From positions 7,267 through 71,266 of the forward strand of contig LNFF01000040.1 of assembly GCA_001464585.1 (NCBI GenBank): a stretch of 64,000 bases of DNA, given 5' to 3'. This document shows positions 1 to 64,000 of this stretch, one piece after another. Source of the DNA: Gammaproteobacteria bacterium Ga0077554. Lineage in GTDB: Bacteria > Pseudomonadota > Gammaproteobacteria > Ga0077554 > Ga007554. Below the pieces are notes generated by a model that did no database searches, was not told where the DNA came from, and saw nothing but the letters and a program-made list of their open reading frames with translations. Numbering within the stretch: position 1 is the first letter of the stretch; each line of letters starts with the position of its first letter. The position numbers were made by a program, and so were the translations under genes.

Positions 1-1530
1 ACAGAAATTTTATAATCTCGGCGCCATCGATACCAACGATTTCCAGGAGTAAATTACTGATTTGTCCGCCCGACATGGAAAATCCCGCCTGGCCATCGGC
101 AGTAGCCAGCAATTTGGCAAATGAATTTCCGGTACCGGTAAATTTCGCCTTCCCACCGATAAGTCCGATGCTTGTTTCAGTCAGCTTTACCGTTGGAAAT
201 AATTTATTAAGCGACAGCTTTTTGAACGTGATATCCGCCTGCGCTGTGGCCGGTTCGCTATCAGTATTCAATACAATATTGGAGACGACGTTGCCATCGG
301 CCACGCCAAAATTGAGTGGCTGCAACGTCACTTTGCCATTATCAAGTTTCATATGTGCCTGCAGATCATCCAGCGGCAGTTTACGTCCTGTAATGCTTTT
401 GGCGGTTAATTTCACATCTGCGTTGATGGCGCGTAAGCGCTCGAGCTTAAACTCCGTATCGGGCAGCACGCGTGAACGGCTCGCCAGTTTCTCAGCCGTT
501 TTTTTCTGGGTTGCTGATGCCGTTTCGCCAGCACCCGTTTGCGGGGGCGCCCCGATAACCCCCCCTAAATCATCAAGATCGAGCTTGCGCGACTTCAGGT
601 CAGCGCGCACAAAAGGCTTTTCGCCACCCACATCGACATTGAAATCACCGCCAAGATCACTGTCGCCCACTTTCCCTGAAAATTTATTAAACTGCCAGGT
701 ATCATCCTGGCGAATCAGGCGCCCCGCAATCTGATAAGGCGGTGAAGGGGGCAACGGAATGCCAATGAGCGGGAACAGCGCCGATAAATCATCGCCGCGT
801 AAATCAAGCTGTGTATTCACTGCGGAAAATGTGCCAAGACCCGTGATTGTGCCGTCCACCGATGCACGGGTCGCGCCGACCTGAATGTCAGCCTTGAGTG
901 GATAAGGGGTCTGCTCATCGAACAGTGATAAAATCTTGCCGCCTTGTCCTTCAGCCTTCGAGGGTAGCCCTTTGAATTGGCCTTGGGCGCTGAATTTAAT
1001 TTCGGCCTGCCGGGCATCTGGCATCGTTGAAGCGGGAGAAACGGCCACGGTGACATCCGTTTTAATTGCGGGATCGCGGAAAATAAGCGTGCCCTTGTCG
1101 ACAATCAGTCGCTCAATGCGCGGAACTTCACTTTTGCTCTGCTCCCGGTCGAGTATCCAGTTGCGTTTTCCATCCGCGCTTTTCTCAAGCAGAATCTGTG
1201 AGTCGGCGAGCGACACCTCGGGGAGCACGATGTCGCCTTTTAAAAGGCTGAGTATGCTGATGCTGAAATCGAGTTGCTGAATGTCGAGCATGGTTTTGCC
1301 CGTTCCCCACTCAGCATTGGCAAGGCGCAGCTTTTCTACATGAATACGCGGCGGGAAAGGCAAAAAGTCCACATCGAGATCACCGTTAATCGTAAACTCG
1401 CGCCCGGTCTTTTCCGTGACCTTTTCGCCGATATAACCGCGCAGCAAATTCCAGTCAAACACCGCAAGAAAAATAGCGGGAATGACGATGAGTGCGACAA
1501 CGCCAACGGCTGTCCTTTTTAATATTCGCA
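1..1530 (-). CDS. AsmA-family outer-membrane assembly protein (N-terminal ~510 aa; 3' end lies beyond the window start)
   Basis: Hand translation of the reverse strand from a TTG at 1530 (GGAG 7 nt upstream) gives an uninterrupted frame to position 1. An N-terminal signal/TM segment is followed by long beta-rich sequence typical of AsmA/TamB-like proteins. It is absent from the ORF track because the stop lies outside the window. Confidence 0.55.
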
Positions 1531-1623
1531 AGGCTTATCTCCCTGATTTACCTTTGCAATAATTCTTTACGGCAACTGAGCCTTTCTGGCGATCCGGCCA
1601 TAAGGCTCGTTTTTAAAAAACGA

Positions 1624-2082
1624 CTATTTGTAAACCTGCAAGAAAGATTTTACGTCTTTAAATTGACCTTCATCCGCAAACTGGCCACGATGAAAAACAT
1701 ATTGCTGTTTCTTGCCCGACATATCCATGCCGGTCACAGCAAATGTCTTGCCAACAAAGTCACCAAAAAACCGCACGCCCTTCACCAGATCCACTTGCGC
1801 ACCATTGCGCAGCTCAAAGCGCACACGTTGCTTGTCAATCTCAATTGCCGTGGGCGCGCCAGGCAATAACATCAAGCGCGTTTTGAGAATGCGGTTAGCG
1901 CCGGCAAACGCGAAAATTGTCGCCATGAACACCAGTATATACGTCCAGTCCTTATATGGGCCGTACCATAGCTTGATGGAGATCAATATCAAAAATGCGA
2001 CAGTGGGCACATACAACCATAAGTCCCATATCATGCCTTTACGGTCTTGCACCAGCCTGTAACGCTTGTCTGATTCTGCCAT
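1624..2082 (-). CDS. hypothetical 2-TM membrane protein, last gene of the cytochrome operon (alternative start 2115)
   Basis: 163-aa ORF with two hydrophobic helices followed by a soluble domain. It starts 5 nt downstream of the preceding gene's stop. Confidence 0.5.
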   Translation of the reverse strand: MAESDKRYRLVQDRKGMIWDLWLYVPTVAFLILISIKLWYGPYKDWTYILVFMATIFAFAGANRILKTRLMLLPGAPTAIEIDKQRVRFELRNGAQVDLVKGVRFFGDFVGKTFAVTGMDMSGKKQQYVFHRGQFADEGQFKDVKSFLQVYK

Positions 2083-2086
2083 ACGC

Positions 2087-2641
2087 TTAACTTCTTTCCC
2101 CCAACGCGCGGCCAATCATCAACTCGAATTCGCCATAGAGCATACGGCCGGGCTGCTTGGCGCGCACGATACCTTCCCCATCAATCATGAACGTCCATGG
2201 ATCGCCCTTGACCTTGTAAGCCATAAAAGCCTCGGGATTTTGATATTGATCCATATGCATGAAAATCACCCTGGGCTCGTATTTGGTGGCCAGCGATTTC
2301 AACTGCTGTAATTGCACGTCACACACGGTGCAATGCCCGGGGGTGGCAAACTCCAGCAGTATCGGCTTGCCGGTTTTCAGCGCCTCATCCAGTGAATATT
2401 GATACATGCGCTCATCGGGATAACGGTAGCTGGTGATCCTGCTGAAATCACCGCCCACATCGGCCAGGGTTTTGGTGCGCAATGCCGGGGCTTTCTGGCC
2501 CACTAACAATGTGTCTTTATTGTTGCCGGGGTTATATCCCAGCACTATCAAACCTACAAACAGGACGATGCCTATGGCGACTACTATAGACCACAACTTA
2601 CCCTTGGAGGCACTGTTATCAGCCTGGGCGATCATAGTCAT
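2087..2641 (-). CDS. membrane-anchored thioredoxin-fold (redoxin/TlpA-SCO-like) protein with a CxxC motif
   Basis: N-terminal TM helix followed by a 'GHCTVC' CxxC motif in a thioredoxin-like context. There is a 4-nt stop/start overlap with the upstream gene (2638..2641). Confidence 0.55.
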   Translation of the reverse strand: MTMIAQADNSASKGKLWSIVVAIGIVLFVGLIVLGYNPGNNKDTLLVGQKAPALRTKTLADVGGDFSRITSYRYPDERMYQYSLDEALKTGKPILLEFATPGHCTVCDVQLQQLKSLATKYEPRVIFMHMDQYQNPEAFMAYKVKGDPWTFMIDGEGIVRAKQPGRMLYGEFELMIGRALGERS

Positions 2642-3165
2642 TGGCGCTCCTTCCAGCCCGCACAGGTGCGGAAAATGTTATAAGCCCAAATACAGTTTGC
2701 GGCCAACACCAGCGAGCCAAACAGACCCACCATGATCATAAACGGACGCACCACGGCTTTTACTTCGTCGGGAGCCATGCTCATGCTGGCCATGCCGCCC
2801 AAAGTTCCGGCCGCGACAAACGCAATCACCATGCCCAGCAGGCCAAAATTATGCGTCCAGAAATGCACTTTCACCAATCCCAAGCTATAGATGGGACGCT
2901 TCACAATGCGGGGAATAATGTAATACACCGAACCAAAAATAGCCATTTCCACCCAACCCAGCAAGTTGATGTGTCCATGCCCCAGCATGATGAGGTTGCC
3001 ATGCGGCCGGTGATTAATGAATTCCCGCAAGTCAGGCATCATACCGACGATCACACCCCAGGAAAATCCAATCAGACTATAGATAACGCACGCATAGAAA
3101 AACCACAGGGTATAACGCTTATAATCCATTTCATTAGCATGGATCCATGGCTCATTACTATTCAC
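2638..3165 (-). CDS. small 175-aa membrane protein resembling only the C-terminal helices of heme-copper oxidase subunit I
   Basis: About 5 predicted TM helices. The motif 'GHGHINLLGWVEMAIFGSVYYIIPRI' parallels the helix-X 'HFHYVLSMGAVFAI..YWFP' region of CoxI/CcoN (bis-His heme ligands). It is far too short for a full oxidase. It overlaps the upstream gene by 4 nt at 3162..3165. Confidence 0.5.
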   Translation of the reverse strand: MNSNEPWIHANEMDYKRYTLWFFYACVIYSLIGFSWGVIVGMMPDLREFINHRPHGNLIMLGHGHINLLGWVEMAIFGSVYYIIPRIVKRPIYSLGLVKVHFWTHNFGLLGMVIAFVAAGTLGGMASMSMAPDEVKAVVRPFMIMVGLFGSLVLAANCIWAYNIFRTCAGWKERQ

Positions 3166-3782
3166 TTTTGCTCATTGTCCTTTGCGTCAATACCACCCTC
3201 AGGCGGGGCTTCCGGCCGGGGATTGGTACGCACATCCTTGTATTTCTCTTTCCAGCTCTCCGGCGCAAAAGTGCCCACCATCTGGTCGATAAATCCGGAA
3301 CGTTCCTGCGGCGGCGCCCTGGCTACAGCCGAGCCGGAATCTGCGGTTAGCTCCGATAAAAATACGGCAATTTTACGCAAATCTTCTTTGGGCAGTTTAG
3401 CGACATAGTTTGCCTCTTTAGGGCCAGCTAATGCGCTGCCATGATCAATGGTCGACGCACCATAAACTCTTTCAGGATCATTTAAAAAACCCTCAATCCA
3501 CTGTAAAGAGCGGCGTGAACCAATGCCATCCAGGTTTAGCCCCATATTGGTACCCATGCGCAAGGCGCGATGGCAGGAGTTACAGCGCGCCTCACGATAA
3601 ATCTTGGAACCTTCCAGCCCCACCGGCGAAAAATTAAAATGTGTGGTACTGACAAACATGGGGGTGGGGGCACGAGAACGCACTACCTCCATGCCAATAA
3701 ATGCGATGACACCCAACACAAAAAACGCGCCGAAAATACTAAAAAGTATTTTTTCACCAGATTTGAGTCGTTGCTTCCCCAT
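3162..3782 (-). CDS. membrane-anchored monoheme cytochrome c, CcoO/NorC-like
   Basis: N-terminal TM anchor. The sequence 'GSKIYREARCNSCH' matches the CcoO 'G..IYIREGC.GCH' haem-binding block, and the downstream 'G.NLDGIGSR.S..W...FLNDPER' resembles the CcoO 'GPDLARVGGRYS..W...HLNNPRD' region. Confidence 0.65.
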   Translation of the reverse strand: MGKQRLKSGEKILFSIFGAFFVLGVIAFIGMEVVRSRAPTPMFVSTTHFNFSPVGLEGSKIYREARCNSCHRALRMGTNMGLNLDGIGSRRSLQWIEGFLNDPERVYGASTIDHGSALAGPKEANYVAKLPKEDLRKIAVFLSELTADSGSAVARAPPQERSGFIDQMVGTFAPESWKEKYKDVRTNPRPEAPPEGGIDAKDNEQK

Positions 3783-3944
3783 GAAAATAGCGCCTTATAT
3801 AATAAAATTATTGATGCGAAGCGGTCTAGATAACCCCTTGTCGTGAATCAGCATAAATGCAGGGTTAAGGCAGTATAAACCTTACGATTATTAGACAATA
3901 CACAAAGGGGGAAGTTCAGCGAATTTATAGGGTCTTCTCACTAA

Positions 3945-3985
3945 TCTGCCCTAAAAAACAAGGCGGGGGAAAGTTCCCCCGCCCA
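3945..3985 (-). terminator. rho-independent terminator downstream of the cytochrome c4 gene
   Basis: Stem 'ggcggggg...cccccgcc' at 3961..3984, followed on the minus strand by a T-run (A-run on plus, 3948..3958). Confidence 0.45.
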
Positions 3986-4025
3986 AGGACTTGATTGTTA
4001 TATTTTTAAACCAACGAGCGTCGGT

Positions 4026-4805
4026 TTAGTGCGCAGGATCATACGCAGTGTGAAGATTGCCATCGGAGTAGAATGAGGTTGTTGCCAGGTAAGCGGCGGC
4101 ATTGTTGATGTCTTCATCAGACATTTTTCTTGCCACAGCCTGCATCGCACCCTTTGTATCGTTTGCACGGCTACCATCACGCCATTTCTTCAACTGGTTG
4201 ACCAGATAGACATAGCGCTGTTGACCGATCATGGGGAAAATAGGTGGTGCGCCCATGCCGTTAAAGCCATGACAGGAGTAACAGGCAGGAATGCCTTTAT
4301 CATTACCGCCCCAGTAAACCAGGGACTTGCCCTTGTGCGGCAGTCCCACGGCGATACCTGCGGCCTTCAACTCTTCAAGATCTGAGGGGCCAATCTTGCC
4401 ACTTGCAGTTTTGATGTCGCCTTTCTTGCGCAGACTGGCCAAATAGGTGGCCACATCTTTGCGATCCTGCTCAGTCAGACCCTTGGCGTTGGCGTTCATG
4501 ATGAACATGGTGGTGTCTGTGCGTTTGTCAGAAGCGTAATCTTCCAACTGTTTATGCAAGAAGGTATAAAACTGCCCTGCAATGCGCGGCGTACCCATAT
4601 TGTCATCACCCAGACCTTCTGGGCCATGGCATGAGTTACAGGCCGGAACAGTACCTTTACCCTCGGTAAAGATCTTTTTACCATTGTTCAAATCACCATC
4701 GCCCTTGGGCCATGCCGCCGCCGCCGCCATGACAACCGTCGGCACCATTGCCGTCACAAACCCCGCCATAAGTACTGCTGCAGCCGAAATTATTATACGT
4801 CTCAT
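4026..4805 (-). CDS. dihaem cytochrome c4
   Basis: Signal peptide, two CxxCH motifs (CNSCH and CYSCH) about 100 aa apart with Met-containing segments. GGAGGGTG RBS upstream of the ATG. Confidence 0.8.
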   Translation of the reverse strand: MRRIIISAAAVLMAGFVTAMVPTVVMAAAAAWPKGDGDLNNGKKIFTEGKGTVPACNSCHGPEGLGDDNMGTPRIAGQFYTFLHKQLEDYASDKRTDTTMFIMNANAKGLTEQDRKDVATYLASLRKKGDIKTASGKIGPSDLEELKAAGIAVGLPHKGKSLVYWGGNDKGIPACYSCHGFNGMGAPPIFPMIGQQRYVYLVNQLKKWRDGSRANDTKGAMQAVARKMSDEDINNAAAYLATTSFYSDGNLHTAYDPAH

Positions 4806-4999
4806 TTGAAGACACCCTCCCAGTTTTTAACCATTCTATCTTGCTGGTGGTTTATTATATTGTCACCTACCAACAAGCCTTAACTTGTGAAACTAAACTT
4901 TCTTATACAGACAATTCTAACGGTGGCCAAATAACTCCCCCGCACCCTCACCCAATAGCACACCTGACCTCCCGTAACAACAAGATCAGGTACAACACA

Positions 5000-5092
5000 T
5001 CAGGAATTGAGCTTGACTAGAAGTGCGGCGAAGCCAAAGGCGGCCGGAAACCAAATTGCGTAAATCGTAAAAACATCAGCTGTGTACATCAT
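5000..5092 (-). CDS. possible 30-aa single-TM membrane peptide
   Basis: ATGATG start 6 nt after a strong GGAGGTG Shine-Dalgarno. Encodes MMYTADVFTIYAIWFPAAFGFAALLVKLNS, which is one hydrophobic helix. It sits about 195 bp upstream of c4 on the same strand. Below the ORF-track size cutoff. Confidence 0.3.
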   Translation of the reverse strand: MMYTADVFTIYAIWFPAAFGFAALLVKLNS

Positions 5093-5397
5093 GCGAACCA
5101 CCTCCACTTTGTTTGTAGCCACCCAATACCACAGGCCCCATAATTGATATTATTCTTAAGCTGGTTTGAACCGAGCTTGCAGATATATATCATGACCATT
5201 TTAGTAATGCAAGCACTAGCCCCATAATTCTGCAAGAGCACCTGGGTAAGACTGGGGGCGCCCCTATGTCAGTCAGGCGACGAGCCAAACTACCCCTTCC
5301 CTAGAGCGGTCGTATCATAGTATAAGATGTTCTCGGAAAAGTCCGTCAGATACGCTAAACTTATCATTAACAATGATCAATTATAAAGGGAAATCAA

Positions 5398-6971
5398 TGA
5401 TATCCAGAATTCCGGGCTACTCTTGGGGTATCCTGGCCATGCTTCTATGGGGCGCGGCAATTTTAGCCTTAGGCCTGGTACGGTTCACTCCCTATGGAAT
5501 GGATGAAGGCGCGGCACGTGGGCTATTATTAAACTGGTCTATTGTCGATGCTGTGGCTAACCCGATTGTTATTTTCGGGCTTCCGGATTTCCGGGCGTTA
5601 TTTTTTGTGCCGCTGGGCCTGTATTGGTCTGGCAGTATCGTGGCGGCGAAGGTTTATACGTTAATCATGGCCTTTTCAGCGATTTTGCTCTTGTATAACT
5701 GGAGCCGCCAAACTATCAGCAATGAAGCCGCATTGATTTCGAGCGCCTTGCTGGCGATCTCGCCCATTATGCTGACGCAGGCCGATGCCATTGGCGTCGG
5801 GCCTTATCTCTTGTTGGTTTTCGGCTTGGGGGTATGGCTGGACAAGACCTATCGCGCCTCGCCGCGCTCATCCGGCGGCTGGCTGTTCATGCAGTTATTG
5901 CTGGTGGGTATTTGTGTGACGCTGCACCCCATGGGGCTGGCGTATCCCCTGGCTTTATTATGGCGCTGGTACAAGGATTCATCGCAGGAGACGGTCAGCA
6001 TCAACCATAGAAAGCATATTCTGGTCGGTGTGCCGATTGCGGCGCTGGTGTTGCTGGTGATACGCGAAGGCTGGGGCCTGATGCATTGGTGGAGCAATCC
6101 CTTTACTGCGTTGAGCATGATTGTTGCCGTTGATCCTTCTGAAGAACCAGGCTTGGCGGGAGGAATTATTTTCGCCGCGCTGCTGTTGGTTATTGTGGTG
6201 ACAGAAAGGCGAGCGCTGCTCGGTAGCTTAATGGGTAATATGCTGCTGCTGGGGGTGCTGATTGGACTCACGGCGGCGGATGCGGCCTGGGCGCTGGTGG
6301 CGCTGGTATTGATTCTATACTATGGCATACCGCGCCTGATTGCGGTGAATCAGGCGTTCAATAAAAACAGCCTGATGGGTCAGCGCGGGTTGGTGATGGT
6401 GGTGATGATGATCGCGGCTACGGTATTTATGCTGAATCTCAAGGATTATCGGCAAGTGATACAGGACGATATTTTAAGCCCTGAGGATAAATTGATTCAA
6501 CTGCTCAGCCTGGAGGCGGCAGATACCAAGCAACCTTTTCGTGCCGCCAGCCAATGGCCGGGGCGCACCATGATTGCCTGTAAACGTGACGTGCTGCCAC
6601 TACCGCCACCCGCCAAAGAGGGTGAGGATTTCCTGAAAACAATCAAGGGCATTACTCATCTGATGTTTAACCCTTACCAGCCCACCTACCGCGAGTTGGG
6701 GCGCACCATTGCCCAATTGGGTGGGGCGACGCAAACACTGGCGCTACAGCAGGGCGGGGTGATCGTCAAAATACGTGAAGTGGCGGCGGCAGCAACGCCA
6801 CCGGCGGCGCATGCGCCCGCCAAGGATGGCGGAAGTGTCGGAAATGCAGGAGCAACTTTCCGACCGCCCGCCAAGGATGGGGAGAGCGAAGCGAGGGGGG
6901 TTGCTGAAAACGCAGGAGCGGTTTTACAGCCGCCCGCCACTGCTACTCCGCCAGAAATACCAACAAAATAA
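5398..6971 (+). CDS. polytopic membrane protein, candidate GT-C fold glycosyltransferase (ArnT/PMT-like) with a C-terminal repeat region
   Basis: More than 9 predicted TM helices. A 'YGMDEG' acidic motif lies in the first extracytoplasmic loop, as in the GT-C DE/DD motif. AAGGGA RBS before the ATG at 5398. The soluble C-terminus is Pro/Ala-rich. Confidence 0.4.
6790..6950 (+). repeat. degenerate ~50-60 nt tandem repeat inside the C-terminus of the 5398..6971 CDS
   Basis: 'ccgcccgccaaggatggcggaag...gcaggagc' is followed by 'ccgcccgccaaggatggggagag...gcaggagc', then a third partial 'ccgcccgcc' unit. This encodes repeated 'PPAKDG...NAGA' motifs. Confidence 0.45.
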
Positions 6972-6996
6972 AATGGGCTGGGCGCCGCCTGAATAA

Positions 6997-7016
6997 AGAG
7001 GGGCTAGCGCCCCTGA
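6997..7016. terminator. hairpin between convergent genes (possible bidirectional terminator)
   Basis: 'aggggctagcgcccct' perfect stem-loop between the 5398..6971 (+) and psiE (-) stops. Confidence 0.3.
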
Positions 7017-7034
7017 AAGGCGCCATTTTTAGTC

Positions 7035-7490
7035 TTAACCTTCATCTGTGGCGGCAGATCCCCCTTTAGCCAGTACTTTTTCGCGCTGATACATCAGCAC
7101 TGAACCAATCCGCAATACTGTCAACACCAACAGCAAGGCACTGAGCGCGTAGAGCTCATCCGGCGTCACCTTGTGCTCGAAAAGCTTAATCATGATTTCA
7201 CGCAACACAAAAACAATCGCGGCGTCGACAATAAATGTCATGCGTAAACGCTTGGTATGAAAATACTCCACCAGCGAACGCGACAGCTCGATCAGAATAA
7301 ACAGCGTGAGCACATCCGAGATGATCTTGGAGTATTGCAGGGTAAGCTCTTTTTCCATGATCAAATCACCGGTATACATAAAAAGACGTATCACACCGAT
7401 GATGATGCCCAAGGTAATGAACAGCAACATGAAGCCGAACACAATACCAACTACCCTGTTAAACAGTTTCATTAAATCTATATTGCCCAT
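7035..7490 (-). CDS. psiE: phosphate-starvation-inducible protein PsiE family
   Basis: 151-aa 4-TM protein with the overall PsiE pattern. Confidence 0.55.
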   Translation of the reverse strand: MGNIDLMKLFNRVVGIVFGFMLLFITLGIIIGVIRLFMYTGDLIMEKELTLQYSKIISDVLTLFILIELSRSLVEYFHTKRLRMTFIVDAAIVFVLREIMIKLFEHKVTPDELYALSALLLVLTVLRIGSVLMYQREKVLAKGGSAATDEG

Positions 7491-7523
7491 CTATTTCCGC
7501 CTATTAGACTCTGTTTAGTTAAA

Positions 7524-8339
7524 TCAGGTTTGACAGCCCATACAATAAAAGGTTGAGCGCTGCCCCTGCCGCAGTTGCGCGATCGGTCGCTGACAGGAAT
7601 GGCACGGCTCACTGGCGCGGCCATACACGTTAAGTTGTTGCTGAAAATACCCCGGCCTTCCTTCGCCATTATAAAAATCACGCAAAGTGGTCCCGCCCTG
7701 GGCGATGGCCGCGCTTAACACTTGTTTAATGGCGGTGGTGAGTCGCCCGTAGCGTTTCAGCGCGATGCGCCCGGCGCTGCATCCGGGATGAATGCCTGCC
7801 AGGAACAGGCTTTCACTCGCATAAATATTACCTACGCCTGTGACAATATGACTATCCATAATAAATTGCTTTACGCTGAGCGTGCGGCCACGCGAGCTTT
7901 GGTAAAGATGCGCCTCAGTAAAGTTATTATCCAGTGGTTCCGGGCCTAAATTCCGTAGCAGCGCATGCTGGAGCGGGTCATCCTCTGTCCAGACCACTGT
8001 ACCAAAACGTCGTGGATCACGCAGCCGCAAGCACTGGCCGCTGGCTAATACCATATCGACATGGTCGTGTTTTTCTGCAGGAATGTTTGCGGGCAATAAC
8101 CGTAAATTTCCTGACATGCCCAAATGGATAATCACCGTACCGGCGCTGCTGCGCAGTAATAAATATTTGCCGCGCCGGTCTATGGCATGAATGGTCTGCC
8201 CGGCCAGAGCGGTCGCCAACTGGGGAGACACGGGCTGACGCAAGCGGGGGTTGCGCACGATGACCTGCGTTACGCGCTGGCCTAGCGCGTGGGGAGCAAT
8301 GCCACGGCGGGTGGTTTCAACTTCGGGTAGCTCGGGCAT
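7524..8339 (-). CDS. mutM: formamidopyrimidine-DNA glycosylase
   Basis: N-terminal 'MPELPEVE' catalytic signature, 271 aa, C-terminal zinc finger CxxC...CxxC ('CHSCQ...CMGCQ'). Confidence 0.9.
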   Translation of the reverse strand: MPELPEVETTRRGIAPHALGQRVTQVIVRNPRLRQPVSPQLATALAGQTIHAIDRRGKYLLLRSSAGTVIIHLGMSGNLRLLPANIPAEKHDHVDMVLASGQCLRLRDPRRFGTVVWTEDDPLQHALLRNLGPEPLDNNFTEAHLYQSSRGRTLSVKQFIMDSHIVTGVGNIYASESLFLAGIHPGCSAGRIALKRYGRLTTAIKQVLSAAIAQGGTTLRDFYNGEGRPGYFQQQLNVYGRASEPCHSCQRPIAQLRQGQRSTFYCMGCQT

Positions 8340-8342
8340 GTT

Positions 8343-9725
8343 TTATTGTCTGCGGCGCCGTACCCAAATCAACAAACCAGCGCCTGCCAATAACAAGGGA
8401 ATGCCAAACAGGAATGTCACGGCAATAATCCCCGATGCCACGGGAGACAATGTCAGATTAAGATCGGGGGCGGTTTTGATGGGGATGGCGATCAAGGTTT
8501 CGTCACGGCTCAGCCAGTTCATGATATTCATTCCCAGGTTGAGATTGCCACCGTTGCCCAAATACGCATTCGAGAGAAAATCACCATCGCCCAGTACGAC
8601 TACGCGCTGCTGAATGCGCGTTTTGTCATCGCGCCCCGTCCCATTTAAGGCGTCGCGGCTGATGCTTGCGCCCAAGGTCAATGGCCCTGCAATATCTTCC
8701 TTTTCAGTATAACGTATCTCACCGGCGAGCGGGCCGGTTTCTGCCCAGCTACGTTCGCCCGTGATGATGAATGGCTGGCTTTGCCAACCTTCGGGCGCAG
8801 TGATTTTCAAGCCACTCGCGATAGGAAAAAGTGTAATGACATTAAAGCCACGCGTGATGGCGTGATTGCCATAATCCGCCGCAAGGGCAAAGGCCGGATT
8901 GTTAATGGAATATACCTGCACGCTGGGATCAACAATCACGCCGGGCAAAAATTCCACTCCCAAAAACCGCGCAATGGGCGCCAGGCCATGTAACGAACCG
9001 GGGTCACTCAACCACAACAGGCTGCCTCCCTGCGCGAGATAACGCTGAATCAGCGTGATTTCGCCAGGCAACAAATCAAGTTGCGGGCTGGCAATGACGA
9101 GAATTGTGGTGTTGTCAGGAATTTGGCCGTGGGTTGCCAGATTCAAGGTTTGCGCCTTGAATCCTTTGGCCTCAATCTGGCGCACCCAGTCACCCAGATC
9201 ATGGTTGGCGCGGCCCTGCGGATTACGTTCGCCATGGCCTTCCAGAAACACTATCCAGCGCTCACCACTGCGTAGCAGGCGTTGCAGCGCATTAGTAATG
9301 CTCTGCTCGCTGATGTCGCGGATTATTTCTTTGCGGCCTGCATAGCGCAGCACCAGTTCACCTTCGGCGCTGACGCCTTCGTCACGCACTTGATTGGGCG
9401 CTGTAGCGGGGTCTATAAATGTTAACTGAATATCGGCTTTGTGACGCTGATAGCGCGCGATCATTTCTGCGATGGATTTGCGATTACTGTCTACTGCATG
9501 CACAAAAGCGCTTACCGTGACAGGGCCTTTGGCCTGATTCAGCAATGCGACGCTGGCTGCAGAAAGGGTGTGACGACCGCTGGCCGTCCAGTCCGCTTGG
9601 TAGTCGTAGCGCGTGCTTAGCCACGCCAGCACACCGATAATGCTGATGAGCAACACTACCCACAAGGCATTTTTCAATTGCAGAAAACGGCGTGTTTTAG
9701 GTGTGGCCTTCATAAATAAGGGCAT
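8343..9725 (-). CDS. GldG-like auxiliary component of an ABC-2 type transport system
   Basis: 460 aa, N- and C-terminal TM anchors with a large periplasmic domain. It lies directly downstream of the ABC-2 permease and ATPase genes with 3-4 nt gaps or overlaps. Confidence 0.65.
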   Translation of the reverse strand: MPLFMKATPKTRRFLQLKNALWVVLLISIIGVLAWLSTRYDYQADWTASGRHTLSAASVALLNQAKGPVTVSAFVHAVDSNRKSIAEMIARYQRHKADIQLTFIDPATAPNQVRDEGVSAEGELVLRYAGRKEIIRDISEQSITNALQRLLRSGERWIVFLEGHGERNPQGRANHDLGDWVRQIEAKGFKAQTLNLATHGQIPDNTTILVIASPQLDLLPGEITLIQRYLAQGGSLLWLSDPGSLHGLAPIARFLGVEFLPGVIVDPSVQVYSINNPAFALAADYGNHAITRGFNVITLFPIASGLKITAPEGWQSQPFIITGERSWAETGPLAGEIRYTEKEDIAGPLTLGASISRDALNGTGRDDKTRIQQRVVVLGDGDFLSNAYLGNGGNLNLGMNIMNWLSRDETLIAIPIKTAPDLNLTLSPVASGIIAVTFLFGIPLLLAGAGLLIWVRRRRQ

Positions 9726-9728
9726 GGC

Positions 9729-10511
9729 TCAGGGCTGCATCCGATCGGCATTAAGGCGATGCACGCTCAGGCCAAGAAACAGGATGATCAACAGCAGATA
9801 ATAAATGACATCACTGCTGTCAAACATGCCTTTGAGCAGCGTTTCATAATGACGTAACATGGATAAATAACCAAACACGCCGCCTGCTATGCCTGTTATA
9901 TCAGAGGGATCATTTCCAGCGCTGTTATTGCCCGCCCAGTCGAGGAGCCATAATAGCAGGAGCACACCGAACGTACTGACTGCCGCGACTACAGGCTGCG
10001 CCGTCAAGGTTGACATAAACAATCCCACCGCCGCAAAACTGGCCAGCAACAAACCAAGCCCCAGCAATCCTGACAGCAGCATGCCGCCATCCAGCGCGCC
10101 CCCCAACAGCAAGGCTAATGGCATTAGCGTAATCAATGCCAGCATGATCAGCAGAAAGCCCATGATGCCAAGATATTTTCCCAGAATGATTTCCGTCATG
10201 GAGACTGGGGAAGAAAATAACAGGCTGATAGTTTGCGCTTTGCGCTCTTCGCTGATCAGGCGCATCGTCACTAAAGGTACTACCAGCAACAGCAAAATAG
10301 CGGCGTTACCAAACAACGGCACAATCACCAGCTCAGTCATGCCGGGCGCGCCTTCCAGCGCGGCGAGGCGCGGTTGCACCTGCAGGAAAACATCCACTTG
10401 GGCAAGAAAGATGTACGCCAGAATAAATTGCACTACTGCCAGGATAGTCCAGGCCAGCGGCGAGAGAAACAGGCTGCGCAGCTCGCGTGCGGCAATCGAA
10501 AAGATGATCAT
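9729..10511 (-). CDS. ABC-2 family transporter permease (GldF-like)
   Basis: 260 aa with 6 TM helices. 4-nt overlap with the upstream ATPase gene. Confidence 0.7.
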   Translation of the reverse strand: MIIFSIAARELRSLFLSPLAWTILAVVQFILAYIFLAQVDVFLQVQPRLAALEGAPGMTELVIVPLFGNAAILLLLVVPLVTMRLISEERKAQTISLLFSSPVSMTEIILGKYLGIMGFLLIMLALITLMPLALLLGGALDGGMLLSGLLGLGLLLASFAAVGLFMSTLTAQPVVAAVSTFGVLLLLWLLDWAGNNSAGNDPSDITGIAGGVFGYLSMLRHYETLLKGMFDSSDVIYYLLLIILFLGLSVHRLNADRMQP

Positions 10512-11506
10512 GCGGCCTCGTCCCTGGCAACATCATCTGCTTCGTGCTGTTCGGTGCGGGTGATGTCAACGAAAATCTGCTCCAGCGATACCCGCTCAGG
10601 AATTAATTCATAGAGCCGCCAACCCTGCTGTACGGCACGCGCTACCAGTGCTTCGGCGGGGTTGTGCTCTAATATATTATGGGATACATGATGGGAAGCA
10701 TGATGCAGACGCACGCGGCCATCCGCCAAAAGCTCCACCGAGCCAATGCCGGGCAGTGCGGCAAGCTCGGCCAGCGGCGGCATATTATGCAACCCTACCA
10801 CCATGCTCGATGAATGCATGCGCGCCTGCAGGCCGGCCAGGGTGTCACTCAACATCAACTGGCCTTTATTGATGATCTGCACGCGGTCACAGGTGGCCTG
10901 TATCTCCGGCAGAATATGTGTAGACAGGATCACGCCATGCTCTCCGCTTAATTCGCGGATCAGGGCGCGAATCTCGCGCATCTGGATGGGATCCAACCCC
11001 ACCGTCGGCTCATCCAGGATCACCAGCGCAGGCATATGCACGATCGCCTGGGCAATACCCACGCGCTGCTGATACCCCTTGGAAAGATTACCAATCAGAC
11101 GCTTGCCGACTTCGGTGAGTCCACAACGCTGCTTGGCGCGCTCAATGGCAATGCGTTGCTCGCCACGCGGAATACGGTGCAGGCGCGCGCAATATTGCAG
11201 GTATTCGTTAACCGTCAACTCACGATAGAGCGGCGGCTGGTCTGGCAGGTAACCCAGCGCCGCCTTGGCCTGCTTGGGCTGCTTAAGGATATCTACACCG
11301 TTAATCCACACCCGCCCGGCGCTGGGCGCCAGATTGCCGCTCAAAATCTGCATGGTAGTGGATTTTCCCGCGCCGTTAGGGCCGAGAAAACCCAACACCT
11401 CCCCCCGGCTGACTTCAAAGCTGACGTCATTCAGCGCACAGGTTTCCCCATAATAACGGTAGAGGTGTTCAACGCGAACTAGCACTTGATTGTCCATAAG
11501 TGTCAT
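10508..11506 (-). CDS. ABC transporter ATP-binding protein (GldA-like)
   Basis: Walker A 'GPNGAGKST', ABC signature 'LSKGYQQR', Walker B 'ILDEP'. Confidence 0.85.
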   Translation of the reverse strand: MTLMDNQVLVRVEHLYRYYGETCALNDVSFEVSRGEVLGFLGPNGAGKSTTMQILSGNLAPSAGRVWINGVDILKQPKQAKAALGYLPDQPPLYRELTVNEYLQYCARLHRIPRGEQRIAIERAKQRCGLTEVGKRLIGNLSKGYQQRVGIAQAIVHMPALVILDEPTVGLDPIQMREIRALIRELSGEHGVILSTHILPEIQATCDRVQIINKGQLMLSDTLAGLQARMHSSSMVVGLHNMPPLAELAALPGIGSVELLADGRVRLHHASHHVSHNILEHNPAEALVARAVQQGWRLYELIPERVSLEQIFVDITRTEQHEADDVARDEAA

Positions 11507-11571
11507 TATATTGGCTTAAGGGGTATTCTTGCCATGTTTGTTTTTCATTAAATAACTCTAGATACATTGAT

Positions 11572-12858
11572 ATGGATGATTTAACCACACTATTGCGCGA
11601 CTGGATGGATGCTCTGGGCACGCCTGCTGTGCAAGTGCAACTGGGTGTTATCACGTGCGCGGGTTTGTTTGGCGCATGGTTGTACCGTTATTGGACGCAA
11701 CGACTCGCCACGCTCTCGGCAACCTCTCCCGATCACTGGTTGCGTGATTTCTTTTTACGCGGGTTATCGCGGATTATTTTCCCCTTTGGCATGTTCCTGT
11801 TCATGGCGGTGGGCCGCGTTATCCTGCGCAAAGCGCGCATGGATGTCGAACTACTGGATAGCGTGATGCCCCTGGCGCTCTCCTGGGCGGCAATCCGTCT
11901 CGCGGTATTTATTTTACGCACCAGCTTTAATCCCACCCGCACACTTAAAGCATGGGAAGGCATTATCAGCACCACGCTGTGGGTGGCTGTCGCATTGCAT
12001 TTATTGGGATGGTTGCCGGATATTTTGAATGCGATGGATGAAATTGCATTCCACGCCGGCAAAGTCCACATTTCGCTACTTGCTGTCACCAAATTAGTGC
12101 TGGCGGTCGCCAGTCTGTTGATATTGGCGCTGTGGCTGTCTAATTTTATCGAGAAACGCCTGGCGGGCGCCAGTGATATGGACGCAGGTATGCGCATCGG
12201 CATTGCCAAGTTCAGCCGCTTCCTGCTGCTGACCTTTGCCCTGCTGCTCTCGCTGTATAGCGCCGGTATCGACTTAACGGCACTTGCCGTTTTCGGCGGA
12301 GCTTTAGGCGTGGGGCTAGGCTTTGGCTTGCAGCGCATCGCCAGTAATTTTATCAGCGGTTTTATTCTGGTGATGGACCGTTCGATTCGGCCGGGTGATG
12401 TTATTACCACCGGCAACACTTATGGCTGGGTACAGGAAATGCGCGCCCGCTACGTCGTCGTGCATACGCGTGATGGCTCTGACACCCTCATCCCCAATGA
12501 GAAATTAATCACCTCGGATGTGATTAACTGGAGCTATGCAAATCCCAACATGAGCATTTCATTGGCCCTGCGCATCAGCTATCAGGATGACCCGGAGCGC
12601 GCCATACAGATCATGCTCGATATTGCCCGCAAGCATGCTCGCGTGCTCAGTGATCCTGCGCCAAGCTGCATTTTGAAAGAATTTGGTGAGGCTGGGATTA
12701 CGCTAGAAATGACCGTGTGGATCAATGATCCCGAAGCCGGAATCACCAACGTACGCTCCGATCTGTATCTTGCGATCTGGAAAGCGTTCAAGCAACACGC
12801 CATTACGATTCCCCATACCCTCCCGCCTGCTCCACCAGCACCAGCGCCGGAAATATAA
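11572..12858 (+). CDS. mechanosensitive ion channel, MscS family
   Basis: Multiple N-terminal TM helices followed by the MscS beta-domain pattern ('GDVITTGNTYGWVQEMRARYVVVHTRDG...IPN'). The ATG at 11572 is preferred over the track start at 11500. Confidence 0.75.
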   Translation: MDDLTTLLRDWMDALGTPAVQVQLGVITCAGLFGAWLYRYWTQRLATLSATSPDHWLRDFFLRGLSRIIFPFGMFLFMAVGRVILRKARMDVELLDSVMPLALSWAAIRLAVFILRTSFNPTRTLKAWEGIISTTLWVAVALHLLGWLPDILNAMDEIAFHAGKVHISLLAVTKLVLAVASLLILALWLSNFIEKRLAGASDMDAGMRIGIAKFSRFLLLTFALLLSLYSAGIDLTALAVFGGALGVGLGFGLQRIASNFISGFILVMDRSIRPGDVITTGNTYGWVQEMRARYVVVHTRDGSDTLIPNEKLITSDVINWSYANPNMSISLALRISYQDDPERAIQIMLDIARKHARVLSDPAPSCILKEFGEAGITLEMTVWINDPEAGITNVRSDLYLAIWKAFKQHAITIPHTLPPAPPAPAPEI

Positions 12859-12897
12859 ACCCAAAAAATCCCACGCCGAGTCAGCGCAGAAACGAAG

Positions 12898-13012
12898 CCA
12901 GATTTCTCCCGGCAACTGCTCCTGCGTTGCTCTACCTTCCGCCATCCATGGCGGTCGCCTTCGGTCGAAATGACAGTGAGGCTGTCATCCCGAACGAAGA
13001 GAGGGATCTTGG
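12898..13012. repeat. MITE/REP-like nested palindromic element (family A, 'tgtcatttcgaccgaagg...cgaaatgaca', plus a 'gtcatcccgaacg' module)
   Basis: Near-identical to copies at 21885, 25775, 49845 and 57507. Confidence 0.8.
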
Positions 13013-13029
13013 TTTTTGAACGAACTTTC

Positions 13030-13266
13030 ACTGATGTCAGGAATGCGTTTCTCTACGGGAAAACCCTGATTCCTCCTCACATAATCCCTGATGTATGGGA
13101 TGAAATACCCAATAGCCGCGATGTAAATAATTTGTAACAATTTTGTCACATATGTCACGAAGCCGTAATGTTGAAGTGGTTTAAGCAGCGAAGCCCAGAT
13201 ATTTTGATGGCTATTTATTCATTAAACTCTGGTTAATGAACTTCAGCAGCGTGATGTGTGAAACAT
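13030..13266 (+). repeat. direct repeat copy 1 (237 bp, ~90% identical to 22150..22385): duplicated promoter region of the DASS transporter gene
   Basis: Hand alignment of 13030..13266 against 22150..22385 shows only scattered mismatches. Confidence 0.85.
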
Positions 13267-13362
13267 AGTGTATAGCCTGAAAAAAATAATGGGAACTGTT
13301 GACATTATCAATAATTGGGATTAAATTCCCATATAACAAGGATTGAACAGGGTCAACCACCT

Positions 13363-13458
13363 TACCGGCTTATAGCCGGGGCATAGCAGCGGGGGTGATC
13401 ACGCTCACCATCTGGTTGGGGTTGCCTGAACTCAATACGCAGGCACGCCTGGCTTTCA
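13363..13458 (+). repeat. direct repeat copy 1b (~96 bp, ~85% identical to 22489..22584): duplicated 5' coding fragment of the DASS transporter
   Basis: Encodes '...TIWLGLPELNTQARLAFIT', matching residues about 30-50 of the 22419..23990 protein. Confidence 0.8.
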
Positions 13459-13475
13459 TCACGGAGGATACTATC

Positions 13476-14819
13476 ATGAAGATCCTGCATTATTCTCATG
13501 ACAGCCTGGGGCTGGGACACATCCGGCGTACACTTGCCATCGTTCGCCAGCTCGCGCATGACCTGCCGGGCATCGGGCAACTGGTGCTTACCGGATCAAT
13601 GCAGTTTGGCGCCTACGAATGGCCGCCGCACGTGGATTGCGTGAAGCTGCCGACCCTTCGTAAAAAAACCAACGGCGAATATCACTCACCCTATTTACAT
13701 GGGTCGCTGGAAGCCGTTTCCACCCTGCGCGAGAGCATCATTCTGAGCACGATTAACTATTTCAATCCAGACCTTGTGCTTGTGGACAAGGCCCCGGCGG
13801 GCCTGAACGGCGAAATGATGCGCGCCCTGCATCGTCTCAAACAGGAACGCCCCCAGACGTTGCTGGTTCTGGGCATGCGCGACATTGAGGATGACTCCCA
13901 GACCACGCGCCGGGATTGGACACGCGGTAACATATATCCATTGCTGGAGAACATTTACGACGCCATTCTGCTCTACGGCGCGCGCGAGCTTTTCGATCCC
14001 GTGACCGAATACCATCTCTCGCCGACAATCGCCGACAAGATGCACCCGTGCGGCTATGTCTTCGGTGCCGGTGAGCGTGTGGTGGCGACGGAGTGCCTTC
14101 GCGAGAAACTCGGGCTACAGACGGAGCGCCTGGTGTTGGTGACAGCCGGTGGCGGCGCCGATGGATTTCAGGTCATCAAGACTTACCTTGAGATGCTGGC
14201 GAGCCGGCCGACACCCGCCCCTTTTCATTCCCTGATCGTTGCCGGCCCGCAGATGGCGGCTGCGGAATACAAGGTGCTGGAACAATGTGCCGCAGCGGTT
14301 GCCTCTCCGCTCACACTGAAACTCTTCACCCCCCATTTGTCGAACTACCTGCGCATCGCCGATCTGGTAATCACCATGGGCGGCTACAACACCGTGATGG
14401 AGATTTTGGGACACGGTCGATGCTCGATTATCGTGCCGCGCGTAAGCCCCCGCCGCGAGCAACTGATCCGTGCTGAACGCCTGGCGGCACGGAATCTGGT
14501 TCGCATGATCCACCCTGACGAGTTGACACCCGCACGCCTCCTGGCCGAAATGGACGCCGCCCTGGAACACAGTGATCGCGTCGATCCTGCCGGGATGGGC
14601 CTGCGCATGGACGGTGCGGAGAAGGCGAGTCGCATTCTCGCCGCGCTACTGGACACCCATGCCCACACGATGACCCACACGACAAAGGTCACACCACCTG
14701 TCCGCGCTGAGGCAATGTGCTCCAGCCAAAATTCTTCCGCAGCACCCGCCGGGGAGCGGCGCAAAAACCATAGCCAACGGCGCAAGGACCGAACTGTTCG
14801 GGACACATCCAATGGGTAA
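13476..14819 (+). CDS. GT-B glycosyltransferase (COG4671/MGT-like, GT1/GT28 superfamily)
   Basis: GGAGGA RBS 7 nt before the ATG at 13476. N-terminal 'MKILHYSHDSLGLGHIRRTLAI' matches the 'HxxxGxGH' start of GT1/28 enzymes. The track ORF extends upstream to 13395 only by reading through the duplicated transporter fragment. Confidence 0.6.
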   Translation: MKILHYSHDSLGLGHIRRTLAIVRQLAHDLPGIGQLVLTGSMQFGAYEWPPHVDCVKLPTLRKKTNGEYHSPYLHGSLEAVSTLRESIILSTINYFNPDLVLVDKAPAGLNGEMMRALHRLKQERPQTLLVLGMRDIEDDSQTTRRDWTRGNIYPLLENIYDAILLYGARELFDPVTEYHLSPTIADKMHPCGYVFGAGERVVATECLREKLGLQTERLVLVTAGGGADGFQVIKTYLEMLASRPTPAPFHSLIVAGPQMAAAEYKVLEQCAAAVASPLTLKLFTPHLSNYLRIADLVITMGGYNTVMEILGHGRCSIIVPRVSPRREQLIRAERLAARNLVRMIHPDELTPARLLAEMDAALEHSDRVDPAGMGLRMDGAEKASRILAALLDTHAHTMTHTTKVTPPVRAEAMCSSQNSSAAPAGERRKNHSQRRKDRTVRDTSNG

Positions 14820-16020
14820 GCCATTCCACGTCGGTTATGTCCTCAAGCGCTATCCGCGTCTCTCGGAAACCTTCATTGTCACCGAGATGCTTGAATTGCG
14901 GCGCCTCGGCGTGACGGTTACGATCCTGGCACAGAGAGATGCAGGCGAAACGCTGGTGCATGAAAAGACGCGCCAACTCGATGCGCCGATCTATTACCTG
15001 CCGCGCGTTTCCAGCCAGGAATGGCCGTTTCGCTATCACAAGGACGGGGTCAGCCCTGCGACTACCCTCGAGAGTGGCGGCGCCAATAGCGACGAGAGCA
15101 GCGGGCGCACCATGCTCGAGGCCGCCCTACTCGCGCCGCTGGTCGAGCGGCTTGGTATCGATCATCTGCACGCACACTTCGCCACCTGGGCGAGCGAGAT
15201 GGCCTGCCACGTCAGTGCGCTTACCGGCATCCCTTTCAGCTTTACCGCGCACGCCAAGGACATCTTTCACAACGATGTTAACAAACAGCAGTTGGCATGG
15301 AGGATGGCGCGGGCGAAACTCGTTATTACCGTGAGCGATTTCAACAAGGCCTACCTCAATGATCTGCTCGCCGTCTCCGGCAAAACCGGCCGGATCGAGC
15401 GCCTGTATAACGGCATCGATCTCGATTTGTTCGCACGGCAGGCACGCCACCCGGAGCCGGGGTTAATTGTCGGCATCGGACGTCTCGTGGAAAAAAAGGG
15501 TTTCGACTATCTCATTGATGCCTGCCGTCTGTTGAAGCAGGAAGGTCGGCAGTTCCGCTGCGTCATCGCCGGCGACGGCGAACAACGCGCCGCGCTCGCG
15601 GCGCGTATCAGCGAACACGGACTGGATAACGAGATCACGCTTGCCGGCGCCATGAGCCAGACCGAAGTGATCGCCTTGCTCAAACGCGCAACGGTGTTCG
15701 TTCTGCCATGCGTCGTGGGACGGGACGGCAACCGCGACGGCCTGCCGACTGTACTGCTTGAGGCGATGACCCTCGAAGTGCCTGTGGTTTCCACCCGCGT
15801 TACTGGCATCCCGGAAATCGTTGATCATGGGCAAACCGGCCTGCTGGTAGAGGAAAGGGACGCTACGGGACTGGCTGCGGCGCTTGCCGAATTACTCCAG
15901 GCACCAACGCTACGGCGACAACTCGGCGCCCGGGCACGGGAGAAAGTTGCGCGCCAGTTCAACACGGCCGAAAACGTAAAACAGCTCAGAGAGCATTTTA
16001 TCGTGAGCAGTGGAAGTTAG
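14812..16020 (+). CDS. GT4-family (group 1) glycosyltransferase
   Basis: 402 aa with GT-B fold cues and the C-terminal E-x7-E region ('EAMTLEVPVVSTRVTGIPE'). Overlaps the upstream GT stop by 8 nt. Confidence 0.7.
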   Translation: MGKPFHVGYVLKRYPRLSETFIVTEMLELRRLGVTVTILAQRDAGETLVHEKTRQLDAPIYYLPRVSSQEWPFRYHKDGVSPATTLESGGANSDESSGRTMLEAALLAPLVERLGIDHLHAHFATWASEMACHVSALTGIPFSFTAHAKDIFHNDVNKQQLAWRMARAKLVITVSDFNKAYLNDLLAVSGKTGRIERLYNGIDLDLFARQARHPEPGLIVGIGRLVEKKGFDYLIDACRLLKQEGRQFRCVIAGDGEQRAALAARISEHGLDNEITLAGAMSQTEVIALLKRATVFVLPCVVGRDGNRDGLPTVLLEAMTLEVPVVSTRVTGIPEIVDHGQTGLLVEERDATGLAAALAELLQAPTLRRQLGARAREKVARQFNTAENVKQLREHFIVSSGS

Positions 16021-16170
16021 AACCTGTTTAGAATCTCGATCAAGGGATGCAGCGCAAGGCAAAAGTAACCGAAAAAGCGGAGCATACACGAAGTATGTGA
16101 GCATTTTGAGGTTACTTTTAACGCCGCGATGCGCCCTTCAGCGAGATTCTAAATAGGTTCTATAGGAATT
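16021..16170. repeat. ~150-bp imperfect long palindrome / hairpin element in the GT4-GT4 intergenic region
   Basis: 'tagaacctgtttagaatctcg' (16021..) pairs with 'cgagattctaaataggttcta' (..16165). Inner arms 'aaaagtaacc' / 'ggttactttt' also pair. Confidence 0.6.
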
Positions 16171-16393
16171 TTGGGCTCACCCTATGCGCATGCTCGCGTT
16201 TCCGGAATATTTTATTCCGCCCTTTTCCGCAGGGGAGCAGACACTAACCACGGTCGACCGGGTATGTTTGTTATGGTATGGTATTGTCTGGTCAATGAGC
16301 TTCATTATCTGGCTCACCTGCTGCAACGCGACCTTGCCCTGCTGCCTGTTTTCGATCAGGTCAATCTTTGACAACCGCGAGTAGCCGTGCGCC

Positions 16394-17683
16394 ATGAACA
16401 GTAATAATCAGCATTCACGTCAAGATATGAAGATCCTGTATCTGTGCAGCGATCTGGGTATTCCTGTGCTCGGACGTAAGGGCGCTGCGGTGCATGTGCG
16501 CGTCCTGAGTGAGGCGTTACAGCGCGCCGGGCATACGGTGGTGCTCGCGGCGCCATCGTTGAACAAAGACCCGTGGGAAATTCCGCAGCAGATAAATGCT
16601 GCGCTGATGCATCTGCCGCCGTCACCCGAAGTGGCGCAGGCCGTACTCGGGTTAACGGAATTCAACGAATCGCTCGAGGTTGAAAACTCGCTGCCTGGCG
16701 AGTTGCGGCGCATTCTTTACAACCAGCAACTGGCGGCACAGCTCGAACGCCGCTTCCGCAACCACGCGCCGGATTTCATCCTTGAACGCGCGTCGCTGTA
16801 CGCCACGGCAGGTGTGCGCGTCGCACGTGCGCTTAATATTCCCTTGATTGTCGAACTCAACACGCCGCTGGCGCTCGAGCAATCCGCCTATCGCACCACG
16901 GGCCTGGGCGAGCTGGCCGCCCAGGCCGAGTGTTGGGCGCTGACACACGCCGATGCGGTATTCGCTGTTTCGGATCCGTTGCGCGATTATGTGCTGTCCC
17001 TCGGGGTCGCGTCCGAACGCGTACACGTGCTGCCGAACGGCGTTGATACGGCGCTGTTTTATCCCGCCCCCCGCAACCCCGAACTGCGCGCGCGGCTCAA
17101 TCTTGGCGATGGACCGGTGCTCGGCTTCGTCGGCGGGCTGCGGCCGTGGCACGGCGTTCAGGCCTTGCCGCTGCTGGTGGAGCGATTGGCGCCACGCTAT
17201 CCACACTTGCGCCTGGTTATCGTGGGCGAAGGGCCGATGCGGGCCGAATTGGATGCCGCCTTCCGGGCGCGCCGCATCCAGGAGCATGTGATCTTCACCG
17301 GTTCACTCCCGCACGACGAGGTGAGTGAACTGATTCGCCAATTTGATGTGGCGCTCGCGCCTTATCCCGTACTTGATCATGTGTTCTATTTCTCGCCCCT
17401 CAAACTGTTTGAGTACATGGCCTGCGGCGTGCCAGTGGTCGCGGCGGCCGTGGGCCAGATTGCCGAGGTGGTGCGCGATGGCGATACTGGCCTGCTCCAC
17501 CCGCCCGGCGATCTTGATGCGCTCGCCGCCGCATGCGCGCGACTCCTCGCCGACCCTGCGCTCCGCCAGCGCCTGGGAGAAACGGCGGCGGCAGAGGTTC
17601 ACTCCAACTACACCTGGACGCGGAATGCCACGCGCATCGTCGAACTGGCGCGCACGTTGATCGCACACCGCGCGGGCGGATGA
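16394..17683 (+). CDS. GT4-family glycosyltransferase (alternative start 16427)
   Basis: 'MKILYLCSDLGIPVLGRKGAAVHVRVLSEAL' is a typical GT4 N-terminus. C-terminal 'EYMACGVPVVAAAVGQIAEVV' supplies the EX7E region. Confidence 0.7.
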   Translation: MNSNNQHSRQDMKILYLCSDLGIPVLGRKGAAVHVRVLSEALQRAGHTVVLAAPSLNKDPWEIPQQINAALMHLPPSPEVAQAVLGLTEFNESLEVENSLPGELRRILYNQQLAAQLERRFRNHAPDFILERASLYATAGVRVARALNIPLIVELNTPLALEQSAYRTTGLGELAAQAECWALTHADAVFAVSDPLRDYVLSLGVASERVHVLPNGVDTALFYPAPRNPELRARLNLGDGPVLGFVGGLRPWHGVQALPLLVERLAPRYPHLRLVIVGEGPMRAELDAAFRARRIQEHVIFTGSLPHDEVSELIRQFDVALAPYPVLDHVFYFSPLKLFEYMACGVPVVAAAVGQIAEVVRDGDTGLLHPPGDLDALAAACARLLADPALRQRLGETAAAEVHSNYTWTRNATRIVELARTLIAHRAGG

Positions 17684-18729
17684 TAACGATGCAGCATCCT
17701 TCCATTACGGTTGTCGATCCATTCGGCATTGCGGCAGATGTGAAGCTGCCGCAGGCGCGCCTCGCGCTCGATCCGACCGAGGTCGAGCCGCAACTTGAGC
17801 GGCTTTCGCGCTTAGCAGGAAAAGGCGGGCGCGTGCGGTTGCTGGCCATCCGCGTGATCCGCTACAAGCCGGGGCGGCGTTGCATGCTCGAATACGACGT
17901 GGCGGTGCCGACGGCCACTGGCGCACGGGAACTTACGCTCATCGGCAAGATGCGCGCGCGGCACCATGCCCGAGTCCCCTGCCGCCTGCTCGATACTCTG
18001 TGGAACACGGGTTTTGACGCGAACAGCAACGACGGCATTTCGGTACCCGAGCCTGCGGGGGTGATCAGCCGGTTCAATCTGTGGTTGCAGCATAAAGTTC
18101 CAGGGCGTCCACTGGGGGATCTGCTTTCAGGTTCCGAGGGTACAGCGCTGGCGCGGCGTGTTGTCGACGCCGTTCACAAGCTGCATATTGCGGGCGTTCC
18201 GACCGAACGGCGTCATACGCTGGCGGATGAGTTGCGAATCCTGCACGAACGTCTGCCCCGGGTGGCGCAGGAGCACCCCGGCTGGAGCCAACGCCTCGAG
18301 CACCTGCTGGCGGCCTGCGACCGACTCGGCGCCGACTTGCCACCGCCTGTAGAGCACGGTATCCATCGCGATTTTTACGCCGACCAGGTTATCGTTGACG
18401 GCGAGCGGCTGTATCTCCTCGATTTTGATCTCTATTGCGCCGGTGATCCAGCACTCGATATCGGTAACTTCGCTGGCCATATCATTGAGCAGCGCCTACG
18501 CCTGTCGGGAGACTCCTTAGCCCTCGCGGAATGCGAACAAGCCCTGGTCGAGCGCTTTGTGGAACTGGCTGGCCCGGCGTCGCGGCACGCGGTGGCTGTA
18601 TATACCACCCTGACGCTGGTGCGGCATATTTACTTAAGCACATTGTTTCCTGAAAGGCGCGTGTTGACCGGCAAGCTGCTTGAACTGTGCGAGCAGCGAC
18701 TGAGCCCGTGGCTCTGCGGAAGACCCTGA
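17680..18729 (+). CDS. kinase of the APH / LPS-kinase (WaaP/Kdo kinase) protein-kinase-like fold
   Basis: 'HGIHRDFYADQVIVDGERLYLLDFDL' contains the catalytic-loop HRD...N-like and DFD motifs of APH/WaaP-type phosphotransferases. Its ATG overlaps the stop of the upstream GT4 (ATGA). Confidence 0.55.
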   Translation: MITMQHPSITVVDPFGIAADVKLPQARLALDPTEVEPQLERLSRLAGKGGRVRLLAIRVIRYKPGRRCMLEYDVAVPTATGARELTLIGKMRARHHARVPCRLLDTLWNTGFDANSNDGISVPEPAGVISRFNLWLQHKVPGRPLGDLLSGSEGTALARRVVDAVHKLHIAGVPTERRHTLADELRILHERLPRVAQEHPGWSQRLEHLLAACDRLGADLPPPVEHGIHRDFYADQVIVDGERLYLLDFDLYCAGDPALDIGNFAGHIIEQRLRLSGDSLALAECEQALVERFVELAGPASRHAVAVYTTLTLVRHIYLSTLFPERRVLTGKLLELCEQRLSPWLCGRP

Positions 18730-18731
18730 AC

Positions 18732-20528
18732 ATGAAAAAACGGGACCGGTTGACTCGCATAGTACTTTCGCACCTTGGACGCATGAAAGGCGGTCTGGCG
18801 CTCGCGGCGGTGTGCACGCTGGGTGTCGTGGCTCTTGATCTGCTCGCTCCCTGGCCCCTAAAAATACTGTTCGATCACATCCTGCTCGAGAAACCCCTGG
18901 GTTCCGCACTCTCGTTTCTTGATGGCGTGCTGGCGCGCGGGCCGCTCGTCGCGCTCGCCACGCTCGCGGCAATGATCGTGCTGATCGCGCTCGGCAAGGC
19001 CGCGTTCCTGTATTTCCAGGTCTTTCAGACTTCGCGCATAGGCTATCAGTTGGTGTTCGAGTTGCGCCGGGAACTGTTTCAGCACTTGCAGGGCCTATCG
19101 CTGTCGTATCACAACCGCGCCCGCGCCGGGGACCTGCTTAACCGCATCACCAGCGACACCCACAACCTGCGGGACACTTTCACCGAATCCGCACTCGCCT
19201 TCGGCACCCACCTGCTCACCATCGTGGGCATGCTCGTGGTGATGTTCGCGCTCAATTGGCGGCTGGCGCTGATCGCGGCCGTGACGTTTCCCCTGCTGCT
19301 CGTGGTGCTGATATTGTTCTATGCGCGCGTCAAGGCCACGATGAAAAAACAGCGGCGACGGGAAGGCAAGATCGCCGCGCGCCTCGGCGAGGTGTTCGCC
19401 ACTGTGCCACTGGTGCGCGCCTTCGGGCGCGAGCGCTATGAAATCGCGCAGTTCGAGACGCAAAGCACCAAGCATCTGGAGGAAGGCATTCGCGCGCTGC
19501 GGCTCGAAGCGGCGGCGATACGCGCTACCGAAATCATCAGCGCCTTTGGCCTCGGCGCGACCGTGTTCTATGGCGCATTGCAGGTGCTCGCGGAGCGCAT
19601 GACACCCGGCGATCTGCTGGTGTTCTCGGCCTATGTCTCGCGCATGTATAGCCCGATACGTCAAGTCGCCAAGCTGTTGCTCAAATTTAACAAGGCGGCG
19701 GTCAGTGCGGAACGCCTGCGCGAGATCCTCAACGAAGAGCCCGAGATACCCGACCGGCCGGATGCAATCGAGGCGCACGACCTCAAGGGCGAGATCCGCT
19801 TCGATGGCATCTCGTTCGGTTATGGTGAAGGGGACAAGACATTAAATGACATCAGTTTCAGCATCGCCCCAGGGCAACGGCTGGTGCTGGTCGGCGCCTC
19901 CGGCGCTGGCAAATCAACCCTCGTCAATCTACTGCTGCGCCTGTATGAGCCCACCAGCGGTGCTATTTTCGTGGACGGCCACGACATCCGCGACTATCGG
20001 CGCGAATCCCTCCGGCGCGAGATCGGAATCGTGTTGCAGGACAACGTGCTGTTCGGCGCCAGCGTCCGCGAGAACATCGCTTACGGCAAGCTCCACGCCA
20101 CGCCGGAAGAAGTCGAGGCGGCGGCGCGCGCCGCCCATGCGCACGAGTTTATCGCGGCCCTGCCTGAAGGTTACGACACCCTCGTGGGGGAACGCGGCGC
20201 GACTCTTTCCGGTGGGCAGCGCCAGCGCATCGGGCTGGCGCGCGCCCTGATCAAGCGCCCGTCAATCCTGATCCTCGACGAGCCCACCTCGGCTCTCGAT
20301 GCCAGTTCCGAGGCGCTGATCCAGGAGGTGATTGAGCGTCTGCAGCAAGGCAAGACCACAATCCTGATCGCGCACCACTTTCGCTATATCAAGCATACCG
20401 ATCATGTTCTCGTGCTCAAGCAGGGCATTATCGCGGAACAAGGGAAGGCGCGGGAACTGATGGCGATGAAGGGTCATTATTACGATCTGTATGTGCATCA
20501 GGAATCTGATGCGCGCACCCGGCGATGA
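18732..20528 (+). CDS. fused permease-ATPase ABC exporter (type I, MsbA-like)
   Basis: 6 N-terminal TM helices, Walker A 'GASGAGKST', signature 'LSGGQRQR', Walker B 'LILDEPTSALD'. The start 18732 is chosen 2 nt after the kinase stop. Confidence 0.8.
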   Translation: MKKRDRLTRIVLSHLGRMKGGLALAAVCTLGVVALDLLAPWPLKILFDHILLEKPLGSALSFLDGVLARGPLVALATLAAMIVLIALGKAAFLYFQVFQTSRIGYQLVFELRRELFQHLQGLSLSYHNRARAGDLLNRITSDTHNLRDTFTESALAFGTHLLTIVGMLVVMFALNWRLALIAAVTFPLLLVVLILFYARVKATMKKQRRREGKIAARLGEVFATVPLVRAFGRERYEIAQFETQSTKHLEEGIRALRLEAAAIRATEIISAFGLGATVFYGALQVLAERMTPGDLLVFSAYVSRMYSPIRQVAKLLLKFNKAAVSAERLREILNEEPEIPDRPDAIEAHDLKGEIRFDGISFGYGEGDKTLNDISFSIAPGQRLVLVGASGAGKSTLVNLLLRLYEPTSGAIFVDGHDIRDYRRESLRREIGIVLQDNVLFGASVRENIAYGKLHATPEEVEAAARAAHAHEFIAALPEGYDTLVGERGATLSGGQRQRIGLARALIKRPSILILDEPTSALDASSEALIQEVIERLQQGKTTILIAHHFRYIKHTDHVLVLKQGIIAEQGKARELMAMKGHYYDLYVHQESDARTRR

Positions 20529-21865
20529 GCCGTCATACAGCCATCAGCTTCATGCTTTCCGGAATCCTCGCCTTGGCGCCGCTGGGGGCTCGGGCCGAAG
20601 CGCCCCCAGGGCCGACGATCCCGGAAGGCGCGCCTGAAACCCAGGTCACGGACGTCGATACCGCTGTCCTGCCGCCGCTGCCTTTTCATCCCGCACCATG
20701 GTTATCCATGGGCGCGATGGTCAAACTCACTCTGGCAAGCGGCGAGAACGTCAGTATCGCGGGTTCAGCGCCGCCCCGCCAGCGGTCATCCGAAGCGGTG
20801 TTAACCACGGCGGCCAGCGTTTCCCTGGCGCCGAACCTAGGGATCTTTACTGCGGCCGAGCTGGTACGTGACAAGAGAACGGGGCGGTCGCTGGACACAA
20901 ATGCTGAGATCACGGTCGCCTACCTGCTTTGGAACCGGATGTTCTCATCTCCGTTCACCCTGCAGTTGGGACGCCAGCGTTTCGCCGACGAGCGTCAGTG
21001 GTTGTTCGACGAAAATCTCGACGGCGTGCGCGTGCAGGGGAAGTTCGGCCGTCTGGTGGGTGAAATTTCCGGCAGCACCTATCTGAACCCAAAAAGCGAC
21101 AGCCAAGAGATGGAGAATTACCTGTTGCGCGCCGATTTTCACTTTACCCCCCAGGATCGTCTCGGCGTGTACGCGTTTCATCGCAAAGACCCGCTCAGCG
21201 AAAACAATGATCGTACCTATCTGGGAGTGAACGGCGCGGCGCGGGTATCCGGGCACAAACTCTGGCTCGATGCGGCCTTACTCTCTGGCGATAATGGCGC
21301 GCGTCAGCGCCAAAGCTTCGGCGCTGACGCAGGCATAACATTGCGCTTCGGTGCTGATCGGCAATGGGCTGTTACCCTGGCCCATGCCGTGGGCTCGGGG
21401 GATGGCAACCGGGACGATAACCTCGACAAAACTTTTCGCCAGACGAACCTGCACGACAATGAGGCGCGGTTCAACGGTGTAACGAGATTCAAATATTACG
21501 GTGTCGTCACCGATCCCGAACTAAGCAATCTCCGCATCGCCACGGCCGGCATCGGGCTGAACCCAAATCGGCAGTATTCCATCGATCTGGTGTATCACGC
21601 CTACGAACAGATCGTCGAGAACGACCGGTTCCGTTCGGAAGTAATCCAGGATCCCAATGGAGAACAGCGACGACTGGGCGCAGAGATCGATCTTATCTTC
21701 GGTGCGCGCGTGGGCAAATATTTCCGTATCCATGGGACGGTCGGGGTGTTCCAGCCCGGAGCCGCGTTTGACGACACCCGTCGGGTGGTCTTTGGCGAGA
21801 TCGAACTGCGATTGGCAGCGTCCCCACCAAAGCCCGCAAAAGCGGTTAAACCGGTCACAAAATAA
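20525..21865 (+). CDS. signal-peptide-bearing protein, probable outer-membrane beta-barrel (alginate-export/AlgE-like porin candidate)
   Basis: Cleavable signal 'ALAPLGARA/EAP'. Alternating amphipathic beta-strand pattern rich in G, D, N and aromatic residues. ATGA start/stop overlap with the ABC exporter. Confidence 0.45.
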   Translation: MSRHTAISFMLSGILALAPLGARAEAPPGPTIPEGAPETQVTDVDTAVLPPLPFHPAPWLSMGAMVKLTLASGENVSIAGSAPPRQRSSEAVLTTAASVSLAPNLGIFTAAELVRDKRTGRSLDTNAEITVAYLLWNRMFSSPFTLQLGRQRFADERQWLFDENLDGVRVQGKFGRLVGEISGSTYLNPKSDSQEMENYLLRADFHFTPQDRLGVYAFHRKDPLSENNDRTYLGVNGAARVSGHKLWLDAALLSGDNGARQRQSFGADAGITLRFGADRQWAVTLAHAVGSGDGNRDDNLDKTFRQTNLHDNEARFNGVTRFKYYGVVTDPELSNLRIATAGIGLNPNRQYSIDLVYHAYEQIVENDRFRSEVIQDPNGEQRRLGAEIDLIFGARVGKYFRIHGTVGVFQPGAAFDDTRRVVFGEIELRLAASPPKPAKAVKPVTK

Positions 21866-21884
21866 GGCGCAACCCCATCAATGT

Positions 21885-22039
21885 TGTCATTTCGACCGAA
21901 GGCGACCGCCATGGATGGCGGAAGGTAGAGCAACGCGCCGGGCAGGATGCCCAAGTGCGGTGGGCGCAGGGATGCGCAAGAACCGCCCGGAGCAGTTGCC
22001 GGGAGAAATCTTAAGATTCCTCGCTGCGCTCGGAATGAC
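21885..22039. repeat. MITE/REP-like element, family A with a 'cgaggaatcttaag...cggaatgaca' module
   Basis: Matches 12898, 25775 and 49845. Confidence 0.8.
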
Positions 22040-22149
22040 ATGGTTTATGTAACCTGTCCCAAGTTTATTAAGCGAACAGTATTGAGGCGCAACCCGGTGC
22101 GCCATTACTCGCCGAAGTGACATCCGCTCTGCCGTTTCTAATGGAAAAC

Positions 22150-22385
22150 ATGACATCAGCAATGAGTTTTCTACAGGAAAACCCTGATCTCCCTCCCCAC
22201 AATCCCTGACATATGGGATGAAATACCCAATAGGCGCGGCGTAAATAATTTGTAACAATTGTGTCACATATGTCACGAAGCCGTAATATTGAAGTGGTTT
22301 AAGCAGCAAAACCCAGATGTTTTGATGGACATTCATTCATTAAACTCTGGTCAATGAACTTCAGCAGCGTGATGTGTGAAACATA
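22150..22385 (+). repeat. direct repeat copy 2 (promoter region of the DASS transporter); a second block 22489..22584 matches 13363..13458
   Basis: See copy 1. Confidence 0.85.
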
Positions 22386-22418
22386 AGTGTCATAAAGCGC
22401 CATGGAGAGGTAATCAAC

Positions 22419-23990
22419 ATGATCATGCCTCAAGGAGTGAGCACCTTGCCAGCCACGGGGCACCCCGGCTGGCCCTTTAAGCAACATTACCGGCTCATAG
22501 CCGTGAGTGTAGCAGCGGTGGTGGTCACGCTCGCCATCTGGTTCGGGTTGCCGGAACTCAATACGCAGGCACGCCTGGCTTTCATTACTTTCAGCCTGGC
22601 GCTTATTGGATGGTGTTTCACCACGATCAATGACACCTACATCGCATTGGTGGCGGCGATAATTCCCAGCGTAATAGGTACTGGCGCGCCCAACGAATTT
22701 TTCGAGGCATTGGGTGACTCCATGATCTGGTTGCTGTTCGCGGCATTCATCATCGCCGCAGCGGTAAGTGCGTCCGGCCTCTCGCGCCGTTTGACGATGG
22801 CGGTGGTCAGTCGGGCGCACTCTGTAAATCAATTGTTTTATGCGTTGACCGCCGCGATTATCGCCACAGCTTTTGTCATTCCTTCCACATCCGGCCGCGC
22901 GGCGCTGATGTTGCCGATTTTCATTGCGCTGAGCACCACCATCAATGATGCGCGCATCACCAAAGCGTTGGCGCTGCTTTTCCCCACAGTGATCTTGTTG
23001 TCGGCGGTTGCGTCACTGATTGGTGCGGGCGCGCATCTGGTGACCGCCGATCTGCTGCTGCACATGACGGGACAGCGTATTGGCTTTTGGGAATGGATGG
23101 TATGGGGGCTACCGTTTGCGCTGGTGAGTTGTTTTGTTTCGACGTGGTTAATCCTGCGCCTGTTCCTGAACAAGGAAGAACAGCATAAGCCCGTGCAATT
23201 CAGCGTGGCGCAAATTGAAAAGGGCGACGATAGTTCTGATCCCAAGGCGTTTTCCAGGCAAGAGCGCTACATGTTAATACTGGTGGTGGCCCTGGTCACC
23301 TTGTGGGCCACGGAACCATTACACGGCGTCAACAATACCATGGTCGCCATCGTCGGAGCCTTGCTGGCGACGGCGCCAAAATTTGGCGTGTTTTCGTTCA
23401 TGGAGGCCGTCAAGAAAGTTGAGTGGAGCTTGCTGATTTTCCTGGCGGCGACCATGGAGATAGGCGAGTCCTTGATTGAGTCAGGTGGCGCCAAGTGGTT
23501 GGCGGATCACTTGTTCGAGATGTTGCAGGGTGGAGCCGCAACCTCTGCATGGCTTGTGGTTTCTGTTGTCGCGGCGGTTTCGTTGCTCTCGCATTTGCTC
23601 ATTAATTCGCGCACTGCGCGTTCCTCAGTGCTGGTTCCGCTGGTGATTTTGCTGGGCCTGTCGCTGGGGTTTCAACCGGCGGGGCTGGCGTTCCTCTCCA
23701 CTGCGGCAGCCGGTTTTTGTCTGACGTTGATGGTCAGCGCCAAACCCGTCGCCATGTTTGGCCAGATCGAGGCGTCCACCTATACCGCGCAGGATCTGTT
23801 GCGTTTGAGCGCTGTGCTGTTGCCGATACATTTTGTATTGCTCGTGGTATTCGCCTTTTTTGTCTGGCCTTATCTGGGGTTGGAGTTTCTGCCTGACCCG
23901 ACTGCAGTTCATCAGACACCGACGTGGACGGAATGGCAACCTTCACCCGCACAGACGTCGACGGTCGCTGTTGCTATGCAGGGTAAATAA
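22419..23990 (+). CDS. DASS/SLC13-type (ArsB/NhaD superfamily) anion or carboxylate transporter
   Basis: 523 aa with about 12-14 TM helices and an internal duplication pattern. GGAGAGG RBS. Confidence 0.65.
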   Translation: MIMPQGVSTLPATGHPGWPFKQHYRLIAVSVAAVVVTLAIWFGLPELNTQARLAFITFSLALIGWCFTTINDTYIALVAAIIPSVIGTGAPNEFFEALGDSMIWLLFAAFIIAAAVSASGLSRRLTMAVVSRAHSVNQLFYALTAAIIATAFVIPSTSGRAALMLPIFIALSTTINDARITKALALLFPTVILLSAVASLIGAGAHLVTADLLLHMTGQRIGFWEWMVWGLPFALVSCFVSTWLILRLFLNKEEQHKPVQFSVAQIEKGDDSSDPKAFSRQERYMLILVVALVTLWATEPLHGVNNTMVAIVGALLATAPKFGVFSFMEAVKKVEWSLLIFLAATMEIGESLIESGGAKWLADHLFEMLQGGAATSAWLVVSVVAAVSLLSHLLINSRTARSSVLVPLVILLGLSLGFQPAGLAFLSTAAAGFCLTLMVSAKPVAMFGQIEASTYTAQDLLRLSAVLLPIHFVLLVVFAFFVWPYLGLEFLPDPTAVHQTPTWTEWQPSPAQTSTVAVAMQGK

Positions 23991-24072
23991 AACCCGTAGC
24001 AAGCAAGCTGCGGGGTATTTCTCTGTCATTCCGAGCACCGCGAGGAATCTTAAGCAAGATCCCTCACTGCGC
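23991..24072. repeat. MITE-like element, family B ('gtcattccgagc..cgaggaatcttaag..agatccctcactgcg')
   Basis: Shares modules with 30243, 37690, 42058, 59956 and 63229. A related fragment 'gcgtagcgaggaacccaaacccaaagagattga' lies at 24095..24140 and again at 48205..48245. Confidence 0.75.
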
Positions 24073-24166
24073 CTGAAATGATAAGGGCGATGACAATAAA
24101 CCAAGCTACGGGGAAAGCGTAGCGAGGAACCCAAACCCAAAGAGATTGATCAAGGAGAATGTATTT

Positions 24167-25390
24167 ATGAAATTAAATGTATTGATAGCACCATCTGGAT
24201 TTAAAGAGAGCCTGGGCGCCGATGAGGTGACGGACTGCATCGCCGCTGGCGTGCTGCGGGTGTTGCCCGAAGCCAGGATCATGAAAGCCCCGCTGGTGGA
24301 TGGCGGCGAGGGTTTTACCAAGGCGTTGGTCGCGGCTACGGGCGGGACATTGCACGATATCGTAGTCACGGGGCCGGTCGGCGAGCCTGTGCAATCGCAC
24401 TTTGGTTTTCTCGGCGGGAAGGGGCCTAAAACCGCCGTGCTGGAAATGGCCGCCGCCGCTGGGTTACGCCTGGTGCCGCGCGAGTGCCGCGATCCTTTGA
24501 TCACCACCACCTTTGGTGTGGGCGAGTTGATCAAGGCCGCGCTTGATGCCGGCGCGGAACGCGTGCTGATCGGCTGCGGGGACTCCGGCACCAACGACGG
24601 CGGCGCAGGCATGGCGCAGGCGCTAGGCATACGCCTGCTGGACAATGCCGGCAAGGAGATTGGCCGGGGCGGCGGGGCGCTGGACAGACTGGCGCGGATT
24701 GATCTCTCGGGTCGTGATCCGCGTATTGCTCACGTACACATCGACGTAGCGTGTAACTGGCACAACGTGTTGTGTGGTCCGAATGGAGTGGCGCGCGTAT
24801 TCGGCCCGCAAAAAGGCGCCTCGCCGCAGACCGTCGAACGGCTCGCTGCGGCGCTTGACCGTTATGCCGGGGTGCTCAAGGACGCGACAGGGATTGATGT
24901 GCGCGGTATGCCGGGTGGCGGCGCTTCCGGAGGTCTGGGGGCGGGATTATGTGCTTTGCTCGGCGCGCGGTTGCACTCACGTTATGAGATTGTGATGCAA
25001 TACCTGGAACTGGATAGCCTGCTGGCCCAGGCCGATGTGGTATTCACCGCAGAGGGAGCGATTGATTTTCAAACCCCGCGTGGAAAAATTCCCGCCGAGG
25101 TCGCGCGTCGCGCCAAGAAATACGGATTGCCGGTAATTACCCTGGCGGGGACTATCGGCAAAAATGCCTGTGTCAATCTGGAGTGCGGTATTGATGCCTA
25201 TACGAGCATAGTGGAGGGTCCCTGCACCCTTGCCGAGGCCATTGAAAATGCCCCACGTCTCCTTGAGGAAACGGCGGAATATGTCATGCGCATGGTTCTG
25301 ATAGGTGCGCGCCTGGAGTCCGCACCGCGATTGCCACAGGCATTTTTGCCGCGCGGTGCTGTGGTGGTGGGCCAGCGGGCAATGGTGTAA
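24167..25390 (+). CDS. glycerate kinase (GlxK/GarK family)
   Basis: 'MKLNVLIAPSGFKESL...DGGEG...GCGDSGTNDGGAGMAQALG' are the canonical glycerate 2-kinase motifs. GGAGAA RBS. The ATG at 24167 is preferred. Confidence 0.85.
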   Translation: MKLNVLIAPSGFKESLGADEVTDCIAAGVLRVLPEARIMKAPLVDGGEGFTKALVAATGGTLHDIVVTGPVGEPVQSHFGFLGGKGPKTAVLEMAAAAGLRLVPRECRDPLITTTFGVGELIKAALDAGAERVLIGCGDSGTNDGGAGMAQALGIRLLDNAGKEIGRGGGALDRLARIDLSGRDPRIAHVHIDVACNWHNVLCGPNGVARVFGPQKGASPQTVERLAAALDRYAGVLKDATGIDVRGMPGGGASGGLGAGLCALLGARLHSRYEIVMQYLELDSLLAQADVVFTAEGAIDFQTPRGKIPAEVARRAKKYGLPVITLAGTIGKNACVNLECGIDAYTSIVEGPCTLAEAIENAPRLLEETAEYVMRMVLIGARLESAPRLPQAFLPRGAVVVGQRAMV

Positions 25391-25477
25391 AATCGGTAAT
25401 GCCTGTACTCGCCCCCGCATTTCCGCGAGATCATGGGCAGAGGCCGAGAGATTGGCGTGAAACGGAGGAATAAACGC

Positions 25478-25711
25478 ATGAATGCAGCCGTCGTCGACAA
25501 CAAAGAATCCCAGAGACATCTGAGCTTTATCCACATGATTGCGGAAGCCAGTGGCGTGCCGGATGAAGAAGTGGAACAGATTTATAATGCGGAATTGGAA
25601 AAGCTGAAGAAGGGAGCGCGGCTGAGCACCTTTCTTCCGGTGCTTGCGGGCAGCAGGACAAAGGAAATCCTGCGGCATATGCAGCACGGCTCGCTTCGTA
25701 ACTTGCTATGA
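25478..25711 (+). CDS. hypothetical small protein (77 aa)
   Basis: GGAGGA RBS 7 nt before the ATG at 25478. No family recognised. Confidence 0.35.
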   Translation: MNAAVVDNKESQRHLSFIHMIAEASGVPDEEVEQIYNAELEKLKKGARLSTFLPVLAGSRTKEILRHMQHGSLRNLL

Positions 25712-25774
25712 AAGCTTGCGCTCCTGCATGAAAAATGCGGGGGAGAGGCCGTGTTACGGGATCTTTACGATGTG

Positions 25775-25885
25775 TGTCATTTCGACCGAAGGCGACCGCC
25801 ATGGATGGCGGAAGGTAGAGCAACGCAGGAGCAGTTGCCGGGAGAAATCTTTTGCGTAGGATTTCTCCCTTCGGTCGAAATGACA
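25775..25885. repeat. MITE/REP-like element, family A (complete hairpin form)
   Basis: 'tgtcatttcgaccgaaggcgaccgccatggatggcggaaggtagagcaacgcaggagcagttgccgggagaaatc...gatttctcccttcggtcgaaatgaca'. Confidence 0.85.
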
Positions 25886-25919
25886 ATACCTGCGGAATAG
25901 ACAATACCGCGAAATGAAA

Positions 25920-27005
25920 TTAACCCACTTTCAATACCGGAGATGATGGGATCAGATGCTTTATCGTTTGCGCGATTTCCGCACTTTCCAGTTGCGCCAG
26001 CGTCAATACGGGCAATCCTGTCGCAGCATGGGTCTCGCGTACCGCCAGGGGAGACAGTGTCAACAAACCACTGACACCGATCACCGGCGCCTGGTGTTGC
26101 CGCAGCCACTCCACTCCGGCCGCTCCGCCCATTGCATCGCTGGCAGCGAAAAGCACGCCGTCGATGTTCGCCAGGAAACTGTGGGAGCGCATCAATTGGC
26201 TGGTTTCCTGCTGAAACAGGCCATCGGCAATTTCCAGAACAATGGCGTCCATGCCGTGATGCCCGAGTTCGTGAATGAGCTGGCTGGCAATCCGTTCCAC
26301 TTTATCGTTGGGCTGCAGATAAGTAGAGGGAACGCCTGCGTCAAGGAAATCGAGTACCCGCGTGGCGCCGGCATCACGCATCAACCAGGTATCTCTGCCA
26401 GAACCGGTGCCAGTGACCTTGGCGGCCCCTACTTTAAGACCGGCGCGAACCAGTCCCTTGATGAGATAGGCGGCCGTAGTGGTCTTGCCAGCGTTCATGG
26501 CCGTGCCGGCGACCACGATGGTAAGCGGAGAGTTAGCGTGGTAGACGCCTCGGGGTAAGGTCCAGTCAGACAGGTTGAGCACCTGACGATTGCGGTCAGC
26601 GATCAAACCCAGGGGAGTAATGGCAGTGGGGTTGCCAGTCTTGCCGTAACGATGCACAACCTGGGCAGCGATGCCGCCGGAAGCGGCCAGATGGCACGGG
26701 CCGAGATGATCAGGCACCATCGCCTCGTACTGATCGGGGGCATAACGATTGCCGTAGACGACGACAATGAGATCTCCGGCAAAAAGCTGGGAACGGCGAC
26801 CATCAATAAGTTCCAAGCATTTGTGCTGACCCACCGTGTCGACCCGCGCCAGCACCAGATCACCGGAGCGGGGAACGCTATCGGAGCGTAGGGTCATCAT
26901 TGCCTCACGGGGCACGCGGCGTGTGCTGTAGGCGCTTTTGATTGAGGTGTTGTCTTTAGGGAATAACCGTGTAATGTCATTGTGTTCCATGTTTGCTTCC
27001 TCCAT
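25920..27005 (-). CDS. DUF1611-family P-loop protein
   Basis: 361 aa. P-loop 'GTAMNAGKTTT' in the characteristic DUF1611 context. Confidence 0.55.
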   Translation of the reverse strand: MEEANMEHNDITRLFPKDNTSIKSAYSTRRVPREAMMTLRSDSVPRSGDLVLARVDTVGQHKCLELIDGRRSQLFAGDLIVVVYGNRYAPDQYEAMVPDHLGPCHLAASGGIAAQVVHRYGKTGNPTAITPLGLIADRNRQVLNLSDWTLPRGVYHANSPLTIVVAGTAMNAGKTTTAAYLIKGLVRAGLKVGAAKVTGTGSGRDTWLMRDAGATRVLDFLDAGVPSTYLQPNDKVERIASQLIHELGHHGMDAIVLEIADGLFQQETSQLMRSHSFLANIDGVLFAASDAMGGAAGVEWLRQHQAPVIGVSGLLTLSPLAVRETHAATGLPVLTLAQLESAEIAQTIKHLIPSSPVLKVG

Positions 27006-27138
27006 GTTAGCGCGCCAGCGGCGCTATGTTGATGACTGTGTTTATTTCAGATTACTGCTGAAGGCGCCCCGCATGCAGGCGGGGCCACCGCAAAGTACTT
27101 CAACGAACGGGCGCTGCACCGCCCCGTGTCATGTCACA

Positions 27139-27705
27139 TTACAGCCCCGCGCACTGATCTTCCTTGCTCGGCGACTGGTTGCCGCTGCCAGTAGGTGCGG
27201 GGATGTTTTCCTTGCACTGCATATTGCCGTTCATGCGGTTGTTGATAAAGCTCGCGCCGCCCGTGTTCTGGAAAGCCTGCAGGTTGCCGCCGATGACGTT
27301 GCCAGTAGCGGAAATGGCAGCAGTGTTGGACTCAAACTGCAAGTCGCCCTTGATGCGGGCGCGGTCGATGCTGGCCGTACCTCCCTGCACGAGCTGCACC
27401 GAACCGCCCACGGTGGAGAAACCACCCACGCGGACGGAGGCGGCGCCCTCGGCCTGTAGATTGCCGTTGATCGAGACGCTGGTAGCCTGCAGGCTGGCGC
27501 CATTGCCGACGACCACGCTGCCATTCATGCGCGTGCGATCAAGCACGCAACTCGCGCCGTCAGGCACGAACACATTGTCCAGCGAAACCGGGCCCACCAC
27601 GCCTGTGCAGCGGAACTCCTCGGCCAGGGTCGGGGTGGCAAACAGCGTTGCGCCGGTGGCGAGGACGCCGATCAGAAATGCTCTTGGAAATGCTTTTGCT
27701 TTCAT
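27139..27705 (-). CDS. secreted beta-solenoid repeat protein (hypothetical)
   Basis: Signal peptide 'MKAKAFPRAFLIGVLATGATLFATPTLA', then about seven ~19-20-aa repeats of pattern '..NG.(V/L)...G.ASL/V.'. Confidence 0.5.
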   Translation of the reverse strand: MKAKAFPRAFLIGVLATGATLFATPTLAEEFRCTGVVGPVSLDNVFVPDGASCVLDRTRMNGSVVVGNGASLQATSVSINGNLQAEGAASVRVGGFSTVGGSVQLVQGGTASIDRARIKGDLQFESNTAAISATGNVIGGNLQAFQNTGGASFINNRMNGNMQCKENIPAPTGSGNQSPSKEDQCAGL

Positions 27706-27873
27706 GTCTGTAACTCCTATGGGTTCAAAGGTAGAATCCGTGCCATGCTTATCCGGTTGTCTTCCGACCTGCCAGCATGATAAGTAACCACATCTGGAAC
27801 TGACCGGCTAAGCATGGAATGTACTGTAGATACTTTTCGCCACGAGGGTAATTGGGACGTATCCGCAGCAGCA

Positions 27874-28488
27874 TCAGGGTTTACCTTTATAGCGCAGTAC
27901 CATCTCCACCAGCTTTGACAAGGTGCTGGCCTGCATTTTTTCCATGATTTTGGCGCGGTGCACTTCAACGGTTTTGATGCTGATGTTGAGGTTGGCGGCA
28001 ATCTGCTTGTTGAGTTGGCCTGCCACGACATGCTCCATCACCTCGTGTTCCCTGGGCGTGAGCAAAGCAATGCGGGCGGCGATGATTTCGTGTTCGGTGT
28101 TGCTGAGGCGCATTTCGGCATCGATATCGAGCGCTTGCTGGATGCGGTCGAGCAATACCTGATCGCTGAAGGGCTTTTCGATGAAATCAACGGCTCCGGT
28201 TTTCATCGCCCGCACCGCCATTGCAACATCCCCATGGCCGGTAATGACGATAATCGGGATAGGGGCATGGTTAATGGCGAGTTTTTCTTGCAACTCCAGG
28301 CCGCTCATGCCCGGCATGCGCACATCCACCACCAGACAACCCGGCCTGGCGGCGTCGTAATTGGCGAGAAATTCTGCTGCTGATGAGTAGGTCTCGACGT
28401 GCAATCCTATCGATTCGACCAGCCAGCGCAATGAGCTGCGCATGGCCGGATCATCGTCGACGATAAAGACGGTGGGTTTATGATGCAT
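27874..28488 (-). CDS. response regulator, FixJ/NarL (LuxR-HTH) family
   Basis: REC domain (DD...D54-like 'VVDVRMPGMSG'...K) plus a C-terminal LuxR-type HTH ('LTPREHEVMEHVVAGQLNKQIAANLNISIKTVEVHRAKIMEKM'). Confidence 0.85.
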   Translation of the reverse strand: MHHKPTVFIVDDDPAMRSSLRWLVESIGLHVETYSSAAEFLANYDAARPGCLVVDVRMPGMSGLELQEKLAINHAPIPIIVITGHGDVAMAVRAMKTGAVDFIEKPFSDQVLLDRIQQALDIDAEMRLSNTEHEIIAARIALLTPREHEVMEHVVAGQLNKQIAANLNISIKTVEVHRAKIMEKMQASTLSKLVEMVLRYKGKP

Positions 28489-30172
28489 GAGGTATGCCCT
28501 CCTGTGCTCCCTGTGCCAGGGGGAGTTTTATACGGAATGTCAGGCCACCGCCCTGATTGGGGCCCTGATTATGTGTGGCCCAAAGATGGCCACCGTGAGA
28601 TTCAATGATCGATCTGGAAATGGCCAGCCCCATGCCCATCCCTTCCGGCTTGGTGGTGAAGAAAGCGTCGAAGATGCGTTGCAGATCCTCTTCAGAAAGG
28701 CCAGGGCCGGTGTCACGCACAGCGATTTCGGCATAATGTTCGTCGATACGCGATTGGGAAATCTCGATCTCGCGGCGGGTGGAGTTGCTACCGGCAATGG
28801 CTTCGATGGCGTTGATAATGAGATTCCATAGCACCTGATTGATCTGGATTCTGTCGACAACGACTGGCAAGGTTGCGCTGGAGAGCGCCGACCTGAGCAT
28901 GATATTGTGTTGTCTTGCTTCAAAATCGGCTATCAGCGTTACATCGTGAATGATATGGTTGATATTGGTAAGGACCCGCTCCGATTCTACTCCACGCGAA
29001 AAATTGCGGATGCGGCGCACAATTTTTGCCGCTCTTTCCGCCTGCGCGCCGATCTGTTCCAGCACATCTTTCAATGCGGATTTGTCGATGTCCCCCGCTG
29101 CTACCAGGCGTCGTTCGCATCCCCGCGTGTAATTGATAATGACGGAGAGCGGATTATTGATTTCATGCGCAATACTGGTGGCGATCTCGCTGACTGTACT
29201 GAGGCGCAAAACGTGCGCGAGTTGCGCCTGATGCTGGCGCGCCTTGTCTTCGGCCTGGATGCGTTCGCTGATTTCGATGGAGAGTTCTGTGTTTTTGCGC
29301 TCCAGTGATGACTGCGTTATAAGTAAGGCATCGCGTTGCGACATCAGGTCGGCAGCCATCTTATTGAAGCATTTTGCCAGCTCTGAAAATTCGCCAGTCA
29401 TTGTTTCAGTGCCGTCATGGGCGATACGGTAGCTGAGGTCGCCCGCGCTGATCGCCAGGGTGCCCTGCATGAGTTTCTGGACGGGTTGGGTGATGGCGCG
29501 CATCATGATCCCGACGATGAATATGCTCAAGGCCAGGGTGAAGAGCGATGTTGCTATCACCAGTATCGTCAAGCGTTCCCCACTCGTAATGAGCATAGCG
29601 TCGATCTCCGCAACCTCGCGTCTTTCGCCTTCCACCAATGTATGGAGCAGGCCTCGCAATTGCTCTTTGAACTGGACCTCCGTGGTATTTTGCAAGAATT
29701 GCAGCGCCTGTTTCTGATCCCCCGCGTTATACAGTCGCAGCGCCTGACGAATATCATCAACACTCTCGCTATAGGCCACGCGGATTTCCTGCAATAACCG
29801 CAACTCGCTTTCTTCCTCGATCTTTTCTGCTCCTTCCAGATGAGCGATTTCTTCGCGGATGCCGCGCTCCAGGTGATCCAGAATTAATGAATTATTTTCC
29901 TCTATGCTTTGGAGATGGGTAGGGGTTCTTCCGTTATCACCCTCAGCAGCGGATAGAGAGTGCGGGACAGCCATGTAATCGTAAGCTTTCATGAAGTAGC
30001 GGTACAGCCCGCCGGAAAGGAGAAGGCTATGTTCCAGTACGTCCTGGGATAGCGCATTGCTTGTGATCAGACGCTCTTCCCGTTTGATGCCTATATACAA
30101 TACCACCAGCGTCACCACCGTTAGCGCGGCGATCATGGTTAACATGATGAACATTTTGAGCCTGATAGTCAT
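28478..30172 (-). CDS. sensor histidine kinase (FixL-like; 2 TM, periplasmic domain, HisKA + HATPase)
   Basis: H-box 'IAHEINNPLSVI', plus N, G1 and G2 boxes ('DTGPGL', 'GMGMGLAIS'). 11-nt overlap with the response regulator. Confidence 0.85.
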   Translation of the reverse strand: MTIRLKMFIMLTMIAALTVVTLVVLYIGIKREERLITSNALSQDVLEHSLLLSGGLYRYFMKAYDYMAVPHSLSAAEGDNGRTPTHLQSIEENNSLILDHLERGIREEIAHLEGAEKIEEESELRLLQEIRVAYSESVDDIRQALRLYNAGDQKQALQFLQNTTEVQFKEQLRGLLHTLVEGERREVAEIDAMLITSGERLTILVIATSLFTLALSIFIVGIMMRAITQPVQKLMQGTLAISAGDLSYRIAHDGTETMTGEFSELAKCFNKMAADLMSQRDALLITQSSLERKNTELSIEISERIQAEDKARQHQAQLAHVLRLSTVSEIATSIAHEINNPLSVIINYTRGCERRLVAAGDIDKSALKDVLEQIGAQAERAAKIVRRIRNFSRGVESERVLTNINHIIHDVTLIADFEARQHNIMLRSALSSATLPVVVDRIQINQVLWNLIINAIEAIAGSNSTRREIEISQSRIDEHYAEIAVRDTGPGLSEEDLQRIFDAFFTTKPEGMGMGLAISRSIIESHGGHLWATHNQGPNQGGGLTFRIKLPLAQGAQEGIPHAS

Positions 30173-30242
30173 TATTACGATCCCACAGGTTTATTCCAGA
30201 CCTGAGTAAAATTTGGCATTGTCATTAGTGTGCGCACAAAAC

Positions 30243-30412
30243 TTCAGGGATCTTCACAGCAAGCTGCGGGATATTTCCATGTCATTTCGACCCTCGCGAA
30301 AGCGGGGGGAGAAATCCTTGTCTCGAGTCTCGAACGAGGTGAGGGAACTTTGAGAGATCTTCCAGGATCCCTCACTTCGTTCGGGATGACAACTCCCAGT
30401 CATTTCGTCGCT
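30243..30412. repeat. composite MITE-like element (families A and B modules)
   Basis: 'agcaagctgcgggatatttccatgtcatttcgaccctcgcgaaagcgggggagaaatccttgtctcga...gagggaac..gagagatcttcc..gatccctcacttcgttcgggatgaca'. Confidence 0.75.
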
Positions 30413-30476
30413 CCTGTGCATCCATGCACATCGAACCATCGGGATGCCTGGTTTCCACGCCGTGAAAGAACGCTTA

Positions 30477-31463
30477 TCACTCATTCTCAGGTGCGCCGAA
30501 CAAATATTCAAACACATGCTTCCCCATGCCACGGCGCATACTGCGGCGGAAGGAATGGCCGCAGCGTGGAAGCGTATGCACAGCATAACGGGTGTCCAGG
30601 CCCCGATCATGTGCGGCGGCGTTCATGGCCTCTGTCCAGCGCTGGCCGCGCGTCAGCCGATCATGCCCTTGCTGTTCGATCACGCGCGCGGCCTTGTTGA
30701 GCGCTGTGCCTGGTTTGATGTCGCGCTCGCCCACCACTACGCTGCCCGGCACGCGCAGAAAGCGCTCGGGTTCGAAGCGCACATCCGGAAGGTCGCGCCG
30801 CAGTTTGATACCGCGTGGATAGCGCAGAGTGGCGTCGGGAAAGGTATACCATCCTGCTGCACCGACAATGAATTTCGCCACGCACTCGGGATAGGCCATG
30901 GCATAGCGATGCACGAATTGTCCGCCGCCGGAGAAGCCAAACAGGTACAGCTTGTCCCAATGTGCATCAAGGGTGGCCGCTCCTGCGCATCCATGCACGG
31001 CGCCGCCAGTGAGCATGCGCACTTCGGCAAGAATCTGGTGCAATGCCCGATCGGCGCGTTCTCCCCGGCCCGCTCTCCCCATCTGCTGGTATTTGGCAAA
31101 ACGATCTTCAGGAAACAAGGGCGCAATCAGCACTACGCCATAGCGTTCCGCGAAGGGCGCGAACAGGCGGGCGTGTTCCTCGGCATTGCGGGAAATACCG
31201 TGAACGGTGACGAACACCCGCGCCGTGCATGGACGCACAAGTGTCGCGGGAGGCAGGATGCCGTGAGCGACCACCCCGGCGGCGCATGGCGGTCGCTCTT
31301 GTGCGCCGTCCATGCACGACGGCAGATACAGGAAATAATGCTGGCGCGGGTCGTCGCGCAGGGTACGAAGCTGAATGTCGGGTTTGTGAGCTGACATTGC
31401 CGCAGTTTCGGTGAGGGCGGCGGTGGCATTGTCGTGGCGCATGGGCATTCCTGTGTTGACCAC
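30477..31463 (-). CDS. alpha/beta-hydrolase (esterase/dienelactone-hydrolase-like) with an in-frame palindromic-element insertion
   Basis: 'VFVTVHGISRN' and the nucleophile elbow 'GFSGGG'. Residues encoded by 31226..31315 ('CMDGAQERPPCAAGVVAHGILPPATLVRPCT') correspond to a 90-bp palindrome. Confidence 0.6.
   Translation of the reverse strand: MVNTGMPMRHDNATAALTETAAMSAHKPDIQLRTLRDDPRQHYFLYLPSCMDGAQERPPCAAGVVAHGILPPATLVRPCTARVFVTVHGISRNAEEHARLFAPFAERYGVVLIAPLFPEDRFAKYQQMGRAGRGERADRALHQILAEVRMLTGGAVHGCAGAATLDAHWDKLYLFGFSGGGQFVHRYAMAYPECVAKFIVGAAGWYTFPDATLRYPRGIKLRRDLPDVRFEPERFLRVPGSVVVGERDIKPGTALNKAARVIEQQGHDRLTRGQRWTEAMNAAAHDRGLDTRYAVHTLPRCGHSFRRSMRRGMGKHVFEYLFGAPENE
31226..31315. repeat. 90-bp palindromic element (family C: 'tgcatggacgcacaagtgtcgcgggaggcaggatgccg.gagcgacc...ggtcgctcttgtgcgccgtccatgca') embedded in a CDS
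   Basis: Perfect terminal inverted repeats. Related copies at 52486..52560 and 54290..54345. Confidence 0.7.
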
Positions 31464-31475
31464 TGGGAAAATAGA

Positions 31476-33194
31476 TCAACCGGCTTTTCTGGAACGCGTA
31501 TCTGCGCCCATCAGGAACAGCCGCGATGTTGGGCCCTCGCGATTCAGTAGTTCCCGCGCTGGACCACTTTCTATGAGCCGCCCATCTTGCAGATGCCAGA
31601 TGACATCCGCCCTGGCGGCATATTCCAGGCGGTGTGTCACCAGCAAAATGGTGCCGTGATATTCTTCGAGGATGCGCCGCAGCACCGCGCCCGCCTGCGG
31701 GTCGAGGTTGGCGTCCGCCTCGTCCAGCAATAACACAGTTGGTTCACCGAGCAACGCCCGCGCCAGGGCGATGCGTTGCCGCTGACCGAGTGAGAGGTTG
31801 ACACCGGCATCGTTGATGCGGGTTTTCATGCCGTTGGGCAGGGTCTTGATAATTTCATCAAGCGCGCAAAATGCGCTGACTTTGGTAACTTCTTCATCTG
31901 GCGCCTGCTGCCAGCGATAGCGCAAGTTATCCTCCACCGTACCGCGCGTCAACGGCAGGTCGGGGCTTGCCATGCTGATAGCGCGACGCACTGACGCCAG
32001 GCTGCAGGCCATCAGGTCTTGTCCATCCAGCAGGATGGCGCCGCTCTGCGGCTGGATCAGGCGTGTCACCGCCAGCAGCAGCGTGGACTTGCCGGCGCCG
32101 TTCGGTCCCACGATGGCGATCGTCTGGTGCGGCTCCGCAACCGCAGAAAAGGCATGCAGCCCCTCCAGGCTCAACTCCTTGAACTCGAGCCGACCGGGCC
32201 CGGGCTGCAAATCCTGCGCGCCGGGGATCTCCGGGGGTGGCGCAGGCGTGTTGATAAAGTCGAGTAGTTTTTCGCGCGCCACGATTGTCCCCTGCCAATA
32301 CTCATACACCCGCCCCAGGTCGCGCAACGGCGGCGTCAACAACCCCACGATACTCATCGCCGCCACCACGGTGCCGGGCGTGACCTGGCCGGTGATAACT
32401 TCCAGCGCTCCCAGAATCAGCACGGCGCTGGCGGTGAGGGCGGCAGTGGCCTCGGTAATGCCGCGCAACTGGCCCGTGACGCGGGCCTGATCCACCATAG
32501 CCTCTTTGAGGTGTCGGCTCTGGTTCGCAACGCGCTGGCGCTCCCGGTCTGAGCGGCCGAACACCTGCATGACAGCGAGCGCAGAAACTTTCTCATTGAT
32601 ATTCGCGGCAAGCTGCGCACGGCGGCGGCGCGCCTCACGCACCGCCGCCTGCATGCGCTTGCCTTGGGCGAGCACTACCACGCCACCCACTAACAGCATT
32701 GAGCCTGCCGCGAGCGCCAATATGCCGTTCACGAAAGATAAAGCGAAGGTCGCGCCCGCGATGCTCACTCCGCCCACGATGAGCCGCGCCACACCCAAAC
32801 TTACCCAGCGCCTGAATACTGTCAAGTCACCGATGAAGCGCAGCATCACCCCACCACGACTGCGTTTTTGCGTGGTGCGCACTGCCGAATTTCTCAGGCT
32901 GTCGAACAGCAGCATGCGCACCTGCTCCACATAATCCTGGCCCATGCGTTCAGCATCGGTGTATTCCGTCATACGTAGCCAGGCAACGAACAGGGCCGCC
33001 AGCGCAAGGCCAACGGCAACCCATGCCAGGGACTCCGTTGCCTGAGATCCATTAGCGGTGATGATATGATCAAAAACGAACTTGATCAGCAAAGCGATAA
33101 TCACTGCCGCTCCGGCCTGCGCCAGGCCATTGAGCACCAGACGGATCAACCATGTTGAGCGCCGTTTTTCCAATATGCGAGGCAGGTCCATCAC
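31476..33194 (-). CDS. fused permease-ATPase ABC exporter (CydD/CydC- or MsbA-like)
   Basis: 6 TM helices, Walker A 'GPNGAGKST', signature 'LSLGQRQR', Walker B 'LLLDEADANLD'. Confidence 0.75.
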   Translation of the reverse strand: MMDLPRILEKRRSTWLIRLVLNGLAQAGAAVIIALLIKFVFDHIITANGSQATESLAWVAVGLALAALFVAWLRMTEYTDAERMGQDYVEQVRMLLFDSLRNSAVRTTQKRSRGGVMLRFIGDLTVFRRWVSLGVARLIVGGVSIAGATFALSFVNGILALAAGSMLLVGGVVVLAQGKRMQAAVREARRRRAQLAANINEKVSALAVMQVFGRSDRERQRVANQSRHLKEAMVDQARVTGQLRGITEATAALTASAVLILGALEVITGQVTPGTVVAAMSIVGLLTPPLRDLGRVYEYWQGTIVAREKLLDFINTPAPPPEIPGAQDLQPGPGRLEFKELSLEGLHAFSAVAEPHQTIAIVGPNGAGKSTLLLAVTRLIQPQSGAILLDGQDLMACSLASVRRAISMASPDLPLTRGTVEDNLRYRWQQAPDEEVTKVSAFCALDEIIKTLPNGMKTRINDAGVNLSLGQRQRIALARALLGEPTVLLLDEADANLDPQAGAVLRRILEEYHGTILLVTHRLEYAARADVIWHLQDGRLIESGPARELLNREGPTSRLFLMGADTRSRKAG

Positions 33195-33366
33195 GGCTCC
33201 TTAGTGGACGCGCGCTGAATCAGGCGGGGGGATCCTTTCAGCATCTTAATATACAACAACGCAAATCATAGCATGCTGTGCGCACGTACTTATGTCGTCC
33301 TGTATAGTAATGATACTCTTGTTGAGGGGGGCAATCTTTTAGGGTAAACCCTGATAAGGAAACTAC

Positions 33367-34071
33367 TTACACTGCCAAATGTTGGTTAATTATTTTTTCA
33401 TCCAGGCTGGTCATCGCACCCGAAGCGACGATGCGCCCCTTCTCCATAATACGGAAATAGTCGCCCGCACGTTGCGCAAACGCCAATTTCTGTTCGATCA
33501 GCAAGACAGTAACATTCTGCTCACGATTCAGCCGAATAATCGCATCACCGATATCATGCACGATATTCGGTTGTATGCCTTCGGTAGGTTCATCCAGAAT
33601 CAACAATCGGGGGGCGGCACACAGCGCGCGGCCGATAGCCAATTGTTGCTGTTGGCCACCTGACAAATCGCCACCCCGACGTGCCAGCATTTTCTTTAAT
33701 ACCGGAAACATTTCAAAGACGCTGCCGGGTATATCACGCACACCGTCCTGACGTCCGGCGAGACCTACCCGCAGATTTTCCTCTACACTCAATTGCGAAA
33801 ATATTTCACGTCCTTGTGGAACATAAGCAATGCCTGACCATGCGCGCTGGTGCGGCGGCACCCCGGTAATATTTTTTTCCGCAAAAGTAATGGATCCTGA
33901 CGTCACGGGCAGCACACCCATCAGGCATTTCAGCAAGGTAGTTTTACCCACACCGTTACGTCCCAGCACCACCGTGCATGAACCTTCTGGCACCTCGAAA
34001 GTAACATCACGCAAGGTGTGGCTGCCACCATAATATTGATTAATTCCGTTGACAGAAAGCATAGACATCAA
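33367..34071 (-). CDS. urtE: urea ABC transporter ATP-binding subunit UrtE
   Basis: LivF-like ATPase. It is the last gene of a five-gene Urt operon adjacent to urease genes. Confidence 0.8.
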   Translation of the reverse strand: MMSMLSVNGINQYYGGSHTLRDVTFEVPEGSCTVVLGRNGVGKTTLLKCLMGVLPVTSGSITFAEKNITGVPPHQRAWSGIAYVPQGREIFSQLSVEENLRVGLAGRQDGVRDIPGSVFEMFPVLKKMLARRGGDLSGGQQQQLAIGRALCAAPRLLILDEPTEGIQPNIVHDIGDAIIRLNREQNVTVLLIEQKLAFAQRAGDYFRIMEKGRIVASGAMTSLDEKIINQHLAV

Positions 34072-34877
34072 CCCAGGTAAACTTCAATCACGCGTGGGTC
34101 GTTTTTAATCTGCTCCATATTGCCTTCCGCAAGCACGCTACCTTCATGCAATACCGTGACTTTACGCGCAATGGTGCTGATAAAATTCATGTCATGCTCT
34201 ACTACAATCAATGAATGTTTGCCTGCAAGCGCCTTGAATAATTCGGCGGTACGTTCTATTTCCTGGTCTGTCATGCCCGCCACAGGCTCATCCAGCAGCA
34301 ATAGTTTTGGCTCCTGAATAAGCAACATACCAATTTCAAGCCATTGCTTTTGCCCATGCGAAAGTAACCCGGCCAATGTTTTAGCATGATCCGACAAGTT
34401 AATGAGCGACAGGATCTCATCAATCCTGGCCTGCTGGCTCGCGCTTAAGCGTGCAAACAAACTACGCCATAAACCCTTGTCAGTCTTCAATGCCAGTTCC
34501 AGATTATCAAATACGCTATGGTTGTGAAATACCGTAGGCTTCTGGAATTTTCGGCCAATGCCCGCATGCGCGATCTGATATTCAGATAACTCTTGCAGAT
34601 CTATGGTCTGCCCAAAAAAAGCCGTGCCAGAATCAGCACGCGTTTTTCCAGTAATCACATCCATAAGCGTGGTCTTGCCCGCACCGTTCGGGCCAATAAT
34701 ACAGCGCAATTCACCCACATCAATGCTTAACGTCAATTTGTTAAGCGCCTTGAACCCATCAAAACTCACGGTCACATCTTCCAGATACAATATAACGCCA
34801 TGCGTTACATCCAGCGTCGTGGTATGAGCCGCCCACCCCTGTCCTACCTTATCCTCGCGCTGCTGAATGCCACTCAT
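34068..34877 (-). CDS. urtD: urea ABC transporter ATP-binding subunit UrtD
   Basis: LivG-like ATPase ('GPNGAGKTT', 'LSHGQKQ', 'LLDEP'). 4-nt overlaps on both sides. Confidence 0.8.
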   Translation of the reverse strand: MSGIQQREDKVGQGWAAHTTTLDVTHGVILYLEDVTVSFDGFKALNKLTLSIDVGELRCIIGPNGAGKTTLMDVITGKTRADSGTAFFGQTIDLQELSEYQIAHAGIGRKFQKPTVFHNHSVFDNLELALKTDKGLWRSLFARLSASQQARIDEILSLINLSDHAKTLAGLLSHGQKQWLEIGMLLIQEPKLLLLDEPVAGMTDQEIERTAELFKALAGKHSLIVVEHDMNFISTIARKVTVLHEGSVLAEGNMEQIKNDPRVIEVYLG

Positions 34878-35959
34878 GTCTTCTTAAACCGTCGCAATAA
34901 ACCAATCACCCCTTGCGGTAAAAATAAGGTGACGATAATAAATATGAAGCCCAGGAAAAATAACCAATACTCGGGAAAAGCCGCTGTAAACCAGCTTTTG
35001 GCGCCATTCACCAATCCTGCACCCAGCAATGGCCCGACCAGTGTGCCGCGCCCGCCTACAGCAGCCCAAATAGCGATTTCAATGGAATTGGCGGGGGACA
35101 TTTCACTGGGGTTAATAATGCCGACCTGGGGCACGTACAGCGCGCCGGCAATGCCGCACAACACCGCCGAGAACGTCCAGGCAAATAATTTATAATGCAG
35201 GGGGTTGTAGCCACAGAACATCAAGCGGCTTTCCGCATCACGGATGGCGGTTAATACCCGTCCCAACTTTGATACTACAATGAAGCGGCACATCAGCAGC
35301 GCCATCATCAAAAAAATCGCCGTGGCGATAAACAGGCCAGCACGGGTGGCCGGATCCGTTAATGAATAGCCGACAATGCGCTTGAAATCCGTAAAGCCGT
35401 TATTGCCGCCAAATCCTGTTTCGTTGCGGAAAAATAACAGCATGAAGGCAAAGGTCAATGCCTGGGTGATAATGGAAAAATACACGCCTTTAATGCGCGA
35501 ACGAAATGCGAAATAACCGAAAATAAAAGCCAGCAGCCCCGGCGCAAGCACTACCAACAATAAGGCATACCAAAACATATCCGTGCCCTGCCAATACCAC
35601 GGCAATTCCTTCCAGTCCAGAAATACCATGAAATCCGGCAAGGTACTGCCATATTGTCCTTCGGTACCGATCATGCGCATCAAATACATGCCACAGGCAT
35701 AACCCCCCAAAGCAAAAAATAATCCATGCCCGAGACTTAATATGCCCGCATAACCCCAGATCAAATCCATGGCCATGGCAACAATGGCATAGCACATGAT
35801 TTTCCCGATCAGGGACAGGGCATAATCAGGCACTCGCAACGCGCTGCTTTCTGGCAAAAAAAGATTTAACGCGGGGATCACAATCACAAACAACAGGCCG
35901 AACAGGCCTAATGCCGCCCATCCTTTGATACCATACAAATTTGAAAAATACTGCGCCAT
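34874..35959 (-). CDS. urtC: urea ABC transporter permease UrtC
   Basis: LivM-like permease, 361 aa. Confidence 0.8.
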   Translation of the reverse strand: MAQYFSNLYGIKGWAALGLFGLLFVIVIPALNLFLPESSALRVPDYALSLIGKIMCYAIVAMAMDLIWGYAGILSLGHGLFFALGGYACGMYLMRMIGTEGQYGSTLPDFMVFLDWKELPWYWQGTDMFWYALLLVVLAPGLLAFIFGYFAFRSRIKGVYFSIITQALTFAFMLLFFRNETGFGGNNGFTDFKRIVGYSLTDPATRAGLFIATAIFLMMALLMCRFIVVSKLGRVLTAIRDAESRLMFCGYNPLHYKLFAWTFSAVLCGIAGALYVPQVGIINPSEMSPANSIEIAIWAAVGGRGTLVGPLLGAGLVNGAKSWFTAAFPEYWLFFLGFIFIIVTLFLPQGVIGLLRRFKKT

Positions 35960-35970
35960 GCGTTCGCCCT

Positions 35971-37602
35971 TTAATTCTCTACCGTGCGCCCTTTTAAAGC
36001 AAACAGGCCTTGTGGACGCTTTTGAATAACAATGATAATAAATACTAAGATGAAAATCTTTGCCAGCACCGCGCCTGCATAAGGCTCAAGAAATTTATTT
36101 ACCACCCCCAGTCCCAATGCGGCAAACACCGTACCCGCAATTTGTCCTACACCGCCCAGCACCACCACCATGAATGAATCCACAATGTAGCTCTGGCCAA
36201 GATCAGGGCCAACATTGCCGATTTGCGACAGCGCACAGCCACCCAACCCAGCGACTCCCGAGCCCAGGCCAAAGGCCCACATATCCACTTTACGGGTGGG
36301 CACACCGGCACAATCCGCCATGGTGCGATTTTGCGTAACGGCACGCACAAACAAACCCAGGCGCGTGCGGTTTAATAACACCCAGATCAACACCAGAACA
36401 ATCATTGAAAACACAATGATGGCGATGCGGTTGTACGGCAATACCAAATTACTCACCAGCGCGAAACCACCGGACATCCACGCAGGATTGACCACTTCGA
36501 CATTCTGCGCACCAAATATTGTCCTTACCGTTTGAATAAGAATCAAACTAATACCCCAGGTGGCCAGCAACGTTTCAAGCGGACGCCCATATAAATAGCG
36601 AATCACGCTACGTTCCATCGCCATGCCCACCAATGCCGATACAATAAAGGCTGCGGGTAATGCAACCAGCAGATAAAGATCAAACGCTTCAGGCCAATAG
36701 CTCTTGAATAATACCTGCACCATATAGGTTGTATACGCACCTATCATGAGCAACTCGCCATGCGCCATATTAATAACGCCCATCAGTCCATAGGTGATCG
36801 CCAAACCGAGCGCCGCCAATAATAATATACTGCCGAGACTAATGCCGCTAAACACCCGACCGATGTATTCAGCCGTCAACAACCGGCTATCAATTTCTGC
36901 CAATGACCGTTTGATTTCGCTGCGCACGGCAACATCAACTTCCTGATAATTTCCCGAGGCATCTTTCTCTATCATCGCCAGTAAAGCCGCCTTGGTGGAT
37001 TCTTTTGAGCTCTGCGCCAATACACGCACCGCTTCAAGCCGTAATGTGGCATCAGCATTTTTCAGTTGCATTTTCGCCTTAGCCAGCGATAATGCAATTT
37101 TTACATCACTATCCTGCTCTTTCTTCAATACTGTTTCTATTAAGGGCAGAAAATCTTCGTTGGCCTGATCCTGCAATTGCTCAGCCGCTGCGAGGCGCAC
37201 TTGCGAATCAGAGGAAGATAATTTCAACGCCGCCAACGCAGAATCCAGAATGCGGCGGACACGATTGTTAATGGTTATTTTCTCAAGACCGGCGGGTACA
37301 GGATCAATAATCTGTTTGGTTAAGGCATTATGCGCCACCTCTTTATCTAAAATGATTACCTTTTCACCTCGGGGTGCCACATGCAGCGTGCCATCCAAAA
37401 GGGCTTGCAATATTGGCAACGCATCTACATCTCCGGTAGACACCAAGGCATCAATGGCAGCGATTCTTTCACTATTATCCCCTGTGCTTAAGGTTTTCAA
37501 TATTTCCGGGGTTACCGCATAAGCGACATGGCTCCATGCTCCCCCGGTGAACAGGAGAAAAAACAGAAAGGCGCGCAATAGTGGGAAATAAAAAAATTTC
37601 AT
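35971..37602 (-). CDS. urtB: urea ABC transporter permease UrtB with an N-terminal periplasmic extension
   Basis: C-terminal LivH-like permease domain. About 230-aa N-terminal signal peptide plus a helical-repeat extension. Confidence 0.75.
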   Translation of the reverse strand: MKFFYFPLLRAFLFFLLFTGGAWSHVAYAVTPEILKTLSTGDNSERIAAIDALVSTGDVDALPILQALLDGTLHVAPRGEKVIILDKEVAHNALTKQIIDPVPAGLEKITINNRVRRILDSALAALKLSSSDSQVRLAAAEQLQDQANEDFLPLIETVLKKEQDSDVKIALSLAKAKMQLKNADATLRLEAVRVLAQSSKESTKAALLAMIEKDASGNYQEVDVAVRSEIKRSLAEIDSRLLTAEYIGRVFSGISLGSILLLAALGLAITYGLMGVINMAHGELLMIGAYTTYMVQVLFKSYWPEAFDLYLLVALPAAFIVSALVGMAMERSVIRYLYGRPLETLLATWGISLILIQTVRTIFGAQNVEVVNPAWMSGGFALVSNLVLPYNRIAIIVFSMIVLVLIWVLLNRTRLGLFVRAVTQNRTMADCAGVPTRKVDMWAFGLGSGVAGLGGCALSQIGNVGPDLGQSYIVDSFMVVVLGGVGQIAGTVFAALGLGVVNKFLEPYAGAVLAKIFILVFIIIVIQKRPQGLFALKGRTVEN

Positions 37603-37689
37603 GATGAGAGAGGCCTGTCAAAAACGATATACAAAGCGTAGCCAGGATGAAGTATTCCCGGCTACGCTTTAGCCTTTTCATTCAATAAA

Positions 37690-37802
37690 TACCCCGCAGC
37701 AAGCTGCGGGGTATTTCCATGTCATTCCGAGCATCGCGAGGAATCTTAAAAGATCCCTCACTGCGTTCGGGATGACAGTTATTCTTTACGGTCGGGATGA
37801 CA
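37690..37802. repeat. MITE-like element, family B, between urtA and urtB
   Basis: 'ccccgcagcaagctgcggggtatttccatgtcattccgagcatcgcgaggaatcttaaaagatccctcactgcgttcgggatgaca...gtcgggatgaca'. Confidence 0.8.
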
Positions 37803-37861
37803 ATACACGCAGCAAGAAACCCGAAGGGATTGAAAGAAACCCTGGGAAACTCAGCGCATTC

Positions 37862-39148
37862 TTACATTTTTGATTTCTTTTCGTTACCGGGAATGAAGGG
37901 ACTCCAGGGCTGGGCGCGGATGGTTTTATCAGTCTTCCATACGATATCAAACTGGCCATCAGCCTGGATTTCAGCGATCATCACCGGCTTCCACAGGTGA
38001 TGATTGGTCTCATCCATCTTCAAGGTAAACCCAGAAGGCGCCTTGAATGTTTGCCCGGCCATCGCCTTGCGCACCGCATCGACATTGGTGGTGCCCGCCT
38101 TGGTAACGGCTTGCGCCCACATGTGCATGCCAACATAAGTCGCTTCCATCGGATCATTGGTTACGCGATCCGTACCGCCAGAAAGATTATGCTTCTTCAC
38201 ATAAGCGGCCCATGTCTTTTTGAACGCATCATTCTCTGGGGCTTTTACCGACATAAAGTAATTCCAGGCTGCCAAGTGACCCACTAAAGGCTTGGTATCA
38301 ATACCACGCAATTCTTCCTCGCCTACGGAGAATGCCACCACCGGAACATCAGTTGCTTTCAACCCCTGGTTTCCTAATTCCTTATAAAAGGGAACATTGG
38401 AATCACCGTTGATGGTAGAAATTACTGCCGTCTTGCCCCCGGCTGAAAATTTCTTGACGTTGGCTACAATCGTCTGATAATCATTATGACCAAACGGCGT
38501 ATACACTTCTTCAATATCTTTTTCAGCAATGCCTTTGGATTTCAGGAAAGCCCGCAGGATTTTATTGGTGGTACGCGGATAAACGTAGTCAGTCCCCAGC
38601 AGAAAGAAGCGCTTGGCGCCGCCACCATCCGCGCTCATCAAATACTCTACGGCAGGAATCGCCTGCTGATTGGGCGCGGCGCCGGTATAATACACATTCT
38701 GTGAAAGCTCTTCGCCTTCATATTGCACCGGGTAATACAGCAGGCCATTCAACTCTTCAAAGACCGGCAACACAGATTTACGCGACACCGATGTCCAGCA
38801 GCCGAATACCGCCGCCACTTTATCTTTCTGCAATAATCCCCGCGCCTTTTCTGCAAATAACGGCCAGTTTGAGGCTGGATCAACCACAACAGCTTCCAGT
38901 TTCTTGCCTAATACACCCCCTTTAGCGTTAATTTCTTCAATGGTCATCAGGGCAACATCACGTAATGATGTTTCGCTAATGGCCATGGTGCCAGACAAGG
39001 AATGAAGAATACCGACCTTGATGGTATCAGCAGACCACGCCGCGCCAGAAAACAATAGCCCGACGCCCACGACGCTACCGATAACAGCCTTGCTGAATCT
39101 TTTGATCAGATTATCATTTCGCATTTTCTCTATGCTTGCTCTATTCAT
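37862..39148 (-). CDS. urtA: urea ABC transporter substrate-binding protein UrtA
   Basis: 428 aa, signal peptide, LivK/amide-binding fold, with the characteristic UrtA 'AVFGCWTSVSRKSVLPVFEE...YYPVQYEG' region. Confidence 0.85.
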   Translation of the reverse strand: MNRASIEKMRNDNLIKRFSKAVIGSVVGVGLLFSGAAWSADTIKVGILHSLSGTMAISETSLRDVALMTIEEINAKGGVLGKKLEAVVVDPASNWPLFAEKARGLLQKDKVAAVFGCWTSVSRKSVLPVFEELNGLLYYPVQYEGEELSQNVYYTGAAPNQQAIPAVEYLMSADGGGAKRFFLLGTDYVYPRTTNKILRAFLKSKGIAEKDIEEVYTPFGHNDYQTIVANVKKFSAGGKTAVISTINGDSNVPFYKELGNQGLKATDVPVVAFSVGEEELRGIDTKPLVGHLAAWNYFMSVKAPENDAFKKTWAAYVKKHNLSGGTDRVTNDPMEATYVGMHMWAQAVTKAGTTNVDAVRKAMAGQTFKAPSGFTLKMDETNHHLWKPVMIAEIQADGQFDIVWKTDKTIRAQPWSPFIPGNEKKSKM

Positions 39149-39504
39149 GAGACTCTCTCCTAATGCAGTATGTTTATTAAATTCTGGAATTGCAAACCAA
39201 CATGTATGCTATTGACACTGCTCGACGTCAGCATGCCTGGATCTTTGTTAGCAAATGTCAACGTAACAGGACATCATGACCATGTATCATCCACTTTCAG
39301 TACGTGCCCTGTTGTTACCCCCTCTGAAGCGATAGTATTTTTCAAAGAAACCCTTTTATCCATCCTTAATAAATCTCTATATAAATTTAGTTAAACGATT
39401 GACCAGCACCTCACATATGCAACGATGTCACATGAGCAAAATCCGCGCCATAAAAATAACTGTTTGATTGGTAATATATAATTTATTCTTTTTGGTATGC
39501 CATG

Positions 39505-39521
39505 CGCACCACTATGGTGCG
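39505..39521. promoter_or_regulatory. candidate NtrC-type enhancer site upstream of urtA
   Basis: Perfect inverted repeat CGCACCA-cta-TGGTGCG, one mismatch per half-site from the NtrC consensus TGCACCA-N3-TGGTGCA. It lies about 360 nt upstream of the urtA start. A shared 11-mer 'tttttggtgcg' at 39540..39550 recurs upstream of ureD at 47586..47596. Confidence 0.35.
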
Positions 39522-39721
39522 TAGTCATCTGATCGCCCATTTTTGGTGCGGTACCATGGAGCCAGGATAATAAATATCTAAAGTGCATTTTCTCAGCCAA
39601 TGAAGTTCCGGCGACAGTGACGCCTTAATAAAATCGTCATGTGTCTTTGTTATCGTTTTCATATTCTGGTGATTCAGCACCCGAATCAATCTAACAAATA
39701 ACAAGACATAAGGAGCCCACG

Positions 39722-42025
39722 ATGTTTCATTCACCGTTTTCCAAAAGCCTTACGGCGCTTGCCATTGCCAGCGCACTGAACATTTCGCCAGCCCTTGCCG
39801 AAGATGGGCATGGTGATGTCTTTTCCCGAATTGCAACCTTTCCGGTTTTTCTCAATACCGCTATAGATCAGCCAACCGTGGCTGAAATCGTCGCCGCCAG
39901 TGAAGACGGTAATATCCTCGTCTATACCGATTCCAAGGGCGGGAACATTGGTTTTGTGGATATTGCCGATCCGGCCCATCCCCAACCTTTGGGCACCGTC
40001 GCCGTTGGCGGTGAACCGACCTCGGTGGCCATCGTAGGTAATTATGCCTTGGTCGCGGTGAATACCTCACCCAGCTTTGTTGCACCGAGTGGTAAGCTGC
40101 TTGTCGTGAATATCGCCACGCATTCCATCGTGTCGACCATTGATCTCGGCGGTCAGCCTGATGCCGTTGCCATCAGTCCGGATCGGCGCTATGCCGCCGT
40201 TGTCATCGAAAACCAGCGCGATGAAGAACTGGGCGATGGCGCGCCACCGCAGACGCCCGCTGGCTACTTGACGATCGTCGATCTGGTCGGTGGCCCCGGT
40301 GGCTGGACTACGCGCAAAGTCAACCTGACGGGTTTGCCTGGCATGCTTTACGCCGCTGATCCGGAACCCGAATACGTGGCTATCAACCACAACAACGTTG
40401 CTGTGGTGACCTTGCAGGAGAATAATCATATTGCACTGGTGAATCTGGCGACGGGCAAGGTGGTAGATCATTTCAGCGCCGGCACCGTCAACCTGGATCG
40501 GATTGACACCAACGAAAATGATTTAATCGAACTCAACAGCAGCCTGACCAGCGTCCCGCGTGAACCGGATGGCGTTACCTGGATCTCAAACAGCGAGTTC
40601 GCCACGGCCGATGAAGGTGATCTCAACGGCGGCAGTCGCGGCTTTACCATTTACGACACATCGGGCACAGTCCGTTATGCTGCGGGTAACAGCGTTGAAC
40701 ACACCATCGTCCGTCATGGTCATTACCCCGAAGACCGCTCGGAAAACAAGGGCAACGAACCGGAAAATGTAGCCGCCGCACGCTATGGCAAAGACAACTT
40801 GCTGTTCGTCGGCTCCGAGCGCGCCAGCGTCGTGCTGGTTTACCAGATGATGAACCCGCTTAAACCCAAACTGCTCCAGGTCTTGCCCTCTGCCGTCAAA
40901 CCTGAGGGACTGCTGACCATTCCGCAGCGCAAGTTGCTCGTCGTCGCCAGCGAGGAAGATGCCCGCGACGATAAGATACGCGCGGCGTTGACCATTTACC
41001 GGCAGGGCGCGCAAGCCACCTACCCCACAGTGATTTCTAAAAACCGTGCCGGCGGTACGCCGATACCCTGGGGCGCGTTATCCGGTTTGGCGGCCGATCC
41101 ACAGAAGAAAAGGACGGTCTACGCCATCCATGACAGCTTCTATGACAAGAGCCGCATTTTTGTGATGGATGCGCATAACGAACCAGCGGTCATCAGAAAA
41201 GAAATCGTATTGCATGATGCGATGGGTAAACTGGCTGCGGTACAGGCCAGTATGGTCAACGGCGATGGCACGGTACACCTGGATCCGGAAGGCATCGCCG
41301 TCAGCGATGACGGCGGGTTCTGGATCGTCTCCGAGGGAGGCGGCACGGTAGGCGATGCACAGCGCCCGTTCGAAACGCTCAATCTGTTATTGAAGATCGG
41401 CAAGGACGGTGTGATCGAACGGGTCGTGACCTTGCCGGCAGCAGTCAATGCCCGTCAGGTGCGTTTTGGGTTTGAAGGCGTGACATCGGTCGGCACAGGC
41501 CAGAACGAAGTGATCTATGTCGCGTTTCAGCGCGAGTGGGCCGGTGATCCGAAAGGCAAGGTTCGTATAGGTCGCTATACCACCGCGACCGGTGCCTGGA
41601 ATTTTTACTATTACCCCTTGGACCTGCCGGCTTCCGCCAATGGCGGTTGGGTCGGTCTCTCCGAACTCACCGCTGTCGGCGATGACGAATTCATCGTAGT
41701 CGAACGTGACGACCAGAGTGGAGCCGACGCGGTCATCAAACGCATTTATAAATTCTCCGTTGCGAACTTGAACCCGATGGTAGATGAGGGCGGTATTCCT
41801 GGCTTCCCGGTGGTCAGTAAACACCTGGTGCATGACCTGATGCCGGACTTAAAGGCCACCGGCGGACAGGTGCTGGAGAAAATCGAAGGGCTCACTGTGT
41901 TGCATAATGGTGATGTACTGGTCGTCAATGACAATGATGGCGTAAAGGACTCAAACGGTGAAACCCGGTTATTAAGGCTGGAGAAATTGCTGGGAGACCA
42001 TAATGGACATGATGAGGGGCATTAA
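39722..42025 (+). CDS. secreted 767-aa beta-propeller / phytase-like esterase family protein (possible phosphatase)
   Basis: Signal peptide 'ALAIASALNISPALA/ED'. Repeated beta-propeller-like blocks ('choice-of-anchor I'-like N-half, phytase-like esterase C-half). His-rich tail 'DHNGHDEGH'. AAGGAG RBS. Confidence 0.5.
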   Translation: MFHSPFSKSLTALAIASALNISPALAEDGHGDVFSRIATFPVFLNTAIDQPTVAEIVAASEDGNILVYTDSKGGNIGFVDIADPAHPQPLGTVAVGGEPTSVAIVGNYALVAVNTSPSFVAPSGKLLVVNIATHSIVSTIDLGGQPDAVAISPDRRYAAVVIENQRDEELGDGAPPQTPAGYLTIVDLVGGPGGWTTRKVNLTGLPGMLYAADPEPEYVAINHNNVAVVTLQENNHIALVNLATGKVVDHFSAGTVNLDRIDTNENDLIELNSSLTSVPREPDGVTWISNSEFATADEGDLNGGSRGFTIYDTSGTVRYAAGNSVEHTIVRHGHYPEDRSENKGNEPENVAAARYGKDNLLFVGSERASVVLVYQMMNPLKPKLLQVLPSAVKPEGLLTIPQRKLLVVASEEDARDDKIRAALTIYRQGAQATYPTVISKNRAGGTPIPWGALSGLAADPQKKRTVYAIHDSFYDKSRIFVMDAHNEPAVIRKEIVLHDAMGKLAAVQASMVNGDGTVHLDPEGIAVSDDGGFWIVSEGGGTVGDAQRPFETLNLLLKIGKDGVIERVVTLPAAVNARQVRFGFEGVTSVGTGQNEVIYVAFQREWAGDPKGKVRIGRYTTATGAWNFYYYPLDLPASANGGWVGLSELTAVGDDEFIVVERDDQSGADAVIKRIYKFSVANLNPMVDEGGIPGFPVVSKHLVHDLMPDLKATGGQVLEKIEGLTVLHNGDVLVVNDNDGVKDSNGETRLLRLEKLLGDHNGHDEGH

Positions 42026-42057
42026 GGTTAATTCCAATTATTGTTAAAAACAACACC

Positions 42058-42115
42058 TGTCATTCCGAACGCACGTGAGGAATCTTAAAGATTTCTCGCT
42101 ACGCTCGAAATGACA
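42058..42115. repeat. MITE-like element, family B short form
   Basis: 'tgtcattccgaacgcacgtgaggaatcttaaagatttctcgctacgctcgaaatgaca'. Confidence 0.8.
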
Positions 42116-42166
42116 ATAAAATGATATCTGCGAAAGATATAGACACTTCTAACGAGAATTGGATAA

Positions 42167-42195
42167 GATGACCTGATGGCTTGAATGAAAAGGCC
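42167..42195. terminator. hairpin between convergent genes (downstream of ureG and the 39722..42025 gene)
   Basis: 'aaaaggcctgtgccgaactggcctttt' stem-loop followed by a T-rich tract on the plus strand. Confidence 0.4.
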
Positions 42196-42249
42196 TGTGC
42201 CGAACTGGCCTTTTCATCATTCATCACGCAAATTTATAAAACATTTCAG

Positions 42250-42888
42250 TTAAAGTGCCATCTTGTGATTCAGCCTTTCTGACAACATCCCTTTATCAAT
42301 AATAAATGTAACAATAGCATCCAGCCCCTGTCCCGACTTAAGGTTAGAAAAAATAAAGGGCTTGTCGCCGCGCATTTTCCTGGCATCCCGATCCATCACT
42401 TCCAGTGATGCGCCAACATAAGGCGCCAGATCAATTTTATTTATCACCAGTAAATCAGAACGGGTAATGCCTGGGCCACCCTTGCGCGGAATTTTATCGC
42501 CTGCGGAAACATCAATCACGTATAAGGTCAGGTCTGACAACTCTGGGCTAAACGTGGCGGCCAGATTGTCACCGCCGCTTTCAATAATCACCACGTCAAG
42601 ATTCTTAAATCGCTCACATAATTGTTCAACGGCCGCCAGATTCATCGACGCATCTTCGCGGATCGCGGTATGAGGACATCCCCCCGTTTCAACGCCAATA
42701 ATGCGGTCTTCAGACAAGGCCTGGCTGCGCACTAAAAATTGTGCGTCTTCTTTGGTATAGATATCATTCGTCACTACCGCCATATGAAATCTATCGCGCA
42801 TTTTTTTGCACAAGGCGTCAACCAATGCGGTCTTGCCTGAACCTACCGGCCCGCCAATGCCGACACGCAACGTGGGCTTTTGCAACAT
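42250..42888 (-). CDS. ureG: urease accessory GTPase UreG
   Basis: P-loop 'GPVGSGKT' and UreG core motifs. Confidence 0.9.
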
Positions 42889-42911
42889 GGTGATGTCCTC
42901 TGTCTAATTAT

Positions 42912-43613
42912 TTAAGAACGAAACAAGCGTGAATACTGTGTCTCATGCAAGGCACTAAAAATTCCTGCCATGGGCACAAATACACCTATCTCCTCGTCAC
43001 GGCTCACCATTCCTTGCTCGACCCATGCAGGCATCTGCCCAATTACATGAGATAAAATACGCTGCCCGGCAGTTTGCCCCAGCGAAATTAACTTAAGTGC
43101 GGCAGCCACCTGATTTTCGAGCCAAGTCCATACATAACCCATCGCCAGCGCGCGGATTGGGATATTCCAGCGTACTGCGGCCAAAGAAAATGTGGTGGCA
43201 AAGCTGGTGTGAGGATGAGAAATCCACGTTTTCGCGTCCACCATATCCAGACTCACCAATAATCGGGAAAGCGCCGCGCCCAAGTGCCGGTCTTCCGCCT
43301 GCAATTCAGCGGACTCCCGGCAGGCATGTAAAAAAGCACTCCAATGTTCTACAGCTTCATTGTCTGCGGCGTGCCAGGCGTGATGCAAGCGCATCAGCAC
43401 CGGCACATCCAAGCGACACACAGCATGCTCCATCACACCGCAAATCCAATGCTGGGCGGTGGCCTCATCGCGCACTGTTTCTGTAGAAACTGCATATTCC
43501 AACCCTTGAGAATAGGCATAAGCGCCCACTGGCAAAGAGGGGCTTACCAACTGCATGAGGCGCAACAAAGGAGTATCCGTTACTTGATGGAAGCCATCCT
43601 GCAAAAGAATCAT
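42912..43613 (-). CDS. ureF: urease accessory protein UreF
   Basis: 233 aa, 'LLRLMQLVSPSLPVGAYAYSQGLE' UreF N-terminus, located between ureE and ureG. Confidence 0.8.
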   Translation of the reverse strand: MILLQDGFHQVTDTPLLRLMQLVSPSLPVGAYAYSQGLEYAVSTETVRDEATAQHWICGVMEHAVCRLDVPVLMRLHHAWHAADNEAVEHWSAFLHACRESAELQAEDRHLGAALSRLLVSLDMVDAKTWISHPHTSFATTFSLAAVRWNIPIRALAMGYVWTWLENQVAAALKLISLGQTAGQRILSHVIGQMPAWVEQGMVSRDEEIGVFVPMAGIFSALHETQYSRLFRS

Positions 43614-44050
43614 GGGGTGTGGTGCGCGGCATGCGCATACGCCCCGGCCTCAGGTTCAAACGGCAGCATTTCGTGTGAAACGGTTAACCCCAACTGGCTC
43701 ACCAGGTCATCCAGCACATGATCACGCAAATACCTGACGCAGGTCGTGCCGATGTGCAGCGCCACATGCCGGTTACCCAAATGATAGCAGGCCTTGGCCA
43801 GTAATAATGGAGACGCTGTGCTGGCAGTTGATACCGCCTCGTGCGCCGCATGAATCATCACCACGTTTCCCGCATCGGCACGCAATAAATCACCATGACG
43901 CAATACTGATCCGCGCGGCAGGAATAAAACGGCTTCTTCGCCGTTGTCTAAATGTGTCGACAAACGGCTGCGCTGACGTAGTTCAAAAGGTAAAGTCAAT
44001 GTGGCGTCAAACTTAACACTATGATGAATACGCTCAAAAAACTGCATCAT
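43610..44050 (-). CDS. ureE: urease accessory protein UreE (start at the internal ATG; the track ORF extends to 44116)
   Basis: His-rich C-terminus 'AHAAHHTP'. Positioned between ureC and ureF. Confidence 0.7.
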   Translation of the reverse strand: MMQFFERIHHSVKFDATLTLPFELRQRSRLSTHLDNGEEAVLFLPRGSVLRHGDLLRADAGNVVMIHAAHEAVSTASTASPLLLAKACYHLGNRHVALHIGTTCVRYLRDHVLDDLVSQLGLTVSHEMLPFEPEAGAYAHAAHHTP

Positions 44051-44066
44051 AAACAGACCTCCATCG

Positions 44067-45773
44067 CTAAAACAGAAAATAGCGTTGCGCCAAAGGCAGC
44101 ACCGCAAGTGGTTCACAAGTCAGCAATACCCCGTCGGCGCGCACTTCATAAGTCTGCGAGTCAACCTCCATGTGAGGCTGATAACTGTTGTGAATCAGAT
44201 CAGATTTACGAATCGTGCGGACGTTCTTTACGCTTACCAGTTTTTTTGTCAAACCATACGTTTTGTCTATTCCTGTATCCAACGCCGCCTGCGAAACAAA
44301 ATGCACGCTGGTCGCCGTGCGTGCTCCACCCAGAGCGCCAAACATGGTGCGGTAATGCACTGGCTGTGGCGTTGGAATCGACGCGTTAGGGTCGCCCATC
44401 GGCACGGCGGCGATCATGCCGCCCTTGATAATCATGGAGGGCTTGGCGCCAAAAAATGCCGGACGCCATAATACGATGTCCGCTAATTTACCTGCTTCTA
44501 TCGAACCGACTTCATGGCTGATGCCGTGGGTAATGGCGGGATTGATAGTGTATTTTGCGATATAGCGTTTGATGCGGAAATTATCGTGGCGTGAATTGTC
44601 TTCGGCCAGCGCGCCGCGTTGCACTTTCATCTTGTGCGCAGTTTGCCAGGTGCGGGTAATCACTTCACCGACGCGGCCCATCGCCTGTGAGTCCGACGAA
44701 ATCATGCTGAACGCACCCAGGTCATGCAGGATATCTTCAGCGGCAATGGTTTCGCGGCGTATCCGCGATTCAGCAAACGCCACATCTTCAGCAATCGCAG
44801 GGTCAAGGTGATGACATACCATCAACATATCAAGATGCTCGTCAACAGTATTGACAGTATAGGGGCGCGTGGGGTTAGTTGACGATGGCAGCACATTCGC
44901 TTCGCCGCACGCCTTGATAATATCCGGCGCATGACCACCGCCCGCTCCTTCAGTATGGTAGGTATGAATGGTGCGCCCTTTGAAAGCGGCGAGTGTGTCT
45001 TCGACAAATCCCGACTCATTCAAGGTATCGGTGTGGATGGCAATCTGCACATCGTATTTTTCAGCGACATTTAAGCAATTATCAATCGCTGCTGGCGTCG
45101 TGCCCCAATCTTCGTGCAGCTTCAAACCCATCGCGCCTGCTTCAATTTGCTCTTCCAGTGGTTCCGGCAGACTGGCGTTGCCTTTACCGAGAAAACCAAT
45201 ATTCATTGGCAATGCTTCAGCCGCTTGCAGCATGCGCTGCATATACCACGGCCCGGGCGTGCAGGTGGTGGCATTGGTGCCTGCTGCAGGGCCGGTGCCG
45301 CCACCGATCATGGTGGTCACACCCGACATCAGGGCGCCTTCAATTTGTTGTGGGCAGATGAAATGAATATGCGCATCTATCGCGCCGGGCGTGGCAATGA
45401 GCCCTTCACCGGCAATAATTTCTGTGCCTGGCCCAATCACAATCGTGACGTTGGGCTGAATGTCCGGGTTGCCGGCTTTACCTATGCCAGAAATACGGCC
45501 ATTTTTCAGGCCAATATCGGCTTTGACAATGCCCCAATAATCCATGATCAGCGCATTGGTGATAACCGTATCGGCCACTTCATGCGCGCAACGCTGGCCC
45601 TGGCCCATTCCGTCACGAATAACTTTGCCACCACCAAATTTAACTTCTTCACCGTAGACGGTGTGATCAACCTCTACTTCAATCCATAATTCGGTATCAC
45701 CTAAACGCACCCGGTCACCCACGGTGGGACCATACATTTCCATGTAAGCGCGGCGGTCAATTGTTTTCATCAT
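44067..45773 (-). CDS. ureC: urease alpha subunit UreC
   Basis: 568 aa with the urease active-site motifs ('MVCHHLD', 'GGGHAPD', carbamylated-Lys region). Confidence 0.95.
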
Positions 45774-46093
45774 TTCTTCTCCAGCGGCCCCATCACCCTG
45801 GCATTAAAGCCATAGACGCGACGCTCTCCCACATATTCCACCAAGTCTATTTCACGGGTTTGGCCGGGTTCAAAACGCACGGCGGTTCCGGCTGCAATAT
45901 TAAGGCGGCAGCCATAGGTTTTTTCACGCTCAAAGCTCAAGGCACTGTTGGTTTCATAAAAGTGATAGTGCGAACCCACCTGAACAGGACGATCCCCGGT
46001 ATTGGCAACGCTGATGCGTAATGGCCTGCGCCCTGCATTCAGTTCAATATCACCTGATGCCACTATAATCTCACCTGGAATCATGGCTATCAC
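45770..46093 (-). CDS. ureB: urease beta subunit UreB
   Basis: 107 aa, 'MIPGEI...' UreB signature. 4-nt overlap with ureC. Confidence 0.9.
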
Positions 46094-46125
46094 CTCGCTA
46101 GGGAATCGCTGATTAAATCAAAATA

Positions 46126-46208
46126 TGTCATTTCGACCAACGGGAGAAATCCTTGTCTCGAACGACTGTGAGAGATCTTCAAGATTTCTCCCGTTGGTCA
46201 AAATGACA
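46126..46208. repeat. MITE-like hairpin element inserted between ureA and ureB
   Basis: 'tgtcatttcgaccaacgggagaaatccttgtctcgaacgactgtgagagatcttcaagatttctcccgttggtcaaaatgaca'. Confidence 0.8.
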
Positions 46209-46225
46209 CATTAATCAGCGATTCA

Positions 46226-46528
46226 TTATGAAATCGGATTATGCACTGTAACGAGCTTGGTGCCGTCAGGAAAAGTTGCTTCAACCTGCACATCAGGAAT
46301 CATTTCCGCAATGCCTTCCATCACATCGTCACGCGTCAGCAGTGTCGTGCCATAGCTCATCAAATCAGCCGCGCTACGCCCGTCACGCGCGCCTTCCATA
46401 ATCGCCGCGCAAATATAGGCGATCGCTTCGGGATAATTTAATTTCACACCGCGCGCCTTGCGCCGTTCTGCTAGCAGGGCGGCGGTAAAAATCAGCAACT
46501 TGTCTTTTTCTCGTGGCGTTAAATCCAT
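46226..46528 (-). CDS. ureA: urease gamma subunit UreA
   Basis: 100 aa, '[14 protein letters not shown]...' canonical UreA. Confidence 0.9.
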
Positions 46529-46546
46529 GATGATTCTCTACAGTAG

Positions 46547-47425
46547 TTATGTGGCCCAAATACGCGGTGCGCAGGCGGTTCTTTCCAATACCAGGGGACG
46601 CAGCACTCCCCAGGCGCGAATAAAATAGTGCCGCGCCTGTTCGGCGCTATGCCCCAGATAACGGCATATCAATACTTCATCGCGTTGCGTGGCGCTGAAT
46701 AAATCATCACCATTTTGAGATGGGGTAATCTTCGCCACCGCGTCACGTACACACTGTACTGCGCCCGGATTTTTTGTGATACACACAAAACTGCCCGTTA
46801 CGCTAAACCCCGCCAATCCCCATGCCGCGCCAAGCAAAGCACTGCCGCCCGTCACACAGGCACGCTCTATCCACAGTGGCCGTCCATCACGCCAAATCTC
46901 AAAATGCTGGCGATACTCACCCTGCGTATACACTTCCTGCGCGGCACGGCGCCCCAGGCAGGTAATTTCCCAGCCCATGAAATGCGCGTCACGCGTAAGC
47001 TCTACGCGCGTGACGCTGTCTACCCACGCACCATCAAAAACAATGGACTCTTGTGGAAACCATTCCAGCGACGCGCCTCCTTCTACAGTAAGAGATTGAT
47101 GCAGTCGCGCCGACGTGCCGTTTTTACTGCGATAAAATTTATTTGCGGCGGGGGTTGTCAGCAAGACCTGCGCACGTTCACCTGCCTGCACCTGTATCTG
47201 CAACGTATCGCCACCGACAATCCCACCCGGCGGATGCAATATATAAACATGACACACCTGCAGCTCAGGATAAAACGGGCGCTGCACACGCAACGGGCCA
47301 CTATGCCTACGCCGTGACAAGGTAGTGCGCCCGCCGCTCTCGCTAAAACCCAGCGCGAGTTCCGCACGCCACCCCGCCGCGTGCGCAGACTCCGGGATTA
47401 TCGCAACTAATGCGGCGTGGGGCAT
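46547..47425 (-). CDS. ureD: urease accessory protein UreD (UreH)
   Basis: 292 aa. First gene of the operon. Confidence 0.75.
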   Translation of the reverse strand: MPHAALVAIIPESAHAAGWRAELALGFSESGGRTTLSRRRHSGPLRVQRPFYPELQVCHVYILHPPGGIVGGDTLQIQVQAGERAQVLLTTPAANKFYRSKNGTSARLHQSLTVEGGASLEWFPQESIVFDGAWVDSVTRVELTRDAHFMGWEITCLGRRAAQEVYTQGEYRQHFEIWRDGRPLWIERACVTGGSALLGAAWGLAGFSVTGSFVCITKNPGAVQCVRDAVAKITPSQNGDDLFSATQRDEVLICRYLGHSAEQARHYFIRAWGVLRPLVLERTACAPRIWAT

Positions 47426-47776
47426 ATTTTTTCCGATTTATTATTCAGAGCCACGGCCTCCAGGAATCACCAATAGTTTAGTTATAACATATAAATTATT
47501 GCATTACACAACACTACCCCAAATGCTACCGTAGCTGGAATACACTGGGCACTAGAATGGTGCGTGGGGCGAGGGCTGGAGATGTTTTTGGTGCGCAAGG
47601 CAGGTGGCTATGAACGCAAAAAGACAAAAAGCAAGGCCTGCCCCAAAGCGGAGGAAAATCTTAAAGATTTCTCCTGCGATCGAAATGACAGCGGTTGATA
47701 TGAATAACATTCACCATCCCAAACGAACAGTATTGAGAGGCGATCCCGACCCGTCGCCCTGGTCGGCTTATCTTCT

Positions 47777-48115
47777 TCATTTGATAAGTTTTGCTCGTAT
47801 GCCCATAGCCCCCACAACCACCACTACAGCAGTCATATCCATCGCGAAATCCCCCAGGCTCATTGTCCGGCCAGGAAGAAAGGTCTGGCGCCACTCATCC
47901 AGGGCGCCGACGCAACCCACCAGAAGAATTATCAATAACGGCCATCTTCCCTGAAAACCTACCCATAGCATCAAAGCCAACACACCAAACGTCGTGAAAT
48001 GAGCCACCTTGTCCCAGGGTGGTTGAAACAAACCTGCCGCTTCTGGTTGATTTCCTCCCCAGAAAAGCAGGACCACAAAAATAATGGCTCCCAGCAATGA
48101 AATTTTACTTAACAT
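47777..48115 (-). CDS. VanZ-family membrane protein
   Basis: 112 aa, 3-4 TM helices, with a VanZ-like 'WDKVAHFTTFGVLALML' segment. Confidence 0.5.
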   Translation of the reverse strand: MLSKISLLGAIIFVVLLFWGGNQPEAAGLFQPPWDKVAHFTTFGVLALMLWVGFQGRWPLLIILLVGCVGALDEWRQTFLPGRTMSLGDFAMDMTAVVVVVGAMGIRAKLIK

Positions 48116-48414
48116 AGATACTCTATCCTGGTGTGTTACAACGGCAGCTCAAACAGGCGTCAGCGCTGTAAGGCACAAATAAAAATCCCCGTAGCAAGCT
48201 GCGGGGAGAGCGTAGCGAGGAGGCCAAACCCGAAGAGATTGAACCGCTCATGTTTCGACAGGGCTCTCCTGAGTTTATCGAAGGACTCAGCACGAACGGT
48301 TTTTTGTGGGGCGCACCCAATGGGGGAGGTAGCCCGTTCACCCTGGGCAGCCCGCGCAGCGGGCGTGTCGAAGGGTTGAGCGCACCTGCCACCTGCTGGA
48401 TTTAGGTAAACGAA

Positions 48415-49098
48415 CTATTGCGCCGTAATCTTCAACAACTCGACTTCGAAGATCAACGTGGCGTTAGGGCCGATGGCGCCTCCTGCGCCGCGTTCGCCGT
48501 AGGCGAGTTCTGACGGGACAACGATCTGCCACTTCGCGCCTTCTTTCATGGCTTGCAGCGCTTCCTGCCAGCCCTTAATTACCCCATTCACCGGGAAGCT
48601 GGCGGATTGCCCGCGGCTGTATGAGCTGTCGAACTCCGTGCCATCAATCAACGTGCCACGATAATTCACCTCAACCGTATCACTCGCTTTAGGCGACGCG
48701 CCGGTACCCGGCTTGATGATTTTATATTGCACGCCACTGGGCAAGGTTTTTACTCCGGCCTTGTCCTTGTTAGCGGCAAGAAATTTCTGCCCCGCAGCCT
48801 GGTTGGTCTCGGCAAGTTTAGCGATCTCGACCTCGCGTTGCTTTTGAACACGGGTCAATGTCGCTTGAATAACTTCTGGACTGAGTTGCAACTTGGTACC
48901 GGCCACAGTGTCTTTGATAGCCGCCATGAACGCTGCCTCGTCCAGATCAATATTGTCGCCCTTGATTTGCTGGCCGACCTGCATGCCGACGATATAGCTG
49001 AAGCGTTTTTTGTCGGTATCAAGATCAAGCGCCAGCGCCTGAACTGTCCAGAGGCTTGCAAAGGAAACAACGGAGGCCATCACTAAATATTTTTTCAT
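48415..49098 (-). CDS. fkpA: periplasmic FKBP-type peptidyl-prolyl isomerase (FkpA-like)
   Basis: Signal peptide, N-terminal dimerisation helix, C-terminal FKBP domain ('VEVNYRGTLIDGTEFDSS...GVIKGWQEAL...GGAIGPNATLIFEVELL'). Confidence 0.85.
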   Translation of the reverse strand: MKKYLVMASVVSFASLWTVQALALDLDTDKKRFSYIVGMQVGQQIKGDNIDLDEAAFMAAIKDTVAGTKLQLSPEVIQATLTRVQKQREVEIAKLAETNQAAGQKFLAANKDKAGVKTLPSGVQYKIIKPGTGASPKASDTVEVNYRGTLIDGTEFDSSYSRGQSASFPVNGVIKGWQEALQAMKEGAKWQIVVPSELAYGERGAGGAIGPNATLIFEVELLKITAQ

Positions 49099-49142
49099 CA
49101 GTTAAGTTCCTTGGTTAAAAACATTGTAAATACATAAATCTC

Positions 49143-49610
49143 TCACTTCTGCGGCCGGAAAAAATTCAGGCGTGCGCGCAATTGACGGAGCGTAGTGGCG
49201 TCGGCGCTGTCTTTAGCGAGCACAATGGAACGGCGCCGGGCGCCGCGCTGAGGCGGCGCTTCGAGTTCAAAGTTGAGAATAACCAGTAAGGGGTGTACGT
49301 AGCTGCCGGGCAATAAGCGCACCGCCAGTTGTTCGCCGCTGGCGGCGTGCAGCGACCAGTCGTTGTCGCTGTCCCAGACCACGCGGCGAATGGTGAGCGG
49401 GCCGCGTAACATGGCGTGGGTTTTGAGGGTGTAGACCAGGCTGCCGGTAATTAATCCCACCAAGGGCGCGAGCGCCCATATCGGCAGGGCGAGCGGTACT
49501 AATACGGCGAGCGCACCGCCATGGGCAAACAGGATTAAACTGGCTAACCACCGCGACGGGCGCAGTTCAACTTTCAAGGGGGGCGCGGATTTTGGTGACG
49601 ACATTGGCAA
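49143..49610 (-). CDS. YgfX/CptA-like inner-membrane protein (SdhE-associated)
   Basis: 2-TM N-terminus plus an Arg-rich C-terminus. It overlaps the 3' end of sdhE, as ygfX does in Enterobacteriaceae. Confidence 0.55.
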   Translation of the reverse strand: MPMSSPKSAPPLKVELRPSRWLASLILFAHGGALAVLVPLALPIWALAPLVGLITGSLVYTLKTHAMLRGPLTIRRVVWDSDNDWSLHAASGEQLAVRLLPGSYVHPLLVILNFELEAPPQRGARRRSIVLAKDSADATTLRQLRARLNFFRPQK

Positions 49611-49809
49611 TACTCTGGTCTGTGGGGATCATGCGTCCGAGCATGTATTCTAGCAAAACTGCGTCGGGATAATCCAATAACTCGACGAAGGCGTGCTGCT
49701 CTGCAACGGCAAGCGCATCAAATTTTGTGTCGAGAAAGCCTTGGAGCAGGATATCCAGCTCCAGCATGCCGCGTCGGCATTGCCAGTAGAGACGGGGGCG
49801 GTTTAGCAT
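49567..49809 (-). CDS. sdhE: FAD assembly factor SdhE (YgfY/CptB)
   Basis: 80 aa starting 'MLNRPRLYWQCRRGMLELD'. Contains the conserved RGxxE motif. The longer track ORF reads into a MITE. Confidence 0.8.
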   Translation of the reverse strand: MLNRPRLYWQCRRGMLELDILLQGFLDTKFDALAVAEQHAFVELLDYPDAVLLEYMLGRMIPTDQSIANVVTKIRAPLES

Positions 49810-49844
49810 GGATGTTACCTTAAGGAACCTGTGATTTATTAGCC

Positions 49845-50000
49845 TGTCATTTCGACCGCAGGCGACCGCCATGGATGGCGGAAGGTAGAGCAACGCAGGA
49901 GCAGTTGCCGGGAGAAATCCTTGTCTCGAACGTAAAGAATAACTGTCATCCCGAACGTAGTGAGGGATCTTCAGGATTTCTCCCTTCGGTCGAAATGACA
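49845..50000. repeat. composite MITE-like element (family A plus 'gtcatcccgaacgtagtgagggatcttcagg' module) between sdhB and sdhE
   Basis: Matches the 25775 and 12898 copies. Confidence 0.85.
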
Positions 50001-50015
50001 CATGTTAAAGTTTCG

Positions 50016-50717
50016 TTAAATCAAATGCTTGAGCATTATTTTCTTGATCTGTCCAATAGCTTTGGTGGGGTTTAATCCTTTGGGGCAGACATCGACGCAG
50101 TTCATGACGGTGTGGCAGCGGAACAGGCGATACGGGCCTTCCAGCGCGTCGAGGCGCTCGGCTGTGGCTTGATCACGGCTATCGGCGATAAAGCGATAGG
50201 CTTGCAATAACGCCGCCGGGCCGCGAAATTTATCGGGGTTCCACCAGAATGACGGACACGCGGTGGAGCAGCAGCCGCACAGGATACATTCGTACAGGCC
50301 GTCCAGTTTGTCGCGTTCCTGCGGGGTTTGCAGGTATTCCATTTCCGGCTCGGGGTCATGCACTACCAGGTAGGGTTTGATGGAACGGTATTGATGATAA
50401 AACTGGCTAAGATCCACCACCAGATCGCGGATCACCGGCATGCCGGGCAGCGGGCGAATTGTAATGGGCTGCTTGAGATCAACCAACGGCGTGGTGCATG
50501 CCAGTCCATTGCGGCCATTAATATTCATGGCATCGGAGCCACACACACCCTCGCCACAGGAGTGGCGAAACGTCAGACTTTCATCCTGCGCTTTAAGCAG
50601 GCGCAACGCTTCCAGCAACATCATGTCGGGCGTTACATCAGCGCCTGCCAGCTCCATGGTTTGCATGGTGGGCGCGGCGTCCGTTTCTGGATTATAGCGG
50701 TAAATGGAAAAACGCAT
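50016..50717 (-). CDS. sdhB: succinate dehydrogenase iron-sulfur subunit
   Basis: Cys clusters for the 2Fe-2S, 4Fe-4S and 3Fe-4S centres ('CGSC', 'CILCGCCSTACP', 'CHTVMNCVDVCPKGLNP'). Confidence 0.9.
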   Translation of the reverse strand: MRFSIYRYNPETDAAPTMQTMELAGADVTPDMMLLEALRLLKAQDESLTFRHSCGEGVCGSDAMNINGRNGLACTTPLVDLKQPITIRPLPGMPVIRDLVVDLSQFYHQYRSIKPYLVVHDPEPEMEYLQTPQERDKLDGLYECILCGCCSTACPSFWWNPDKFRGPAALLQAYRFIADSRDQATAERLDALEGPYRLFRCHTVMNCVDVCPKGLNPTKAIGQIKKIMLKHLI

Positions 50718-50718
50718 A

Positions 50719-52470
50719 TCAATATACCCTGGGCTTGGGAGAGAATCCTTCTACGGTTAGCGGCTTCATGCGCACGGGTTTGTAGTCCAGTGCGCCGCCT
50801 TTAAAAAATAAGCTGTGCTTCAGCCATTTCACGTCGTCACGCTGCGGATAATCAATGCGCATGTGCGCACCACGACTCTCTTTGCGCGCCAGCGCAGAGG
50901 CCACGGTGGCCAGCGCAAGATCCACCAGATTTTCCAGTTCAAATGCTTCGATACGCGCGGTGTTGAATATTTTGCTATGATCCTTAAGATAAACATTCTG
51001 CAAACGCTGCTCTATTTGCAGCACTTTTTCCAACCCCACGCGCAACACATCTTCGGTGCGAAACACACCGCAATAGTGATCCATGACGGCTTTTAATTCG
51101 TTGCGTAAACCATCCACCGTTTCGCCTTCACCGCGCCGCTCCCAACGCGCAAGATGCGTCAATGCGGCGTCGATGCTGTGTTGTGAAGCGATACGGCTAT
51201 AGCGGTTTTCCTTGAGGTAGTCGATGATGTGATTACCCGCCGCACGGCCAAACACTACGATATCGAGCAATGAATTACCGCCCAGACGATTCGCGCCATG
51301 CACTGACACGCACGCGCATTCGCCCACGGCATACAAACCCGGCACCGGCTCTTCCGCGCCTTGCTGCTGAGGCACGACCACTTGCCCAAAACGATTGGTG
51401 GGTATGCCGCCCATGGTGTAATGCGCGGTGGGAAAGATCGGGATCGGCGCATCAATCGGGTCGATGTGCAGAAACGTCATCACCATATCGCGTATGCCGG
51501 GCAGACGTTTGCGTATCACGTCTGCACCCAGATGATCGACCTTCAGCAGAATGTGATCTTTGTTGGCACCGCAGCCGCGCCCTTCGTGAATTTCAGTGGC
51601 GACCGCGCGGCTCACTACGTCACGGCTGGCTAAATCTTTGGCGTTGGGCGCGTAGCGTTCCATGAAGCGTTCGCCATTACCATTGATAAGATAACCGCCT
51701 TCGCCGCGCACCGCTTCGGAAATCAACATGCCTTTGCCTGCGATACCCGTCGGGTGGAACTGGAAAAATTCCATGTCTTGCAGCGGAATGCCCGCCCGTA
51801 GCGCCATCGCCATGCCGTCACCGGTATTGATGCGCGCATTGGTGTTGGTGCGGAATAATTGCCCGGCACCACCGGTGGCGATGAGGGTGGTCTTGGCCTG
51901 AATTATCAGCGGTTCGCCGGTTTCAATTTCCAGCACCAGTGCACCGAGGATGTAGCCTTCATCATCCTTGATCAGGTCTATCGCAAAATATTCATCAAAA
52001 AAATGGGTTTTGGCGCGGATGTTTTGTTGATACAGCGCGTGCAGAATGGCGTGGCCCGTGCGATCTGCCGCCGCGCAGGTGCGCGCCGCTTGCGCGCCAC
52101 CGAAATTCTGGCTTTGCCCGCCAAACGGGCGCTGATAAATTTTGCCGTTATCCAGGCGTGAAAACGGCACGCCGATATGTTCCAGTTCAACCACCAGGCG
52201 CGGCGCAGCATGGCACATGTATTCAATGGCATCTTGATCACCGAGAAAATCTCCGCCTTTCACGGTGTCGTACATGTGCCAATGCCAGTTGTCAGGCAAT
52301 ACGTTGGCGAGCGCGGCATTCATGCCGCCTTGTGCGGCCACGGTGTGCGAACGGGTCGGAAATACTTTTGATACCACGGCGACATTGGCATCGGCTTGCG
52401 CCAGTTGCAACGCAGCGCGCAAACCACCGCCACCGGCACCGATGACAAGCGTGTCAAATTTACGCATCGG
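50719..52470 (-). CDS. sdhA: succinate dehydrogenase flavoprotein subunit (start at 'MTIPMRKFDTLVIGAGGGG'; the track ORF is extended upstream by a repeat element)
   Basis: FAD-binding 'VIGAGGAG'-type motif and the covalent-FAD His region ('RSHTVAAQGG'). Confidence 0.9.
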   Translation of the reverse strand, partial: PMRKFDTLVIGAGGGGLRAALQLAQADANVAVVSKVFPTRSHTVAAQGGMNAALANVLPDNWHWHMYDTVKGGDFLGDQDAIEYMCHAAPRLVVELEHIGVPFSRLDNGKIYQRPFGGQSQNFGGAQAARTCAAADRTGHAILHALYQQNIRAKTHFFDEYFAIDLIKDDEGYILGALVLEIETGEPLIIQAKTTLIATGGAGQLFRTNTNARINTGDGMAMALRAGIPLQDMEFFQFHPTGIAGKGMLISEAVRGEGGYLINGNGERFMERYAPNAKDLASRDVVSRAVATEIHEGRGCGANKDHILLKVDHLGADVIRKRLPGIRDMVMTFLHIDPIDAPIPIFPTAHYTMGGIPTNRFGQVVVPQQQGAEEPVPGLYAVGECACVSVHGANRLGGNSLLDIVVFGRAAGNHIIDYLKENRYSRIASQHSIDAALTHLARWERRGEGETVDGLRNELKAVMDHYCGVFRTEDVLRVGLEKVLQIEQRLQNVYLKDHSKIFNTARIEAFELENLVDLALATVASALARKESRGAHMRIDYPQRDDVKWLKHSLFFKGGALDYKPVRMKPLTVEGFSPKPRVY

Positions 52471-52484
52471 GATTGTCATATTGT

Positions 52485-52892
52485 TTACGCCGTGCATGGA
52501 TGCACAAGTGTTGCGAGAGGCAGGATGCCGGAAGCGACCGTTACGATAGATAGCGGGGTCGGTATCAGCATGAGAACACGCAATACCCACAACCCCATGG
52601 CAAACAGCCCCAGTGCAACAGACGTCAGCAATATAAAACGGATCACTGGTGGGCGCGCATAATCCATAATCACATCGCGCAACCCCACCCAGGCGTGCAT
52701 CAGCAGCGCGGCAAAAAATACGCTGGTGGCGACGGCGATAAACGGCAAGCCCATCCACTCCCGCCATGCCGGGTACGACGTCGGCGCATCCAGCAGCAGA
52801 TACAGGCCGAACATTACAATATAAACGGCCAAATATACCGCGCTGACACGTTGCATCAACCAGGCGCGCGAACCGTGGGCGCGCCAGCTCAT
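52485..52892 (-). CDS. sdhD: succinate dehydrogenase membrane anchor subunit SdhD, with a repeat-encoded C-terminal tail
   Basis: 3 TM helices homologous to E. coli SdhD. The last ~20 codons lie within the family-C palindromic element. Confidence 0.75.
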   Translation of the reverse strand: MSWRAHGSRAWLMQRVSAVYLAVYIVMFGLYLLLDAPTSYPAWREWMGLPFIAVATSVFFAALLMHAWVGLRDVIMDYARPPVIRFILLTSVALGLFAMGLWVLRVLMLIPTPLSIVTVASGILPLATLVHPCTA

Positions 52893-53278
52893 AGCAGCAC
52901 CAGCAAGGCGATGATAGGCACGATCAATCCACCCACGTTAATGATCCATGCGCTGCGCCGCGCGCTGTCACGCCCAACGCCGATGTCGGCATCAATCAGC
53001 AGAAAACGGATACCCGCCAGCATGTGATGCGCCAGCCCCCACACCATCAGCACCGCCATAAACTTGACGAAAGGATGCCGCAAAATCTCCAGCGCCTGCG
53101 CATAACCCTGCTCATTGCGCAAAGATAAATCAAGCAGATAAATTAAAAATGGGATCAGCACGCACATCATCACGCCACTGACACGGTGCGCGAACGACAG
53201 CACCGCCACCACCGGCATGCGGATTTGCAGCAGATTCATAAAGATAGGACGATTTTTTTTATTCATTGAGCTATTCAT
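52889..53278 (-). CDS. sdhC: succinate dehydrogenase cytochrome b556 subunit SdhC (start at 'MNSSMNKKNRP')
   Basis: Alignable to E. coli SdhC ('RPVNL...HRVSGV'). 4-nt overlap with sdhD. Confidence 0.8.
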   Translation of the reverse strand: MNSSMNKKNRPIFMNLLQIRMPVVAVLSFAHRVSGVMMCVLIPFLIYLLDLSLRNEQGYAQALEILRHPFVKFMAVLMVWGLAHHMLAGIRFLLIDADIGVGRDSARRSAWIINVGGLIVPIIALLVLL

Positions 53279-53396
53279 CGACGCCTGATTTATCTGGCTT
53301 TTAATGGAGCCAGCCCGTAGTCCTGCTAATGTTATAATGAACAACCGTGCCAACACTAACATTTCCCGTGCAACACTAACAGGTTATACCACGACC

Positions 53397-54500
53397 ATGA
53401 ACGCTGACTGGAACACTTTTTTGCAACAGGCGGGCGCTGCCATTATAGATGGGGTCGTGGCAGGCCGCGTTCGTGACTTTGGCCAGCCCGTCGACGAGCT
53501 ACAGGCGCCGAATAACGGCAATATCCTCGCTGACGTATCACACATGGGTTTGATTGCAGTGCAGGGCGCAGATGCTGCAACCTTCCTGCAAGGCCAGCTT
53601 ACCAATGACATCCGCGAAGTATCTGCAACACACAGCCAGATCAGCGCCTATTGCAGCCCCAAGGGGCGCATGTTGGCCTGCATGCGCATCTTTATGCGTG
53701 ATGACACGTATTACCTGGGCCTGCCGCGCGATATCCTCGATGCCACCTTGCAGCGTTTGCGCATGTTTGTGCTGCGCGCCAAGGTCACGCTCAGCGATGC
53801 CAGCGATACCCTGGTGTATATCGGGTATGCCGGTGAGCGCGCTGCGGCGACACTGGAGGTGGCTCTGGGCGCCATCCCCGCAAACGTCAACGATGTCACC
53901 CAGGGCAACGGACTGACAGTGCTGCGCCTGCCTGGCTCAGTGCCGCGCTTTGGCATCATCGGCGAAGTTGCAGCAATACAAACCCTGTGGAACACGCTAC
54001 GTGTCAGCGCCCAACCAGTAGGCGCGAACGTGTGGGATTTGCTCGATATCCGCGCCGGCATCCCCACCGTCTACGCCGCCACCCGCGATGCGTTTGTGCC
54101 ACAAATGGCGAATCTCGATACGATCGGCGGCATCAGTTTCAAAAAGGGCTGTTACACCGGCCAGGAAATTGTAGCGCGCATGCATTACCTGGGCACGCTC
54201 AAACGCCGCATGTTCCTGGCGAAAGTTATAGCGGACGTGGCGCCCCAGCCTGGCGATGCGTTATATGCCTCGGGCACAGACGACGCACAGGGATGTGTTA
54301 GTGTCGCAGGAGGCAGGATGCCGGGAGCGGCCAACGTGCAAAGCATCGGCACTGTCGTCACAGCACAGCGCGTGTCACGCGGGGAATATGCAGCATTGGC
54401 GGTAGTGGATATTAAAAGCGCAGCAACGGGTCAGATCCACCTGTACACAGTGACGGGCACCGCGCTCACTTTTATTCCCCTGCCTTATACGCCTGAATAA
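53397..54500 (+). CDS. ygfZ: folate-binding Fe-S cluster repair/tRNA-modification protein YgfZ
   Basis: 'KGCYTGQEIVARMHYLG' signature. Divergent from sdhC/sdhE-ygfX as in enterobacteria. Confidence 0.8.
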   Translation: MNADWNTFLQQAGAAIIDGVVAGRVRDFGQPVDELQAPNNGNILADVSHMGLIAVQGADAATFLQGQLTNDIREVSATHSQISAYCSPKGRMLACMRIFMRDDTYYLGLPRDILDATLQRLRMFVLRAKVTLSDASDTLVYIGYAGERAAATLEVALGAIPANVNDVTQGNGLTVLRLPGSVPRFGIIGEVAAIQTLWNTLRVSAQPVGANVWDLLDIRAGIPTVYAATRDAFVPQMANLDTIGGISFKKGCYTGQEIVARMHYLGTLKRRMFLAKVIADVAPQPGDALYASGTDDAQGCVSVAGGRMPGAANVQSIGTVVTAQRVSRGEYAALAVVDIKSAATGQIHLYTVTGTALTFIPLPYTPE

Positions 54501-54502
54501 CT

Positions 54503-54588
54503 CGCCATTCCCGCGCAGGCGGGAATCCAGAAACTATATAGTGTCACCTGCGTCCGAACGCTGGATTCCCGCCTGCGCGGGAATGACA
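54503..54588. repeat. REP-like inverted pair ('attcccgcgcaggcgggaatcc' ... 'ggattcccgcctgcgcgggaatgaca'), family D
   Basis: Two GC-rich palindromes in inverted orientation about 35 nt apart, immediately 3' of ygfZ. Confidence 0.75.
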
Positions 54589-54675
54589 GAAACTTGAATT
54601 TTTAGAGGTACTCTCAAGTATTCCTGAATCCTGCCGAAAACCATACACGGACATTATCACCGCCAAGAGCCACGC

Positions 54676-55542
54676 ATGGTAATCAGCAACACTAGAAAAC
54701 AGGATCCCGAAGGCAAGTTCATTGCCATGTTGCTGGATGGCATCCGCAACAAACGCATTACCTTGCCCACCCTGCCCGAAGTCGCCATTAAAGTGCGCAA
54801 TGCCGCCGCGTCACCCAACACCACCTCGGCGCAGCTTGCACAACTTATCGCCCTTGATCCTGCCTTGTCTGCGCGTTTACTGCAAGTTGCCAACAGTCCT
54901 CTGTACCGTGGCAACAGCAAACTTTCCAATATCCAAACCGCAGTTGCGCGGCTGGGGCACACTTTGGTGCGCAATATTATTGCGAGCGTGGTAGTGACCC
55001 AACTATTCCAGACCCGTACATCCCCATTACTGAAAAGCCACTTAAAGGCCACGTGGGAGCACACCATTAAAACCGCAGCCATCAGCCACGTACTGGCGCA
55101 AAAATTTACCCGCCTGGCGCCTGAACAAGCCATGCTGGCGGGCCTGATACATGACATTGGCAAGTTACCCATCCTCAGCCAGCTGGAACATTTCCCTGAA
55201 TTACTGGAAGACAGCGAAACCGTCGACCGGCTGCTGCAGTTGCTCCATCCGCAAATCGGCAAGGTGATTCTTGAAGTCTGGCAATTCCCACCCGAGATGA
55301 TCACGGTGGCCGCAGAGCACGAAAATCTGCAACGTAACTCCGGCCCTGAGGTGGATTACACCGACATCGTAGTGATAGCAAACATGCACGGGCACCTGGG
55401 CGAAGCGGGGTATGTGGGGTTTGCAGAGTGGCCAACGGTTCCCGCTTACGCCAAACTGGGGTTCAATCCCAAACAATACCTGGCCGCCTTGAGTGACGCT
55501 CAACAGGAAATGCTGGAAATTCAGAAGCTACTGACGGCATAA
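54676..55542 (+). CDS. HDOD-domain signalling protein
   Basis: 288 aa with the HDOD pattern ('ITLPTLPEVAIKVRNA...LAQLIALDPALSARLLQVANSPLY...HDIGKL'). Confidence 0.7.
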   Translation: MVISNTRKQDPEGKFIAMLLDGIRNKRITLPTLPEVAIKVRNAAASPNTTSAQLAQLIALDPALSARLLQVANSPLYRGNSKLSNIQTAVARLGHTLVRNIIASVVVTQLFQTRTSPLLKSHLKATWEHTIKTAAISHVLAQKFTRLAPEQAMLAGLIHDIGKLPILSQLEHFPELLEDSETVDRLLQLLHPQIGKVILEVWQFPPEMITVAAEHENLQRNSGPEVDYTDIVVIANMHGHLGEAGYVGFAEWPTVPAYAKLGFNPKQYLAALSDAQQEMLEIQKLLTA

Positions 55543-55572
55543 TAAGCGCAAGCTTCCGTCGGACACCTGATC

Positions 55573-56016
55573 ATGCAATTCAACCTGGAGCGCGACCCGC
55601 GCACCCATACCATTATTTCCTATGCGCCGGGGCAAGTGGTCGTGACCATTCCCTGGACGGCCGAAGACAACACCCCGCTGCTGCTGGACAACGACGGCGA
55701 ATTGCGTGGCCGCATCCGCCATGAAACACTCAACCGCAGCGTCATCATTATGCCAGAACAGATTGTGAAAGACTGGCCGCCGCAAGCGCGTGGTGATCTC
55801 ACCACTGAACATTTTGACACCGTGATCGCCATGCAACCCGAAGTCGTGCTGTTCGGCACCGGCCCACACCTGTGGTGGCCGTCATCGGCAATACTCTCGG
55901 CATTCGCCAGACAACGCATCGGCTTTGAAGTCATGGACACCGCCGCCGCCTGCCGCACCTATAACATCCTGGTGTATGAAGGGCGAAATGTGGCCACCGC
56001 GTTATTGATGATTTAA
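55573..56016 (+). CDS. Mth938-like (DUF498) domain protein
   Basis: 147 aa. 'VVLFGTGPHLWWP' region typical of the Mth938/NDUFAF3-like fold. Confidence 0.55.
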   Translation: MQFNLERDPRTHTIISYAPGQVVVTIPWTAEDNTPLLLDNDGELRGRIRHETLNRSVIIMPEQIVKDWPPQARGDLTTEHFDTVIAMQPEVVLFGTGPHLWWPSSAILSAFARQRIGFEVMDTAAACRTYNILVYEGRNVATALLMI

Positions 56017-56032
56017 TAAAACCGGACAAGAG

Positions 56033-57433
56033 ATGACAACCAATACTAACTATCGCAGCGAAAAAGACAGCCTCGGCTCACTCAATGTACCCGCCGACGC
56101 CTGGTATGGCATTCAGACCGCGCGTGCCGTGATTAACTTTCCGATCAGTGGGCGTGGCCCGGATCGTGATTTTGTCATGGCGCACGTACGTGTCAAACGC
56201 GCCGCCGCCACCGCTAACCACAAAGTCGGCTGGCTGGATGACACGCAAACCACCGCCATCATCAATGCCTGCGACACGATCTTGCAAGGACACCATCTCG
56301 ATCAATTCGTAGTGGATCGCTTTCAGGCAGGTGCAGGCACCAGCCATAACATGAACAGCAACGAAGTCATCGCCAACCTTGCCAACGTAGCGCTGGGCGG
56401 CGCGCGTGGCGCGTATAAACCCATCAACCCCAATGACCACGTCAACATGGGGCAGAGCACCAACGACACCATTCCCACCGCGATACGCCTCACCGCGCTC
56501 GCCAAACTGCCGCGCCTGCTGACCGCCGTGCGCAGTATGGCCGATGAATACGCGCGCATCGGCGCCGCCGAAATCGATACCGTGAAAAGTGGCCGCACTC
56601 ATCTGCAAGACGCCGTGCCCACCACGCTTGGCCGCGAATTTAACGCCTATGCGTGGACGCTGCGCCGCTGCGCCACCCATCTGCAAAACCGCCGCGACGC
56701 ACTGTGCGAGATCGGCTTGGGCGGCAGCGCTGCGGGCACCGGTCTCAACACCGCGCCTGATTATGCGCAAAACGCCGCCGCAGAACTGGCGCGACTCATT
56801 GGCGAACCGATCCGCCCTGCGACCGACCTTGCCGCGCAAATGCAATCCATGCACGACATTCAGGCGTTGTCATCAGCGATCCGCGACCTCACGCTTGAAG
56901 TTATCCGCATCGCCAACGACATGCGCCTGCTGGCCTCTGGCCCACGCACCGGCCTCGGTGAAATTTTATTACCTGCCGTGCAGCCCGGCTCCAGCATCAT
57001 GCCCGGCAAGGTTAATCCGGTGATGTTCGAAATGCTTAACCAGGTGTGTTATCAAGTGCTGGGACAAGACGCGGCGATTGCCGCCATGACACAAGCGGGG
57101 CAACTGGAATTAAACGTGATGATGCCGGGGCTTGGTTCCGCGCTGTTTGATGCCATGGACTGGCTCACCAATGCCCTTAACGCCACCACCGAATTCAACC
57201 TCAAAGGCTTGCAGGTAGACCGCGCGCGCTGCAAGGAATTTCTGCATACCAGTGTGGCGCTGGCAACCTTGCTCAACACCCGCATCGGCTACGCCGCCGC
57301 CGCTGAAATCGCCAAAGCTTCCGAAAAATCCGGGCGGCCAGTGCGTGATATTGTTGCGGAAAAAAATCTGATGACAGCGGCGGAATTTGATGCCCTGGTG
57401 TTGCGGGCGGCCAAGGAAGGGCGCGAAGGATAG
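56033..57433 (+). CDS. aspA: aspartate ammonia-lyase / class-II fumarase family lyase (closest to aspartase)
   Basis: 'GSSIMPGKVNPV' signature. The following 'FEMLNQVCYQV' is more similar to the aspartase 'PEVVNQVCFKV' than to the FumC 'CEALTMLCCQV'. Confidence 0.7.
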   Translation: MTTNTNYRSEKDSLGSLNVPADAWYGIQTARAVINFPISGRGPDRDFVMAHVRVKRAAATANHKVGWLDDTQTTAIINACDTILQGHHLDQFVVDRFQAGAGTSHNMNSNEVIANLANVALGGARGAYKPINPNDHVNMGQSTNDTIPTAIRLTALAKLPRLLTAVRSMADEYARIGAAEIDTVKSGRTHLQDAVPTTLGREFNAYAWTLRRCATHLQNRRDALCEIGLGGSAAGTGLNTAPDYAQNAAAELARLIGEPIRPATDLAAQMQSMHDIQALSSAIRDLTLEVIRIANDMRLLASGPRTGLGEILLPAVQPGSSIMPGKVNPVMFEMLNQVCYQVLGQDAAIAAMTQAGQLELNVMMPGLGSALFDAMDWLTNALNATTEFNLKGLQVDRARCKEFLHTSVALATLLNTRIGYAAAAEIAKASEKSGRPVRDIVAEKNLMTAAEFDALVLRAAKEGREG

Positions 57434-57506
57434 CGCATTGCCAGGGTAACCTGTGACAACCTGGCCTGGCAACCTGCCGGACTTTCTCCGGCAGCACCCC
57501 CCATAC

Positions 57507-57564
57507 TGTCATTTCGACCGAAGGCGACCGCCATCCATGGCGGTCGCCTTCGGTCGAAATGACA
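57507..57564. repeat. 58-bp perfect hairpin element (family A core)
   Basis: 'tgtcatttcgaccgaaggcgaccgccat|ccatggcggtcgccttcggtcgaaatgaca', 3' of the aspA-like gene. Confidence 0.85.
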
Positions 57565-57620
57565 CGGTTCGCGTAGCACGGCGTGCGCGCCAGCATTCCC
57601 TGCCGACAACACATTCCCCC

Positions 57621-58190
57621 TCAATGCGGCTCGGATTTATCGGGCAGTTTTTTCAACGGGGATGGATGCTCCCCCGCATGCGACAAATACAGCGCCAGAC
57701 CGATCAACGCAATACCCCCGGCGAGATACAGCAAATCAACCGGGCTTTCAAACTTCATGTCGATGGCGTGCTCAAAATACTTCACAATCAAAATCATCAG
57801 GATCACTTTGGCAAGACTCGCCTTCAGATCATCGAGACTGTGGATCAATAATACATTTGATTTTGTTTCCGAACTCTCGGCCTGATCAATGTTGCTGATA
57901 AACAGCTCGTACAAACCCAGCGCAAAAATCAACAATACCGTCGCCAGCAAATAGCCATCCACAATTTCCACCACATGGGTAATCATGGTGCCACGCAACT
58001 GACTGCGCGCTTCCCCCACCAGATCGGGCGAAGCATACTCACCCAGATGGATAACCATGAAATAGGCATCAATCGTAGCGATAAAAAACATGGCGAAACT
58101 TGCCACCAGGCTGGTAATCACCGCCGCCAGCACAATCAGGCGGCTGTTCCACAACGCCCCTTCAAAAGCACTTTCGAGTTTATTTTTCAT
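57621..58190 (-). CDS. yqhA: YqhA-family (UPF0114) membrane protein
   Basis: 189 aa with 4 TM helices, alignable to E. coli YqhA. Confidence 0.6.
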   Translation of the reverse strand: MKNKLESAFEGALWNSRLIVLAAVITSLVASFAMFFIATIDAYFMVIHLGEYASPDLVGEARSQLRGTMITHVVEIVDGYLLATVLLIFALGLYELFISNIDQAESSETKSNVLLIHSLDDLKASLAKVILMILIVKYFEHAIDMKFESPVDLLYLAGGIALIGLALYLSHAGEHPSPLKKLPDKSEPH

Positions 58191-59139
58191 GGCGCTGTGT
58201 CTGACTGCCAGGAATCATCAACACTTGTCCAGGATAAATAATATTGGCGTCCTTGATATGCCGCCGGTTGGCTTTATAAATTATCGGCCAGCGGTGGGGA
58301 TTAGCGTAAAACTCATGCCGCGCCGCAATCTTCCACAAACTATCGCCACGTTGCACCTTGTAATGCGCCGCGCCGATAGAATCAGGGGTAGACTCAGATG
58401 AAGTCACAACAGGAGGAACAGAAGGAGAAGGCACTACAACCACGGGCTGCGACCGCCGTTTCGCCTCACGCAACGCATCTACAAGATGCTGCGCCGCAGC
58501 ATAAGCGGCTTTCCCCTCTTCGCGCCGATGCGCCGCTTCAATGGCATCCATTTCTGCCTGTTGTGCGTGTTGTGGATTGCCCTTCACCTCCTTCCCTGGC
58601 CGCAGGCTACGCGCCTCATCCATCAAAGCATGGGCTTCGTCCAGTAAAATTCGCGTTCGATCCAGCAAGGCCTGATTAACATCGCGCTCGGCATGCTGCC
58701 TGGCTTCACGCGCTAACCACACTGCCGCCTCGTCATCATCAATCAACGCCGCTGCCTCAGCCTTCTGCAACAGATCCACCGCGCCACCTGACAACGCATC
58801 CATAGCGTCAGCCTCTTGCAACGCGGCTTTCGCCTCGCTAATCGCCAAGGCCATAGTGCGCGCCTTGGTCGCCTCTACCTTGGCGGCCAAGGCATCATGC
58901 TGCGCCTGCTCGAACGCACCTTCACTTAATTTTTCTTCGGCTTTGGATAACAGGCTTTGCGCATCCTGCAAGGTTTCCGGCGCGTGGCTGGCGGCATCTA
59001 CCTGATGTGCCGCATCCAGCGCCTGGCGGGCATCACTCATTTCCTGAGTGGGCGGCCCCGAAGTAGCACAGCCCTGCAACAACAGGCTTGCTGCCACACA
59101 CACACATCCCATCCACTGAAAAATCCATGGGCGGTTCAT
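58180..59139 (-). CDS. LysM-domain lipoprotein
   Basis: Lipobox 'LLLQGC'. Ala/Glu-rich coiled-coil middle region. C-terminal LysM ('HYKVQRGDSLWKIAA...YPGQVLMIP'). Confidence 0.7.
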   Translation of the reverse strand: MNRPWIFQWMGCVCVAASLLLQGCATSGPPTQEMSDARQALDAAHQVDAASHAPETLQDAQSLLSKAEEKLSEGAFEQAQHDALAAKVEATKARTMALAISEAKAALQEADAMDALSGGAVDLLQKAEAAALIDDDEAAVWLAREARQHAERDVNQALLDRTRILLDEAHALMDEARSLRPGKEVKGNPQHAQQAEMDAIEAAHRREEGKAAYAAAQHLVDALREAKRRSQPVVVVPSPSVPPVVTSSESTPDSIGAAHYKVQRGDSLWKIAARHEFYANPHRWPIIYKANRRHIKDANIIYPGQVLMIPGSQTQRHEK

Positions 59140-59338
59140 TGCGCAAACCAGGAAGTGACGTTATACAATGGGCGACAACCGTAGCGTATTTTCATTATCT
59201 TACAAATCATATCATTGAATTGCAAACTATCACACTGGCGATAGAGAGTTTTCCCAGCCCCCTGATTTTAGGATTATAATTTGGGGCATATTCCTCAACA
59301 CAGAAGATTGCTACCTGTATAACCAACCTGTAGCCTAA

Positions 59339-59938
<600 letters not shown>

Positions 59939-59955
59939 ACGGAGGATGATTATTT

Positions 59956-60011
59956 TGTCATTCCGAGCGTAGTGAGGAATCTTAAGATGTCTCACTGCGT
60001 TCGACATGACA
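59956..60011. repeat. MITE-like element, family B short form
   Basis: 'tgtcattccgagcgtagtgaggaatcttaagatgtctcactgcgttcgacatgaca'. Confidence 0.8.
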
Positions 60012-60038
60012 GGGTGTTGCACCTCGAATGGCGTAAAG

Positions 60039-60623
60039 CTACGCCGAGAATGGCATAACAACTTCTTCATACACCGCAGCCATTGGCACCGTCAATCCCA
60101 CTGACGCCAAATGCACGGATTCGTTGCCTGCATTATAAGTATCCACCCACCAGCCACCCGCCCCGCCGTCAGACTCACGGCGATATACCTCGACCTGCAT
60201 AGTCTCCTGGGCTACCAGCACATATTCCTTGAGGCTGTCCAGCGTCTGGTACGCCAGCAGCTTTTCACGCCGATCTATGCCTTCCGTGGTGGGGGATAGC
60301 ACTTCAATAACCAGGCAGGGGTGCGTCAGATAATGGGTTTGGGTATCGGCAGCATGACAGGTCACTGCAATATCCGGGTAGTAAAAGGCATTGGTTTTTT
60401 GTACGCGCACTTTGAGGTCAGACATGAATACCCTGCAAGGGCCACCACGTAAATGAGTGCGCAGGGCAAGAGCGATATTGATAGCGATGGTATTATGCGC
60501 CCGGCTGGTGCCCGTCATGGCGAACACACGACCGGCCACATATTCATGGCGCACCGGGCTATGCAATTCACCTTCAAGATATTCGTCTACGCTCAGCAGT
60601 AATAAACGGGTGCGCTGCGCCAT
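60039..60623 (-). CDS. Uma2-family (DUF820) putative restriction-endonuclease-like protein
   Basis: 194 aa, PD-(D/E)xK-like 'D...EVLS' core with the Uma2 pattern ('EYLVAQ..Y'). Confidence 0.55.
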   Translation of the reverse strand: MAQRTRLLLLSVDEYLEGELHSPVRHEYVAGRVFAMTGTSRAHNTIAINIALALRTHLRGGPCRVFMSDLKVRVQKTNAFYYPDIAVTCHAADTQTHYLTHPCLVIEVLSPTTEGIDRREKLLAYQTLDSLKEYVLVAQETMQVEVYRRESDGGAGGWWVDTYNAGNESVHLASVGLTVPMAAVYEEVVMPFSA

Positions 60624-60834
60624 GTTCAGGCCTCAATAAATAAATCGCACACTCGCAGGAACGGTGTGGTGTCACCCTACACCTGACCCAATCCTGTTAC
60701 TTAACCGTTCGTGGTGAGCCTGTCGAACCACCCGCCACACATCCAGCCCTTCGACAGGCTCAGGGCGAACGGGGTTGTATTAGCGCATTGGCACCTGGCC
60801 CCTATTTATCAGGCCAGGGTGCGCACGGCAGACC

Positions 60835-63144
60835 CTACGCCCGGATTTTGCGGCGGCGCAGCAGCAGTGCGCCGGGCGCGCCTAGCAACAGGAGATCAAG
60901 AAAACCAAAGGCACCGCCGCCACCGTCACTGGTGCCAAAGTTAGTACCGGGCGCAACCGCTGTCACCACGCATGCACCGCTTACGCAGCTATCTAGTGAA
61001 CCATTATTACCCGGCAAATAATCGCTGGGTGAAGTCACATCCGCCCTGGCGCGCATTTCTATAGTTCTATTGTTCAGAAGTGGGTCAGTGGGTGTCACAG
61101 TAATAAAAACCGTAAAACTTGCGCCCACTGCCAAATTAGGCGTGCTGCAATTAACCGGATTGGCGGTGGTAACGCACACCACCGACACCAGGTTAGTAGC
61201 ATCAGGAACTACCAAGGCAGAAGTCCCCAACGGTATCTGCGCCGTTAGCGTCACTCCTTGGGCAGCGCCGGGGCCTTTATTGGTCACCACCAATGTGTAT
61301 GTCACCGGGTTGTCCAGTGATACATTAGGCGTATTACCGGTCACGGCCACTTCTAAGTCCACCCTTCCCACTGCCTCAACACCATCCGTTTCCACTGCGC
61401 CGATGTCACACACGGTATTATTGCCCGGCCGACCATAGAGGCGTTGATCAAATTTATTGATACAGGTTCCCGCACCGATTGCCGCACTAGGCGCCTGCGG
61501 CACAAAAACAGCGGGATGGGCAGTAGCATTATCTGAAGTAACTAATAACAGGGTATCTGGTGAATTATTGCCATTTTCACCCAGCGTTCCCAAATTAGGA
61601 GAGGCGTTAATTATATCGGTCGCAGTCAAGCCACAGCTATTACCATTTTCCAGGTTATTACCCCCCGACATCATCTTGGCCGCAGCAGTAATAGCAGTAC
61701 CGACCTCATTATAGCCACTCATACAATTGAGCTGGCCAGACACTGGCGCAGTATTGCCTCCAATAATAGTATTATGAATGGCGTTATTCAATTTCGCTGC
61801 ATTTGCTGGATTAGGATCCACGCTCACAAACATTTCTTCGCCGCTGCCCTCCGCCGTATTTCCGCTAAGCGTGACATTGGTCAACGTCAAGGTGCGGCCA
61901 TTGAAAATTCCACCCCCCGCTCTGAAGGCGTTGTTCCCGGTGATCGTGCTATTGGTCACTGTGACATCACCAGGCGCACGGTTATAGATACCACCGCCGT
62001 CTGCACTGGCGCCATTACCATTTGCTTTATTTCCGCTGATGGTGCTGTAGATGATCTCCGCACCGCCCTGGTTGAGAATACCGCCGCCGGTATTGCTATC
62101 CACGACGCTGGAGATCACGCGCAAACTGCCGGTCACAGAGCTCTGGCCCGCCCCATCCAGATTAGACACACCACCGCCCTCAAGCGCCGTGTTGAGGCGA
62201 ACAATGGTACGCGTGAGCGTGACGGCGCCGCCATGATTACTGATACCGCCACCCGCGTTATTCCCGGCATTGGTGTTGCTGAGCACGATACTTTCATTAA
62301 TGGTGAGCTTGCCCGTACCAGTGGCCGCACCATTACTGTTTTGAATACCGCCACCGAAAGGACGCCCGCTATTGTTCTTAACTGTGGTTTTGTTAAGCGT
62401 CATAATGCCGCTATTGAAAATGCCGCCGCCGCCAATAAACGCGCCCACCGCATTAGCAGTAACATTCAATATTGAGTTATTACTGATGATGCAATTATTC
62501 ACCACCATTTGCGCGTTGCTGCCATTATAAAGCCCGCCGCCGCTATAACTGCCACTAATAGTAGCGTGGCCAATCGTGTTGTTGGTGATGGTGCAATTTC
62601 CCAGCGTCAACCAGCCGTTAGCATTATTAATCGCGCCACCGTCTGCCCGTACTACCCCATTCCGAATGGTCACATTGTTAATATTGACAGTATTCCTGCC
62701 CACAATATGGAAAACACGGTCAAGCCCGCCACCATCAATAATAGTGGCATTACCATTAATAGTAAGGCACGGAGTATTAATGCTGACACTGGGGCACGTG
62801 CCGCGAATATCCAGGTCACCTTGTGCGGCATTGTCTTCATTCGTGCCCGGAATACTCAGGGTGTACGTGGTGGCGAGCAAACCAATGACGATATTGGTAT
62901 CGCGGGTCGCATCAGTGCGATTCATCAAGTCGTTGGCCTGCTGAATGGCGGCGCGCAGGGTGCATGCACCCCCCGCACCCTGACCCTCACACAAGCCATC
63001 GGCAAGATTGGTGTCCGGGGCATCGATCTGAGAATTTACACTAAAGGTCACGGCCTGCGCCGGAGCAGTCAGCAATAACCCTGTGAACAATACCGGTAAC
63101 ATGAATGCGGTATGATAACCACGTAATAATTTGTAATTAAACAT
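60835..63144 (-). CDS. large secreted right-handed beta-helix repeat protein with a CSLREA-like N-terminal motif and a GlyGly-CTERM-like sorting tail
   Basis: Signal peptide. 'CTLRAAIQQAN' is CSLREA-like. More than 20 'N.TI..N.A..GGGI.N' parallel beta-helix repeats. The C-terminus 'GGGGAFGFLDLLLLGAPGALLLRRRKIRA' is Gly-run, then TM helix, then basic cluster. Confidence 0.65.
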   Translation of the reverse strand: MFNYKLLRGYHTAFMLPVLFTGLLLTAPAQAVTFSVNSQIDAPDTNLADGLCEGQGAGGACTLRAAIQQANDLMNRTDATRDTNIVIGLLATTYTLSIPGTNEDNAAQGDLDIRGTCPSVSINTPCLTINGNATIIDGGGLDRVFHIVGRNTVNINNVTIRNGVVRADGGAINNANGWLTLGNCTITNNTIGHATISGSYSGGGLYNGSNAQMVVNNCIISNNSILNVTANAVGAFIGGGGIFNSGIMTLNKTTVKNNSGRPFGGGIQNSNGAATGTGKLTINESIVLSNTNAGNNAGGGISNHGGAVTLTRTIVRLNTALEGGGVSNLDGAGQSSVTGSLRVISSVVDSNTGGGILNQGGAEIIYSTISGNKANGNGASADGGGIYNRAPGDVTVTNSTITGNNAFRAGGGIFNGRTLTLTNVTLSGNTAEGSGEEMFVSVDPNPANAAKLNNAIHNTIIGGNTAPVSGQLNCMSGYNEVGTAITAAAKMMSGGNNLENGNSCGLTATDIINASPNLGTLGENGNNSPDTLLLVTSDNATAHPAVFVPQAPSAAIGAGTCINKFDQRLYGRPGNNTVCDIGAVETDGVEAVGRVDLEVAVTGNTPNVSLDNPVTYTLVVTNKGPGAAQGVTLTAQIPLGTSALVVPDATNLVSVVCVTTANPVNCSTPNLAVGASFTVFITVTPTDPLLNNRTIEMRARADVTSPSDYLPGNNGSLDSCVSGACVVTAVAPGTNFGTSDGGGGAFGFLDLLLLGAPGALLLRRRKIRA

Positions 63145-63228
63145 TGCTTGCTCTCCTCACGACGGACGTGCTTATGCAGGCCGCATTACCCGATATCCCT
63201 GTCAGGACGGTGTTTTTATGGATATTTC

Positions 63229-63380
63229 TGTCATGCCGAATGTAGTGAGGGATCTTAAAAGATCTCTCAAAGATCTCTCACATTCGTTCGAGACTCGAGA
63301 CAAGGATTTCTCACTACGTTCGAAATGACAACGCCTGGCTACGCTCGAAATGACAATGCGTCACTTTGTTCGTAACAACA
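63229..63380. repeat. cluster of MITE-like modules (families A and B)
   Basis: 'tgtcatgccgaatgtagtgagggatcttaaaagatctctcaaagatctctcacattcgttcgagactcgagacaaggatttctcactacgttcgaaatgaca..cgctcgaaatgaca'. Confidence 0.8.
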
Positions 63381-63628
63381 ACGCGCAAGCACTTTCCTGA
63401 CGGTCAAGGTGCTTGATTAAAGCGCCGAATACGCTAATCATCCCTTATAATCGGGGGTGATTGCAAGTCATCCAATACAGATAGGCCTAATGATAAACCC
63501 AGCATAGATTCAGTTGTGTGACAGCAAGACGGTGCTAACAGGGTTTTTAAATGTGGCCTATATATTAGTAGCGGCTGCAATTGTACAAAACTTGATCTTT
63601 TTAGCGCCTTTATATATCGATAAAACCA

Positions 63629-64000
63629 TTGAAAAATCAAATAAATATATTATTTCATGGGCTGCTGGGTAGCCTGCGTGACCTGGCGCCAGTGATTCTG
63701 GTGATTGCCTTTTTTCAGTTGGCGGTGGTGCAGCAGCCGATTCCCGATCTGGGCGGGCTGCTGGCCGGGACGGCGCTGGTGGTGGTGGGACTAACGTTAT
63801 TTGTGCGTGGGTTGGAAATGGGGCTGTTTCCGATCGGTGAGGCGATGGCCTATGCTTTTGCGCGCAAGGGTAGCCTGATGTGGCTACTGGTATTTGCCTT
63901 TGCGCTGGGTTTTGGCACGACGGTGGCGGAACCGGCGCTGATTGCGGTGGCGAACGAGGCGGCCCGGGTGGCGTCAGACAGCAGGCTGATTGCGGCGGGC
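63629..64000 (+). CDS. DUF1538-family membrane protein (N-terminal part; continues past the window end). The start is a tentative TTG at 63629
   Basis: The translation '...[59 protein letters not shown]...' matches the DUF1538 N-terminal pattern. Confidence 0.45.

What the first reader, a model, noticed from the sequence alone, without database searches (positions are those of the whole stretch)
52470..52560. Family-C palindromic element at the sdhD-sdhA junction rewrites the SdhD C-terminus
A copy of the 'gtgcatggatgcacaagtgttgcgagaggcaggatgccggaagcgacc' element sits between the conserved end of SdhD (around '...GLWVLRVL') and the sdhA start (ATG at 52470, 'MTIPMRKFDTLVIGAGGGG'). The sdhD reading frame continues about 20 codons through the element ('MLIPTPLSIVTVASGILPLATLVHPCTA') before reaching a stop. 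The same element gives the ORF track a spurious ~115-codon N-terminal extension on sdhA. Insertion into the tightly coupled sdhCDAB operon without disrupting it suggests selection for frame-neutral insertions.
Basis: seen in the sequence. Interest (0 to 1): 0.6.

Follow-up and report, generated by a model that had tools for sequence, protein, structure and literature searches.

The report
Repeat element extends SdhD's tail
A 52-base copy of a widespread hairpin-bearing repeat sits at the very end of the sdhD gene, so the protein gains an 18-residue unstructured tail that close relatives lack; this is a new example of a known behaviour, small repeats that survive inside genes.

Summary
One 52-nt repeat unit lies at 52488-52539 (minus strand), between the native end of sdhD and the sdhA start. 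The sdhD frame reads through it: SdhD is 135 aa and ends VTVASGILPLATLVHPCTA. Relatives 91-93% identical are 117 aa and end ...LSIS. Other relatives carry one, two tandem, nested or partly deleted units at the same place.

- The sdhA ATG is at 52479, not 52470.
- The native SdhD end is ...PTPLSI, not ...VLRVL.
- This copy is only weakly palindromic.

The unit belongs to a large family: more than 118 metagenome stretches matched a pattern for it before the scan hit its limit. Tandem copies repeat every 51 nt (17 codons). The window variant has no stop codon in any of six frames. Two hairpins show compensatory changes.

The other two window copies are in-frame insertions in ygfZ and in a hydrolase gene. 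Metagenome copies sit inside dnaE, rsmB, truD, dapE, argA, vgrG and yhdP. A unit also extends hisG at the hisG-hisD junction.

It behaves like Rickettsia palindromic elements, intragenic REPs and mycobacterial MIRUs, but it fails the tested sequence and structure features of each. How it spreads is unknown. I rate it a new member of a known kind, of moderate interest.

The parts
52488..52539 (-). One 52-nt unit of the repeat family ('family C'): GGTCGCTTCCGGCATCCTGCCTCTCGCAACACTTGTGCATCCATGCACGGCG
   Evidence: Exact pattern match. nhmmer E = 2e-17. It is row 1 of the 98-unit alignment A4. An identical 52/52 copy sits at the same site in an independent MAG, L009.
52510..52538 (-). Hairpin 1: outer stem GTCGC/GCAAC (one C-A mismatch in this copy) enclosing the mini-hairpin GGCA-TCC-TGCC
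   Evidence: Alignment columns 2-30 of A4. Three of five outer pairs and one of four inner pairs show compensatory changes across the family.
52492..52505 (-). Hairpin 2: GTGCA-TCCA-TGCAC, ending 13 nt upstream of the sdhA ATG
   Evidence: Alignment columns 35-48 of A4. Three of five pairs show compensatory changes. The hairpin is predicted in the RNA fold of the junction.
52485..52892 (-). sdhD ORF, 135 aa (Pfam Sdh_cyt)
   Evidence: Homologues aligned.
52488..52544 (-). Codons 117-135 of sdhD (VTVASGILPLATLVHPCTA), the added C-terminal tail. All but the first codon and two bases of the second are encoded by the unit.
   Evidence: The tail is absent from the 117-aa relatives. The DNA gap is shown. 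pLDDT is below 50 for residues 111-135.
52485..52487 (-). Current sdhD stop codon TAA. It is host-derived spacer sequence, followed by the 5-nt spacer ACAAT (52480-52484).
   Evidence: The same TAAACAA is present in the empty allele L001.
50719..52479 (-). sdhA, 586 aa. The true start is the ATG at 52479-52477.
   Evidence: The MTIP... start is conserved in L001, L005 and L009. Pfam FAD_binding_2 and Succ_DH_flav_C match.
52480..52923 (-). Spurious open stretch in the sdhA frame (148 codons to the upstream TGA at 52924-52926). It passes through the unit as ...NGRFRHPASRNTCASMHGVNN.
31221..31272 (-). Second copy of the unit. It is an in-frame 17-aa insertion (VAHGILPPATLVRPCTA) in an alpha/beta-hydrolase gene (ORF 30477..31463, minus strand). 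With an adjacent inverted partial unit it forms a hairpin of about 100 nt.
   Evidence: The insertion is absent from homologues 79-82% identical. Fold -65.5 kcal/mol, z = -3.28.
54281..54332 (-). Third copy of the unit, antisense inside ygfZ (ORF 53304..54500, plus strand). It adds 17 aa (...DDAQGCVSVAGGRMPGA...).
   Evidence: There is an exact 17-aa / 51-nt gap in the closest MAG, L009.
52889..53266 (-). sdhC (probable 125-aa form), operon context
   Evidence: The gene is 125 aa in L001, L005 and L008.
50016..50717 (-). sdhB, operon context

Best explanation
A 52-nt unit of a dispersed, hairpin-bearing repeat family became lodged at the 3' end of sdhD, just upstream of sdhA.

The effect on SdhD:
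- The unit carries no stop codon.
- In this lineage the old stop (TAA) now lies out of frame at the unit's left edge.
- Ribosomes therefore read through the unit and stop at a pre-existing TAA 5 nt before the sdhA ATG.
- SdhD gains a 19-residue hydrophobic tail with no confidently predicted structure.

The tail is most likely a tolerated passenger, not a functional domain.

Inferred, not shown: reading through the unit keeps termination of sdhD close to the sdhA start, and lets ribosomes melt hairpin 2, which ends 13 nt upstream of the ATG. If so, translational coupling in sdhCDAB survives the insertion, much as proposed for mycobacterial MIRUs.

The family as a whole tolerates coding regions:
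- Its tandem period is 51 nt, which is 17 codons.
- Its units are mostly free of stop codons.
- Copies are found in frame inside many housekeeping genes.

How it is copied is unknown. The conserved, covarying hairpins point to recognition of a folded single strand of DNA or RNA.
For: Shown:
- The unit is repeated far beyond chance.
- SdhD relatives 91-93% identical lack the tail (117 aa). Others have one unit, two tandem units (exactly 102 nt inserted between ATT and GGAATATCATGA in L004 compared with L010), nested units or partly deleted units.
- An independent MAG (L009) has the identical unit at the same site, so this is not an assembly artefact.
- An out-of-frame TAA sits at the unit's left edge in every filled allele of this clade (window, L007, L008, L009). 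It aligns with the in-frame stop of the empty allele.
- The window variant has no stop in six frames. 54 of 98 units are stop-free, against 9.1 +/- 3.0 for shuffles.
- Hairpins: 96.9% of cells are paired and 7 of 14 pairs show changes on both sides. None of 500 shuffles reached this on four of the five measures (the count of further pair types did not stand out). Slid controls are 18-54% paired.
- In-frame insertions in real genes: ygfZ at two independent sites and in both orientations; a hydrolase; VgrG, YhdP, ArgA, the DnaE finger domain, TruD, RsmB, and DapE with two tandem units. A unit extends HisG at the hisG-hisD junction.
- At least five reading frames are used across hosts, so the peptide is not what is conserved.
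- AlphaFold gives the SdhD core pLDDT 85-97 and residues 111-135 below 50.
- The unit is 52/52 identical between the window and L009, while the 300-nt flanks are 89-90% identical.
Against: - No transposase, terminal inverted repeat or consistent target-site duplication was found, so 'mobile' rests on distribution and on filled/empty polymorphism only.
- The same site is filled in three SdhD clades that also contain empty alleles. That fits either an insertion hotspot or one old insertion with later precise losses; I could not tell which.
- The coupling argument is untested. The junction RNA is not unusually stable (z = -0.40), and the unit is open in all three sense frames, so an open tail does not by itself show selection.
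- The high conservation of the unit relative to its flanks could also mean the unit has a function here.
- The covariation sample was gathered with a fixed pattern, and the units are related by descent. Both inflate the apparent support.
Confidence: 0.85

Rival explanations
1. The unit has been put to use at this site as an RNA element. Its hairpins, sitting just upstream of the sdhA ribosome-binding region, would tune sdhA translation or protect the sdhCD / sdhAB mRNA segments, as described for some REP and Correia-type repeats in operons.
For: - Hairpin 2 ends 13 nt upstream of the sdhA ATG.
- The unit is 52/52 identical between the window and L009 while the flanks are about 90% identical.
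- The hairpins covary across the family.
- A unit also lies at the hisG-hisD junction.
Against: - Close relatives do without it.
- Copy number and composition at the site vary freely: one, two, nested or partly deleted units.
- This copy has a mismatch in stem 1, and the region does not fold better than shuffles.
- Most family copies sit inside unrelated genes in either orientation.
Confidence: 0.12
2. The tail is a selected protein feature of SdhD, for example an extra membrane-embedded segment or a His/Cys ligand.
For: - The tail is hydrophobic (mean Kyte-Doolittle +1.41).
- The same frame (...GILPxATLVHPCT...) is used in SdhD, the hydrolase, L011 YgfZ and HisG.
Against: - The tail is absent from relatives 91-93% identical, and it varies in length and content.
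- The same DNA is read in at least five different frames in other hosts.
- There is no confident structure: pLDDT is below 50.
- The partly deleted version in P0011 still makes a viable ORF.
Confidence: 0.05
3. The tail comes from a local artefact or a local event: an assembly chimera, a sequencing frameshift, or slippage-generated tandem DNA unrelated to any dispersed family.
For: The source is a metagenome contig (LNFM01), and repeats are a known cause of misassembly.
Against: - The identical junction is present in an independent MAG (L009) and in other assemblies (P0001, P0121, P0122).
- The same unit occurs at many unlinked loci and in many samples.
Confidence: 0.02

Closest known systems
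Rickettsia palindromic elements (RPE; Ogata et al. 2000, as summarised in PMC3184786 and PMC3733652)
   Same: A dispersed hairpin-forming repeat found in frame inside many protein-coding genes, including replication and RNA-modification genes. The host ORF stays intact, and filled and empty alleles occur among relatives.
   Different: - RPE-1 is about 105-146 bp. This unit is 52 nt and repeats in tandem every 51 nt.
- The hosts here are uncultured environmental 'Gammaproteobacteria' MAGs and metagenome contigs, not an obligate intracellular alphaproteobacterium.
- RPE-4 and RPE-6 carry a CGTC tag with 8-9 bp stems that begin with AT. This unit does not.
Intragenic GTAG-/CGTC-tagged REPs (Di Nocera et al. 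2013, PMC3733652)
   Same: Small stem-loop repeats. Some lie inside genes (dnaE, uvrA, uvrB, recB and others) as single units, dimers or clusters encoding 20-80 aa. About 10% of the intragenic ones sit at ORF ends.
   Different: - No GTAG tag, and no 5' CGTC tag followed by a stem beginning with AT.
- Nested and adjacent helices rather than one.
- Copies are not depleted from long ORFs, whereas REPs are mostly extragenic.
- None of the encoded peptides appear in that paper's supplementary list.
Mycobacterial interspersed repetitive units (MIRU; Supply et al. 1997, via PMC3184786 and PMC12548453)
   Same: Units of about 40-100 bp, in tandem with copy number varying between strains. They sit at junctions between genes of an operon, with an open frame phased to the neighbouring stop and start codons, which is thought to keep translational coupling.
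   Different: - A MIRU carries its own short ORF. Here the frame is fused to the upstream gene.
- Many copies of this family appear to be internal to genes.
- The sequence and the hosts are unrelated.
Repeats that extend the 3' ends of genes (Delihas 2007; Croucher 2011; Hot 2011, cited in PMC3184786)
   Same: A repeat with an open frame fuses to the end of a gene and rewrites its C-terminus.
   Different: Those are MITE-like elements of about 100-170 bp with terminal inverted repeats, found in enterobacteria, pneumococcus and Bordetella.

Membership tests
RPE (Rickettsia palindromic elements) | In-frame insertion inside protein-coding genes with the host ORF preserved | tested here: met
   SdhD, YgfZ at two sites, a hydrolase, and DnaE, RsmB, TruD, DapE, ArgA, VgrG and YhdP.
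RPE (Rickettsia palindromic elements) | Long palindrome of about 105-146 bp (size from the table in PMC3184786) | tested here: not met
   The unit is 52 nt. The sdhD copy does not fold better than shuffles (z = -0.40). Only the inverted pair at 31205-31335 forms a hairpin of about 100 nt.
RPE (Rickettsia palindromic elements) | Sequence similarity to an RPE consensus; Rickettsia host | not tested
   No RPE sequence was compared. The hosts are environmental 'Gammaproteobacteria' MAGs.
REP (GTAG / CGTC super-families, PMC3733652) | A single 20-40 bp stem-loop with a terminal GTAG or CGTC tag. CGTC types have 8-9 bp stems beginning with AT. | tested here: not met
   The A4 consensus is GGTCGCTCCCGGCATCCTGCCTCCCGCGACACTTGTGCATCCnTGCACGTCG. 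It has three helices of 4-5 bp and no GTAG. The only CGTC lies 3' of hairpin 2, not 5' of a stem beginning with AT.
REP (GTAG / CGTC super-families, PMC3733652) | Predominantly extragenic location | tested here: not met
   50% of units have at least 100 open codons on both sides, against 46% of random 52-nt windows in the same loci. Nine of ten spanning ORFs tested carry Pfam domains.
REP (GTAG / CGTC super-families, PMC3733652) | Association with a RAYT (IS200/IS605-type tyrosine transposase) gene flanked by the repeats | not tested
   No complete genome was available. The ORFs between inverted unit pairs in L045, L086, L105 and L118 were only read by eye; none was scanned against Pfam.
MIRU | Units of about 40-100 bp in tandem, with copy number variable among close relatives | tested here: met
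   One unit in the window and L009, two in L004, none in L001, L010 and L012. Tandem arrays with a 51-nt period in L044, L089 and L128.
MIRU | Sits between genes of an operon, with an open frame phased to the neighbours' stop and start codons | tested here: inconclusive
   True at sdhD-sdhA (stop 5 nt before the ATG, or an ATGA overlap in L004 and L005) and at hisG-hisD. However, the frame is fused to the upstream gene, and many copies appear to be internal to genes.
MIRU | Mycobacterial host and MIRU sequence | tested here: not met
   The hosts are proteobacterial MAGs. The MIRU sequence itself was not compared.
MITE | Terminal inverted repeats and a target-site duplication | tested here: not met
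   The unit ends (GGTCGC... and ...CACGGCG) are not inverted repeats. The clean filled/empty pair L004/L010 shows no duplication. Only short, ambiguous direct repeats (CGGG, CGTAA) appear at other sites.
Rfam families | Match to any curated RNA family | tested here: not met
   cmscan of 30000-58000 in E-value mode found nothing at any of the three copies.

The most novel reading that the evidence does not exclude
The unit could belong to an undescribed, widespread family of two-hairpin elements that is built to live inside ORFs: a 17-codon tandem period, stop-free in up to six frames, and no depletion from coding sequence. It would colonise even essential genes (dnaE, dnaX-like, recN-like, rsmB) in environmental bacteria. 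It would spread by a mechanism that leaves no inverted terminal repeats or target duplications, possibly through an HUH-type enzyme acting on folded single-stranded DNA. The sdhD-sdhA junction would then be a recurrent landing site where read-through of the unit is selected to preserve translational coupling.
Probability: 0.35. Interest if true: 0.6.

Novelty: new member of a known kind. Interest (0 to 1): 0.42.

Why it matters
For annotation:
- Repeats like this give SdhD a false-looking but real tail.
- They give sdhA a false N-terminal extension.
- They add 17-aa blocks to many housekeeping proteins in MAGs.
- Gene callers and homology pipelines should expect all three.

For biology:
- The family offers many natural filled/empty allele pairs in uncultured environmental bacteria.
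- These pairs could show how small repeats enter ORFs, why some protein sites tolerate them, and whether read-through of a repeat at an operon junction preserves coupling.
- These questions have so far been studied mainly in Rickettsia and Mycobacterium.

Tried and rejected
- A GC3-based coding classifier for the metagenome copies. It called only 15% of random windows coding, so it was too insensitive. I replaced it with an open-frame comparison against random windows and Pfam checks.
- Rfam search. Nothing matched at the element. The only strong hit was 5_ureB_sRNA at 45335-45617, which is unrelated.
- A search for target-site duplications. Only short, ambiguous direct repeats turned up (CGTAA at sdhD, CGGG at ygfZ), and none in the clean L004/L010 pair.
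- Removing the unit together with one CGTAA copy would fuse sdhD in frame to sdhA. A simple insertion-plus-duplication history is therefore unlikely.
- A search for a transposase between inverted unit pairs in L045, L086, L105 and L118. I only read these ORFs by eye, and most of the sequence lies in ordinary-looking host genes. None was scanned against Pfam.
- The supplementary tables of Di Nocera et al. 2013, searched for the unit-encoded peptides. No match.
- G-U versus A-C asymmetry in the stems, as a way to tell RNA-level from DNA-level selection. I considered it but did not pursue it, because only one variable position (column 39) carries most of the signal.
- Identification of the organism beyond 'Gammaproteobacteria bacterium' MAG / LNFM01 contig. 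Not resolved.
Full report
**1. What is at the coordinates**

The sdhCDAB operon lies on the minus strand:
- sdhC: 52889..53266/53362
- sdhD: 52485..52892
- sdhA: 50719..52479
- sdhB: 50016..50717

The repeat finder groups it with two diverged copies at 31221-31272 and 54281-54332 (family D11). A profile built from the copies recovers all three with E-values from 2e-17 to 1e-13.

The full unit is 52 nt, at 52488-52539 on the minus strand: GGTCGCTTCCGGCATCCTGCCTCTCGCAACACTTGTGCATCCATGCACGGCG.

The sdhD frame runs through it. SdhD is 135 aa and ends ...MLIPTPLSIVTVASGILPLATLVHPCTA, with its stop TAA at 52487-52485. The conserved sdhA start (MTIPMRKFDT) is the ATG at 52479-52477, 5 nt after that stop, not at 52470.

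The sdhA frame also passes through the unit without a stop. It stays open for 148 codons upstream. That is why the ORF table lists a 682-aa 'sdhA' instead of the real 586 aa.

**2. Is the tail native?**

It is not. A search with SdhD found 109 homologues. In the alignment:
- The three closest tail-less relatives (P0006-P0008, 91-93% identical) are 117 aa and end ...LSIS.
- More distant SdhD proteins (106-116 aa) end shortly after the conserved GLWVLR(V/I)L motif, within about 3-5 residues.
- Native SdhD therefore runs to ...PTPLSI. The added tail is 19 residues replacing one Ser.

DNA of an empty allele (L001-L003) aligns with the window on both sides of a gap that coincides with the unit.

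Other relatives are filled differently at the same place:
- L009, an independent MAG with 95% identical SdhD, has exactly the window's arrangement.
- L004 has two tandem units. This is precisely 102 nt inserted between ATT and GGAATATCATGA, compared with the empty L010.
- L005 has an inverted pair that includes a unit of another subfamily.
- L008 has a different repeat nested in the loop of hairpin 2.
- L007 is more complex still (173 aa).
- P0011 keeps only a partly deleted remnant.

In every filled allele the sdhD frame stays open to within 5 nt of the sdhA ATG, or overlaps it as ATGA.

Three SdhD clades each contain both filled and empty alleles. The site is therefore either an insertion hotspot or an old insertion that has been lost cleanly several times. 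I could not decide between these.

In the window's clade an out-of-frame TAA sits at the unit's left edge (TCT ATC G|TAA|C GG...). It aligns with the in-frame stop of the empty allele (TCT ATT TCA TAA). This suggests, but does not prove, a two-step history:
- The unit first landed in the 11-nt spacer after the stop.
- A 2-nt loss then shifted the frame so that translation runs through the unit.

**3. What the unit is**

The family consensus is GGTCGCTCCCGGCATCCTGCCTCCCGCGACACTTGTGCATCCnTGCACGTCG (alignment A4, 98 distinct units).

Tandem arrays have a 51-nt period, which is 17 codons (L004, L044, L089, L128).

The unit has three helices:
- an outer 5-bp stem (GTCGC/GCGAC);
- a 4-bp mini-hairpin enclosed by it (GGCA-TCC-TGCC);
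- a second hairpin (GTGCA-TCCN-TGCAC).

Pair counts for this structure:
- 96.9% of cells are standard pairs.
- 7 of 14 pairs show changes on both sides, for example GTCGC/GCGAC to GCCGC/GCGGC to GTCAC/GTGAC, and GTGCA/TGCAC to GCACA/TGTGC.
- None of 500 shuffles reached the observed values on four of the five measures. The fifth, the count of further pair types, did not stand out (129 of 500).
- Slid controls are 18-54% paired.

Caveats: the sample was gathered with a fixed pattern, and the units are related by descent. Both flatter these numbers.

The sdhD copy has one mismatch in the outer stem, and the junction RNA as a whole is no more stable than shuffles (z = -0.40). The copy at 31221, with an adjacent inverted partial unit, folds into a hairpin of about 100 nt (-65.5 kcal/mol, z = -3.28).

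No Rfam family matches.

**4. The family lives inside genes**

All three window copies are in-frame insertions that vary among close relatives.

- *ygfZ.* The window and L010 carry a 17-aa block (DDAQGCVSVAGGRMPGA, unit antisense). L009 lacks it exactly (51 nt), and L012 has it partly deleted. L011 has a separate 20-aa insertion at another ygfZ site with the unit in sense orientation (APGILPPTALVHPCTS...).
- *Alpha/beta-hydrolase.* The gene at 30477..31463 has a 17-aa block (VAHGILPPATLVRPCTA). Homologues 79-82% identical lack it, and two others have it. The gene also has a second variable site.

ORFs spanning metagenome copies were tested against Pfam, and nine of ten are recognisable proteins:
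- VgrG
- a molybdopterin enzyme
- YhdP
- an FAD-dependent protein
- ArgA
- DnaE (within the finger domain)
- TruD
- RsmB
- DapE, with two tandem units

In L086 a unit lengthens HisG just before hisD, which is a second case of tail rewriting at an operon junction. A Dabb-domain protein in the same locus has an internal insert.

At least five of the six reading frames are used in different hosts. What is conserved is therefore the DNA or RNA, not a peptide.

Stop codons:
- The window variant (ACTTGT) has no stop in any frame.
- 54 of 98 units are stop-free, against 9.1 +/- 3.0 for composition-matched shuffles.
- The ACTAGT variant has a TAG in two frames.

Units are not depleted from long open frames. 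50% have at least 100 open codons on both sides, against 46% of random 52-nt windows in the same loci. This is a crude measure, but it is the opposite of what extragenic REPs would give.

**5. Effect on SdhD and on the operon**

AlphaFold, run with the homologue alignment, gives the three-helix core pLDDT 85-97 and residues 111-135 below 50. The tail is hydrophobic (mean Kyte-Doolittle +1.41).

From the solved E. coli complex II (my own knowledge, not tested here), the SdhD C-terminus faces the periplasm. A floppy tail there is plausibly harmless.

Translational coupling falls off with stop-to-start distance and is sensitive to structure near the downstream start (review PMC12548453). I therefore infer that reading through the unit is what keeps sdhA translation coupled. 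Ribosomes would melt hairpin 2, which ends 13 nt upstream of the ATG, and terminate 5 nt from it.

This step is inference, for two reasons:
- The unit is open in all three sense frames, so an open tail alone is not evidence of selection.
- The unit is 52/52 identical between the window and L009 while the 300-nt flanks are 89-90% identical. That could reflect constraint on the unit, gene conversion among copies, or recent independent arrival.

**6. Comparison with known systems**

Repeats fused in frame to genes are well documented, both internally and as 3' extensions (Ogata 2000; Delihas 2007; Croucher 2011; Hot 2011, summarised in PMC3184786).

Di Nocera et al. (PMC3733652) catalogued GTAG- and CGTC-tagged REPs. 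Their set includes intragenic ones in dnaE, uvrA, uvrB and recB, and they showed that RPE-4 and RPE-6 are CGTC REPs.

How the present unit compares:
- It lacks both tags in the defining position and has several helices rather than one, so it fails the REP definition.
- Its encoded peptides are not in that paper's supplementary tables.
- It is too short for RPE-1.
- It has no terminal inverted repeats and no consistent target duplication, so it is not MITE-like.
- It resembles MIRUs in unit size, tandem variability and position at operon junctions, but it is fused to the upstream ORF and is unrelated in sequence and host.

It works like these elements without being a member of any of them. No transposase was identified, and the mobilisation mechanism remains open.

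**7. Verdict**

The thing itself is an ordinary kind of event: a small repeat tolerated at a gene end. It involves a repeat family that I did not find in the papers I searched and that is unusually at home inside ORFs. I rate it a new member of a known kind, of moderate interest.

The source is an LNFM01 metagenome contig of 317,587 nt from an uncultured 'Gammaproteobacteria' lineage.

Noticed in passing
window 49823-50010 (just downstream of sdhB); also 12982-13010, 24023-24084, 37719-37809, 59955-60018, 63228-63362: These are dense arrays of other short hairpin repeats beginning TGTCAT(T/C)CCGA...GGGA(A/T)(T/C). They fit the TGTC/CGTC-tagged REP description in PMC3733652 (tag, stem starting with AT, short loop). 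Units often occur in inverted pairs and are interleaved with a third family (GCGACCGCCATGGATGGCGGAAGGTAGAGCAACGCAGGAGCAGTTGCCGGGAG).
   Followed up: partly
window 57507-57564: A perfect 58-nt palindrome, TGTCATTTCGACCGAAGGCGACCGCCAT|CC|ATGGCGGTCGCCTTCGGTCGAAATGACA (arms 28 nt, 100% complementary). Its tip, CCGCCATCCATGGCGG, has the same CATCCATG loop motif as hairpin 2 of the element studied.
   Followed up: no
L008 1537-1640; L063, L073, L101, L023: These are mosaic forms. In L008 a unit of the CCGCC...GGCGG family sits inside the loop of hairpin 2 of the sdhD unit. Elsewhere, family units are cut off at hairpin 2 and continue into other repeat types. This suggests that the repeats insert into, or recombine at, each other's hairpins.
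   Followed up: partly
L086 404-1138 and 1123-1608: hisG is lengthened by a unit (…AEAVAAPGILPPTALTRPCAAEMKEQKLTKTAKMPK*) immediately before hisD. A Dabb-domain protein in the same locus carries an internal insert of about 50 aa made of unit sequence read antisense.
   Followed up: partly
window 30984-31002 and alignment A5 columns 156-204: This is a second variable site in the hydrolase gene. The window has GAVHGCAGAATLDAHW, a hairpin-2 fragment read antisense. Homologue P0127 has a 33-aa insert there, and most homologues have nothing.
   Followed up: partly
window 45335-45617 (+): A strong Rfam hit to 5_ureB_sRNA (RF02514, 104 bits, E = 1e-26). It presumably reflects a urease ureB region rather than a Helicobacter-type sRNA.
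   Followed up: no
window 13049-13267 / 22167-22385 and 13384-13462 / 22510-22588: Two segments are repeated about 9.1 kb apart at 89-92% identity. They are probably paralogous genes; both are flanked by repeat arrays.
   Followed up: no
window 61893-62543: Degenerate direct repeats of about 27-32 nt (…ATTGAAAATGCCGCCGCCGC…) recur at spacings of 102-342 nt. They look like a repeat-containing coding region.
   Followed up: no

What the first reader, a model, noticed from the sequence alone, without database searches (positions are those of the whole stretch)
60835..63144. 769-aa beta-helix protein with CSLREA-like N-terminal motif and GlyGly-CTERM-like tail (predicted rhombosortase substrate)
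After the signal peptide comes 'CTLRAAIQQAN', resembling the CSLREA motif. The protein then carries more than 20 parallel-beta-helix turns. Its tail 'GGGGAFGFLDLLLLGAPGALLLRRRKIRA' is a Gly-run, a TM helix and a basic cluster, fitting the GlyGly-CTERM architecture processed by rhombosortase. This suggests a surface-attached adhesin or polysaccharide-lyase-like protein and predicts a rhombosortase gene elsewhere in the genome.
Basis: partly seen in the sequence, partly recalled or inferred. Interest (0 to 1): 0.5.

Follow-up and report, generated by a model that had tools for sequence, protein, structure and literature searches.

The report
RbtA-like surface beta-helix protein with sorting tail
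This gene encodes a secreted beta-helix surface protein from an uncultured gammaproteobacterium. Its C-terminal tail is a divergent GlyGly-CTERM-type sorting signal like that of Acinetobacter Rhombotarget A, so it is an ordinary new member of a known class, and the matching protease could not be checked.

Summary
The ORF is real: 60835-63144, minus strand, 769 aa, with a Shine-Dalgarno and syntenic orthologs in several gammaproteobacterial MAGs.

Its layout is signal peptide, CTLRAA cap, right-handed beta-helix, choice-of-anchor-Q segment (CDIGAVE), one DUF11/CLIPPER Ig domain, disordered linker, then GGGG + hydrophobic helix + RRRK. The helix has about 13-16 rungs, not more than 20.

The tail fails every curated sorting-signal HMM; GlyGly-CTERM scores 7.8-8.4 bits against a cut-off of 15.5. 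Four results still favour a GlyGly-CTERM signal:
- A syntenic ortholog (P0047) and another homolog (P0038) pass that cut-off, and their tails align in register with this one.
- The Gly run, a Leu at +7 and a helix-breaking Pro at +12 to +14 are conserved. These are the determinants shown experimentally for V. cholerae rhombosortase.
- No Cys and no PEP or LPXTG motif is present.
- A. baumannii RbtA has the same architecture and is a remote homolog (hhalign 97.6%). RbtA itself gets no TIGR03501 hit either.

No rhombosortase and no second tail-bearing protein was found in about 250 kb of probable same-genome DNA, which is too small a sample to be informative.

Verdict: new member of a known kind. 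Low interest.

The parts
63153..63158 (-). Shine-Dalgarno GAGGAG, 8 nt upstream of the ATG
   Evidence: Sequence read.
63052..63144 (-). Sec signal peptide, aa 1-31, predicted cleavage AQA|V. No lipobox Cys.
   Evidence: Read from the sequence. Helix 15-25 in the model.
62905..63051 (-). CSLREA-type N-terminal cap, aa 32-80. Includes the C52...C61 pair, motif C61-T-L-R-A-A66 and capping helix 63-74.
   Evidence: TIGR04214 scores 18.7-20.5 bits, below the cut-off of 25. The motif is invariant in 35 homologs. All 35 hit the model at E<=1. The region aligns to the CTLREA cap of the A. baumannii VB958 RbtA (the PDB RbtA chain reads CSLREA).
61510..62904 (-). Right-handed parallel beta-helix, aa 81-545. 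Nine GGG-x-x-N (PMP-like) repeats, about 13-16 rungs.
61387..61509 (-). Choice-of-anchor Q segment, aa 546-586. Carries the invariant D566-Q-R...R572 and C579-D-I-G-A-x-E585 and closes the beta-helix.
   Evidence: NF041518 scores 29.7 bits against a cut-off of 25. 35 of 35 homologs hit it. Invariant columns. The equivalents are CDLGAIE in RbtA and CDIGSVE in its neighbour.
61000..61359 (-). DUF11/CLIPPER Ig-like beta-sandwich, aa 596-715, with conserved C657/C666. There is no Lys at the usual isopeptide position.
   Evidence: PF01345 scores 43.5 bits vs 24.6, and TIGR01451 scores 33.7 vs 24. Foldseek TM 0.70 to 9IFR. The missing Lys is read from the sequence and is an inference.
60925..60999 (-). 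Linker, aa 716-740. Includes C720/C725 and the conserved N735-F736 just before the Gly run.
   Evidence: pLDDT is below 50 from aa 708. Column counts.
60838..60924 (-). Tripartite C-terminal signal, aa 741-769: GGGG (741-744), hydrophobic helix AFGFLDLLLLGAPGALLL with L751 (+7) and P757 (+13), and basic end RRRKIRA.
   Evidence: Conservation over 35 homologs: G741-744 in 27/31/33/35, P757 in 31/35, R764/R765 in 30/34. Offsets. HMM scores. In-register alignment with the TIGR03501-positive P0038 and P0047.

Best explanation
The gene encodes a cell-envelope beta-helix protein of the CSLREA / choice-of-anchor-Q superfamily. It is built like Acinetobacter Rhombotarget A.

Shown by sequence and model: a Sec signal peptide, a CTLRAA-capped right-handed beta-helix, one CLIPPER Ig domain, a flexible linker, and a C-terminal Gly-run + membrane helix + Arg cluster.

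Inferred mechanism, step by step:
1. After Sec export the tail holds the protein in the inner membrane, with the Gly run at the periplasmic face.
2. A rhombosortase-type rhomboid protease cleaves at the end of the Gly run, probably after G744.
3. The new C-terminal Gly is amide-linked to a glycerophosphoethanolamine lipid.
4. A type II secretion system carries the lipid-anchored protein to the cell surface, as shown for VesB in V. cholerae.

The passenger most likely acts as an adhesin or polysaccharide-binding module. An enzymatic role (lyase or epimerase) is not excluded.
For: Architecture and fold.

The tail behaves as a recognition signal rather than a plain anchor. The Gly run, the mid-helix Pro and the Arg pair are nearly invariant over 35 homologs, while other helix positions drift.

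Homology-anchored assignment, which is the promotion criterion of Haft & Varghese 2011 (PMC3237569):
- P0047 scores 20.7 bits and P0038 22.0 bits against the TIGR03501 cut-off of 15.5.
- P0047 sits in the same synteny as the target.
- The full-length alignment runs in register through the tails.
- GlyGly_CTERM is the only sorting model that recurs in the family (3 of 35). No PEP-CTERM or MYXO-CTERM hit occurs.

Determinants for RssP in VesB are G382-G383, L390 (+7) and P395 (+12) (PMC11389362). In this family Leu is at +7 in 24 of 35 and Pro at +12 to +14 in 29 of 35. The target has L751 at +7 and P757 at +13.

RbtA, the TIGR04212 reference rhombosortase target, has the same layout: signal peptide, C[ST]LREA, beta-helix, CDLGAIE, extra domain, GGGGS-helix-RRFKS.
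- hhalign to the target family gives 97.6%, E 2.9e-12.
- RbtA gets no TIGR03501 hit in a whole-protein scan. Its CSLREA neighbour scores 14.8, below 15.5. Failing the cut-off is therefore not disqualifying.
- Its rhombosortase is not adjacent either.

The adjacent GlyGly-CTERM-annotated pair in A. nosocomialis, which I take to be these two genes by gene order, was T2SS-dependent (PMC4713064).
Against: - TIGR03501 is clearly failed: 7.8-8.4 bits against 15.5.
- No rhombosortase or any rhomboid gene was seen in the window, 9 kb beyond it, 1.43 Mb of homolog flanks, or 442 kb of repeat-tagged contigs.
- No T2SS genes lie in the window.
- The 'many unrelated substrates' hallmark was not observed. 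An exhaustive profile search of 1.84 billion representatives found this tail variant only on members of its own family. No other tail-bearing ORF was found in the window or in the sampled contigs.
- The residue after the Gly run is Ala. The equivalent S384A change inactivated VesB.
- The helix after the Pro is about 3 residues longer than in the model-positive orthologs.
Confidence: 0.6

Rival explanations
1. The tail is a permanent C-terminal membrane anchor. The protein would be a type I inner-membrane protein whose beta-helix faces the periplasm, with no cleavage and no lipid attachment.
For: - The tail fails all curated sorting-signal models.
- This tail variant is restricted to one protein family among 1.84 billion representatives.
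- No sorting protease was found in any DNA examined.
- The hydrophobic stretch of 18 residues is long enough for a stable span.
Against: - A plain anchor does not need an invariant Gly run, or a helix-breaking Pro kept at a fixed offset over 34-82% divergence.
- Orthologous tails pass the GlyGly-CTERM model.
- Other family members swap this tail for different sorting or anchoring ends. That 'choice-of-anchor' behaviour is typical of surface-sorted proteins.
- RbtA, with the same build, is described as a cell-surface protein (PMC12643943). The Acinetobacter GlyGly-CTERM pair was T2SS-dependent (PMC4713064).
Confidence: 0.2
2. The tail is cleaved or sorted by something other than a rhombosortase. 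One option is a general GlpG-type rhomboid that releases the protein in soluble form. Another is an as yet undescribed sorting enzyme specific for this GGGG-AFG...P-G-A-L-L-L-RRRK variant.
For: - V. cholerae GlpG also cleaves VesB, in the loop before the tail, and releases it (PMC11389362).
- The tail differs from canonical GlyGly-CTERM in three ways: Ala or Val instead of Ser after the Gly run, Pro at +13, and a longer helix.
- The variant is family-specific.
Against: - No candidate enzyme is conserved next to the gene. The conserved neighbours are DUF1538 x2, P-II, CBS, Uma2 and an FMN reductase.
- The signature residues match those needed by RssP.
- There is no Cys for myxosortase-type systems and no PEP motif for exosortase.
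Confidence: 0.12
3. The tail is a PEP-CTERM/exosortase signal or an LPXTG/sortase signal that scores weakly.
For: On tail excerpts, LPXTG_anchor scored 14.5-16.1 bits against 15.9, and PEP_CTERM scored 12.3-13.6 against 16.
Against: - The PEP-CTERM match covers only profile positions 9-23, the helix and basic part. No P-E-P is present.
- No L-P-x-T-G is present, and the lineage is Gram-negative Gammaproteobacteria.
- Neither model recurs across the 35 family members: LPXTG hits 1 of 35 at E 0.4, and PEP-CTERM hits none.
Confidence: 0.02

Closest known systems
Rhombotarget A (RbtA, NCBIfam TIGR04212; A. baumannii; PDB 9CDV/9CDU) and its adjacent CSLREA-domain paralog
   Same: - Same order of parts: Sec signal peptide, C[ST]LR[EA]A cap, right-handed beta-helix closed by C-D-[IL]-G-[AS]-x-E, a further beta domain, a linker, and a Gly run + helix + basic end.
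- Remote homology: hhalign 97.6% (E 2.9e-12) to RbtA and 96.4% to the paralog.
- The sorting protease gene is not adjacent in either organism.
   Different: - No TIGR04212 hit at E<=10, so the target is not an RbtA family member.
- No direct sequence hit to the PDB chain.
- The target has a DUF11/CLIPPER domain where RbtA has a different C-terminal domain.
- The tail has Ala rather than Ser after the Gly run, and a mid-helix Pro that RbtA lacks.
GlyGly-CTERM / rhombosortase system (TIGR03501 / TIGR03902; VesB-RssP of V. cholerae)
   Same: - Tripartite tail after a disordered linker.
- No Cys in the motif.
- Gly-Gly, Leu at +7 and a helix-breaking Pro near +12, as required for RssP cleavage of VesB (PMC11389362).
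- A positional ortholog passes TIGR03501.
   Different: - The target is below the curated cut-off.
- The helix is longer, and the P1' residue is Ala.
- A rhombosortase, a T2SS and additional substrates could not be shown for this organism.
CSLREA-domain / choice-of-anchor Q beta-helix proteins (TIGR04214, NF041518), widespread in Chloroflexota and Proteobacteria
   Same: The cap, the GDLDI and DRVFH motifs, the PMP-like GGG-x-x-N rungs and the DQR...CDIGAxE closing segment are shared.
   Different: Other members end in dockerin, a T9SS Por tail, a 'YLPLIxR' end or no tail at all. This gammaproteobacterial branch uses the Gly-run tail.
Pectate-lyase-fold enzymes and adhesins (AlgE4 A-module, PL6/PL9 lyases, Vag8, pertactin, PfbA)
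   Same: - The N-cap profile weakly matches AlgE-type epimerases at E about 1e-3.
   Different: No family-level sequence match and no recognised catalytic motif. The fold alone does not separate an adhesin from an enzyme.

Membership tests
GlyGly-CTERM sorting domain (TIGR03501) | Score at or above the curated cut-off of 15.5 bits | tested here: not met
   7.8-8.4 bits on tail excerpts, and no hit on the whole protein. Caveat: RbtA also gets no hit, and its paralog scores 14.8.
GlyGly-CTERM sorting domain (TIGR03501) | Extreme C-terminal tripartite architecture: Gly-rich motif, one TM helix, basic cluster | tested here: met
   GGGG at 741-744, helix at 748-768 in the model, RRRK at 763-766.
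GlyGly-CTERM sorting domain (TIGR03501) | No Cys in the signature motif (separates it from MYXO-CTERM; PMC3237569) | tested here: met
   No Cys between aa 726 and 769 in the target. None lies in the Gly-run signature of the 35 tails listed, although a few of them carry a Cys inside the helix.
GlyGly-CTERM sorting domain (TIGR03501) | N-terminal signal peptide and no other membrane helix | tested here: met
   Signal peptide read from the sequence. The only other long helix in the model is 748-768.
GlyGly-CTERM sorting domain (TIGR03501) | Full-length homology that runs through trusted GlyGly-CTERM examples (the curators' promotion rule, PMC3237569 section 8) | tested here: met
   P0038 (22.0 bits) and P0047 (20.7 bits) pass. 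P0047 is syntenic with the target. The tails align in register.
GlyGly-CTERM sorting domain (TIGR03501) | Rhombosortase (TIGR03902) encoded in the same genome | not testable with these tools
   The source is an unbinned metagenome contig, LNFM01 / AADWTP_10000019. No rhomboid-like ORF was found in the 64-kb window, 9 kb beyond it, or about 180 kb of repeat-tagged LNFM01 contigs. That is about 7% of a genome, assuming about 3-4 Mb.
GlyGly-CTERM sorting domain (TIGR03501) | The same tail on otherwise unrelated proteins of the genome (many-to-one) | tested here: inconclusive
   Only family members carry this variant among 1.84 billion representatives. None was found in the window or the sampled contigs. 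Single-target genomes do exist: 25 of 108 in PMC3237569.
GlyGly-CTERM sorting domain (TIGR03501) | Residues needed for RssP cleavage of VesB: small-small at P2-P1, Leu at +7, helix-breaking Pro at about +12 | tested here: met
   G743-G744, L751 (+7), P757 (+13). Across the family, Leu is at +7 in 24 of 35 and Pro at +12 to +14 in 29 of 35 (PMC11389362). Caveat: P1' is Ala, and S384A was inactive in VesB.
CSLREA N-terminal domain (TIGR04214) | Score at or above the curated cut-off of 25 bits | tested here: not met
   18.7 bits on the whole protein and 20.5 on the N-terminal excerpt.
CSLREA N-terminal domain (TIGR04214) | C-[ST]-L-R-[EA]-A motif just after the signal peptide, heading a beta-helix | tested here: met
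   CTLRAA at aa 61-66, invariant in 35 homologs. All 35 hit the model at E<=1, best 1.2e-9. One RbtA allele reads CTLREA.
Choice-of-anchor Q domain (NF041518) | Score at or above the curated cut-off of 25 bits | tested here: met
   29.7 bits at aa 546-586. 35 of 35 homologs hit it.
DUF11 / CLIPPER (PF01345, TIGR01451) | Scores above the gathering and curated cut-offs, with a CnaA-like Ig fold | tested here: met
   43.5 bits vs 24.6 and 33.7 vs 24. Foldseek TM 0.70 and rmsd 3.0 to 9IFR.
DUF11 / CLIPPER (PF01345, TIGR01451) | Intramolecular Lys-Asn isopeptide (present only in some members; PMC12617251) | tested here: inconclusive
   The first strand reads VDLEVAVTGN, with no Lys at the usual x-T-K position (read from the sequence). 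No structural test was run.
Rhombotarget A (TIGR04212) | Equivalog HMM score of at least 295 bits | tested here: not met
   No hit at E<=10. Only remote homology is found: hhalign 97.6%.
PEP-CTERM (TIGR02595) | P-E-P motif before the helix, and a score of at least 16 bits | tested here: not met
   12.3-13.6 bits covering only profile positions 9-23. No PEP motif is present.
LPXTG anchor (TIGR01167) | L-P-x-T-G motif | tested here: not met
   The motif is absent. Scores are 14.5-16.1 bits vs 15.9 on excerpts only, and 1 of 35 family members hits at E 0.4.
MYXO-CTERM (TIGR03901) | Invariant Cys in the signature motif | tested here: not met
   No Cys in the motif, and no hit for the target at E<=10. 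Some orthologs score 12-18 bits, below the cut-off of 20.
Right-handed parallel beta-helix (pectate-lyase-like fold) | Three-stranded rungs stacked in a right-handed helix | tested here: met
   [not shown]

The most novel reading that the evidence does not exclude
The GGGG-[AV]-F-G...L...G-x-P-G-A-L-L-L-RRRK tail may be a distinct, family-restricted sorting signal rather than an ordinary GlyGly-CTERM. It occurs only on this beta-helix family, is missed by the curated model, has a longer helix, and carries a P1' residue that V. cholerae RssP does not accept. It could be handled by a specialised rhombosortase variant or by a different enzyme. More broadly, CSLREA / choice-of-anchor-Q beta-helices (RbtA, its paralog, this family) may be a dedicated, ancient class of rhombosortase cargo across Gammaproteobacteria.
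Probability: 0.15. Interest if true: 0.45.

Novelty: new member of a known kind. Interest (0 to 1): 0.22.

Why it matters
- It adds an uncultured, freshwater/groundwater gammaproteobacterial branch to the RbtA-like class of surface beta-helix proteins.
- It shows that the curated GlyGly-CTERM model (TIGR03501) misses both this branch and RbtA itself. Genome surveys that rely on that HMM will therefore undercount rhombosortase substrates.
- RbtA was recently used as a target for designed peptide binders, yet its function is unknown. A wider family with conserved motifs (GDLDI, DRVFH, DQR...CDIGAxE) gives a basis for finding its functional surface.
- Otherwise this is an ordinary envelope protein.

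Tried and rejected
1. Adjacency of a rhombosortase. Catalytic-motif scans (G-x-S-G...H-x-x-G-x-x-x-G) covered the window plus 89 homolog loci (1.43 Mb) and found nothing. My first regex was off by one and was redone.
2. Pfam contexts of eight loci. None contained a Rhomboid gene.
3. Tail profile in the word-indexed protein search. The third returned only two fragments, so one search was wasted.
4. Getting a rhombosortase seed sequence.
   - The supplements of the 2011 paper hold no sequences.
   - tblastn of the GlpG core against plasmids gave only generic rhomboids: a 205-aa Acinetobacter gene and a 576-aa Ralstonia protein.
   - I abandoned this route because no tool could restrict a search to this genome anyway.
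5. Sampling the genome through its dispersed repeat. This gave 80 loci (442 kb), 20 of them from LNFM01. They held no rhomboid ORF and no Gly-run tail, which is uninformative at about 7% coverage.
6. Direct sequence searches of PDB with the protein and with the family profile. RbtA was not found. Only a profile restricted to the cap found it.
7. ORF 8343-9725 ends in a helix + RRRRQ, but it is an ABC-transporter auxiliary (GldG-like) protein, not a sorting substrate.
8. PEP-CTERM, LPXTG and MYXO-CTERM were considered and rejected because their motifs are absent.
Full report
**Observation**

The ORF at 60835..63144 on the minus strand encodes 769 aa. A GAGGAG Shine-Dalgarno lies 8 nt upstream of the start. 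An identical protein is on record on a 317,579-bp metagenome contig, JGI 3300002461 AADWTP_10000019, which is also NCBI WGS LNFM01. The samples are named 'AADWTP' and 'activated carbon metagenome'.

About 25 full-length orthologs at 34-82% identity exist, all in MAGs labelled Gammaproteobacteria. They sit in conserved synteny: DUF1538 x2, P-II, CBS | gene | Uma2, FMN reductase, LysM. It is therefore a real, vertically inherited gene.

The claim of 'more than 20 turns' is an overcount. There are nine GGG-x-x-N repeats and roughly 13-16 rungs.

**Anatomy**

- NCBIfam and Pfam place a choice-of-anchor Q segment at aa 546-586 (29.7 bits vs 25) and a DUF11/CLIPPER domain at aa 596-715 (43.5 bits vs 24.6).
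- CSLREA_Nterm scores 18.7-20.5 bits, below its cut-off of 25.
- An AlphaFold model built on 35 homologs (pLDDT 77, pTM 0.74) shows:
  - a capping helix at 63-74,
  - a right-handed beta-helix to about aa 520,
  - an Ig sandwich at 597-702,
  - a disordered linker at 708-747,
  - a single terminal helix at 748-768.
- Foldseek matches the Ig domain to the CLIPPER structure 9IFR with TM 0.70.
- Fourteen Cys residues fall in plausible pairs, which fits an extracytoplasmic protein.

**The tail against curated models**

On its own the tail scores as follows:
- GlyGly_CTERM: 7.8-8.4 bits, cut-off 15.5.
- PEP_CTERM: 12.3-13.6 bits, cut-off 16, matching the helix and basic part only.
- LPXTG: 14.5-16.1 bits, cut-off 15.9, with no LPXTG motif present.

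**Homology-anchored evidence**

- Across 35 full-length homologs the Gly run is nearly invariant: G741-744 appear in 27, 31, 33 and 35 sequences. P757 appears in 31 and R764/R765 in 30 and 34. Other helix positions drift.
- Two more distant homologs pass TIGR03501: P0038 at 22.0 bits and P0047 at 20.7 bits.
- P0047 lies in the same synteny (Glu-synthase, CBS, P-II, DUF1538), so it is a positional ortholog.
- The full-length alignment runs in register through the N-F-x-G pre-motif, the Gly run, the Pro and the Arg cluster.
- This is exactly the rule the family's curators used to promote low-scoring tails (PMC3237569).
- Over all 35 proteins, GlyGly_CTERM is the only sorting model that recurs (3 of 35). 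PEP-CTERM and MYXO-CTERM never appear.
- The target group's helix is about 3 residues longer after the Pro. That explains the poor fit to a 22-position HMM.

**Comparison with experiment**

In V. cholerae, rhombosortase RssP cleaves VesB after G383 of SGGS. The new Gly terminus is then linked to a glycerophosphoethanolamine-containing moiety, and the T2SS takes the protein to the surface (PMC6219818). Cleavage needs G382-G383, L390 (+7) and the helix-breaking P395 (+12) (PMC11389362).

In this family Leu is at +7 in 24 of 35 tails and Pro at +12 to +14 in 29 of 35. The target has L751 at +7 and P757 at +13, and the two model-positive orthologs have Pro at +12.

One mismatch remains. The residue after the Gly run is Ala or Val, and S384A was inactive in VesB.

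**RbtA**

- The best Foldseek PDB match is Rhombotarget A, 9CDV.
- Whole-protein sequence searches miss it.
- A profile of canonical CSLREA caps ranks RbtA first (E 0.014). The alignment shows that its mature N-terminus is [23 protein letters not shown].
- In A. baumannii, rbtA (TIGR04212, 991 bits) is followed by a second 'CSLREA domain-containing protein'.
- Both proteins have the cap, a beta-helix closed by CDLGAIE or CDIGSVE, a further domain and GGGG(G)S-helix-basic tails.
- hhalign of the target family against them gives 97.6% (E 2.9e-12) and 96.4%.
- RbtA gets no TIGR03501 hit in a whole-protein scan, and its neighbour scores 14.8, below 15.5.
- No rhombosortase is adjacent to them.
- The adjacent GlyGly-CTERM-annotated pair in A. 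nosocomialis, which I take to be these two genes by gene order, was T2SS-dependent (PMC4713064).

The target is therefore a remote homolog with the same architecture as the reference rhombosortase substrate. It is not a TIGR04212 member.

**What could not be shown**

No rhomboid, exosortase or T2SS gene lies in the fully annotated window or 9 kb beyond it. None lies near any homolog.

The source is an unbinned metagenome, so the genome cannot be scanned directly. I used a dispersed intergenic repeat as a genome tag to pull in 80 further loci. Twenty of these come from LNFM01. They held no rhomboid ORF and no Gly-run tail. Together this is only about 7% of a genome, assuming about 3-4 Mb.

An exhaustive profile search of 1.84 billion representative proteins found this tail variant only on its own family. 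The 'many unrelated substrates' hallmark is therefore not demonstrated here.

**Conclusion**

The best-supported reading (about 0.6) is a Sec-exported, RbtA-like beta-helix surface protein. Its divergent GlyGly-CTERM tail would be cut by a rhombosortase, lipid-linked, and surfaced by the T2SS.

The main rival (about 0.2) is a permanent inner-membrane anchor. A different protease (about 0.12) is the next option.

The function of the passenger is inferred only from fold and repeats: an adhesin or glycan binder is more likely than an enzyme. This is a new member of a known kind and of low general interest.

Noticed in passing
window 12698-12999, 21885-22040, 24024-24083, 25775-25885, 30280-30391, 37720-37777, 42058-42115, 46126, 47674-47690, 49845-50000, 57507-57564, 59956-60011, 63229-63355: A dispersed intergenic palindromic (REP/MITE-like) repeat with core TGTCATTTCGARCGTAG. 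It has 24 copies at up to 3 mismatches against 0.17 expected, mostly as inverted pairs. One cluster lies just upstream of the target gene. A longer variant (AGGCGACCGCCATGGATGGCGG) also occurs on 15 other LNFM01 contigs and in many other metagenomes.
   Followed up: partly
window 39722-42025 (+): A second 'choice-of-anchor' protein, carrying choice_anch_I and a phytase-like domain. It is 767 aa with a signal peptide but no membrane tail (it ends ...DHNGHDEGH). It sits between an ABC amino-acid or urea-type transporter and the urease gene cluster.
   Followed up: partly
homologs P0033, P0037, P0041, P0051, P0056, P0066, P0068, P0084-P0088, P0090, P0096-P0099, P0110, P0113: Many distant CSLREA beta-helix homologs end in a short conserved C-terminal motif, x-Y-L-P-[LI]-[IV]-x-[RK], with no hydrophobic helix. 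Chloroflexota dominate the distant genome-contig loci, but I did not look up the organisms of these proteins. This is a different, apparently recurrent C-terminal signal that I did not identify.
   Followed up: no
L090 6931-9753 and L091 6913-9723: The GlyGly-CTERM-type homologs P0047 and P0042 each have a divergently transcribed neighbour of 936-940 aa. Its domains are PP-binding + AMP-binding + acyltransferase, like Aas (2-acylglycerophosphoethanolamine acyltransferase / acyl-ACP synthetase). This is intriguing because rhombosortase cargo is attached to a glycerophosphoethanolamine lipid. The gene is absent next to the target.
   Followed up: no
L094 4944-9245 (A. baumannii CP040041.1): rbtA is followed directly by a second CSLREA beta-helix gene with a GlyGly-type tail, so both Acinetobacter GlyGly-CTERM proteins appear to be CSLREA proteins. 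TIGR03501 gives no hit on RbtA and 14.8 bits (below 15.5) on the second gene. The curated tail model therefore misses its own reference substrates in whole-protein scans.
   Followed up: yes
L009 7146-9674 and 10001-12433 (GCA_947085925.1): There are tandem paralogs of the target family, P0024 and P0022. Both have Gly-run tails, with the Pro at +6 rather than +13.
   Followed up: no
window 8343-9725 (-): This ORF ends in a hydrophobic helix plus RRRRQ and so mimics a sorting tail. It is an ABC-transporter auxiliary component (PF09822, GldG-like) lying next to ABC transporter genes.
   Followed up: yes
PLSDB records NZ_CP064203.1, NZ_CP077849.1, NZ_CP104448.1, NZ_CP134663.1: Several records of 3.6-4.9 Mb in the plasmid collection are evidently whole chromosomes of A. 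baumannii and E. coli filed as plasmids.
   Followed up: no
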